Assembly (NCBI GenBank): GCA_964016885.1
Contig: OZ024751.1
Coordinates: 49,414,001-49,478,000 of the forward strand
DNA from: Eledone cirrhosa
Lineage: Eukaryota
Length of the DNA: 64,000 bases
Direction of reading: 5' to 3'
Within the stretch, counting starts at the first letter, position 1; each line of letters opens with the position of its first letter. Made by a program: the position numbers and the translations under genes. This document shows positions 1-64,000 of this stretch, piece after piece. Below the pieces are notes generated by a model. That model was not told the DNA's origin. It searched no databases and worked only from the letters and a program-made list of their open reading frames with translations.

Positions 1-417
1 CTGCTACATAAAATATAAATAATACTGCAGTATTAGAGAGGGGTGCATTATCTGGTTGGTTGTCACACCTGAATAAAGCGTAGTTATCTGTAGTCAATAA
101 ATTTGCTGCTCTACAACTGCATAAACACCATCATTATGATTATCACCATGCTTCTATACACAGCATAAGCCGACACCATAGTGAGGGATGGGGGGGGGGG
201 GATGAGAGATCGAAGCGAGTGAACGGATTCAATCAAAGAAAAAAGAAAAGTGTACTCTTTATTTGAATTCTTATCCTTAACGAAATAATAGTTGAGGCAG
301 CAATATTAATGCAATAGCTTTTGAATTTCTTTAACGCCACATGAATTTATTTCCCGGAAAGAGAACGATAAACACATCAAAATAATAATAATAATAATAA
401 TAATAATATTAATAATG

Positions 418-449
<32 letters not shown>

Positions 450-639
450 GATAATGCTTTATATAATAATAATAATACTGCAAGAGGTACAGAAAATAGT
501 GTTGATTGGTACTGTCCATGTCCTGAGAAGGGCATTATCAATTTAAACATTTGAAAGGACATTTACTGTTGTTTGTGCCCTTGTGGCATCATTTGTGTGA
601 CAATTGATTGTAACATGTGTGCATAGTCCGTGTGAATGC

Positions 640-913
640 ACCTGCCTTGAGCATAGGCCTGTAGATTGCAGTATAAAAACTGGGAGAGGACACTTTGCCC
701 TTGCGGACACGGTGACCGTGGCTTTTGTAAGATTTCTACACGAGTGACTTTTAGAGTTTCTTCCCCCTTTGAGGATTTGTTGTTTGTTTTAAATGTTTAT
801 TTTCTTAGTCCCTTTTATAAATGTTATTTTACACAAACAAAACCCCACACTGTATCGTCCTTTATCGTATTTAATGTGTCCTTAATGTGAGCCTTGTATG
901 GCTAATAAAGAAA
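640..913 (+). mobile_element. Probable 3' UTR remnant of a non-LTR retrotransposon (L1/Tx1-like)
   Basis: Ends in GGCTAATAAAGAAA next to an (ATT)n-like tract. Recalled resemblance to an octopus LINE 3' UTR. No ORF support. Confidence 0.3.
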
Positions 914-991
914 CCATTATTAGATTTTGCCTCAGATGTCAAGTTGACACTGGCTTGATTTGAGAAATAAGAAGAATTCAAATAATAATTT

Positions 992-1625
992 TTTCTACTT
1001 TTGGCAAAAGACCAGCAATTATCCCAGTGTATTACTGGTATTTTATTTTATCGACCCCGTAAGGATGAAAGGCAAAGTTAACCTCGGCGGGATTTGAGCT
1101 CAGGCCGTAAATATTTGCTGCAAAGCATGGCGTCCGACCCTCTACCGATACTGCCAACCCACCGCCCTTTCAAAAAATAATAATAATAATAATAATATTA
1201 ATGGTTTCTGATATAGGCACAAGACCAGCATTTTTGGGGGAGGGGAAACTCGATTAACTCGACCCCAGTGCGTCACTGGTGTTTTATTTTATCGACCACG
1301 TAAGGATGAATGGCAGAATTAACCTCGGCGGGATTTGAACTCAAATCATAAAGCGTCGCAACTCTATGCTGCAAAGCATGTTTTCCAACGTGCTACCGAT
1401 ACTGCGACTCGACCCCCCTAAAAATAATAATAACAATAATTGTTTCTACTTTAGGCACAAGGCCAGCAATTACCCAGTACATTACTGGTACTTTATTTTA
1501 TCGACCCAGTAAGGATGAAAGGCAAAGTCAACCTCGGGGGGATTTGAACTCAGATCGTAAAGGGACGTAACTATGCTGGAAAGCATGGCGGCCGACCCTC
1601 TACCGATACTGCCAATCCACCGCCC
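992..1625 (-). mobile_element. Three tandem tRNA-derived SINE copies (992-1167, 1205-1418, 1443-1625)
   Basis: Each copy read on the minus strand has an A-box-like TGGCAGTATCGG, a B-box-like GTTCAAATCC and the body TTTGCCTTTCATCCTTACGGGGTCGATAAAATAAAGTACCAG...GGCCTTGTGCC. Copies are separated by (TAA)n. Confidence 0.85.
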
Positions 1626-1649
1626 TTATTATAACAATAATAATAATAT

Positions 1650-1900
1650 AAGAAGATAAGGCCAAGACATACGTGCACCCTTATTGGTCAATATGCAAAA
1701 TAAATAAAAATGGAAAGCATGTATCCGATATGTGGCACTGCCAAATGTCCTTGATTAAAGAGATAAACAGAAGATATTCTGAGATTGCACAATCCAAACG
1801 AACACCAGGCTTGAGCAAGATATTGTAATTAAACATAGAAATAGTCGTGCCTTCTAGATTATTGGTGTTACCATCCCATAGCTTCTTTCAATGGAATTGA
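1650..1900 (+). pseudogene. Heavily decayed R4/Dong-like restriction-endonuclease-domain remnant
   Basis: Broken similarity to the WDxxIQT...DIVI...IxVxIP block seen intact at 47.6-48.0 kb. Confidence 0.3.
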
Positions 1901-2025
1901 AAATAAAATTAGAAAATATTCTAGTTGAAGCAAGCTGCGGTAGGGGTGGTAATATATTAAATCGAACACTGATTAATTGATAATAATATATAAAAGTATA
2001 AACCTACTATCTTTTATAATGATTT

Positions 2026-2077
<52 letters not shown>

Positions 2078-2297
2078 ATAATAATAAAATTGAAGACTAA
2101 AATCCAAAGAGGGCTCGATAAGGAAAATATATATCAAATATATAAGAGCCGAAGAGCAAATATTTATTAATATAACAGATTAAAGTTTAAGCAAAGAATC
2201 GCTGCTTTCACCCTTAACGGGATCTTCTGAATAATAAATATATATATATATATATATATAGAAAGATTTGAATGGATACAGTTTAGTTGAAAGGAAT

Positions 2298-2417
2298 TTA
2301 TTGACACGTGTTTCTATAACAGTTACATAACCTAAAACAGCTGCTATCTACAAACTTTTAGTTATGCAGACATTCAATATTTCAATGTTATTATTTACTG
2401 TCATTTCATCAGAATAA
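2298..2417 (-). ncRNA. Type I hammerhead ribozyme with long stem II
   Basis: Minus strand: UUAUU-CUGAUGA-A-AUGACAGU...ACUGUUAU-A-GAAAC-ACGU-GUC-AAUAA. Stem I is UUAUU/AAUAA and stem III is palindromic. Confidence 0.8.
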
Positions 2418-2792
2418 TATTACTGAGGACCTATTTAGTTTTTATAGAGAATATTAGGAGGGAGGGGTGAAGTTGTTAGAAGAATAGTTGAAGGAGTGGT
2501 TTTTCGATAACAGTGAGAATTCTTGGTGGCAGTGAGTAATTAGATTCCCATCTGTTGTTTTGACATTTTTTATAGAATATATTATTGGTTATTTTTCTAA
2601 ATCTATAGAAGGATTAGAGATAGTAAAGATATGCGTGGTTGGTTTTGTGTTTAATATTTATATTACAACACAACGGAAAATACTGTATATATATATATAT
2701 ATACGTAGGTCCCGGGTTGAGTTGGGGATAACCACAGTAAGTAAGGTACTCAATACATGGCAGAGTAAATTTTATTTTATTTTATAGAAGGA

Positions 2793-2841
2793 GCTTCTAC
2801 AGGACTAGTACTGTTTCATTCAGATGAAATCTTCAGGAAGC
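2793..2841 (-). ncRNA. Hammerhead ribozyme in an inverted cassette (2701-2910); inverted partial copy at 2843-2886
   Basis: GCUUC-CUGAAGA-UUUCAUCUGAAU-GAAACAG-UACUAGUC-CUGUA-GAAGC. Stems I and III pair, the triplet is GUA and the loop contains the palindrome ACUAGU. Confidence 0.75.
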
Positions 2842-2907
2842 ACTGAAGATTTCATCTGAATGAAACAGTACTAGTCCTGTAGAAGCTCCTTCTATAAAAT
2901 AAAAATA

Positions 2908-2989
<82 letters not shown>

Positions 2990-3180
2990 AATATATACAT
3001 GTATATATATATTGGAAAATGTGTGAGATCCTTGGTACAGTTAGATATATTTGAAAAAAGGCAAATAATGACTTCACTTGTAGTATTAAAAGATGTTTGA
3101 TTTAATTTTATAATATTATAATATAAAATTAAATCATAAACCTTTTAACACTACAAGTGAAGTCATTCTTTTCTTTTTTT

Positions 3181-3235
<55 letters not shown>

Positions 3236-3283
3236 CAAAATATTAACAAAGGAAAAATATTCTCATAATCAAAATATATACTT

Positions 3284-3343
3284 AATTTATATATTTCAAA
3301 GGTACTGTGTTGTATTTTCAATACGTCCTCTTCAGACAAAATA
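3284..3343 (-). ncRNA. Degenerate hammerhead (same family as 9517-9582)
   Basis: UAUUUUGU-CUGAAGA-GGAC...GUACCUUU-GAAAUAUAUA-AAUU. Stem I is imperfect. Confidence 0.5.
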
Positions 3344-3506
3344 TATGATTTGATATATGACATACCGCTACCGTCTTCATTATTCAATTCTAGTATTGGC
3401 ATATATATATATGTATATACCCTATTTTAAAAACTATCTTTATAGCATTGCTGCGCTTGAGCACTTTCTCTATTCTTCTATATGTTTATACAAACACACA
3501 CACAAA

Positions 3507-3568
<62 letters not shown>

Positions 3569-3681
3569 CATTTACATATATACATATACATATAATATCC
3601 TATACGAGTAAGGATATCACGCGGAAGTAACAGAGTGAATGAGTTGTGCTAAACCGAACGGAACTATGATCCCTGGTGTAA

Positions 3682-3739
<58 letters not shown>

Positions 3740-4588
3740 GTTTGTGTCTCAATAATAAGAGCTTAATTAAATTGAATGAATGAGAAAATAACCGATGCTG
3801 TGTCAGCCCTATTCGATAGCTTCGTTTCATTATTGCCATTATAATTATATATCTATGTGCTTTGATATATTCTTCTACTAGTTGTGTGGCGTTTCTTTAT
3901 TGATGGTGATGTGTACTGATGTTTGTTCCCTTCGAGTACAGTTTTACTGTCCATTTACCGTAGTTGATTCCCTTTGCGTAGTAACTTGCACTGTTGACAT
4001 ATAAAATTTAAACTGTTTTATTTTTTGGGTTTTTGTATTTTGTTTTGTTTGTTCTCATCGCATGGCGAAACACGAGTGAACAAAAAATCTCTCCTGTTCT
4101 CAGCTAAAACAAAATTTAAATAAGATATATAAAAAGCCGTATAACGAAATTAAACGAGCGAATTCCTTAATGTCTAATTTATCCTTTTACAAATTCGGTA
4201 ATTCCCAAACCACTGAATTTGGAATTAAACATTAACGGCTTAAGCAGTCTAAAACACATACAGACTCAGTAGCGTACATAAGTTTACATGTGTGTATATA
4301 AGTATAGACATCGGTATATACCCCCCCACACACACACACAATCACACATATGCCCAGACCCAGACACACACATACACAGATATCTATCTATCTCTCAATA
4401 TATATATATAGAGAGAGAGGGAGAGAGATAGAGAGAGACAGAGAGAGAGAGAGTGTGTGTGTGTGTATATATATATATACATATTTATATATACATATAA
4501 ATATATGTATTTATATATATACATATACATATATATATATACATATATTTATATGTATATATACATATGTATATATATATATACATAC

Positions 4589-4636
<48 letters not shown>

Positions 4637-4694
4637 GTACATATATATATGTATACATACATATATATTTGTGTTGTTATTTCTGTTTACCTTT

Positions 4695-4727
<33 letters not shown>

Positions 4728-4748
4728 GTATACATATATATGTACATA

Positions 4749-4821
<73 letters not shown>

Positions 4822-6241
4822 ATGTGTATGTATATATGTATCTACACACGGGCGTTTGTATGTGAGTGCATACATGTGTGTGTATTTAAAAAAGAAAAGT
4901 TTACATACATACACAAGAACACAATAATTGATGGAGGTTAAAAAAAATGCTGAAATAAGGGAAAAATAAAAACATTACAAAACGTAATTATATTTTGGAG
5001 AGTCCATTTAATTTTCTCTTTGTTGTTTTGTTTTGAGGAATATTCTCATGTTGTCAGTATTTTATATATTATCTTTATTATTTTTTAAAATTTATTTATA
5101 TATGTTAGAATTTAATCTAACATGGGCTGGAAATCTAAACTTATGCTTCCACTACCTTATTCTTCTCAGACTTTGACGTCAAACTCTAGCAAGAAGTCTC
5201 AGATATTACTTTCGTATTTCTTTGATGTTGTCTAAATTTTTCGACCAAATCGTTGCTGCTGATTGAGGCTTAACTATTTTAATTTAAGTAAGCCAAGCTA
5301 AACAATATTGGCTTAGTGTTTCTGGTTTCACGTAGAGTTGAACAAAAAAAATCTTTTTTCTTTCCACATGTTTAACACTCTAAGCAACCAAGATTGTGTC
5401 TGTGTTATTGTTAACAGCACTTGCGTGAAATAACACACCTTCTCCATTCTATCCGCCGGGGACGTGGGGCGGCCAGCATGTGGGACCCCGTTTATAATAG
5501 TGTAATAGTGAGAGATGGGGAGGGCGAGAGAGATGGAGGCGATGACAATGGGAGTTCGGCTCCTCTGTGTTCGGACCTGGTTTACGTGTATGTTCATGCT
5601 TACTGTCTTATCATATAGACACCTTTATGAATATATTTATACATAATAACAATTACTAAAACGCCATCAACAACACTGCATTTTCTAGAAAACACAACAT
5701 AGCCTCTTGAAAAGAAGGCAAGTAAATACTTGTCGTTTCAGCAGAATATACACCGTACAAATTCTCACTTTTTTAAATATTTGGTCACAGGAAGCTGACT
5801 CAGGCGCAACCTGGCGGCAAAGCTGAACATCATTCGTGTTTGGAATTAGTATATACCAGATGAATTCTGAGATTATAGATATGCGAGTTACATAAAAAAA
5901 AACCTATGAGGAATATATAACTGGCTTCCTATCCCCGAATCAAGAATTATCGAGAAAGCCTGGTTCCCTCTTTCAGAATACTTACATTCACTTAACGGTG
6001 TAAACCTCGTCAACAATCTCATAACCCCAGAATATTGTATTGTGTCAGAGATAGTGGTTACAATGCAACCTTCGATAAACTGGTCTATTAGATCAGTGTG
6101 TCTTCCGCTTCATCAGCTATCGTCATCACATATACAAGAAACATAGACTGCGATCGGTAGACGCAGTATGAAAACACAGGTAATGGTGGCTACTACTAAC
6201 CCAATACGAAATTGTCATCTTGACCTTAATTTCTCTCTCTT

Positions 6242-6370
<129 letters not shown>

Positions 6371-6681
6371 ATAATAATAAATTTGAAGACTAATATATAT
6401 ATATATATATATATATGTACCCACACACACATATATATATACATACATATATATATACATATATATATGTATGTATATATATGTATATATATATATATAA
6501 ATATATAATATGTATATATATTGTATATATATATGTGTGTGTGGGTGTGTGTTATGTGCATATTTGTGAGCACATGTGTGCATATCTGTAAAAGTGTATG
6601 AATTTATGTATATACGTATGTGTGTATGTGCAGCTCTCTGGATTTAGAAAAAAGTCCAATTAACAGATGTAGAGAGAGAGA

Positions 6682-6718
<37 letters not shown>

Positions 6719-7360
6719 GTGATGTAGAGGCAGAGAAAGGCTGTGAGAGTTTGATCTAAGAAAATTATATATACGTGTGTGAGCGTGTGTGAGAGAGAGA
6801 GGGGGTGTATATGCATATGCCCATGTGTGTATATATGCGAAAACACGCATTTATGCACCAACACGCACACACACACATTCACACACATACACTCGCACAC
6901 ATACACTCACATACATACACACAACCATTTATAAATAACTTGATGTCACTTGATCAATTTTCTTGTTCATTTGCCGACTGCTTTTTTCGCTTTATTCAAT
7001 TATATTTCGCTAATTAAGCAATTAATTTGCTTTTATTAGTTTCCTTAATCGAACTGGGAGTATAATCAATAACAATTAGTTCATTATTTAACATTCATAC
7101 GATGGAGAATGACACAAAAATCAAATGCCGTTTCGTTTCTAATATATGTATCTATACATACAGAGAGAAGAAGATAAAATACATTTGTGTATAATTGTTA
7201 CTATACCGCCTTGGCTCAGCTGCGTTACTACGGAAATAGGTTTACCTTCTGCTATATTACAAATAGATGCATACATACCTACATGCTTAGATTCATACAT
7301 TAACACCAACACGTACACACATGCATACCCATATTCATTTATACGCACATCTCTCTCTCT

Positions 7361-7481
<121 letters not shown>

Positions 7482-7514
7482 ATCTCTATGCATATATATG
7501 TATATGTATATATA

Positions 7515-7571
<57 letters not shown>

Positions 7572-7588
7572 ATACTTTGAGAAACGAA

Positions 7589-7695
<107 letters not shown>

Positions 7696-7761
7696 TGTGT
7701 GTGTGTGTGTGTATATATGTGTGTGTGTATATATATATGTGTGTGTGTATATATATATATA

Positions 7762-7802
<41 letters not shown>

Positions 7803-7807
7803 GTATT

Positions 7808-7899
7808 TGTTATTGCTCGCACCAACTAGAGGTATATGATTTTTAAAGCGATGAAATACCAATGACAGTTGGAAGATCACTGATGAAGGACTCCATTTT

Positions 7900-7941
<42 letters not shown>

Positions 7942-8182
7942 AAAATGGAGCGCTGCGTGGTTTCACATGGGTTACATATGAATACAATTAGTCCTTCATC
8001 AGTGATCTTCCAACTGTCATTGGTATTTCATCGCTTTAAAAATCATATACCTCTAGTTGGTGCGAGCAATAACAAATACATTTATTGGGACAAGTAAAAT
8101 AGGGTGAAACGAGCGAGACATGTAAACAAACAACGTTGGTATGGCAAAGATAGGAAGAGACAAGCACATGAAATCTGTTTCG

Positions 8183-8187
<5 letters not shown>
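7808..8187. mobile_element. Inverted-repeat cassette in (TA)n; same family as 57290-58390
   Basis: About 7800-7905 is inverted at about 7937-8080, apart from a ~40-bp segment present only in the right arm. CTGATGA is present but no complete HHR fold was found. Confidence 0.55.
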
Positions 8188-8268
<81 letters not shown>

Positions 8269-8309
8269 CGAACCATAAGTCAATTGCATGAACTCATAAT
8301 CCTTTATTT

Positions 8310-8365
8310 ATTGCTATATATATTTCGATGATAGCCATTGTATGGCTATGACCTCATCAGGCAGT
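8310..8365 (-). ncRNA. Hammerhead ribozyme (second copy at 36072-36127)
   Basis: ACUGC-CUGAUGA-GGUCAUAGCCAU-ACA-AUGGCUAUCAUC-GAAAUAUAUAUA-GCAAU. Confidence 0.75.
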
Positions 8366-8408
8366 TAGCCAGCTCTGTGTTTATAGTGTTGATGGTATCA
8401 GAGCCTTG

Positions 8409-8464
<56 letters not shown>

Positions 8465-8709
8465 GATAGGGGTGTATATTAAGACATATGCGATATGTTT
8501 ATATATAAGAAACATGCGAAACTATAAATGATTTAAGTTGTGATTATATGAAATGTATTTCATTGACATGAGATAGATGTGAAATATTGTGGTATGTTTA
8601 TCATACATAGATGATTGGTACATGCTTTTATGAAGTACTCTATTTTAGAGTACGCAAACGTACACATGCAGTCACATATAAGTAAATATATATATATATA
8701 TATATATGC

Positions 8710-9098
8710 AAAGTTTTATTTAAATTGTTGGGTTACAACGAGTAAATATTTATAACTGATATAAAAGCACTCAACAAGTATTTGGAGTATATTTACGATA
8801 TTAAATAAATGGAAACTATATTTATAAAACCATATTTATTTCATTATATATATTTCAGGGATATCATATTAAAAATATGGTATGCCTTCATCAGACAAAA
8901 TACAATATAAACAGTCTTATAAATAGATAGATTTGACATACCTTACACTTCAACTTCCATTTAAAAAGTTGATTTGGTAGACTTATATTGTATTTTGTCT
9001 GATGAAGGCATACCATATTTTTAATATGATATCCCTGAAATATATATAATGAAATAAATATGGTTTTATAAATATAGTTTCCATTTATTTAATATCGT
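8710..9098. mobile_element. PLE-type inverted cassette with two HHRs (8837-8902 minus; 8991-9056 plus)
   Basis: UAUUUUGU-CUGAUGA-AGG...CCU-GAAAUAUAUAUA-AUGAAAUA on both arms. (TA)n flanks. Related copies at 15826-16107 and 35537-35697. Confidence 0.8.
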
Positions 9099-9308
9099 AT
9101 ATATATATATATATATATATACGTGCAAAAGATTCAGTAAGTCCGAATAAAACTGGTCAAAGAAGCAATGTCAGCTCTCGATGCAAACGAGAGTGTATAT
9201 AATCTGTATTACTAATATATATATATATACTGTGTATATATATATATATATTACCAGTACAGATTGAATTTTAAGCAAAAGTGTCTGCTTTCAGCCCGTT
9301 ACAAGAAA

Positions 9309-9369
<61 letters not shown>

Positions 9370-9372
<3 letters not shown>

Positions 9373-9765
9373 AGAGTTAAACAAGATTCAATGAATACAT
9401 CAAAGAATGAGTTTTACAATAGTTTTACCTTGGAAGCACTCTACAAGAAAATGATTTCCAGAGTTATTAATATTAATTCAAAATATTAACAAAATAGATA
9501 TTCGTGTGATCAATTATATTTTATTAACATATTTCAGAGGTACTGAATTAAGTTCAACAGTACGTCCTCATCAGATAAAATAAAATGAGACATGACATAC
9601 CCTGACATGGTAGATGGTTAAGATTTACTACCATGAATAAATCGTAACCATCTACGATGTCAGGGTATGTCATAAATCATTTTATTTTATCTGTTGAAAT
9701 ATGTATAATAAAATATAATTGATCACAAGAATATCTAGTTTGTTACTATTTTGAATTAATATTAT
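9370..9765. mobile_element. PLE-type inverted cassette with HHR at 9517-9582 (minus)
   Basis: UAUUUUAU-CUGAUGA-GGACGUACUG...CAGUACCUCU-GAAAUAUGUUA-AUAAAAUA. Central palindrome at 9593-9673. The right arm lacks stem II. Confidence 0.8.
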
Positions 9766-9783
9766 ATATATTTATATATATAT

Positions 9784-9814
<31 letters not shown>

Positions 9815-10892
9815 ATTTCGTACATATATAGACACTTATGTGTAGAGATAGTTATATAAATATCACTCTTATTACTTTCTATCTCTATTCCGTATCTTAT
9901 TGAATCGAATAGTATAACTGTATGAACGTATTGTGTATTACATATACATTCTCGGTTGTGGTGTTCGTGTGGGGGGTGATAATGGTGTCCTGGTGGTGTC
10001 GATAGGAGAGCAAATATAGCATGTAAAATTATATAAAATGCTAAACATGTGGTGTATTGGTCACATTGCAATATACTCCAACACAATATATAGATATTGC
10101 TTAATAGTAAATTAAATCTATCTCCTTTAAAATATAAAGAAAAGAAATAGAAAGCTTATATTAACATATTAGACGGAATATTTTTCTCCGCCATACGTAG
10201 GAAGCATTTTAAATATTATTTTTGTTTTGGTTTTGTTTAAAATATTCCTTGTTCATTCACTTAACATTCCTTGTTTATGTCATTTTTACAAATCAGAACT
10301 TACCGCCCATCGTTAGTGTCAGCTGAAAATCCAATCCTTAAATACCACATGATCGTTTTTCTTCTCTTTCGCTCTTTGGATATATTTCGTCTATGTTTAC
10401 GTTATTTTCTTGTGATTTTCCACGAGAATTCGTTATTACTTTTCTTTATATACATTTGAATTTTTTCTTCTAAGGGAGCAAGAATTGTGGTGAATCATTA
10501 TTGAGAATCATGTCTTTCGTTGGGAATACGTGACAACTAAAGATTCAGTGACAGGTTAAGAATTAGTAGCTATTTGCTATTACCAATAGAATATAAATCA
10601 TTTCGAGTTTTCTTGTTAGTTTATGTATATGTAATTTTGTATTCTAATTTTATCCAATTTTTTTTAAACATTTAAAGTAAGTCATTTTTTGCCGTCGTTT
10701 TCATCATCACCGTCATCACTGGTGCTGTTTTAGTTGTAGTTATTGTCGTTGTTGTTCTTGTAATGTAATTCTAAAATAGTTTTTGTTTCTTGTTTTCGTA
10801 TACCCTCTTTTTAGATTATCTTTTTGCCTCTCTAATACTTGGTATTTTGGGATGTTGGGTGCTAGCCACGAAGTTAAAAGTTTTAAAAGGAC

Positions 10893-10899
<7 letters not shown>

Positions 10900-10968
<69 letters not shown>

Positions 10969-10976
10969 GTATGTTT

Positions 10977-11010
<34 letters not shown>

Positions 11011-11384
11011 ACACATATATATATATGTTTATATATATATGTATGTTTATATATATATATATATGTATATATATACTGTACACATATATATATGTTTATA
11101 TATATATGTATGTTTATATATATATATATGTATATATATATACTGTACACATATATATATGTTTATATATATATGTATGTTTATATATATATGTATGTTT
11201 ATATATATATATATATGTATATATATACTGTACATATATATATATGTTTATATATATATGTATGTTTATATATATATATATATGTATATATATACTGTAC
11301 ATATATATATATGTTTATATATATATGTATGTTTATATATATATATGTGTATATATATATGTATATATATATATAAACACACAC

Positions 11385-11458
<74 letters not shown>

Positions 11459-11490
11459 TTTATGTGTGTGTGTGTATGCATATATATATT
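10900..11490. repeat. Compound (TA)n with a ~67-85 bp higher-order unit marked by TACTGTACA
   Basis: TACTGTACA recurs four times between 11074 and 11301 within TA/TATGTT repeats. Confidence 0.7.
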
Positions 11491-12015
11491 TCGAAAGAAG
11501 GCGATAAAAATATATACACATTTAGAAGAAGTGTATAATAAAATAATAATAGAAACACCATTCAAAAACTTTTAGCGAAGAAAAAAGAAAATTCATGTTA
11601 AGTTTTTTTCTGAAAAACTGTCAATTTGGACTTTCCCGGATTTGTGATTCCTTGAGGTTTTGACTTCAATAAAAAAACTAAAATAATAAAGAAATCAAAG
11701 AATGAAAATAAAGAAAAAGAAAAAATACAAAATTTCTCTTCTATTCTCTTTAGCATCATAGTGGAGAACAAAATATCACTTTTGCACAGTATCACTGCAT
11801 GTAGCCGGAAGCATATCGCAATGGATAAAAAATATTCTTAAAGATTTCTCGAAAAATTCACATTTCAACTATATAGATAGGTGTATATCTATCTATCTAT
11901 CAATCTATCTATCTATCTATTTATTTATCTATCTATCTATCAATCAATCAGCCTATCTATTTATTTATCTATATATATATATATATATCTACCTATCTAT
12001 CTGTCTGTCTACCTA

Positions 12016-12050
<35 letters not shown>

Positions 12051-12053
<3 letters not shown>

Positions 12054-12245
12054 GGAACGAGTAAGACCCCGACGGCTGAGCTCAAGCCGTTTCGACGGCT
12101 AATTGTGGACTGAATTAGCCGTTGAAACGGCTTGAGCTCAGCCGTCGGGGTCCTACTCGTTCCTATTACCCACTCTACTACCCTAAGTATTGAGTACTTT
12201 GGTGCGTTATGGTCCATCTGGTGCCGTACCACATTTCCTTCGTTA
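12051..12245. mobile_element. PLE 3'-end fold-back cassette with the 3' half of an HHR; relatives at 20795-20995, 30531-30628, 40497-40686, 43526-43574
   Basis: Palindrome at 12051-12166 containing GAAACGGCTTGAGCTCAGCCGTC-GGGGTCC (stem III plus GUC). The tail GTATTGAGTAC...TACCACA runs into (TA)n. Confidence 0.65.
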
Positions 12246-12599
12246 TATATATATATATATATACACGCACAAAGAGATGAGAGAGAACAAAATAGAGTGA
12301 AACAGAGAAAGGAAGATGACTATTAGTGGGTATATAAATAGATAGACAGAAAGACATACAAATAGTTTTGATAGATGAGACGTGTAGAGAATCACATGTC
12401 CCGAAATACCAAGAGAGAAATGGTAGGGAGGAATTTGGAGGTGAGGAATAATAGGGATATTGAAAACCGCTGCCAATGCTTAAACATGCACACAATTGAT
12501 TAAAGACATGCCCTAAAGGATAGTCGATATTTAGGTTAAAAAGTTGGACCTAAACCGCAAATCGATATGAATTATTAATAATAACAATAACAATGGAAA

Positions 12600-13330
12600 C
12601 AACATTTTTAACAACAGGAACAGCAACAACATCATCATAGACAATGGCAAGTTCTACAGACCTATGGAGGAAAGGAAAACAGGAATCAACAAACCGCCTA
12701 AAATTGAAGAAGCTGAAGATTTTTTATGCAAAATTTGGGAAGTATTTTAGATTTTAAGACGGTAGGATGAAAATATGAAAATAATGTATCAGGAAGGGTC
12801 AGTTAGCAAAAACCCTGATTTCAGAAATGTTATCAATATATCCTATAATTAGAAGTCACCTCTATTTGATGGGATCGAACATTTCTGGCTATAGAATCTA
12901 CTAAGACTTAACCAATGTATATACCCATACTGTACAAAATCCATAACATGAGGCACATCATCCTGTTTCATATAAGAAAAAAATCATGACCCCCCCCCCC
13001 CCCCATCCCACACCCACACACACTCCAATTACAGGCCCAATACCAGCTTACCACCGATTTTCAAGATCCTAAAGTATTATCAATGAGAGAACGTACATTA
13101 ACAGGAATTTGCTAACAGGATAGTATAAGAGGTTTAGAAGAGGAAGTTTTCTGTGTAAAGATCAGTGACTTGAAAATTAATGAATATTTAAAGCAGCCAT
13201 ATAGAAAAAAGAAAAATCTATGAACAGCATTGATTGCTCACAAAAGCCTTCCTTATAACAACAATTTTTTTAAAAGATAACATGCAAAAATTGGAAATCA
13301 ACGATTTATCTAAACGTCATTGAAGGGGTG
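12600..13330 (+). pseudogene. Decayed R4/Dong-like reverse transcriptase fragment
   Basis: Ordered broken motifs matching N.KSP..DGI..FWL, NYRP...LP.IFKIL and RRGS..CKDQ, as in the RTs at 48.7-52.3 kb. Confidence 0.55.
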
Positions 13331-14923
13331 TACTACAACATGAAACAACCCACAAAATGTTCATTTGTATCATACCGTTTGGAGGATATATTGAACGACA
13401 TCAATGTAATATGCTACCGCCTTTATTAAGACGTTTTAGTCTGGGTATGAGGGATTTTCGCTGTAATTTTCACATAAACAAAAGTGTTTTAAACTTGATC
13501 ATTTTTACTTTTATTCATACATCGTCTACTTAATATATTTTTTTAAAGATTTGTTTAGAAAAGAAAGGGAAACGACTATGATGTTTGTGTGTAGGCCTTT
13601 GAAATGGATGAGATAAGACATGAAGTTATCCACAGAAAGCAAACATGGATAAATGCTTGCAGCAGAATTTCTTTCACTAAATTCATACTAAAGATAAAGA
13701 CCACTCATTTCTAAGGGTTCATATAAATTCTGTTGGCAAAAATTAATTCAAAAGGCTGTTGGTTGACGCGACGCTATCGTAAAAAACATGCACTCATGGG
13801 ACTCCGTTGTGAAATTTAACTTGTTATTACGTAGTTGCTTAGCGAAACGTTTCACCAAATGTTCATATCTCTGCGCTTTTCAAGGGAAACTTAGCTGCTA
13901 CTTCTAGCACGTCGAGACTACTTATAGGCTTGTTTGTCTCTTCGCATTCTTCTCCTCATAAACGAAGTGTTTAGAAGGAAAGTAAAATATTGGCAACAAT
14001 CCAAAGTCTAGTCGGAGATTAAAGTATGTACTCGATAAATAATGCTACTGTGGAAGGTGAAAGTTTTATTATCGTTGTTAATAATCAATGTCGTGTAGTC
14101 AAAACTGCTTCACTACTTACATAAATTCCATTTGAACATTTCCCCATCATGACCAATCAGCAATGTTCGTCTTTTAGCCTGTTTAGTCTCTTGTCAGATT
14201 TATAGATTAGTTTTCCTTGTATTTTTTTTTCAGATATTTTGCTCTATTTTATTTCATTTTATTCTGTTTGATATATTTGAATTTCTTATAGCAGTGCTCC
14301 GTGCATTTTACAATGATTTTACTTTCTTTTGTTTGTATGTTCGTTGTTTGAGATTACTTCTAAAAGTATTCTTGATAAAAGAAAAGTAGAGTTCAAAAAT
14401 ACGAAGAGTTGTTTGTGCGTATTTCCCTTTGTGTGTATTTCCTATAGTATGATAATGATAAAGGGTTGGACTGGTATAGTACTGAGTTCATAATACTGAA
14501 GGGGTATTAGAGTATATCATGCATTTACTATATGTTTATCTTGCTGTTGTGTTTCTTAAGTCCCACGCCTGAACAAAGTCATTGAATCTAATACCACACC
14601 ATATATATTTTACCATACATAGTATATATAAGACTACACAAAAACAAATATATGAAGTTTTGTAAAGATGGTATGAAGACTGTTCAGGCACATGACATTC
14701 AGCGCTCGAATCATACAACAGTCAACCTTGTCATACATATTTCGGGTTGATAAAATAAAGTTTAAATTCTAAGGAAGTGACTTTGAGAATTATTTTCTTG
14801 GCGTGCTGCTTCTTATGTTTTGTGATAGACTAGATTCTTCAGCAAGTTTCAAATAAACAACCGGTTTTTGAGAGACGTTAAATGTATTTATTCTGTGCAA
14901 TCACTTGAGCTTATGCTCTAGTT

Positions 14924-15199
14924 CAGTTATGGGCAACCTGCGGCCCGAAGCTTTCTGAATGACGCCTGAGTGAAATCTCTTCTAATTTTTTCACCCTGAC
15001 TTTTCAATCATAATTTATCTTTCTTTCCTTTATACGATCGAGGAAAAGAGTGTGTACGAATTCTCAAGAAACAAATCAAAACAACCTGAGTTACCGCTCT
15101 TTTTGAATGTGGGCACGAATGTAAATTAATGCTTGCGGCCCGCCTGATGATGAGCAATACCTCATGCGGTCCACTTCTCGAAAAGGTTGCCCTTGCCTG
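14924..15199. mobile_element. hAT (Charlie-like) MITE
   Basis: TIRs CAGTTATGGGCAACCT / AGGTTGCCCTTGCCTG. 8-bp TSD CTCTAGTT / TTCTAGTT. Internal GCGGCCCG repeats. Confidence 0.75.
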
Positions 15200-15635
15200 T
15201 TCTAGTTAGAGGATACATTATATCACTCCTCCTCACTTATATAAAGATCCTGGGAATTCAACAAGTCATGTACACATCTTTCTGCCGTATGTTAGATTCT
15301 ACTTCTGCAAAGTTTCAGTAAGTTCTTCACCTGACTAGAGTCCTCTCAATGGAATCTATATTACAAAGGACTAACATAATACCTAATGCATGAATAAAAC
15401 AAATATAGTGCATCTGAAATCGCATGACCAGAGTGGTCAGGCTTTAAAAAAATCATTCTATATTCATGTTCTTCCTCCTTGTGCCCTCAACTTAGCCGTT
15501 AGACAAATACAGATCGATAAAACAAGTTCCAGAAACAAGTATAGTGTTGACGTAATCGACTAAAGACATGTATGTGCAATAGTTAAGAATAGCGTGTAAG
15601 AGAGTGGAAGTAAATACAAACTCACATGCACCGAC

Positions 15636-15744
<109 letters not shown>

Positions 15745-15957
15745 CATATGTACACGCGCGCAGACACACACACATATATATAAATATATATATCTGTATA
15801 CACACAGATATATATATATATATACATGGAAAGTTATATTTAAATTGTTGGGTTAACAACGAGTAAATATTTATAACTGATATAAAAGCACTCAACAAGT
15901 ATTTGGAGTATATTTATGATATTAAATAAATGGAAACTATATTTATAAAACCATATT

Positions 15958-16023
15958 TATTTCATTATATATATTTCAGGGATATCATGTTAACAATATG
16001 TTATGCCTTCTTCAGACAAAATA
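15958..16023 (-). ncRNA. Hammerhead ribozyme (family of 8837-8902)
   Basis: UAUUUUGU-CUGAAGA-AGG...CCU-GAAAUAUAUAUA-AUGAAAUA. Confidence 0.7.
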
Positions 16024-16313
16024 CAATATAAACAGTCTTATAAATAAATAGATACGACATACCTTTCAATCGACTTGCATTTGGGAAGTTGATTTGGCAG
16101 TTGATACGTATATATATATATACGTATATATATATATATATATATATATACGTATATATATATATACGTATCTATATATATATATACGTATATATATATA
16201 TACGTACGTAGGTGCTGTTTTAAATAAACATGTTTTAACGGTCTATTCTCCGATTTCTTACTTTCCCACGTGTGTATATATATATATATACTTCCTTGTA
16301 ATGTATGTATGTG

Positions 16314-16401
<88 letters not shown>

Positions 16402-16803
16402 ATATATATATATATATATATATGATATATATATATGATATATATGATATATGCGCAGAAATGTGTGTATATGTGTATGTATGTGTATATGTGCATGTGT
16501 ATTTATGTGTTGTATACTGTTTCGCGTGAGAGACAATATCGAAATCCCAGATCAGAAATCATACAAATTCTATTTAAGTCATATCGTTTGGCTCCAGGTT
16601 CTACACATATGTACACTCACAGACACACACATACACACATATACACATACATACACACACTCGCATACCCTCCCACACACACACTCGCATTTCCCCCCCC
16701 CCCCACACACACACACACATACACACACACGTTTATTTATATATATATACATCTATATATATATATATCAACATACATATCCATATAGATAGAGATGTAT
16801 ACG

Positions 16804-16872
<69 letters not shown>

Positions 16873-17030
16873 GTATGTATGTGTGTGTGTGTGTGTATAT
16901 GTATATATATATGTATATATATACATACATGCATACATCTATACATACGCATATATATTCATATATCATGTGTATATATGTAATATATACATAAATATAT
17001 GATATGCTTAGAATATTATATGTTTATATA

Positions 17031-17081
<51 letters not shown>

Positions 17082-17530
17082 AAATACATACAAATACATT
17101 TATACGTTTACATATTTATATACGTACCTTTGTGTGTCCTTCACAATTTACGATTAACCAGAACAATAACTATTATAGTGCAAGTAACTAGGATCAGAAG
17201 AAACAATTTCTTTTATAGTTATAGCTACATTCCCTGCAAACCTATTCTATTATATTCTGTATAATAAAGGAAAATGATATAAATTGTTCTTATTTGATGT
17301 GTTTTAAGAATTAAATAGTGGTTAAATTTGGATATTAGCTGGAAACGATAAACTAATTAATTGAAAATAGTTTTAATGTTAATATAATGTAAAATAAAAT
17401 ATTAATATCGTTCAGTATTTGTTATTTTTCCATTATGTTAGTGCACTAATATTAACATTACACGGCTAATAATGTAAAGAATACATCATATACAGTTTAT
17501 ATAGAGTACAGTGTTATATACATATATATG

Positions 17531-17561
<31 letters not shown>

Positions 17562-18439
17562 GTATACATATATATATATGTATATATATATATATACATA
17601 CATGTATATATATATGCATATTTATATATGTATATATGTATATATGTATATATTATATACATATATATACATATATATATATGTATATATATATATACGT
17701 GTGTGTGGATATGGGTGTGTGTGTGTCTATTTATGTATCTATGTATATATCTCTCTCTATATATATATACATATAAAAACATATATATATTTGAATATAT
17801 TTGTATATATTTGTATATATTTGTATATATTTGTATATATTTGTATATGAGTGCATGTTGGATCTCCAACGGTTCCAACGATGGCTGTTACAGTTCCTAG
17901 AACAACGCAATAGCCTTCTCATTACATAATTAACGTGCAAATGGCCGATCATTTCATGGACATATGCAACTTTAATATAATTATCAAGGAGATTGGGCGT
18001 GACATTATGTGTGAGTAGGGTGGCCGTTTACGTTACATGTACACTTATGTAGACATAGGTCGATATGCATTATTTAGTTCTAACTTTTCTAATGCAATAT
18101 CTCCACGCAATAATATGACACGTCTAATGACAGGTTTATATCAGACATTGTACAACATAGAGAGATTTCACACATTTGTCTTGTTACCTGTTACATGGAT
18201 TTACACTTCTCACCTCTTGTTCATTATTGAAGCCTCTGTTCATTTTAAAGTGATAATGTTCATTCTAGATATAGTTCTACTTTATGCAATGCAATTTCAA
18301 GAATTTCTCTGATATGCAAAGTAATTTTATGTGATACCGTGTTATGAAATTCAACGCAATATTCAGTTATATGTTTATTACATTATGGAGCAATTCATTG
18401 GATATTCCCATAGAGAAATAATGATTTTTTATTTAGGCA

Positions 18440-18731
18440 CGATGATAGGCAAATCTGATATAATCGACCTCAACATTTTATTAGGAATTTATTTTATTGA
18501 CCCCGGAAAACGAACGGCAATGTTCCTCGGCGTGATATGAAATCAGAATGTAATAATTATGTTTACTTTTGGCACAAGGCCAGCAATTATACCAGTATAG
18601 GATTGTTATACCGTAAGGATTAAAGGCAAAGTTATTCTCGGCGGGATTTGAACTCAGACGATAAAGGGCCGTAACTCTTTGCTGAAAAAGCATGGCGCAG
18701 ACCCTCAACAGATACTGCCAATCCACCGCCC
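18440..18731 (-). mobile_element. SINE copy (18562-18731) plus a decayed neighbour
   Basis: Same body and tRNA-like head as 992-1625. Confidence 0.75.
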
Positions 18732-19042
18732 ACAATAAAAGTTAGTTACCGAGTGCTTTTGCGCACGATTACTATCAACTAGGATTGTGTGTTCTGTTGA
18801 TGGCAGTGACTGTTAAACGATTGGAATCGATGTACTAGAAATCTTTACTCGTTTATAACTGATGAAATGACTTGGCATTAAGGTAGTCGTATTTATATGT
18901 AATTTTAAATGTTATAGTTTTATATTTATATGGAAGCAATATTAATTTACAGCATGAAGTGTACGAAAAAGTAATTAATTTTAATCTCAAGGAGCTCTTA
19001 TGAAATACATAATAAAAGTATACTATTATATTATCTAGAAAT

Positions 19043-19142
19043 CCTGCTGAGGTTGACTTTGCCTTTCATCCTTACGGGGTCAATAAAATAAAGTACCAGT
19101 AATGTACTGGGTAATTGCTGGCCTTGTACCTAAAGTAGAAAC
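19043..19142 (+). mobile_element. 5'-truncated SINE
   Basis: GAGGTTGACTTTGCCTTTCATCCTTACGGGGTC...GGCCTTGTACCTAAAGTAGAAA. Confidence 0.8.
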
Positions 19143-19380
19143 AATTATATTATCTAGAAATGTTTTAATTACTTGTGAATAATACACAATATAAGCTCTG
19201 TGTGAACAAGTTGAATATAATATTGTCGTATAGCCGTAGAGCGAGAACGATAATTAATATCGTGATGTTTTACAACATTGAAACGTATAAAGATTGTAAA
19301 ACTAAGGTTTTAATTGTAAAAGAAGGAATGTATTGTTTCAAGAAAGTGCACCAATGAAATATTTTTTGAAATATCATTAA

Positions 19381-19592
19381 CCCTTTAGCATTTACTTTGC
19401 TCTATATATACTATTGTATTTTCATGGTAAAGGCTTTATTGCACCTAATTACCTCGTATCTATAAGATTTTGATATTATTTATTTTGATATTATTTACCT
19501 TAACATCAGCATGAGTGGCCAGTTACATCCGGTTTGAAAAGCAAGATGTGAGGGAATTCTAACCGGATACAGCTGATTTAAATGCTAAAGGG
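19381..19592. mobile_element. piggyBac-type MITE
   Basis: 14-bp TIR CCCTTTAGCATTTA / TAAATGCTAAAGGG, flanked by TTAA at 19377-19380 and 19593-19596. Confidence 0.85.
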
Positions 19593-19652
19593 TTAAACTG
19601 TTTTCAATTTTATGTAGCTATTTAAGGGAGTTGATTATGATTTATTATATTT

Positions 19653-20320
19653 GGTTCAAATCTCGCCAAGGTTAGCTTTGCCTCACATCCTTGCTTATTC
19701 GATAAAATAAAGTACCAGTCATGCACTGAAGTCGATTTAATCTAAACCCCCTCCCCCTCCATCATAATTGCAGGTCTTGTACCTAAATCAGAAGGGATTA
19801 TTGTTTCAAACTCTGCCAAGGTTAGCCTTACCTTTCATCCTTACGGGGTCGAAAAAATAAAGTGCCAGTCACGCACTCGGGTCGATTTAATCGACTTTCA
19901 CCTCCCTCGAAATTGCTGGTCTTGTGCCTAAATCACAAACCATTATTATTGTTTCAAATTCTGCCGGGTTAGATTTGTACTGTGTTCGATTTAATCGAAT
20001 TCACTTCCCGCAATATTGTTGGCCTTGTGCCAAAATAGGAAACCATTGTTGTTTGATTGATTATGGTGGTAGATTGGCAGTATCTATAGAGCATCGGACA
20101 CCATGTTTGGCGGCATGTAGTTACGGCCCTTTACGTTCTGAGTTCAAATCCCGCCGAGGTTAACTTTGCCTTTCATGCTTACGTGGTCGATAAATAAAGC
20201 ACCAATAATGAACTGGGATCGATTTAATCGATTTTCCCTTCCTTCAAAATTGCTGGCCTGGTGCCTAAAGTAGAAATCATTATGATGGTGGATTGGCTAT
20301 TTCGGTTGAGCATCGGACAG
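19653..20320 (+). mobile_element. Head-to-tail SINE cluster (three partial copies, one full copy at 20064-20276, one 5' fragment)
   Basis: Repeated TTCAAA-T-C..GCC.AGGTTA.CTTT.CCT...GGCCTTGTGCC units. Confidence 0.8.
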
Positions 20321-20654
20321 TTATTGTTTTAGCTACCGACGGATGTGAAATAACATACTGGTGTCTATATACTCGTTCAGCGTATCTTAATTTACATATA
20401 GGAAAATATATGTCTATGGAAATAATCATTTCAAGTGGATCATAATCATAAGATATGAAATATAGCATTTGGTATGTATGGAAATACGTATGTATGTATA
20501 AATGATTGACATCTCGATTAGTACCTGCTATATGGGAAGCTAAAACTTCGAGTCATGCCTTGTCAACATGAATGGACCTATTATTTTTATCTAAAGACAT
20601 TTTTTTCCAATTCCATCCCGCCCGTCCCTTCAATCCATCTTATTTCTCATTCTT

Positions 20655-20690
20655 TCTTCTGATGAAGGACTAGCTTCCGAAACGTTAAGA
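20655..20690 (+). ncRNA. Minimal hammerhead core
   Basis: CUGAUGA-A-GGA-CUAGCU-UCC-GAAACGUUA. Palindromic AACGUU. Stem I is weak. Confidence 0.5.
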
Positions 20691-21007
20691 CCCTCTTCCT
20701 GCTATATCAAGCGTTAACCTAATATATCCCTTCCATATACTGTACCTATTGTGTTGTTATTTCTGTTTACCTTTTACATACATATATATATATATAACAA
20801 AGAGGGTGTGGTAAGATACACCGGGTGGACCATAAAGCAGCGGAGTACTCAATACTTAGGATAATAGTGTGAGTAATAGAAGAGAGTCAAGACCCCGACA
20901 GCTAAGCACCGGCCGTTTCAACAGCTAGATCCGAGTTCGCATTTAGCTGACGAGACGGCTGGAGATCAGCTGTCGGGGTCCTGACTCTTTTCCTATATAT
21001 ATATATA

Positions 21008-21075
<68 letters not shown>

Positions 21076-21079
<4 letters not shown>

Positions 21080-22294
21080 TTAATACAATAACAGAGATAG
21101 TTTAAAGCTAATCTCTGACTGGTAACCATCTCACTCAACAAACATTAGGTTATATTTTAATATAAACCCAATTTAAGTGTTTGGTGTGCTAACAATATGT
21201 ATTATGTGGAAAAGCCAGTTGTATTATTTTATGAGATATAATTAAAGTTAAAATATATCTCTCTTTCCAAACAATTGTTTCATTATAAGTTTTCTACAAA
21301 TTCGGAGAATACTTCCAGTTTATGTAGAAGCCTAATATACATTCATGTAAGAATATATTTAGGTGGGTGCTTATAAATCATCAGTGGAAGCCCATTAAAC
21401 TTTGATATAAGAAAAACATTTCTTACCACAGTTAAAAATCGTGTCTGTTAAGTTGCTCCTTCCCGCATCGAATGACCGGCAAATTTGAAATCCAGCAGTT
21501 TTTGACTGAGGAAGTATTATAGCGTCACTAAGCGGGAAGGGGAGACCACTACGATCCACGAAAGGAGGAAAAAAAATAATATACACGCGGGTTAATCAGT
21601 TTTTTCGGAAACATTATCAATCCAACGTGTTAAGAACTCAATTGAAATTAAAAAAATAAATATATGCGTGTATAAATTACACACGCATATAGATATTTTC
21701 TTAGGCTAAAATCAGAGGTTGTACCTGAATAAGAAACCGCATCTCGTAACCGTAGTAAATACGGAAAGTTATGCTTTAAAGGGCAAATGGGAATGTAAAT
21801 CTGCGGCCGAATTAAGAGTAGAATATAAAACACACGCGGTTTAATTAGTTATTTCAAAACTAATATCAATTCCTCGTGTAAAGAACTCAATTACTTTAAA
21901 AAAATAAATGTATGCATGTAATTATATACATAGGCATATATATATTTTCCTAGGCTAAAAAACAGAGAAGTTACAACCAATAAAAACCACAATATCGCAC
22001 AACAGTAATAAATACGGAAAGTCAAATGTATAAGGTACCTGGAAATAAACACCTCTGGCCAATCAAGAGTAAAATATTAATACAATAACAGAGATAGTTT
22101 AAAGCTAATCTCTGACTGGTAACCATCTCACTCAACAAACATTAGGTTATATTTTAATATAAACCCAATTTAAGTGTTTGGGGTGGTAACAATATGTATT
22201 ATGTGGAAAAGCCAGTTGTATTATTTTATGAGATATAATTAAAGTTAAAATATATCTCTCTTTCCAAACAATTGTTTCATTATAAGTTTTCTAC

Positions 22295-22299
<5 letters not shown>
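21076..22299 (-). mobile_element. Non-coding PLE-like element: 997-bp unit plus ~225-bp direct repeat (pseudo-LTR), HHR at 21265-21389
   Basis: 21076-21302 is repeated at 22073-22299. HHR: UUCCA-CUGAUGA-UUUAUAAG...CUUAUAAU-GAAAC-AAUU-GUU-UGGAA. (TA)n on both sides. Confidence 0.8.
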
Positions 22300-22366
<67 letters not shown>

Positions 22367-22409
22367 CGATTCTTTGCTTAAACTTTAATCTGTTATTTTA
22401 ATAAATATA

Positions 22410-22474
<65 letters not shown>

Positions 22475-22559
22475 AACGATCGACTTTCGTCAAATCGGAC
22501 CGAGGGAACAATGTTTCCGTTGGTCTTTCCAATTGCTAATACTATCTATCTGTCGCAAC

Positions 22560-22622
22560 TCCAGGTAAAAGGAGCAACGTGAAATAAAGTGTCTTGCTCA
22601 AGGACATAACGCATCGCCTGGT

Positions 22623-22624
<2 letters not shown>
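22560..22624 (-). mobile_element. Fragment of a second SINE family
   Basis: GGAGCAACGTGAAATAAAGTGTCTTGCTCAAGGACATAAC resembles a widespread metazoan SINE central domain (recalled, unverified). Confidence 0.45.
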
Positions 22625-22669
<45 letters not shown>

Positions 22670-23039
22670 AATTAATGACATCCGTTACAATTATCTACAC
22701 ACACGTGCACACATATAGACGGTTATTCAAAAATGTATGTAAAAAATTCAGTTCCTGGAAATGTCCTTGTTTCTTTGTTTACATCACATTACGAAATCAA
22801 AATAAATTTCGTCTCCATAATACCAAAGTCCAATTCTTAATATTACTGATTATATCATGGCATGTTTTAATGTGTTATGTAGCTGCGTATGTGTCTACTA
22901 AATCACCTGCCAGTACATGTTGCATTTCTAAATACATATTTCATGTTTAAATTAATTGGTACTCATAAAAGTTTAATTGTAAAGTAGAAAATCAATTATG
23001 GAAACGCAGGTAATTTGCGAACTACATTTACGTTATTAT

Positions 23040-23111
<72 letters not shown>

Positions 23112-23293
23112 AGTATATACATACAAATATTAATACATATATATCTACATACAAATATTCATATAAATATATATATGTATATATATGTGTATATATATAT
23201 ACTTATATATACATATATATGTAGAGAGAGAGAAAGAAAGAGAGGGGGAGTGAGAGAGAGAGTGAGAGTGAGAGAAAGAGAGAGAGAGACAGA

Positions 23294-23349
<56 letters not shown>

Positions 23350-23777
23350 CAATTTCTTCAATCTTAATTATACACACACATACACACACAGAGACACACA
23401 ATCAGAGACACACACACGTATATATGTATATATGTGTGTGCATATAAACGAATTTTATAACAAGACCTACAGGTTTTCTACTTTTCACAATAGAAACCAC
23501 CGCTGTAATATCATGTGATGTAAAGTTGGAATTTTCAAACTGTTTAAAAGATTATGTAATGTTTAAGGTTCAATGTCAATAACCGGGTTTTATTACCATG
23601 TATATTGTTGTGCTACGTAGGTTCAGCACTGGTAAGATAGACAACAACACAGTATTATTGCGTTGTCATGAATAGTACATGACTGTAAAGTGTTTTTGAG
23701 GACATTTGCATGAATTTAGTAAAAGACGAATATGGTATGAATAAAAAGATTTATTTGAGAAAGAATTGTCCTCTATA

Positions 23778-23823
<46 letters not shown>

Positions 23824-23965
23824 GGGTTGACGGACCCACCATATTTATCAATGCCAGTACTGGTTGTATCTCAGCGCACTCAATGGGCAATGTAAGATAG
23901 ATTACCAGAGTATACACATAGTTATTTGCCTCAACACAACACACGTAAAACGGGTGCCTATAAGG

Positions 23966-24012
23966 TTCCCGGACTCGAGTTTCAGCGAGAATCGCCTTTC
24001 GGCAGGTAGAAA
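23966..24012 (-). ncRNA. Degenerate hammerhead
   Basis: CUGCCGA-AA-GGCGA-UUC-UCGCU-GAAAC-UCGA-GUC. Core A6 is mutated and stem I is poor. Confidence 0.5.
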
Positions 24013-24092
24013 AAGCGAAACGTATATATATAAATATGCACACACCCAAACAAACACGCATATGTATATGTGTATGTGTAAGCGTGTGTGTG

Positions 24093-24151
<59 letters not shown>

Positions 24152-24220
24152 GTTAGTCTTCAAGTTTATTATTATTACTATATATATATAAATATATATA
24201 TATATATGCATATGTGCGTG

Positions 24221-24269
<49 letters not shown>

Positions 24270-24273
<4 letters not shown>

Positions 24274-25215
24274 CATTATGAAGAGAGAAGAAACATTAGA
24301 TATAATTAATAATAAGATATGTCATACCCAACTGCTTCTTTAGTCCCCGACTACGTAGTTTCGTGGCATATTATGCAAAAACAATACATCACAGAGATAT
24401 AGAATGTTTGTGAAGTCTGCCGACTTATCAAGAGGATACCTCATTAAGGGTTTCAAAACACGTCCGTCAGATGCGAGATAGCATCCCGAAAGGCGGAGGG
24501 GAGTCAATCACGTGATACAGCGGTCAAGAAACAGAGCTTGGTACCACTCAAGGATATATGTGGATATATTCATGTATATGTATGTGTCCACATGTATATG
24601 TGTCTCTCTTTATATATTGTTTATAACTCCCTTTGGTCGAGTAACCTTTGAAGTGTAGTGACTGCTAGAAAGCTACAATTACTCATACTTCTTGCCTCCT
24701 TAACCACCTCTTCTACGGCCTTGATATAAATACCCCCTCTGCCTCCGTGGTATTTTTTTCAGGGTTATAAGAGGCTTAGCTCTGTTTCTTGACCGCTGTA
24801 TCACGTGATTGACTCCCCCTCCGCCTTTCGGGATACTATCTCGCATCTTACGGACGTGTTTTGAAACCCTTAATGAGGTATCCTCTTGATAAGTCGGCAG
24901 ACCTCACAAAAATTCTATATCTCTGTAATCTAGTGATTATGCATAATAAGCCACAAAACTACGTAGTCGGGGACTGAAGAACCAGCTAGTTATGATATAT
25001 CTTATTACTAATTATATCTAATGTTTTTTCTCTCTTCATAATGTATTATATAGCTCTGATACTGAATCAATCTAATCCATTCGGATTGGTTTGTCCCAGT
25101 TATTCATAGAGCAACATCGGTTGAGGTTAGTACCACTAACACAGGGATATGTGTGGATATATTCATGTATATGTATGTGTCCGCATGTATCTGTGTGTTT
25201 CTCTCTATATATATA
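24270..25215. mobile_element. PLE-like element with inverted arms (24270-24538 / 24778-25048), a direct repeat (24541-24615 / 25130-25213) and a variant HHR at 24344-24436 (minus)
   Basis: Arms align by eye with scattered substitutions. HHR: UCCUC-UUGAUAA-GUCGGC...GCCAC-GAAAC-UACGUA-GUC-GGGGA. Confidence 0.75.
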
Positions 25216-25374
25216 TAAATATATATATATATATGTATATATATATGTGTGTGTGTGTGTGTTTGTGTAGGGAAAACCAAACAATCAGTGTCTTCTGTTA
25301 TTATTTCTGGCAATATTATAACAATATGACCCTCCCCAAGTATCAAGTATAACAATATATATATATATATATAA

Positions 25375-25750
<376 letters not shown>

Positions 25751-26319
25751 ATATATATTTATATACATATCTATTTTTATATGTATGTATATACATATAT
25801 ATATTTATGTATATATTTAATATATTTCGATATATTCATGAAATTCAGCTCATAATTATATAACTGTATAAGCAACCAACGTATGAAATCATAATTTAGT
25901 TGAGCAATTACACCATCCCTAGCATATATTGTATTGATTGTCAATTCTGTTTTTCTAAACACCCTCAATTTCTACCCATATCCATCCTTATGCACCATGC
26001 TTTATATCTCTAGCCACCCTCACCTGTTGTCCTATAATCTATATACCTGTTGATATCTTGTATGAATAATCACATTTACTTTACTTTTTTCTTTGTTCTG
26101 CCTTCATAGCCTGAACGAAAGGAACAAATGGTAGAGTATAGCCTGAGCTCTTGTTTGATTTTTTTATGTGTGTATGTAGGTTTATATAGGTGTACTTATA
26201 TGCATATCTGTCTATTTATATATGTATATATGAATATATATATATATATATATATAAATATACATATATATATAATTGTATATATATTTATGTATATATA
26301 TTTATATATATATATATAC

Positions 26320-26355
<36 letters not shown>

Positions 26356-26520
26356 GTGAATATGTATATAACTATATATACCAGACTCCGATGTTGTTGC
26401 ATGGCTTCTATGTTGTCACAGAAACACGTTGTTAGCTCCCCATTCACTCACGTGTCCTGCATTGTAATATGAATACAGACAGGTATATACATACAGACAT
26501 ATACATATATAAATATATAT

Positions 26521-28927
26521 ATATATGTGAATATAGACATAGAATATTCGAAAATATTCTGTATGTTTATAATAAACATTTTGAAGACCTAATCGCTATA
26601 GAATAGAATACGTCACGTATTACAATTAGATTCTCGATAAAAGAAAGGGAAGTAATCTACGCGTTTCATTCTTGTTAGAATTCATCAGGACTACATATCC
26701 AGTGCTTTTATCGAGAATGGCACAGCTAGAGACTTATAGAATACTTAGCTGTGTACAGGAACTGGTTTGAAAGAGCGGTTGCCGGTCCGGCAGAAATTAG
26801 AAATTGGAATAAATGCTCTGAAATAGCGATATATATGTGAATATAGACATAGAATATTCGAAAATATTCTGTATGTTTATAATAAACATTTTGAAGACCT
26901 AATCGCTATAGAATAGAATACGTCACGTATTACAATTAGATTCTCGATAAAAGAAAGGGAAGTAATCTACGCGTTTCATTCTTGTTAGAATTCATCAGGA
27001 CTACATATCCAGTGCTTTTATCGAGAATGGCACAGCTAGAGACTTATAGAATACTTAGCTGTGTACAGGAACTGGTTTGAAAGAGCGGTTGCCGGTCCGG
27101 CAGAAATTAGAAATTGGAATAAATGCTCTGAAATAGCGATATATATGTGAATATAGACATAGAATATTCGAAAATATTCTGTATGTTTATAATAAACATT
27201 TTGAAGACCTAATCGCTATAGAATAGAATACGTCACGTATTACAATTAGATTCTCGATAAAAGAAAGGGAAGTAATCTACGCGTTTCATTCTTGTTAGAA
27301 TTCATCAGGACTACATATCCAGTGCTTTTATCGAGAATGGCACAGCTAGAGACTTATAGAATACTTAGCTGTGTACAGGAACTGGTTTGAAAGAGCGGTT
27401 GCCGGTCCGGCAGAAATTAGAAATTGGAATAAATGCTCTGAAATAGCGATATATATGTGAATATAGACATAGAATATTCGAAAATATTCTGTATGTTTAT
27501 AATAAACATTTTGAAGACCTAATCGCTATAGAATAGAATACGTCACGTATTACAATTAGATTCTCGATAAAAGAAAGGGAAGTAATCTACGCGTTTCATT
27601 CTTGTTAGAATTCATCAGGACTACATATCCAGTGCTTTTATCGAGAATGGCACAGCTAGAGACTTATAGAGTACTTAGCTGTGTACAGGAACTGGTTTGA
27701 AAGAGCGGTTGCCGGTCCGGCAGAAATTAGAAATTGGAATAAATGCTCTGAAATAGCGATATATATGTGAATATAGACATAGAATATTCGAAAATATTCT
27801 GTATGTTTATAATAAACATTTTGAAGACCTAATCGCTATAGAATAGAATACGTCACGTATTACAATTAGATTCTCGATAAAAGAAAGGGAAGTAATCTAC
27901 GCGTTTCATTCTTGTTAGAATTCATCAGGACTACATATCCAGTGCTTTTATCGAGAATGGCACAGCTAGAGACTTATAGAATACTTAGCTGTGTACAGGA
28001 ACTGGTTTGAAAGAGCGGTTGCCGGTCCGGCAGAAATTAGAAATTGGAATAAATGCTCTGAAATAGCGATATATATGTGAATATAGACATAGAATATTCG
28101 AAAATATTCTGTATGTTTATAATAAACATTTTGAAGACCTAATCGCTATAGAATAGAATACGTCACGTATTACAATTAGATTCTCGATAAAAGAAAGGGA
28201 AGTAATCTACGCGTTTCATTCTTGTTAGAATTCATCAGGACTACATATCCAGTGCTTTTATCGAGAATGGCACAGCTAGAGACTTATAGAATACTTAGCT
28301 GTGTACAGGAACTGGTTTGAAAGAGCGGTTGCCGGTCCGGCAGAAATTAGAAATTGGAATAAATGCTCTGAAATAGCGATATATATGTGAATATAGACAT
28401 AGAATATTCGAAAATATTCTGTATGTTTATAATAAACATTTTGAAGACCTAATCGCTATAGAATAGAATACGTCACGTATTACAATTAGATTCTCGATAA
28501 AAGAAAGGGAAGTAATCTACGCGTTTCATTCTTGTTAGAATTCATCAGGACTACATATCCAGTGCTTTTATCGAGAATGGCACAGCTAGAGACTTATAGA
28601 ATACTTAGCTGTGTACAGGAACTGGTTTGAAAGAGCGGTTGCCGGTCCGGCAGAAATTAGAAATTGGAATAAATGCTCTGAAATAGCGATATATATGTGA
28701 ATATAGACATAGAATATTCGAAAATATTCTGTATGTTTATAATAAACATTTTGAAGACCTAATCGCTATAGAATAGAATACGTCACGTATTACAATTAGA
28801 TTCTCGATAAAAGAAAGGGAAGTAATCTACGCGTTTCATTCTTGTTAGAATTCATCAGGACTACATATCCAGTGCTTTTATCGAGAATGGCACAGCTAGA
28901 GACTTATAGAATACTTAGCTGTGTACA
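26521..28927 (-). repeat. 310-bp tandem array, left arm (7 full copies + ~237 bp), with 8 hammerheads (first 26652-26694, then every 310 bp)
   Basis: Unit starts at 26521, 26831, ... 28691. The only difference seen is A>G at 27671. Confidence 0.95.
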
Positions 28928-30512
28928 TATATATCGCTATTTCAGAGCATTTATTCCAATTTCTAATTTCTGCCGGACCGGCAACCGCTCTTTCAAACCA
29001 GTTCCTGTACACAGCTAAGTATTCTATAAGTCTCTAGCTGTGCCATTCTCGATAAAAGCACTGGATATGTAGTCCTGATGAATTCTAACAAGAATGAAAC
29101 GCGTAGATTACTTCCCTTTCTTTTATCGAGAATCTAATTGTAATACGTGACGTATTCTATTCTATAGCGATTAGGTCTTCAAAATGTTTATTATAAACAT
29201 ACAGAATATTTTCGAATATTCTATGTCTATATTCACATATATATCGCTATTTCAGAGCATTTATTCCAATTTCTAATTTCTGCCGGACCGGCAACCGCTC
29301 TTTCAAACCAGTTCCTGTACACAGCTAAGTATTCTATAAGTCTCTAGCTGTGCCATTCTCGATAAAAGCACTGGATATGTAGTCCTGATGAATTCTAACA
29401 AGAATGAAACGCGTAGATTACTTCCCTTTCTTTTATCGAGAATCTAATTGTAATACGTGACGTATTCTATTCTATAGCGATTAGGTCTTCAAAATGTTTA
29501 TTATAAACATACAGAATATTTTCGAATATTCTATGTCTATATTCACATATATATCGCTATTTCAGAGCATTTATTCCAATTTCTAATTTCTGCCGGACCG
29601 GCAACCGCTCTTTCAAACCAGTTCCTGTACACAGCTAAGTATTCTATAAGTCTCTAGCTGTGCCATTCTCGATAAAAGCACTGGATATGTAGTCCTGATG
29701 AATTCTAACAAGAATGAAACGCGTAGATTACTTCCCTTTCTTTTATCGAGAATCTAATTGTAATACGTGACGTATTCTATTCTATAGCGATTAGGTCTTC
29801 AAAATGTTTATTATAAACATACAGAATATTTTCGAATATTCTATGTCTATATTCACATATATATCGCTATTTCAGAGCATTTATTCCAATTTCTAATTTC
29901 TGCCGGACCGGCAACCGCTCTTTCAAACCAGTTCCTGTACACAGCTAAGTATTCTATAAGTCTCTAGCTGTGCCATTCTCGATAAAAGCACTGGATATGT
30001 AGTCCTGATGAATTCTAACAAGAATGAAACGCGTAGATTACTTCCCTTTCTTTTATCGAGAATCTAATTGTAATACGTGACGTATTCTATTCTATAGCGA
30101 TTAGGTCTTCAAAATGTTTATTATAAACATACAGAATATTTTCGAATATTCTATGTCTATATTCACATATATATCGCTATTTCAGAGCATTTATTCCAAT
30201 TTCTAATTTCTGCCGGACCGGCAACCGCTCTTTCAAACCAGTTCCTGTACACAGCTAAGTATTCTATAAGTCTCTAGCTGTGCCATTCTCGATAAAAGCA
30301 CTGGATATGTAGTCCTGATGAATTCTAACAAGAATGAAACGCGTAGATTACTTCCCTTTCTTTTATCGAGAATCTAATTGTAATACGTGACGTATTCTAT
30401 TCTATAGCGATTAGGTCTTCAAAATGTTTATTATAAACATACAGAATATTTTCGAATATTCTATGTCTATATTCACATATATATCGCTATTTCAGAGCAT
30501 TTATTCCAATTT
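28925..30512 (+). repeat. 310-bp tandem array, inverted right arm (5 full copies + ~35 bp), with 5 hammerheads (first 29069-29111, then every 310 bp)
   Basis: Exact reverse complement of the left-arm unit. ATATCGCTAT recurs at 28931, 29241, ... 30481. Confidence 0.95.
29069..29111 (+). ncRNA. Minimal type I hammerhead ribozyme (representative of 13 copies)
   Basis: GUAGUC-CUGAUGA-AUUCU-AACA-AGAAU-GAAAC-GC-GUA|GAUUAC. Catalytic core intact. Palindromic ACGCGU in stem III. Confidence 0.92.
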
Positions 30513-30626
30513 ATATATATATATATATATGAAAAAGTATGACCCCCTATTTTCCACTCTACTACCTTAAGTATTGAGTAATCTGGTGCGTTATGTTCCA
30601 TCTGGTTCCTTACCACAATTCCTTTG

Positions 30627-30749
<123 letters not shown>

Positions 30750-31027
30750 TATATATATTAGCTTCCGTCCGACCTATATAACTTTTTGACGTTAATTTAT
30801 GTTCCTTTTAGTTTTCCTTGCACTTTCAGATTCTCTGCTTTTCGATCAATTATCACAGTTTAGAAAATCGCTATATTCTGCTATTCCGCTATTCTGCGCG
30901 CGCTCCCATACCTACAATTCCACAGAAAATGATTTACCTCTCTCTCTCTTACCTTTCCTTCTCTCTGTACATAAATAAACACACACACACACACATATAT
31001 ATATATATGTATATAAATATATATAAG

Positions 31028-31081
<54 letters not shown>

Positions 31082-31111
31082 TATATCTATCTATCTATAT
31101 ATGCATGTATG

Positions 31112-31155
<44 letters not shown>

Positions 31156-31269
31156 CAAACTATGGTCAAGATTACAGTACTTCAAACGAGTAAATTGAAT
31201 TATGAATCCTAAATATGCCCAGTCACATTTCAGACGGATAATCACATGATGTTTATGTACATTCGTGTA

Positions 31270-32695
<1,426 letters not shown>

Positions 32696-32936
32696 GTCTC
32701 TGTGTGTATTTCTGAATTCATATGTATACTTGCATGCACAGACAAACGGTGCGTACAGAATTTTCAAAAAATAAAATAAATACTTCAACCGATATCCATT
32801 AATCTTATTTGATTATATACTCTCTTACAAATAATCAGTTATGCGACACCAACATCCATTCATACACAACATAATGTTTTTATTTCTAAGTATTAACATA
32901 TATATATATATTTACACACAAGAATATATATATATT

Positions 32937-33044
<108 letters not shown>

Positions 33045-33148
33045 CGCGTGTCTTTGTGTGTGTGTGTATATATATGCATACATATATATGTATACATTTC
33101 TTAATCTTTTGTGCAACATTTAGAGAGAGAGAGAGGGAGAGAGAGATT

Positions 33149-33183
<35 letters not shown>

Positions 33184-33259
33184 ATATATATATGCATGTA
33201 TATATATATCTACATATACATGTATATATATATTCATATATATATGCATATATATATGC

Positions 33260-33290
<31 letters not shown>

Positions 33291-33347
33291 CATGTACATA
33301 TACATCTGTATATACATACATATATATATACATCTGTATATACATAC

Positions 33348-33378
<31 letters not shown>

Positions 33379-33732
33379 TATATATATATACAAATACAAC
33401 CATATATGTACATGGGTGTGAGCCTCTGTGAGTGTTTATTTGTCTCTTTGTGCGTGCTTACATATATAGACATATACATATTTATTAAGAGATTTGGGAA
33501 AATCAAAGCTAGTATGAAATTGAGATATAATAGAAAGTGATATTCCATCATGTTGAATTCTGTTTTTCTACAATTTGGCCCATATTTATCGCTTTCATGG
33601 CACATTTATTTCACACCAATAGAGTATTATATTCGTCTTCGTTGATGGATTCATATATCATTGTCTAAGTACACACACACACTCAAACACATACACAAAC
33701 AGACACAAACATACATACACACACACCCACAA

Positions 33733-33802
<70 letters not shown>

Positions 33803-33887
33803 ATAATCAACTAATGTATAGGAAAACGTTTCATTTTTATCCTCCGTTCTTGATAAAATATTCCGTACAATAAAGCATCAATATGTG

Positions 33888-33998
<111 letters not shown>

Positions 33999-34646
33999 AT
34001 GTGTGTGTTTCTGTGTTTGCAGATGTGATTGTGTTTATGTAGGTACATACTTTGCTAGGCCCACCTGTATCTACATACGTATCTAGTAACATTTATGCAT
34101 GGAAGTGAGAATCATATATGCAAAATATTTGATATTTAAATGCTGCTCTGTTCAAAATTACCTTTGAACCTTACGAAATATGTAAAACAAAGTACAACTT
34201 ATGTACTTATGTTCATCTTGTCCATTATAGTCTCCCCATATTGAACATTTATGCTTACTTCAGAGTTATGTATTAAGAAAACTTACAGATCCTTTATATT
34301 TTGTGTATGATCATCTGTCGCGCCTACTGAAAAATCATGCGATTATAAATATATCTAGTTCAGTGTTTTTGATAGTGCATTTGTTTATGTTTGTGGAAAT
34401 GGTATCTCTTTTTTTTTTTCTATTTTTCCATTCTTCTTCTGAGGAAGAACGCTTCTTTATACGTCCATGTTGAAAAATTTATAGCAACAATACTTAGAGA
34501 ATTACGTGATATATTTGATGTAGGTTTTGCTGTAGGTTTTAGTGTAGGTATACTCAATGTTTTGCTTAGACATACTTGTTTGCAGCGTTCCTCTATCTAT
34601 CTATATCACCCCCTCCCTCTCTCTATCTCCCTCATATGTATATATA

Positions 34647-34694
<48 letters not shown>

Positions 34695-34731
34695 TATATA
34701 AATATATATATAAATTTATATAAATATATAT

Positions 34732-35490
<759 letters not shown>

Positions 35491-35591
35491 ATATATATAT
35501 ATATATAAATATATATATATAAATATATATATATAATGGTTGCATTCTTTAAGGGTATATCAATATATATTTATAAAACTGATCTATATTA

Positions 35592-35656
35592 TATTTTATC
35601 TGATGAAAGCACACCATAATTTAACTTGGTGTCCTTGAAATATGTATAATGAAATA
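35592..35656 (+). ncRNA. Hammerhead ribozyme
   Basis: UAUUUUAU-CUGAUGA-AAGCACACCA...UGGUGUCCUU-GAAAUAUGUAUA-AUGAAAUA. Confidence 0.75.
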
Positions 35657-35696
35657 AATATGGTTTTATAAATATAGTTTCCATTTGTTAATATCG

Positions 35697-35840
<144 letters not shown>

Positions 35841-36025
35841 TTTATAAATATAAATATACATATAAGGGATAACAAAATATCGTTATAGGTAATCCAGTTA
35901 GAGGTTGTGAATACTTCTTATTATGGATAGTCTTACCGTACGGCGCTGTTTGACTCTTTTGTACTGTTGACCATGTTATTCTCCACTTTTTCAATTATAT
36001 ATATACATATATATATATTATATAT

Positions 36026-36525
36026 AGTGACGAAACATAAGTCAATTGCATGAACTCATAATCCTTTATTTACTGCTATATATATTTCGATGATACCCAT
36101 TAAATGGCTATGACCTCATCAGGCAGTTAGACAGTTCTTAGATATGCCAGCTCTGTGTGTATAGTGTTGATGGTATCAGAGCCTTGGGACATATGAGCTT
36201 GTTAAGAATATTTTGATGTTGTCAGCAGGAATAGTCTTGATTCTCATTGGGCAGTTTGTAGATGGTAGTAGGTTGGTATTTGACCTCAAAGAGGCAGGTG
36301 GTTCTGTAAGGTTCAAACCATCAGGCAAGATGACAATAGTTCCACATGACTGATTTTCACAAAATGCATTCCTGGTTAGATATATTTTCAAATAAGGTTA
36401 ATAGTATGAAATAGATACTACAGGTCATTCTTAAATTGAGGAATTTATGTGGAGTGGTGCTACTGAAAATTATGGCTGGAGTAGAAAGTTTACAAATAAA
36501 AGGCTTATGTAGGTTGGCTTGCACT
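36026..36525 (-). mobile_element. PLE 3' fragment: HHR at 36072-36127 downstream of a possible GIY-YIG C-terminal remnant
   Basis: HHR stem I is ACUGC/GCAGU. ORF 36176-36391 contains GTIVILPDGLN, similar to the TLxPxGLN end of PLE endonucleases. Confidence 0.6.
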
Positions 36526-36773
36526 ACACTCACACACACCTCCACAGACACACACACACTTCCACACATACAAAAAGTGGGGTGGTAATACTTAATATAA
36601 TGGTTAGAGTCCAATACTTAGATAGTTTAAAACATTTAGAAATAAAGGGTTCATGCTGGTTCATTTGTACATACACTTACACCTACCCCCCTCAAACACT
36701 CACACATCTACACACACAAATCCATACAACTGTGTATATATACATATGCATGCATGAATGCACAAGTATACAC

Positions 36774-36805
<32 letters not shown>

Positions 36806-36860
36806 GTGAGGTTTTTTTTACAAAATGAAAAATAACCGAGGTGTCCTACACGAGTGGAAG

Positions 36861-37014
36861 TATAAAGAAAAAGGGATGAAATCGAAAATGCAACTGAAGT
36901 CTTATTTTTTTTTTAAATATATATATTTATTTGGTTCCTTGGGACCAAATAAATATATATATTTTTTTAAAAAATAACACTTCAGTTGCATTTTCGATTT
37001 CATCCCTTTTTCTT

Positions 37015-37020
<6 letters not shown>
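36861..37020. repeat. ~160-bp imperfect palindrome in (TA)n
   Basis: Centre TTTGGTTCC-TT-GGGACCAAA, with arms complementary out to TATAAAGAAAA. Confidence 0.85.
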
Positions 37021-37047
<27 letters not shown>

Positions 37048-37304
37048 TATATATACACAGAACATACATATATATAAAAAATACATACATACTAAAATAT
37101 AAAAAAATATATATATACACATAGAATACACACACACAAAAATATATACACACGTAAAACATATATATATATATATATAAAAATACACACACATACACAC
37201 ATATATATATAAAATATATACATACAGATACGCACACATATAAAAATACGCATACATACACATATATATACACATGATACATATATACACATATATATAT
37301 ATAT

Positions 37305-38080
37305 ATAAAGAATTAATATATCTACCGACATATGTATACAGATGCATACCTATGCTAGCAGATATATATGTTTTGTCTTAGTAACTTTGTGGTTCTATGC
37401 AGGGGAATGCAGAACAATTATATGAAAGACGTAAATAAGAAAGTTATGAAAATTGACTTACTTACTAAAATTTCACTCCAACTAATTAGTTTCTGTAAGG
37501 GGATAAATATAGTTACGTAATAACTATAGACAAGCCTTACGTCATCCATCAGGTAGTCATCAGGTAGTCCAGGCAATGCGGGGAGACTGGGAACTTATAT
37601 ACAAATAATTCAGTGGATGGAAAAAAGCAAGCGGGCTAGATTCCAAGCCACTGAAAAATTCACTGCCTTCTTGGTCAAGTGGCAAATTCAAAAGAATCAA
37701 TCACGTGACACTGAGGTTAACCAGCTTGGTGTGGGGGTGCTATTAAGACAGAGCCTAGCTACTACTATCAGTCACAGTAGTAATTTGGCAAATTTTGCTC
37801 AACAAATAATTTGGAGGAATTATAAAGAATTAATATATCTACCGACATATGTATACAGATGCATACCTATGCTAGCAGATATATATGTTTTGTCTTAGTA
37901 CCTTTGTGGTTCTATGCAGGGGAATGCAGAACAATTGGAAACTTAGCTGAGAATAGACTCCCTGATGACGTAAGGCTTCTCTATAGTTATTACGTAACTA
38001 TATTTATCCCCTTACAGAAACTAATTATTTGGAGTGAAATTTTAGTAAGTAAGTCAATTTTCATAACTTTCTTATTTACG

Positions 38081-38087
<7 letters not shown>
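37305..38087. mobile_element. PLE-like cassette: direct repeat (37305-37419 / 37822-37936), inverted arms, HHR at 37957-38035 (plus) and 37475-37553 (minus)
   Basis: ACUCC-CUGAUGA-CGUAAGG...CCUUACA-GAAAC-UAAUUA-(G/U)UU-GGAGU. Each copy has a different lesion. Confidence 0.7.
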
Positions 38088-38172
<85 letters not shown>

Positions 38173-38857
38173 CTCGTTCAGATTTTGTACTGAGGCAGTT
38201 AGTAATATATCGCAGAACCCCAACTATCACAGGGACAACTATAAAAGTTATAATCAGCAAAAGAATGACCAATGCAAATAATGTTTCTTCAATCAGACCT
38301 GACCATCATCCCCTTTGTAGTTTAATGTATTTTCCCATGTACCCTAATGTTGATATATATATCTCACACCCTCTACATTAGTAAATCTTCGTTCAACGTT
38401 GTTGCTCTTATTGTTGTTGTTGATTTGAGCCAGTTCAGGCTCCGTAGAACAGTAAAACATACCAGCTATAAACATCCTGTATATTCTTTCCATGCATCTT
38501 CTACTTCTTTATGTACTTTTTAATATCGTTGTTGTTATTTTTACTTAGCTCCATGTCTGTTCTGATATTGCAAAAGTATGATAGTTTCAAGCATGGATGC
38601 TTCCTCATTGTCCAGGTAGATGGCGGTCTCTATTATAGTCATGGAATAAATATGGTTAGCATATTTCAATGTCCATTCCATGTATTTATTTGATATGATG
38701 GTAATATATTACTGAAATAAATCATAAAGTTTAGTCGTGTTATAAATAAACATATTAGCAGCAGCGCTAAAATATTGTGGTACCGAGTAGAGGCGTCTAT
38801 GAGCGCACACTAACACACACACACACAAACATATATATATGTATATATATATATATG

Positions 38858-39320
<463 letters not shown>

Positions 39321-39522
39321 AGTGTAAAGTCCAGTTACTGTAGGTTCACCAGAGTGAGCACTCGATGTTTAGTTTCCAGTTAGTATACAGATGTAGTACT
39401 AACCAGAGTTTACCATATAAATATATAATAGTTTTTGTATAATAAACAAACACAAGTTTTGCTGTGAGTGCTCGTGTCAGAGCAACCTCAATATCAATGT
39501 AAGAGTATTATATACGTAGTTC

Positions 39523-39698
39523 GGGGCGGTATCGGTAGAAGGTCGGATGCCATGTTTTACAGCCTAGAGTTACGCCCCTTTATAGTCTGAGTTCAAATCC
39601 CGCCGAGCTTCACTTTGCCTTTTATCCTTACCGGGTCGATAAAATAAAGTACCAATAATGTAGTGGAATAATTGCTGGCCTTGTGCCAATAGTAGAAA
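39523..39698 (+). mobile_element. SINE copy
   Basis: Head GGCGGTATCGGTAGA, B box GTTCAAATCC and the standard body. Confidence 0.8.
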
Positions 39699-40802
39699 CA
39701 AGTATATGCGTAGTTCATGAGGATTATCATTCATTAGTAATACTCTCTTACTAAGGTATTCTCGGGTTATAAATATATAAGTTCTTATAAATGCAAAATT
39801 TCCATGAAGGTTAATTTACATATAATGCAAAATTGTCAGGTTAGTAGTAATTAACAGTACCACATAAATATATATCCCCAATAGTTATCGGATCGAAAGT
39901 CGCGGGAATATTATTAACACATGAGGAATCCAGTACTTTATATACGCATTCATCTATTTCGACGCAACCTCTAACTTCTCAAAAAGACAAACACATATAC
40001 GGTCACATACAGAAGCATACATACACACACATATATGTGTGTGTATGTGTGAACGTATTAGAAAGGGAGAAAGGTGGGGTGATAGATTGATAAATAGATT
40101 GTGTTTCATAAGTATGGTAGACCAATGAAAACTATTGTAAGGAAGGGACGATTAAAAGTGGGATGCAACAAGCAGAATGCTAATGCTTTAATATTCCGTG
40201 AGCAGTAAGTTCGGCGAGTAAATTACAGACATTAAACTAAATTTATTACTGGTGCCATGTTTAGATAAATTTGCCTGTTAACCCAGAATTACTGAAGAAT
40301 CGTAACTGAAAATTTAAAATTATTTTAATCAGTTAGACTTTCTGCTACAAGGAACAATTGAATAATAATAATTATAAACACACACGCACACAGACACACA
40401 GACACACACACAGACACACAGACACACACACAGACACACAGACACACACACAAACAACTATATATATATTATATATATATAAATATATATATATATAACG
40501 AAGGGAGTGTGGTAAGGAACCAGGTAGACCATAACGCACCAGAGTACTCGATACTTTGGGTAGTAGAGTAGGTAATAGGAAAAGGTGCAGGACCCCGACG
40601 GCAGAGCTCAAGCCGTTTCAACGGTTATTTCTGGACTCGAGAAATGGCGTCCAGAAATAGCCGTCGGGGTCCTGAACCTTTTCCTATATATATATATATG
40701 TGTGTGTGTTGGAAAAGTAAATATCAACAACAAGGAGTACAGTTACGAAAGGTGTTAGGTATTAGGTTCACGCTTGAGAGTGTGGTGGGGGATGGGGGGG
40801 GG

Positions 40803-40832
40803 GCGTTTCGGGCATAACCCCTTCATCAGGAG
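40803..40832 (-). ncRNA. Hammerhead core remnant
   Basis: CUGAUGA-A-GGG-GUUAUG-CCC-GAAACG. The cleavage strand is missing. Confidence 0.4.
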
Positions 40833-41481
40833 GATGGTGGGAAGGAGAGGAATTCCGAGAAGGTGTGAGGGGGGAGTGCTGGAAAAACATTAAAACAACA
40901 GGAAAAAATAAAAATACAGGGAAACGAAACGAAAGCGCTACCTAATGTCTCAAGGCCTAATATTGATATATATCCAGAATAAACTCATCTAAGCGCCTGA
41001 AGATTAGGACACAATGTTGATCCCTCTTACATTCTGGAGCTATGGTCAATATTGGGCCTTGACACTTTAGTTAACGCTATTGTTCCGTATATGAACATAC
41101 AAAAGTAATATAATATATCATCTCTCTTCCCATTTGAGGACTGATCAACACACGTGGAAATTACTTGGGACTACCCAAATGTCATAAAACATTGTAGTTT
41201 AAAAACGGTGAAAGCAAAGTTGAGTCCTTCTAACGCACCTGAGTATATATGTGTATCTTTGATCTTTAAAAATGAAATGTTACTATAAGATTCAGATTAC
41301 ATGTGTATTTAAATGAATTCAAACCGTTTCCTGTAATAATGGTTCCTGTTGCTTTAACTTATTCAAAGATAAAGATAAGATATGAAATTTAAAATGTCGT
41401 AAATTAAAATGTAAAAACATCCCATTTTCATTATTTTCACAGTATAAGCTCTTCTTGTAGAATCCTATATATTAGCAATAA

Positions 41482-42010
41482 GAAATAGCGATGTATACAT
41501 GAATATATGTATAGTATATTTGGCAATATACCGTATGTTTAATTTAAAATATTTTGAAGACCTTGCGTTATCATTTTAAAGTAGTGACTATGTCACTTAC
41601 TTCTTTTTTCGGCAAATTAAACATACGGTATATTGCCAAATATACTATACATATATTCATGTATACATCGCTATTTCAGAGAACCAATTCTAACTTTTTA
41701 TTTTTGCTGGACCGGCAATCGCTCTGTATAATCAGTTCCTGATTATTACTGGAATTCTATAAGAATCCAGCCTCTATAATTTTCGGCAGAGGCGAGGAGT
41801 ACGTTGCTCTGAGGATCACCAACAGTGTGAAACAGAATCTGTCAGCTTCTCTCCCTTCGTCTGCCGAAAAAAGTAGTAAGTGTCATAGTCACTACATTAA
41901 AATGATAGCGCAAGGTCTTCAACATATTTTAAATTAAATATACGGTATATTACCAAACATACTATACATACATTCATGTATACATCGCTATTTCAGAGCA
42001 CCGATTCTAA
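41482..42010 (+). mobile_element. Diverged relative of the 310-bp unit (317-bp monomer plus overlap, preceded by an inverted arm), HHR at 41806-41846
   Basis: ATCGCTATTTCAGAG occurs at 41667 and 41984. Shares GGACCGGCAA, CAGTTCCTG, TTCTATAAG and AGGTCTTCAA with the array. HHR: GCU-CUGAGGA-UCAC..GUGU-GAAACAG-AAU-CUGUC-AGC. Confidence 0.8.
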
Positions 42011-42057
42011 TATATATATATATATATAGTTCTGTAATAAACAACATAAGGCAATTA

Positions 42058-42118
42058 TTTCATTTACTAGTGGTTTCTTAAAAGCAAACAAATTTTGCTT
42101 TCAATCATCAGAATGAAA
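42058..42118 (-). ncRNA. Hammerhead ribozyme in the PLE 3' UTR
   Basis: UUUCAUU-CUGAUGA-UUGAAAGCAAA-AUUUG-UUUGCUUUUAA-GAAAC-CACUA-GUA-AAUGAAA. Confidence 0.9.
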
Positions 42119-42483
42119 AAATCCTGGTGTATGTATTGGCATTGGATTTTAAAAACAAAAATATAATCTATATGAAAGTGAGGCTGGAAAAGGAAGAATG
42201 AAAGGAAAAATAAACACACATGCACACGCACACACACACACACAATTATATACATACACATATATACACATACACACATATATACATACACACATATACA
42301 CACACACACACATATATGTGTATATATATACATACACATACATATACACATACATACATACACACATATATATCAACATATCCATACAAACAGATGCATA
42401 CACATACACAAACATGCATACACACACACATGCATATATATATATATATATAAATATAAATATATATATACATGTATACACAC

Positions 42484-42514
<31 letters not shown>

Positions 42515-42932
42515 CACATACATACACATACATACATACATATATACACATACATACATACATACACACAATCATACATATATACACACGTACATACACC
42601 TACATACATACACATATATATAACGCATACATACGCATGCACAAATATAGAAATATGTACACACACCTACATACTCACACACACAAATAATTATAAGAAA
42701 ACATATAATAATAAAAATACCGTCAAAAAAATGAATATGAACATTATTATAGTGTTGACAGCGATACAGGCAACAAATAAATGAACAAACACACGTGGTA
42801 AGCAATACACGCAATTGCACGTACACATACATACGTAAAAATAAATACATACGCATTCTCACACATACATATACAATTACATATACACATACATACGCAT
42901 ACACATATATATACACACACATAACCATATAT

Positions 42933-42983
<51 letters not shown>

Positions 42984-43110
42984 CATATCCATACATACAT
43001 ACACATACATACATATCACAAACACATACATACAAACACAAACACACACATAAGTATGTGTGTAAAACTCATTCTTAGATGTATTCATATGAACCTTGTT
43101 TAACTCTAAA

Positions 43111-43150
<40 letters not shown>

Positions 43151-43186
43151 ACCTACACACACATATACATACACATACATATGCAT

Positions 43187-43245
<59 letters not shown>

Positions 43246-43680
43246 AGAAAAAACATAAATATTATATATATAAAAAAACATAAATATTGTATCTATAAAA
43301 ATAAAAAGTTGGGAATACGACAAATAATAAATAAAAAATAATTATAAAAGGGTATAAATGTTTATAGCTGATTTAAATCACTCTATGTAATTATGCATAT
43401 ACACACACATACATATACATATATATATACATATATATACACACACGCACACACAAACACAACCAATACACACACACATACATACACATACATACATATA
43501 CGCATATATATATACACACACACATAGGAAAAAGTATGACCCCACGGTGAGCTCAAGCCGTTTCTGAGGCTATTATATATATACACACAAAACCATTATA
43601 TAAAAATACATATACACGCACAAATATACACACGCCCACACACACACATTATATCTATATATACACACATACATACACAC

Positions 43681-43809
<129 letters not shown>

Positions 43810-43895
43810 GCACAAATACAACAGAAGCATATAAAATACAATTATATATATATATACATATACATACAGATAAATATAAACATACATACACACAC

Positions 43896-43941
<46 letters not shown>

Positions 43942-43943
43942 GC

Positions 43944-43987
<44 letters not shown>

Positions 43988-44220
43988 TAAATATCTAAAA
44001 ATAAAAAAATTGGGTATGTGAAGGGTAAGACAGCAAGTAAGGGGGAAAATAAAGAAAATAAATGACATAGGAAAAGGTTTAAATATAAGGGGAGATAAGG
44101 GAGAAAGAGAATACGAGAGTACAGAAAGTGAATTCAGAAGGTAAAAAAACCGTAGTGGATGTAATGCGTAGAAAGCAAAGAAGGAGTTCAAGGTGGTTGA
44201 GTTATCGTAGGAATGCCACA

Positions 44221-45690
44221 TCAGTTACAGATCAGATGTGATTTCAGGTGAGGACAACATCTGAAGATCTCGGTCTTTGAGTTCAGGCAAGCAGAAGTGG
44301 CTTTCAAGTTTTGTAAAATCCTAAATTTTTCAGTGGTACACAAAGAACAATTCTTTGTGCCCCTTTGGTACTTCCTCGAATGGTATAAAATAGACCAATC
44401 GATAGAGTACGGGATGTTTTTATCCTTGAATTCCCACAATTTACTTGCGAGGGCCGTTGCTTTTCTTTTATCGGAGTGCTTAAAAGAAGCGACATGTGCA
44501 TAAAACCTGGTTTTAAACCTGTCCTGGGTTCATGCCAACATATCGGTCACTCCTGGCTGGCTGGTTGTTGATTAAAGGTATCACTTTGGCCTCATATACA
44601 ACGGATTTGGTGTTACATTTGCCCTGTAATGGGCATTCATCCGGCTTCCTGTAACTGCATCCTGGATTTATTCTCGTACGATTTGAATTAGTGATTTTAG
44701 ACTTCATTGATGGGTAACAAGAGTGACTGATCTTAACTACATTTCTATTAAATATCTTATAATATCTATGATTAGGAGGAAAATGTTTATCTAAGAGGTC
44801 AAGGAATTTCCTTCCTACATTAGTTTTGACAGTTAGCGAGAAGGGGGTTGTAAACCAAATAATTTTCCTTTTCCTATTATTGTGGTTAGTTTTAGGGGGG
44901 GGGGGGGGGTAAATAATTAATTTGTTCTGTAAATCCGCTGTTATTAAGGGCTTTATTATAATAAGCGGCGGCTTTATTAAAAATGTCTAGAGACGAAGAT
45001 AAGGTAGAAATCCTACGGCTAATGTTTGGAATAAGATTTTTAAAAACTATAGGGTGATGGCAAGACTCTTTGTGTATATATCTAACATTTTCGTCAGGTT
45101 TATGATAAGGTTTAAAAGAGGCAGTAAGTAGATCAAGATTAATGTAAAGAAAGTTAGCATTGGTAAGGTTCGTATCTATAGTAATTTTAAGGTTAAGATT
45201 AGTAAAAGTATTGATTAAATCTTTACGGAATTTATCAAGGTTATGGCCGTTGGTGGTATGAGAAACTGCAAATCCGTCGTCACGGTATAAACCGATATTA
45301 TGGGAAGGAAATTTCTCTTTGAGGGTGTGGAGAAGGAATAATCCTACTAAGTCACACACATCCGCACTGTAATATGAACCCATTGCAACATCGAAAGAGT
45401 TTTCAGAGTTTGACTTTTTAACCCAAATAATTGCATTAGTAAAGAGGAAAGTTTTTCTAGCATGAAAGATAATGTCTTCTTCTAATTTAGAAATATTAAT
45501 GAAAGGGTCTTGCAAACTCTAAGGCATTAGTTAATAAGGAAAGAGTAATAGTGGGGTAAAATTCAACAATATCAAATTGGGTAAATCTACACTTATTTTT
45601 ACCTTGTATATTATTAAACCAAGAAATAACAGAGAATGTATTTAACCATTAGTTCTAATTTGGAGAATTATTTTTCTTAAGATTTTTTTA
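44221..45690 (-). pseudogene. PLE reverse transcriptase plus C-terminal GIY-YIG endonuclease, frameshifted
   Basis: FDIVEFYPTI, FDVAMGS, IGLYRDDG, RKRKIIWF..PFS..VKTNVG, CPLQGKC..VVY..RYVG, CSLCTTEK, LNSKTEIFRCCPH. Frameshifts near 45510, at the poly-G 44895-44909 and near 44520. Confidence 0.9.
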
Positions 45691-45770
45691 CTTGCAAGGC
45701 CAAGATACAATATTTATATTTATAGATACAATATTTATGTTTTTTTATATATATAATATTTGTTTTTTCT

Positions 45771-45808
<38 letters not shown>

Positions 45809-45839
45809 CATATGTATGTGTATGTATATGTGTGTGTAG

Positions 45840-45877
<38 letters not shown>

Positions 45878-45989
45878 GTATTTTAGAGTTAAACAAGGTT
45901 CATATGAATACATCTAAGAATGAGTTTTACGCATACTTATGTGTGTTTGTATTTGTATGTATGTGTTTGTGATATGTATGTATGTATGG

Positions 45990-46095
<106 letters not shown>

Positions 46096-46470
46096 GTGTA
46101 TATGGTTATGTGTGTGTATATATATGTGTATGCGTATGTATGTGTATATGTAATTGTATATGTATGTGTACGTGCAATTGTGTGTATTGCTTACCACGTG
46201 TGTTTGTTCATTTATTTGTTGCCTGTATCGCTGTCAATAATAATTTTTATATTCATTTTTTTGACGGTATTTTTATTATTATATTTTTTCTTATAATTAT
46301 TTGTGTGTGTGAGTATGTAGGTGTGTGTACATATTTCTATATTTGTGCATGCGTATGTATGCGTGTATATATGTGTGTATGTATGTGTATATAGGTGTGT
46401 ATATATGTATGATTGTGTGTATGTATGTATGTCTGTGTATATATGTATGTATGTGTATGTATGTGTGTAT

Positions 46471-46502
<32 letters not shown>

Positions 46503-46869
46503 GTGTGTATATATGTATATATATATATTTATATATATATATATATACATGTGTCTGTGTGTGTATGCATGTTTGTGTATTTGTATGTATGTGTATGTAT
46601 GGATATGTTGATATATATGTGTGTATGTATGTATGTGTATATGTATGTGTATGTATATATATATACACATATATATGTGTGTGTGTTTATGTGTGTATGT
46701 ATATATGTGTGTATGTGTATATATGTGTATGTATATAATTGTGTGTGTGTGTGTCTGTGCGTGTGCATGTGTGTTTATTTTTCCTTTCCTTCTTCCTTTT
46801 CCAGTCTCACTTTCATATAGATTATATTTTTGTTTTTAAAATCCAATGCCAATAAATACACCAGGATTT

Positions 46870-46930
46870 TTTCATTCTGATGATTGAAAGCAAAATTTGT
46901 TTGCTTTTAAGAAACCACTGGTAAATGAAA
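46870..46930 (+). ncRNA. Hammerhead ribozyme in the inverted pseudo-LTR
   Basis: Same as 42058-42118, with stem III ACC-ACU-GGU and a GUA triplet. Confidence 0.9.
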
Positions 46931-47024
46931 TGATTGCCTTATGTTGTTTATTTCATAACTATTAAGCTCTGTTATTTACATAGAGCACTCTTTTTTCCTG
47001 GACCTTTCCGACGGAATTACTTCA

Positions 47025-47119
<95 letters not shown>

Positions 47120-47519
47120 TATGAAACACATCATAAACACTATCATCTTATTTTTCCTCTTCATTATCTCCATTATCACCATTATCATCATCTTCATCAA
47201 CTCTGTCATCGTAAGTTTTCAGGATATGCACACACAAAGAAAATTTATCTATATATTATCTCCATCACATTCTTGTTCCCATCCCCGACTCAGATATATC
47301 TTTCATATGAGAACCGTTGTTAATATTTTCATTATGATATTGTTTTTGTTGTTATTGATGTTATCTGCGTTTGTTGCTATCGACGTTATTGTTGTTGTAT
47401 TGTTATCATATGAAACATTATTATTTTATGTCAGAATACATGATAATAATTATTGCTATTCTTCCCCCACTTCTTCTTCTTCTTCTTATTATTATTATTA
47501 TTATTATTGTTATTGTTAT

Positions 47520-50161
47520 TCCTTGAATCTCAGTCATTGATGTTGGTTAACTGGAAAGTCCGTTGGATTGAATATCAAGCCACTACCTGCAGCCTCAGAT
47601 ATTCAGGACGTATCGGAGGGTTCTTGCTGTTCCAAGCAAGCATGCCTTTTGAAGCGTTCCAAAAAGCGTGAAGGGGCCGATTTTCTTTAACCATCCCTGG
47701 AAACCTTTGGAGATAGTCCCCAGTGCGCCTATGACAATCGGGATCACTTTGACTTCATGGCAGTTCCAAATCCTTTTCACCTCCCACTTTAGGTCCTGGT
47801 ATCGGCTAATTTTCTCCCTCTCCTTCTCTTGCACTCTCGTGTCGAACGGGCAGGCCACATCCACAATCAGGCACGATCTTTTTTCTTTGTCCACAACCAC
47901 CAGGTCAGGTCTATTGTGTTCCAGTTTTTTGTCCGTCTGTATCCTAAAATCCCACAGCACCTTCACCTGACTGTTCTCCATCCCCGCCTCTGGCCTATGC
48001 TCATACCATTTCTCAGAATGTGGTAGATTGTTTACTTTGCACAGGTGCCAGTGGATCACCCTGCCCATCACATCGTGTCTCCAGCCCTTATAGTGGGTCT
48101 GGGCTAGGTGTTTACACTCGGACACAATGTGAGCCACAGTCTCCTCTCTCTCTCCACAGATCCTGCACAGTGGGCTAGCCTCCTCCTTGTAGATATGGTG
48201 CTTCAACCACTTCGTTTTGAGGGCCTGCTCCTGCGCAGCCATTAGCATTCCTTCTGTAGCCTTTTTGAGGTCTCCTCTTCTCAACCAGTTCCATGTCTGT
48301 GGATCTCTAAATTCAGTTTTCTCAAAGAAGGTACTATGAAGGGATTTTCCCTTAAGGCTGCTCTTCCTCCTTGATGTTATTTCCTCCTTGGACATCCCCT
48401 GGCCTACTGTCCCCTCCTTCAGTACAGTTCTGAGCATTGGCTCCTTACTATAGGTCACGTATTTGTATAGGTTGTTTTTCTCCATCTGAACACAGTCCTC
48501 TATGCTGATAAGACCTCTTCCACCCTCAGATCTCCTTAGGTAGAGTCTATCGACATCACTCCTCTTGTGGAACATGTTGTAGATAGTCAATAGCTTCCTA
48601 GTCTTCCTATCCATTTCTTTTTGTTCAGCAACATTCCATCTCAGAATTCCCGCACTGTACCTAATAATGGACACAGCTCGGGAATTTACTGCGCTTATGG
48701 CATTTCTGCTGTTCAGATGTGACTTCAATACGCTCCTTACTCTCCGATGTATTCAGTTCTTAACAATTCCTTCATTTTTTTGTTCTTTATGCCATCAGCC
48801 TCCAGAACGCCCAAATACTTGTATCCTTCCTCAGAGTCAATTTCCTTTATCATCTCACCTGTTGGTATCTGGATCCCGTTACTTCTGCTCAACCTACCCC
48901 TCTTCATCACAATGACTCCACATTTACCAATACCAAACTGCATACATATATCACTGCTGAAAATACGGACAGTGTCAACAAGCACATCCAACTCCTTCTC
49001 ACTTTTCCCGAAGAGCTTAAGATCGTCCATGAAGAGGAGGTGATTGATGGTAAGCTCTCCCCTTCCCAACTTGTATCCTGCTCTCACTTTTCGCAGCATA
49101 ATGGTCAAGGGCATCAGGGCAAGGACAAACAACAGAGGGGACAGGCTATCTCCCTGGAAGATACCTCTCTTGATCTTCACGCTTCCCAAGGATACTCCAG
49201 TTGATGTCAACTCTGTCTCCCAGGACCCCATACTCCTGCCCAGCAACTGTCTGATGTTATCTGCCACCCTGAAGACCTCCAGGCTTTTGGTGATCCAGGA
49301 ATGAGGCACCATGTCAAATGCCTTTCTGTAGTCTATCCATCCCATGGCAAGATCAGTGTGTCTCCTCCTGCAATTCCCCATTACCATCTTATCAATAAGC
49401 AACTGGTCCTTTGTACCACGTGACTTCTTTCGGCATCCTTTCTGTTCGTCCGGTAACAAGTTGTTTGTGTGGAGGTGATGGTAGATTTCCTCAGACACAA
49501 TGCTCGTCAACAGTTTCCACATTACGGGCAGACATGTGATAGGTCTATAGTTGGTAACATCATTACCCTTGATTCGGTCTTTCATTATCAGAACTGTGGT
49601 ACCTTTTGTCAACCACTCTGGCACCTCACCCGACACCAAACAGTCATTGAACATGGCCGTCAGCTTCGGGTGGAGGGATGTTAAATGTTTAATCCAATAC
49701 CCCTGCACACCATCTGGGCCTGGCGATTTCCAGTTGGTTAGTTTTTTGGCTTGCCCCTTAAGAGTTTCAACTGTGATACTCAAATCAGTCTGTTGTTGTG
49801 CCTGCTCACCGATCTCCCTCTGTACTGTCTCAATCCACCCTGCCTGGGCATTGTGTCTAACATCCTGCTCCCATATTCCTCTCCAGAATGTTTTAGCTTG
49901 TTCCGCCCCAGGGATCAAGTCGTTGCCTCTTTGTTTCCCCTCAAGCTGTCCAAACACCATCTTCTGGTTGTTGTCGAACATGCGGTTCTGTTTATACTGA
50001 CTGACTCTGTTCTCGTATCGCCTGATTTTGGCACTCTTTGCTACAATGCGTTGCTTCAATTCCTCTATGATAATATTTAGCTTTTTACTCCTAGTTTTGT
50101 ATTTTATTTCCAGTCTATTTTTAGTGCCTATGTTTTTTAGTGTCCCATTCAGTAGTGACTC

Positions 50162-50162
<1 letters not shown>
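47520..50162 (-). mobile_element. R4/Dong-type non-LTR retrotransposon, family 1, 5'-truncated, one frameshift near 48735
   Basis: RT (NYRPITCL, WIDYRKAFD, GIFQGDSLSP, FMDD), CCHC CRICGEREETVAHIVSEC, RHD, RPDL..DVACP..EK endonuclease. The 3' end abuts (TAA)n. Confidence 0.92.
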
Positions 50163-50212
<50 letters not shown>

Positions 50213-50215
<3 letters not shown>

Positions 50216-52292
50216 AGTTGCATTTATCTTGCTTTATGTTCATACGAGTTATCACCAAGTCACAACCAGTGACCTCAAGAGACAACAAGGTCCGCCATGT
50301 TCAAGAAAGAACATACATACTCACACATGCATCTTTAGTGTTTAGACTTGTGATGTACTTATATTGACAGAATCTTCCTTAGTATATGGGCAGTTCCCAT
50401 TAGTACTATCTTTTGTATTTCTCCTATACGCGGGTTTCCTGGGATTTGCGATAAGTAATCATTAGACCCCTTAGATATCATTCCCAGAGCGCCTAAAACC
50501 ACTGTACAAATACTTGCTCAATTTTTCAAATGTTTTTATAGATACATTCTTGTCTATTGGAACAGACATATCAATTAGCAGGCATACCCTCTTTTTAAAG
50601 TCCTTCAATATTATATCAGGTCTATTTGCATCTATTTTTCGGTCTGTTTGGATGCTAAAGTTCCACAAGATTGAGATGTGATCTTTTTCAAGTATGGGAG
50701 GTGGTTGATGCTCCCACCAATTCTTTTGATGGGGCATATCAAAATGCTTACACATTATCCAATGTATGTATTGTGCAGCTCTGTCATGCCTGTTTAGGTA
50801 TTCGGTTGGAGCTATGGGACTGCACATTGAAATTATATGGTCAATGGTCTCTGGTTGTTTTTTGCATACACGGCATAATGGGCTGCATCCATTTTTTATT
50901 ATGTTGGCTTGGTAATTTTTTGTTGGCAGACACTGATCTTGTGCTGATATAATCAGTCCTTCAGTCTCCAATTTCAGTCCAGAGGATGCCAACCACTGAT
51001 GGGTTAAAGTTTTGTCAACATCAGGATTGTTAGCTCGCTCTGGGTATTTTCCATACAGAGGCTTTTCTTGCCATTTCTTAGCCAGTTTCTGTAGCAGTTC
51101 TTTCTTTGCAGTTACTTTTACCTGCTTTGCTTTTTCTGTGTTTTCCATTTCAGCAGTAAATGGGACTTCTGAAATTTGTAGTCCATTACTGTATCTTTGT
51201 GCATCTTTTGTAATGGAATATGATCTTTTGATGCTTTCGTGTTTCAAAACGAGTTTGATCATCCAATCATGTGATTCCCTTAGATATGTAGATAATCCAA
51301 TTGTTGCAGTTTTCAACGCAATGTCTAACTGGATTAACCCACGTCCTCCTTCTTTCCTAGGGAGATATATTCTATCTGTATCTGCCTTAGGGTGATGCAT
51401 TCTGTGCATGGTTAAGAATTTTAGAATTTTTGTATCGAGCCTACGGATCTCTGTGCTTGACCAGTTGATGGCATTGTAACTGTAGGTTACTACTGGTATG
51501 GCAAGCGTGTTTATGGCATCGATCCTATTCCTTGCATTCAATTGCGTTCTTAAGATTGCTCTTACTCTGCGGTAACATTCCTTCCTTATCCTTTCCCTCA
51601 TTGTCGAGTGCTTGATTCCGTCTCCTTCACAAACACCTAGATATTTGTAAGTTTTTTCTTGATCAAGTTCTCTTATCACGTTCCCCCGATCAAGATTAAT
51701 GTCTGAACTCCTCAGCAGCTTTCCTCTTGTGAACGTAGCTTTGGCGCATTTATCTAGTCCAAACTCCGTTTTAATGTCATCACTGAACTGCTCCACAGTG
51801 GATAATAGCCCTTGCAATTGTTCATAATTTTTTTGCAAATAGTTTCAGGTCATCCATGTAGAACAAGTGATTAATGGTTTTGTCATAGACTTTATAACAT
51901 GTTTTGTTTCATTGAGCATTTTACTTAATGGTATAAGTGCGATGCAGAATAAAAGCAGTGATAAAGAGACACCCTGAAAAATACCACAATTAATATTAAC
52001 TCCTCCAGCTTCCAGTGATTGTGTTTCACTATTCAAAAGGAGTGTCGTTTTCCATGTCTTCATACTGAATGACAAAAACCTCCTGACAACGGGGGATATT
52101 TTGAAAATCTCTAAACATTTTTCAATCCAACTGTGTGGCAAACTATCGAATGCTTTTTTATAATCTATTCAAGCAATTGATAGATTTTTGTGTCTATTAT
52201 GACAATCTTCCAGTATCATTTTGTTAACCAAAAGCTGATCCTTACAGCCATATGAGCCTCGTTTACACCCTTTCTGCTCAATGGGAAATAGG
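50213..52292 (-). mobile_element. R4/Dong-type retrotransposon, family 2 copy A (pseudogenised, internal deletion near 50505)
   Basis: GCKDQLL, GIFQG, YMDD, CRVC..H..C, RHD, RPDII..DMSVP. (TAA)n at 50166-50213. Confidence 0.9.
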
Positions 52293-52322
<30 letters not shown>

Positions 52323-52324
<2 letters not shown>

Positions 52325-54120
52325 AGTTGCATTTATCTTGCTTTATGTTCATACGAGCTATCACCAAGTCACAACCAGTGACCTCAAGAGACAACAAGGT
52401 CCGCCATGTTCAAGAAAGAACATACATACTCACACATGCATCTTTAGTGTTTAGACTTGTGATGTACTTATGTTGACAGAATCTTCCTTAGTATATGGGC
52501 AGTTCCCATTAGTACTATCTTTTCTATTTCTCCTATACGCGGGTTTCCTGGGATTTGCGATAAGTAATCATTAGACCCCATACGTATCATTCCCAGAGCG
52601 CCTACAACCACTGGTATTGTTTTAGTTCTCAATTTCCACATTTTTCCAATTTCTATCTCCAGGTCCTTATACTTGCTCAATTTTTCAAATGTTTTTATAG
52701 ATACATTCTTGTCTATTGGAACAGACATATCAATTAGCAGGCATACCCTCTTTTTAAAGTCCTTCAGTATTATATCAGGTCTATTTGCATCTATTTTTCG
52801 GTCTGTTTGGATGCTAAAGTTCCACAAGATTGAGATGTGATCTTTTTCAAGTATGGGAGGTGGTTGATGCTCCCACCAATTCTTTTGATGGGGCATGTCA
52901 AACTGCTTACACATTATCCAATGTATGTATTGTGCAGCTCTGTCATGCCTGTTTAGGTATACGGTTGGAGCTATAGGACTGCACATTGAAATTATATGGT
53001 CAATGGTCTCTGGTTGTTTTTTGCATACACGGCATAATGGGCTGCATCCATTTTTTATTATGTTGGCTTGGTAATTTTTTGTTGGCAGACACTGATCTTG
53101 TGCTGATATAATTAGTCATTCAGTCTCCGATTTCAGTCCAGAGGATGCCAACCACTGATGGGTTAAAGTTTTGTCAACATCAGGATTGTTAGCTCGCTCT
53201 GGGTATTTTCCATACAGAGGCTTTTCTTGCCATTTCTTAGCCAGTTTCTGTAGCAGTTCTTTCTTTGCAGTTACTTTTACCTGCTTTGCTTTTTCTGTGT
53301 TTTCCATTTCAGCAGTAAATGGGACTTCTGAAATTTGTAGTCCATTACTGTATCTTTGTGCATCTTTTGTAATGGAATATGATCTTTTGATGCTTTCGTG
53401 TTTCAAAACGAGTTTGATCATCCAATCATGTGATTTCCTTAGATATGTAGATAATCCAATTGTTGCAGTTTTCAACGCAATATCTAACTGGATTAACCCA
53501 CGTCCTCCTTCTTTCCTAGGGAGATATATTCTGTCTATATCTGCCTTAGGATGATGCATTCTGTGCATGGTTAAGAATTTTAGAATTTTTGTATCGAGCC
53601 TACGGATCTCTGTGCTTGACCAGTTGATGGCATTGTAACTGTAGGTTACTACTGGTATGGCAAGCGTGTTTATGGCATCGATCCTATTCCTTGCATTCAA
53701 TTGCGTTCTTAAGATTGCTCTTACTCTGCGGTAACATTCCTTCCTTATCCTTTCCCTCATTGTCGAGTGCTTGATTCCGTCTCCTTCACAAACACCTAGA
53801 TATTTGTAAGTTTTTTCTTGATCAAGTTCTCTTATCACGTTCCCCCGATCAAGATTAATGTCTGAACTCCTCAGCAGCTTTCCTCTTGTGAACGTAGCTT
53901 TGGCGCATTTATCTAGTCCAAACTCCGTTTTAATGTCATCACTGAACTGCTCCACAGTGGATAATAGCCCTTGCAATTGTTCATCATTTTTTTGCAAATA
54001 GTTTCAGGTCATCCATGTAGAACAGGTGATTAATGGTTTTGTCATAGACTTTATATCCATGTTTTGTTTCATTGAGCATTTTACTTAATGGTATAAGTGC
54101 GATGCAGAATAAAAGCGGTG
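52323..54120 (-). mobile_element. R4/Dong-type retrotransposon, family 2 copy B (premature stop at 53116)
   Basis: Near-identical to copy A with the same 3' UTR and a shorter 5' end. (TAA)n on both sides. Confidence 0.9.
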
Positions 54121-54124
54121 ATAA

Positions 54125-54125
<1 letters not shown>

Positions 54126-54182
<57 letters not shown>

Positions 54183-54620
54183 CTCTTCTTCTTTTTCTTT
54201 TTTTCTTCTTTTCTTCTTCTTTTTCTTCTTTTCTTCTTCTTTTTCTTCTTTTTTTTCTTTTTTTTCTTTTTTTTTTCTTCTTCTTCTTCTTATTATTATT
54301 ATTATTTTCTTCTTTTTCTTTTATTTCTTTTTTTTTCTTCTTCTTCTGCTTCTTCTTCTTTTTCTTCTTCTTCTTCTTCTTCTTCTTCTTCTTCTTCTTC
54401 TTCTTCTTCTGCTTCTTCTTCTTCTTCTTTTGCTTCTTCTTCTTCTTATTATTATTATTTTTATTATTTTTATTCTTTTTCTTCTTTTTCTTCTATTTCT
54501 TCTTTTTCTTCTTTTTCTTCTTTTTCTTCTTTTTCTTCTTTTTCTTCTTTTTCTTCTTCTTCTTCTTCTTCTTCTTCTTCTTCTTCTGCTTCTTCTTCTT
54601 CTTCTAGTATTATTATTATT
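54126..54620. repeat. Compound (TTA)n/(TTC)n microsatellite
   Basis: Direct inspection. Confidence 0.95.
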
Positions 54621-54624
54621 CGTG

Positions 54625-55225
54625 AATTGTCAGTATTGGTAAAGCTTCGGATTACACGCTTCCCCACATGGAGTTACGGCCCTTTACGTCTGTATTTCGA
54701 ATTTCGTGGAGGTTATCTTTACCTTTTCATCCTTGCGGGATTGATAACATAATGTAACAATGATACACTGGGGTAAATTTAATCGAATGTTCCCCTCCAA
54801 AATGGTTGGCCTGGTGCCTAAATCAGAACCCAATATTATTATAATTAATAATGATAATAATAACAATGTTTCTACTTTTGGCACACGGCCAGCAATTACC
54901 CCAGTACATTGCTGGAACTTTATTTTATCGACCCCGTAAGGATGAAAGGCAAAGTTAACCTCGGAGGGCCGTAACTCTATGCTGCAAAGCATGGTGTCTG
55001 ACGCTCTACCGATACTGCGAAACACCCCAATAATAATAATAATGATAATAATTATTTCTACTTTTGGCACAAGGCCAGCAATTATCCCAGTGCATTAATG
55101 GTACTTTTTCTGATCGACCCCGGAAGGCAAAGTTAACCTCGGCACGATTTGAACTCCTATCATAAGGGGCCGCAACTCATTGCTGCAAAACTTGGCGTCC
55201 GACCCTCTAACGATACTGCCGATCC
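54625..55225. mobile_element. SINE cluster: 54625-54830 (+), 54868-55028 (-), 55055-55225 (-)
   Basis: Same family as 992-1625. Confidence 0.75.
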
Positions 55226-55890
55226 TAATGATGAAAATAATAATAACATAATCATGACGGTAGCTAACAATCTACCTCTTTGTCTTTATTATTGTTGATG
55301 GCGCTTACAATCTGTATGTGTTTGAGAGTGTGTGTTTGTATGAATATTTATGTTTCGCTGGCGTTTAAAATATCCGCCATTTATATTCTTATTTTTAAGT
55401 GTTGCAAGCGATCTGTAATAATCTTTTTTTTAAATAATGTTTATCTTTTGTTTCTCGTATTTTCCATGTCTTTATAATAATATCTATTTCCTTACATTTT
55501 TAAAGGGAATATATTTATATATTTAATTCATATTTCGTGGTTGATGTTTGCTATTATTCCGAAATTTTGTAAAAATATAAATTATGCTATAAGCTAGTTA
55601 TAGCAAGTAGAATAAAACTAAATATCAAAACATATGTCACAATATCCGATAAACGCAATCATATATATAGGAAAATCTTTTTATATTAGAGGAAATTAAA
55701 TTTTGATGTTTTTATTTATTACATATAGTTTTTTAGCAATTACATTTTTATATTATTATTTTTCGTTTTTCAATATTTTTTTTTCTTGATTTAAATTATT
55801 TTTAGAATTCTAAGTAGACCAAATTTTATCTAGGTGCTTCACTATGTATGGATACATATACCTAATAGCTAGATTCATGGGCGTATATGC

Positions 55891-55965
<75 letters not shown>

Positions 55966-56035
55966 TATATATATTTGTATATATATATGTATATATATAA
56001 TATACGCATATATATATGTATATACATATATATAT

Positions 56036-56077
<42 letters not shown>

Positions 56078-56158
56078 TGAACTAACTGTTGTGTAACCAC
56101 TTCTATATATATATATTTATATATATATATATATATATAAATATATACATATGTATAC

Positions 56159-56218
<60 letters not shown>

Positions 56219-56258
56219 TGAACTAACTGTTGTGTAACCACTTCTATATATATATATT

Positions 56259-56293
<35 letters not shown>

Positions 56294-56876
56294 ATAAATA
56301 TATACATATGTATACATTTATATGTATATATATATATATATATATGCATATATATATACATATACATATATATGAGTGTGTGTGCCCATGTGTGTGGCCG
56401 CATGTAGAATGATAATTTTGATAGTATATTAATAGCATAGCAAAGGGTGCTGCTGGGAGGTTCACGTGAAGAGTGCTATGATAATGGAAGTACAAGGCGA
56501 TGCACAAATGAAATGTCATGGCGTACGCTATGTTTCTATAAATTTATTACAATAACTATATCTCCATTTTTCTTCGGTGTATCCTTATGAAACACCATAT
56601 CTGCTAAAATATGCATATATATATAGATGCATATATATATATATGCAGTATAGCAATATAAGGTTGCCCTTACCAATGAAACGGTCGTAAATACCTGGAT
56701 AAAATCCTTCTCTTAATGCTTACCTGTGTTTTCTCTTCTGTACTCTATACTCCAAGATTGAACGGAATTCTTACAAACTTGTGGAGTTACTCCTAACCGT
56801 ACGTTGAAACCATCCATGAAACTGGCTTTCTTAACCACGAACTGAATCACAATAAGCAATTTCCTGCTTCCCTAAC

Positions 56877-57289
<413 letters not shown>

Positions 57290-57292
<3 letters not shown>

Positions 57293-58390
57293 CATGAGAA
57301 GAAAGAAGAATACTGCGTGGTTGCACATGGGTTACATATGTTAAAATTAGTCCCGCGTCAGTGATTTGCCAACCATCATTTATATTTCATCGCATTAAAA
57401 ATCATATACCTCAGGTTGGTGCGAGCAATAACTAAAAAAAGCTATTGGGACAGGTAAATTGCGTAAAGCGAGTGAGACAAGTAAACAACATAGAAGGATA
57501 AAAGCAAGCCGAAGATAGGAAAATAAACAACCAACTTGGTTATCTGGTCAGCTTAAGCTGGGTGGATTTCATGAGCGATCAAGATACAGACCGTCCGTCG
57601 TGAGTGAGATGTGAGCAAGAAAAGATGCCACTACTAGCCAAACGGGAGGAAGTGAGAAGGGGAGAAACAGAGAGTGAGTGAGTGGAAGTGCGAGGAAGAG
57701 GTCAGTCGAGAGAAAGTGTAACTGACAGAGGGGGCGAAAGAAGGTGAGAGAAACAGAGAGAACGGGGAAGCAGTAAGAGAGAAACAGACAAACAAATGGT
57801 ATGGTTTATATATATATATATATTACCCAAACTGCAATTCTGTGTTTCTCTCTTTCTCTCTTACTGCGCCCTCGTTCTCTCTGTTTCTCTTACTTTCTTT
57901 CGTCCCCTCTGCCATGTCAGTTAACACTTTCTCTCTACTGACCTCTTCCTCGCACTCCCACTCACTCAGTCCATGTTTCTCCCCTTCTTTCTTCCTCCCG
58001 TTCGCTGTGAAAATGGTTCTCCTTCTTTCTAACACCGAATTCACTAGCGAAAGGTCTGTTTTTGACTCGCGCATATTTTCACACAGCTTATGCTGAAAGA
58101 ATAACTATGTTGCTTGTGTTTATTTCCATCTTCGGTTAGCTTCCCCCTGTGTTGTTTACTTGTCTCACTCGCTTTACGCGTTTCTATTGTCCTAATAACT
58201 TATTTTAGTTAATATCGCTCCAACGTGAGGTATATGATTTTTAATGCGATGAAATACCCATGATCGTTTGGTAAATCACTGATGAGGGACTCATTTTATA
58301 ACATGTTATCCATGTGCAACCAGCAGTATTCTTCTCACCCATATTTTTCATGTATATATATATATATATATAAACCATACCATTTGTACT
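57290..58390. mobile_element. Two diverged copies of one ~520-bp family in inverted orientation around a (TA)n
   Basis: 57290-57800 aligns to the reverse complement of 57840-58350 with many substitutions. Related to 7808-8187. Confidence 0.7.
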
Positions 58391-58885
58391 GCTTCTCTGA
58401 TTTTTATTCCCTGTCCATCTATTCAACAATATATATATATATATATATCATCCTGGGACAAAAATATATATATATATATTGTTGCAATCTGGGTGGGTCA
58501 TGCTACCTAATATAAACACATGTACATATTGGATTTCACTTCAATTTATTGTGAGTTAGTTTCATAACCGGATGCGTATGTTTTTATTGACAGCATGACC
58601 CCCCCCCCCTCCTAATTATAAGAACATCTGTTTCAACATACGTTTTCGGATGAGAAAACTTGTATGCAGAAAGAAAAACGATGTATATACACACACAAAC
58701 ATATATATACATATATATATATTTATATATACATATATATATACACACACACACATATATATGTATATATATATATATATATATAGTAATAATAATAAAT
58801 GTGAAGACTAAAATCCGAAGAGGGCTCGATATGGAGATCCCGTTAAGGGTGAAAGCAGCGATTCTTTGCTTAAACTTTAATCTAT

Positions 58886-58941
<56 letters not shown>

Positions 58942-58948
<7 letters not shown>

Positions 58949-59371
58949 TAAACGGAATAGAAAATGCTGACAAATTGTTCACAGTTGAAAAATGGTTTAA
59001 TTAGGAATAAAAGAGTATTAGTGATTGTATGGGTTAGTATTCAGTTGTGGTTTTAAGTTTTTAAGTTTTTACCGGTTGCGCATTTCTAAATGCTTTTCAA
59101 AAATAATTTTGAGATAGAGTGTCCGTGCTGTTTGCTCTGATCTGACCAAACAGCACGGACACTCTATCTCAAAATTATTTTTGAAAAGCATTTAGAAATG
59201 CGCAACCGGTAAAAACTTAAAAACTTAAAACCACAACTGAATACTAACCCATACAATCACTAATACTCTTTTATTCCTAATTAAACCATTTTTCAACTGT
59301 GAACAATTTGTCAGCATTTTCTATTCCGTTTACCAATATATAATAACTTGTGTGTTACACCTCTATTCTTT

Positions 59372-59376
<5 letters not shown>
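58942..59376. mobile_element. Perfect fold-back cassette (arms ~193 bp, 12-bp spacer at 59135-59146)
   Basis: 58942-59134 is the reverse complement of 59147-59340. Confidence 0.85.
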
Positions 59377-59425
<49 letters not shown>

Positions 59426-60009
59426 CATATTCAAACGTATGTGTGGGGCGCGGGGGGGGGGTCGGGGGCCGGGATTATGTGTTCTCCAACTATTCTTCCA
59501 AGATACTCTGCAGATTTCGCTATTTCATGACACTGTAACATTATTTCTTCCGCCAATCTGTGAATTGCAATATTAAATAGAGATCAATGCCTACCCTCAT
59601 TTTCAAATATATATCTTATTTATTATAATTTTTTTTACACAGACTCGGGAAATAAGTATTCTCCTCAAGGTTATATAAATTTAAATGTAAATATATACAA
59701 AATATTTTATCTAAACCTACGTAAAATATTCATTTAGTGTGTGTAACTTTATATTATCAAATGAAACATGCTAGTACGCGCACACATATATATACATATA
59801 TTTGTTCAACCTACATATATATATATATTTATACATATATATATATGGTTATACTTTGGGAGGGTCATGTTGCCAATAAGAAACACACGCACCACACCAG
59901 TTGCTTTCACCCAAAGTATAACAATATCGGTTTCAACACACGTTTTCAGATACAGAATCTTGCTAAACAAATTCAGAAACGAAATATATATATATATATA
60001 TATATATAT

Positions 60010-60059
<50 letters not shown>

Positions 60060-60073
60060 ATACATATATCTAC

Positions 60074-60138
<65 letters not shown>

Positions 60139-60584
60139 TGTGTGTGTGTACTTATGGGTGTGTGTGGGTGTGTGTAGGTGTACGTTTATGTGCGGGTGGG
60201 AGGGTTAATTAATCAGTAGGCTTTGTTTTATTTCAATACTTCATTTTGCTTTTGTGTCTTTCAATATATATTTATATGTCTGAGTATGTTTGTATGTATA
60301 TATGTATGTATGTATGTATGTATGTGTGTGTGTTTATATGTATGTATACATCTATGTATGTGTCTATGTATATATATATATATATATGTGTGCATTCAGA
60401 AACACGAGCATCTTGCATTTTGTTTCTTGTGAGAGTTGATTACGATAAGATAAATCTATGATCGAGTTTTTAGAACACAATGTCTACAAAACGAGAAGAA
60501 TATTTCCCTCTACTTACAAACAAATCAGATTTGCAAAGTCAGTAAATTGAACGGAGAAATCATGACCAAAAAATATTCAGATAT

Positions 60585-62779
<2,195 letters not shown>

Positions 62780-63124
62780 TATACAGATATACGTGTATAT
62801 ATATATATATATATATACATATATATACAGATATACGTGTATATATATATACATATATACATGTATATATATACATATATACATGTATATATATATATAC
62901 ATATATACATGTATATATATATATACATATATACATGTATATATATATACATACACAAATACATGTATATATTTATGTATATATATATATATATACATAT
63001 ATGTAAAATTAAAATTTCATTTCTCGCCCTAGCATAGCTGATACATAAATTTAAGTATGAACACTTACGCATATATGTACATATATATATATATATATAT
63101 ATGTGTGTGTACGTGTGCATGGTT

Positions 63125-63225
<101 letters not shown>

Positions 63226-63231
63226 TACATG

Positions 63232-63324
<93 letters not shown>

Positions 63325-63599
63325 GCACATTAAAGCGTCCAATTAGTGTATATGTATATATGATCGCACATACTTGCTCGTGTACAGTTATGCATTATTA
63401 TGCATGTGTATGTAGTAAAATGTTACATGTTACTGCTCAGAATGTAGGTGTTTCCATATTCAAGCACAACTTGATGACTCTCGCGCCACAACGTGCAGCT
63501 TCAGCTATAATCAATAATGTTTATTCCCCGGAAGAAAAGCATTCTGTTTTGTTAATTAGATATAAACCGTTACCCAAACCCACTCCGATATTTTACCCA

Positions 63600-63631
<32 letters not shown>

Positions 63632-63820
63632 CTTATATAATTATGTATATTATGTACATACCGTCAAAACCAGCCGTATATTATATGTGTATATATACAC
63701 ATATATATATATATATGTATATATACAGCATATATATATTTATATATATATATACACAAGCACACATTCAATTTCCAAATGCACTCACATCCACATCCAC
63801 ATTAATATATCTCGTATATA

Positions 63821-63873
<53 letters not shown>

Positions 63874-64000
63874 TGTATGTATGTATGTATATTTTTGTAC
63901 GTATGTATGGTTGTGTCTATGTTCTCTGTGTTAAATCCCATGTTATTCTCTATCTATATTTGTATATCTGGTTTTCTCTGCTGTCTCCTCTTCTCTCTCT

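What the first reader, a model, noticed from the sequence alone, without database searches (positions are those of the whole stretch)
41482..42010. Diverged sister monomer showing structural covariation with the 310-bp unit
Seen: same motif order, different stems that still pair. The outer helix is TTTTCGGCAGA/TCTGCCGAAAA against TTCTCGATAAA/TTTATCGAGAA. CTGGA..TTCTATAAG..TCCAG corresponds to CAGCTA..TTCTATAAG..TAGCTG, and GTATATT-GCCA-AATATAC to GAATATT-TTCG-AATATTC. The HHR stems are entirely different. Inference: an old, diversified family of ~310-nt structured RNAs under selection for fold. The conserved blocks (GGACCGGCAA, AGGTCTTCAA, ATCGCTATTTCAGAG) are candidate promoter or RT-binding signals.
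Basis: partly seen in the sequence, partly recalled or inferred. Interest (0 to 1): 0.75.

Follow-up and report, generated by a model that had tools for sequence, protein, structure and literature searches.

The report
Fossil retrozyme with conserved RNA fold
This is a worn copy of a small non-coding jumping repeat whose many sister families in this animal genome changed their letters but kept the same predicted self-cutting RNA fold; it is likely a retrozyme copied by Penelope-type transposons, a known kind of element.

Summary
The quoted motifs are present. The stretch is not a lone monomer. It is a back-to-back insertion: an inverted arm (41482-41614) plus 1.25 direct copies of a 317-bp unit (41615-42010), ending in (TA)n. 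The unit carries a type I hammerhead motif. Sampling G000 gave 12-14 sister subfamilies, 61-99% identical. Covariation holds in the deeper alignment for the outer helix, hammerhead stems I and II and the core pair C3-G8/U3-A8, with weaker support for the GTATATT hairpin. It does not hold for the CTGGA/TCCAG helix. This copy is decaying (about 3% per arm), so selection acted on the parent RNAs. Ends, (TA)n targets and inversion match Penelope-like elements, but no partner element and no RNA evidence were found. Relative-rate tests suggest parent lineages changed several times faster than host DNA. It is a new member of a known kind (non-LTR retrozymes). The scan has already described this family, including the U3-A8 swap, on other DNA of this genome.

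The parts
41482..41614 (-). Inverted arm of the insertion (unit positions matching 41862-41994); runs 17 nt past end E1 and stops short of end E2
   Evidence: blastn 93% over 133 bp; junction and flank printed
41615..42010 (+). Direct arm, 1.25 copies of a 317-bp unit of subfamily B1 (U.U stem II variant), ending at end E2 next to (TA)n
   Evidence: 41614-41693 repeats at 41931-42010, 92.5%
41628..41645 (+). Intact GTATATT-GCCA-AATATAC hairpin in the partial first copy (decayed twin at 41945-41962)
   Evidence: 98 of 98 subfamily cells paired
41667..41726 (+). Conserved block ATCGCTATTTCAGAG (predicted to pair with 41904-41910 and 41722-41726) and GGACCGGCAA hairpin
   Evidence: near-invariant, so pairing is neither supported nor refuted by covariation
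41749..41770 (+). CTGG..TTCTATAAG..CCAG hairpin; TTCTATAAG identical in 14 of 14 subfamily majorities (a search anchor); outer stem not maintained
41780..41870 (+). 13-bp outer helix (41780-41792 with 41858-41870) enclosing the hammerhead
   Evidence: 173 of 174 subfamily cells paired; 8 of 13 pairs change on both sides; 41791-41859 E=0.0002 among proposed pairs
41803..41849 (+). Type I hammerhead motif: stem I 41803-41808/41844-41849, CUGAGGA 41809-41815, stem II 41816-41828, GAAA 41829-41832, palindromic stem III, predicted cut after C41843
   Evidence: sequence; covariation; no Rfam hammerhead hit; cleavage untested
41978..42011 (+). 34-nt tail between the two fixed ends E1 (after CATTCAT, 41977) and E2
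42010..42029 (.). (TA)n target, shared with the end of a neighbouring Penelope-like element
26519..30512 (.). Young sister subfamily A: 7.8 units on the minus strand back-to-back with 5.1 units on the plus strand, 310 bp each, 99-100% identical

Best explanation
This is a decaying two-armed genomic copy of a 317-bp non-coding repeat with a conserved hammerhead-type fold, likely a non-LTR retrozyme that was reverse-transcribed from a self-cut, probably circular RNA by a borrowed Penelope-like enzyme. Shown: the unit, the motif, the dispersed subfamilies, the compensatory changes between them, the two fixed ends 34 nt apart, the (TA)n targets, and decay after insertion. Inferred: tandem copies are transcribed; the hammerhead cuts out unit-length RNA (the palindromic stem III may allow dimer folding); the RNA is ligated to a circle; a Penelope-like RT/GIY-YIG protein nicks (TA)n and copies the RNA from ends E1 and E2 on the two sides of the break, leaving back-to-back arms that cross the cut site and exceed one unit. 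Only RNAs that kept the hammerhead and its closing helix founded the next subfamily, which produces the covariation.
For: Family size: 16,180 exact matches to one two-block pattern, control 0; 4,145 for the U3-A8 branch; 188 exact 30-mers for B1. Covariation. RNA rather than DNA symmetry: the isolated pair 41809-41814 is C-G in 104 and U-A in 79 of 188 scored insertions, other states in 5; G-U outnumbers A-C 26 to 4 in the five covarying helices. Fossil status: 7 of 9 departures from the majority in 41874-41958 are absent from the inverted arm; in B1 copies 127 stem mutations break pairs and 81 keep them. Penelope signature: 120 back-to-back insertions among 222 classified; 68 of the 120 pair E1 with E2, 6 have E1 twice, none has two clean E2 ends. 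Craig et al. (PMC8557442, passages) describe inverted 5' copies, a 30-40 bp tail at one end and (TA)n targeting for PLEs. Several PLE families with long ORFs occur in G000.
Against: No transcript, cleavage or circle was seen. No partner PLE shares terminal sequence with the family: 80 PLE loci were scanned with a family profile, and the strong hits (L243, L289, L287) look like separate inserted copies. Rfam finds no hammerhead. The lowest-energy folds of this copy and of three relatives do not form the active hammerhead. In the all-pairs test only 1 proposed pair reaches E<0.05, and an unproposed pair (41772-41791) ranks first. Two of five shuffle measures are not significant (36 and 334 of 500). 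Over all helices G-U versus A-C is only 42 to 30. Li et al. (bioRxiv 10.64898/2026.07.22.740005) saw cleavage for only 1 of 9 predicted Xenopus retrozymes. This locus is atypical, because both arms run past E1.
Confidence: 0.85

Rival explanations
1. The compensatory changes come from DNA-level symmetry repair (template switching in hairpins) in a satellite or MITE-like repeat, not from selection on an RNA.
For: Most compensatory changes sit in inverted repeats and are transitions; both strands of this copy fold about equally well (z -2.75 and -2.92).
Against: The best-supported proposed pair (41809-41814) is an isolated catalytic-core pair inside no inverted repeat. Twelve outer-helix cells are G-U, and A-C is rare on this strand. 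The hammerhead core diverges less between subfamilies (0.14) than paired (0.22) or unpaired (0.24) sites.
Confidence: 0.04
2. The unit is the detached terminal repeat (pLTR) of an autonomous Penelope-like element and is copied from linear multi-unit transcripts; no circle is involved and cleavage only trims the RNA.
For: Li et al. 2026 report homology of 24 of 57 Xenopus retrozyme families to known TEs, nearly all PLEs. B1 arms are mostly under two units, which a linear tandem transcript could supply. U3-A8 was first reported in PLE hammerheads (PMC4209133).
Against: No PLE ORF was attached to the unit in the loci examined. Young insertions hold many near-identical units on both arms, which is easier to explain by a circle. 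The stems are canonical rather than minimal.
Confidence: 0.2
3. The covariation is an artefact of few related subfamilies and of my sampling by conserved patterns.
For: Only 12-14 subfamilies, assigned partly by eye, some with 2-6 members. One search's pattern fixed part of stem II. An unproposed pair tops the all-pairs list.
Against: Tree-aware nulls were used. The signal persists without the subfamilies that defined the fold: 18.9 paired double changes against 2.9, max 11, on data gathered before the stem-II patterns were used. Slid helices pair 33-46% against 87.5%.
Confidence: 0.05

Closest known systems
Metazoan non-LTR retrozymes (coral, mussel, axolotl; Cervera and de la Pena 2020, PMC7229834, keyword passages and parts 3-4 of 6 read; Li, Clavereau and Pollet 2026, bioRxiv 10.64898/2026.07.22.740005, parts 1-3 of 5 read)
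   Same: Non-coding unit of about 300 bp with low GC and one type I hammerhead per unit; monomers to multimers; thousands of copies; coexisting families. A U.U mismatch at the base of stem II also occurs in axolotl HHR_Amex2.
   Different: Back-to-back two-armed insertions with two fixed ends, a dated series of 12-14 subfamilies, a covarying 13-bp helix closing the ribozyme and repeated C3-G8/U3-A8 switching are not described in the parts I read. Supplements were not read. Transcription and circles are not shown here.
Penelope-like elements and their pLTR hammerheads (Cervera and de la Pena 2014, PMC4209133, parts 1-2 of 4 read; Craig et al. 2021, PMC8557442, keyword passages)
   Same: Inverted 5' copy, partial tandem, 30-40 bp tail, (TA)n targeting, palindromic stem III, U3-A8 core variant (Schistosoma), many covarying families per genome.
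   Different: No ORF; the hammerhead is canonical in size (4-bp stem II, 6-bp stem I), not the minimal form; no sequence link to any PLE examined here.
Earlier findings of this scan in the same genome (e1-8671497, e1-8840210, e1-9513279; AI notes, unchecked)
   Same: 310- and 320-bp hammerhead retrozymes, two-armed insertions, C3-G8/U3-A8 sister families.
   Different: This report treats the B1 subfamily, tests each helix separately, finds at least two core switches on the tree rather than one, and adds a relative-rate result.

Membership tests
Non-LTR retrozyme | Short non-coding unit (about 170-400 bp) in dispersed monomers to tandem multimers | tested here: met
   317-bp unit; dispersed copies on many contigs; arrays in sister subfamilies A and G; no ORF of 120 aa or more overlaps the locus
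Non-LTR retrozyme | One type I hammerhead motif per unit | tested here: met
   Core, three stems and covariation; not detected by Rfam
Non-LTR retrozyme | Two consecutive units with complete hammerheads (Li et al.'s criterion for an 'active' element) | tested here: not met
   This locus has one hammerhead; the window's A arrays meet the criterion
Non-LTR retrozyme | Self-cleavage in vitro | not testable with these tools
   Bench assay needed
Non-LTR retrozyme | Accumulation of unit-length linear and circular RNA | not testable with these tools
   Needs RNA data or northern blots; see Tried and rejected
Penelope-like element (autonomous) | RT plus GIY-YIG ORF | tested here: not met
   No ORF in the unit
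PLE-mobilised non-autonomous element | Tandem/inverted insertion, 30-40 bp tail at one end, microsatellite target | tested here: met
   120 back-to-back insertions, ends 34 nt apart, (TA)n flanks
PLE-mobilised non-autonomous element | Terminal sequence shared with an autonomous partner | tested here: inconclusive
   None in 80 PLE loci, a small sample of tens of thousands of candidates
LTR retrozyme (plant type) | Type III hammerhead in LTRs, 4-bp target duplication | tested here: not met
   Type I topology, no LTRs, (TA)n flanks

The most novel reading that the evidence does not exclude
The fossil series records an RNA lineage that evolves several times faster than the host genome while selection holds its fold. 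Examples are 34 versus 3 lineage-specific changes from subfamily F to G across under 2% of host divergence, and at least two concerted C3-G8/U3-A8 switches. The boldest reading is that these circles mutate and are selected as RNA, viroid-like, between genomic insertions.
Probability: 0.12. Interest if true: 0.8.

Novelty: new member of a known kind. Interest (0 to 1): 0.4.

Why it matters
The class is known and the scan has met this family before, so the locus itself is ordinary. What adds value is the dated subfamily series. It shows which parts of a retrozyme RNA selection keeps: the hammerhead, a 13-bp closing helix, one hairpin and a tail block between the two insertion ends. It gives natural C3-G8 and U3-A8 versions in young arrays for cleavage tests. 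It also puts a first number (roughly 3-6 times host rate) on the fast sequence change for which Cervera and de la Pena (PMC4209133) suggested RNA-to-RNA steps.

Tried and rejected
Rfam: 0 hits at gathering threshold; 7 weak miRNA/sRNA matches caused by the inverted arm, rejected. Sequencing runs: no RNA holder listed. Runs X4-X6, labelled as other organisms, hold unit A as one 340-nt contig at depth 18-34 with almost no B cover; this fits trace DNA with a tandem array and was not used as evidence for circles or transfer. Partner search: the neighbouring Penelope-like family and the GIY-YIG loci share no terminal sequence; a 13-nt match ACATTCATGTATA in L282 is AT-rich and was set aside. ADAR-type editing along parent lineages: A>G 19 versus T>C 35 on the hammerhead strand, not supported. 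Idea that T41816 is decay: dropped, because U.U occurs in 10 of the first 100 listed B1 matches and in young A arrays. Alternative helix 41771-41775/41788-41792: 4-5 of 5 pairs in D, B4, B3 and B1 but 1-3 of 5 elsewhere, unresolved. The end classification missed short tails and was redone. One search failed. Rows dropped: 232 monomers cut to 149 by length and near-identity; satellite locus L201 left out of dating; 173 of 227 insertions were long enough. Literature searches for C3U/G8A gave nothing; searches for octopus or cephalopod with hammerhead, and retrozyme with covariation, listed no description of this family. The library lacks most subscription papers.

Full report
Setting. The window is G000:C11:49414001-49478000 of a 3.0-Gb animal assembly rich in (TA)n. 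A cephalopod is my guess from its look and was not tested. The window holds a young 310-bp array at 26519-30512 (subfamily A) and the locus in question.

Observation. Every quoted string is present. The locus is an inverted arm (41482-41614, 93% to 41862-41994) joined to 1.25 direct copies of a 317-bp unit (41615-42010), followed by (TA)n. The unit matches unit A at 194 of 321 columns, and both fold better than 100 of 100 shuffles. A type I hammerhead can be read by eye at 41803-41849, with a palindromic stem III and a predicted cut after C41843. Rfam does not report it.

Family. A two-block pattern shared by A and B has 16,180 exact matches and 0 in the control. A B1-specific 30-mer has 188, which suggests several hundred B1 copies given about 4% decay (inference). 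Patterns with altered spacing and subfamily motifs brought in further branches. From 232 distinct monomers, 149 were kept and grouped, partly by eye, into 14 subfamilies 61-99% identical. A later set of 227 insertions gave 12 groups.

Covariation. I fixed helices from this copy and unit A, then tested them on sequence-only alignments. Across 14 subfamily majorities the outer helix is paired in 173 of 174 cells, stem II in 50 of 56, proximal stem I in 71 of 84, the GTATATT hairpin in 98 of 98 and the CTGG/CCAG helix in 45 of 56. In the 10 subfamilies not used to define the fold, same-branch double changes were 21.4 (18.9 ending paired) against a null of 8.2 (2.9), with maxima of 17 and 11 in 5000 draws. 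By helix, the outer helix and stem II had p<0.001, stem I 0.008, the core pair 0.02, stem III 0.03 and the hairpin 0.04, uncorrected. Six helices (P2-P5b, P10) showed no double change and P1 could not be scored. On 39 natural copies, 87.5% of cells pair against 81.6% shuffled and 33-46% slid, and 230 cells change on both sides against 87; two other measures were not significant. My R-scape-like G-test with a tree null on 173 insertions found 5 of 79 proposed pairs at E<0.05. In the all-pairs mode only the core pair 41809-41814 (E 0.014) and an unproposed pair, 41772-41791, passed; in the earlier 149-row set the core pair ranked first. The unproposed pair fits an alternative helix in 4 of the 11 groups that could be scored and stays unexplained.

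RNA or DNA. The core pair is C-G in 104 and U-A in 79 of 188 scored insertions, with other states in 5. It lies in no inverted repeat, so hairpin repair in DNA cannot explain it. The subfamily trees need at least two switches, or one switch plus recombination. U3-A8 is published for Schistosoma PLE hammerheads (PMC4209133, parts 1-2 of 4 read). G-U outnumbers A-C 26 to 4 in the covarying helices, but only 42 to 30 over all helices.

This copy is a fossil. It differs from its subfamily majority at 16 sites, three of which break pairs. Of 9 such sites also covered by the inverted arm, 7 are unique to the direct arm and 2 are shared. That fits one template for both arms followed by decay of about 3.4% per arm; the B1 mean is 3.15% from 31 of 48 insertions. 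In B1 copies, stems mutate almost as often as loops (3.7% versus 4.5%, p 0.03), and more stem mutations break pairs than keep them.

Mobilisation. Arms end at two sites 34 nt apart, flanked by (TA)n. Of 222 classified insertions, 120 are back-to-back. Of these, 68 pair E1 with E2, 20 more probably do with ragged ends, 6 have E1 twice, none has two clean E2 ends, and the rest are truncated or unclear. This locus is an exception, because both arms pass E1. Craig et al. (PMC8557442, keyword passages) give inverted 5' copies, a 30-40 bp tail and (TA)n targets as PLE features. Cervera and de la Pena (PMC7229834, passages and parts 3-4 of 6) show circles for coral, mussel and axolotl retrozymes and propose PLEs as mobilisers. 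Li et al. (bioRxiv 10.64898/2026.07.22.740005, parts 1-3 of 5) link them phylogenetically. Supplements were not read and may show similar insertion forms. PLEs are abundant in G000, and one abuts this locus, but no shared terminus was found in 80 loci.

Conserved blocks. ATCGCTATTTCAGAG was not a search anchor. It is identical in 10 of 14 majorities, changed at one or two sites in 3 and not covered in 1. It sits in the tail between E1 and E2, which fits a recognition signal (inference). GGACCGGCAA and AGGTCTTCAA vary at their edges and were anchors. Promoter function is untested.

Rate. Arm-to-arm ages are A 0.3%, G 1.3%, F 3.1%, B1 3.2%, B2 4.5% and D 5.1%. Lineage-specific changes are 34 versus 3 (F to G), 28 versus 4 (B2 to E0), 62 versus 12 (D to A) and 11 versus 5 (B4 to B1, not significant). 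This implies parents changing roughly 3-6 times faster than host DNA. Caveats: small groups (6 dated F insertions), possible conversion between arms, and pattern-biased sampling. Serial transcription and reverse transcription through many short-lived parents can explain it without RNA-to-RNA copying.

Verdict. The element is most likely a non-LTR retrozyme, a new member of a known kind, and the scan has reported this family on other DNA of the same genome. Interest 0.4.

Noticed in passing
window 42030-46962: A two-armed Penelope-like insertion abuts the locus: RT and GIY-YIG remnants at 44513-45518 (minus; no Pfam hit; Hydra-like by eye and recalled motif), hammerhead motifs at 42111 (minus) and 46877 (plus), arms 91% alike. 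Locus L017 has the same neighbour independently.
   Followed up: partly
window 40580-40685, 40512-40575, 30532-30625, 43527-43575: A long hairpin and related repeats with GAAAAAGTATGACCCC and GAGCTCAAGCCGTTTC motifs, another abundant repeat that also flanks L002, L003 and L029.
   Followed up: no
L201 (G000:C28:5643500-5652500): Degenerate satellite of many ~320-bp units of a U3-A8 subfamily with higher-order repeats; probably the kind of array in e1-8665619.
   Followed up: partly
L017:923-1814: Both arms share six non-majority changes, including GAAA to AAAA in the hammerhead core, so a probably dead ribozyme was copied, or the arms were converted.
   Followed up: partly
L281:7081-7197, L291:5206-5298, L282:7049-7607, L266:2773-2977: Other hammerhead repeats (one with about 511-bp spacing) whose stem II resembles that of unit A; possible ribozyme exchange between families.
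   Followed up: no
L247:506-568: Weak profile hit (E 4e-5) that may be an older, more distant subfamily.
   Followed up: no
window 47595-54003 and 60689-62600: Several non-LTR retrotransposon RT fragments on the minus strand (RVT_1 at 48740-50233), two of them near-duplicates.
   Followed up: no
L012, L013, L019 (G000:C440): The same B1 insertion recurs at about 26-kb spacing, so it lies inside a large tandem unit.
   Followed up: no
window 20659 and 39010 (plus): Two further hammerhead-like cores outside the family.
   Followed up: no
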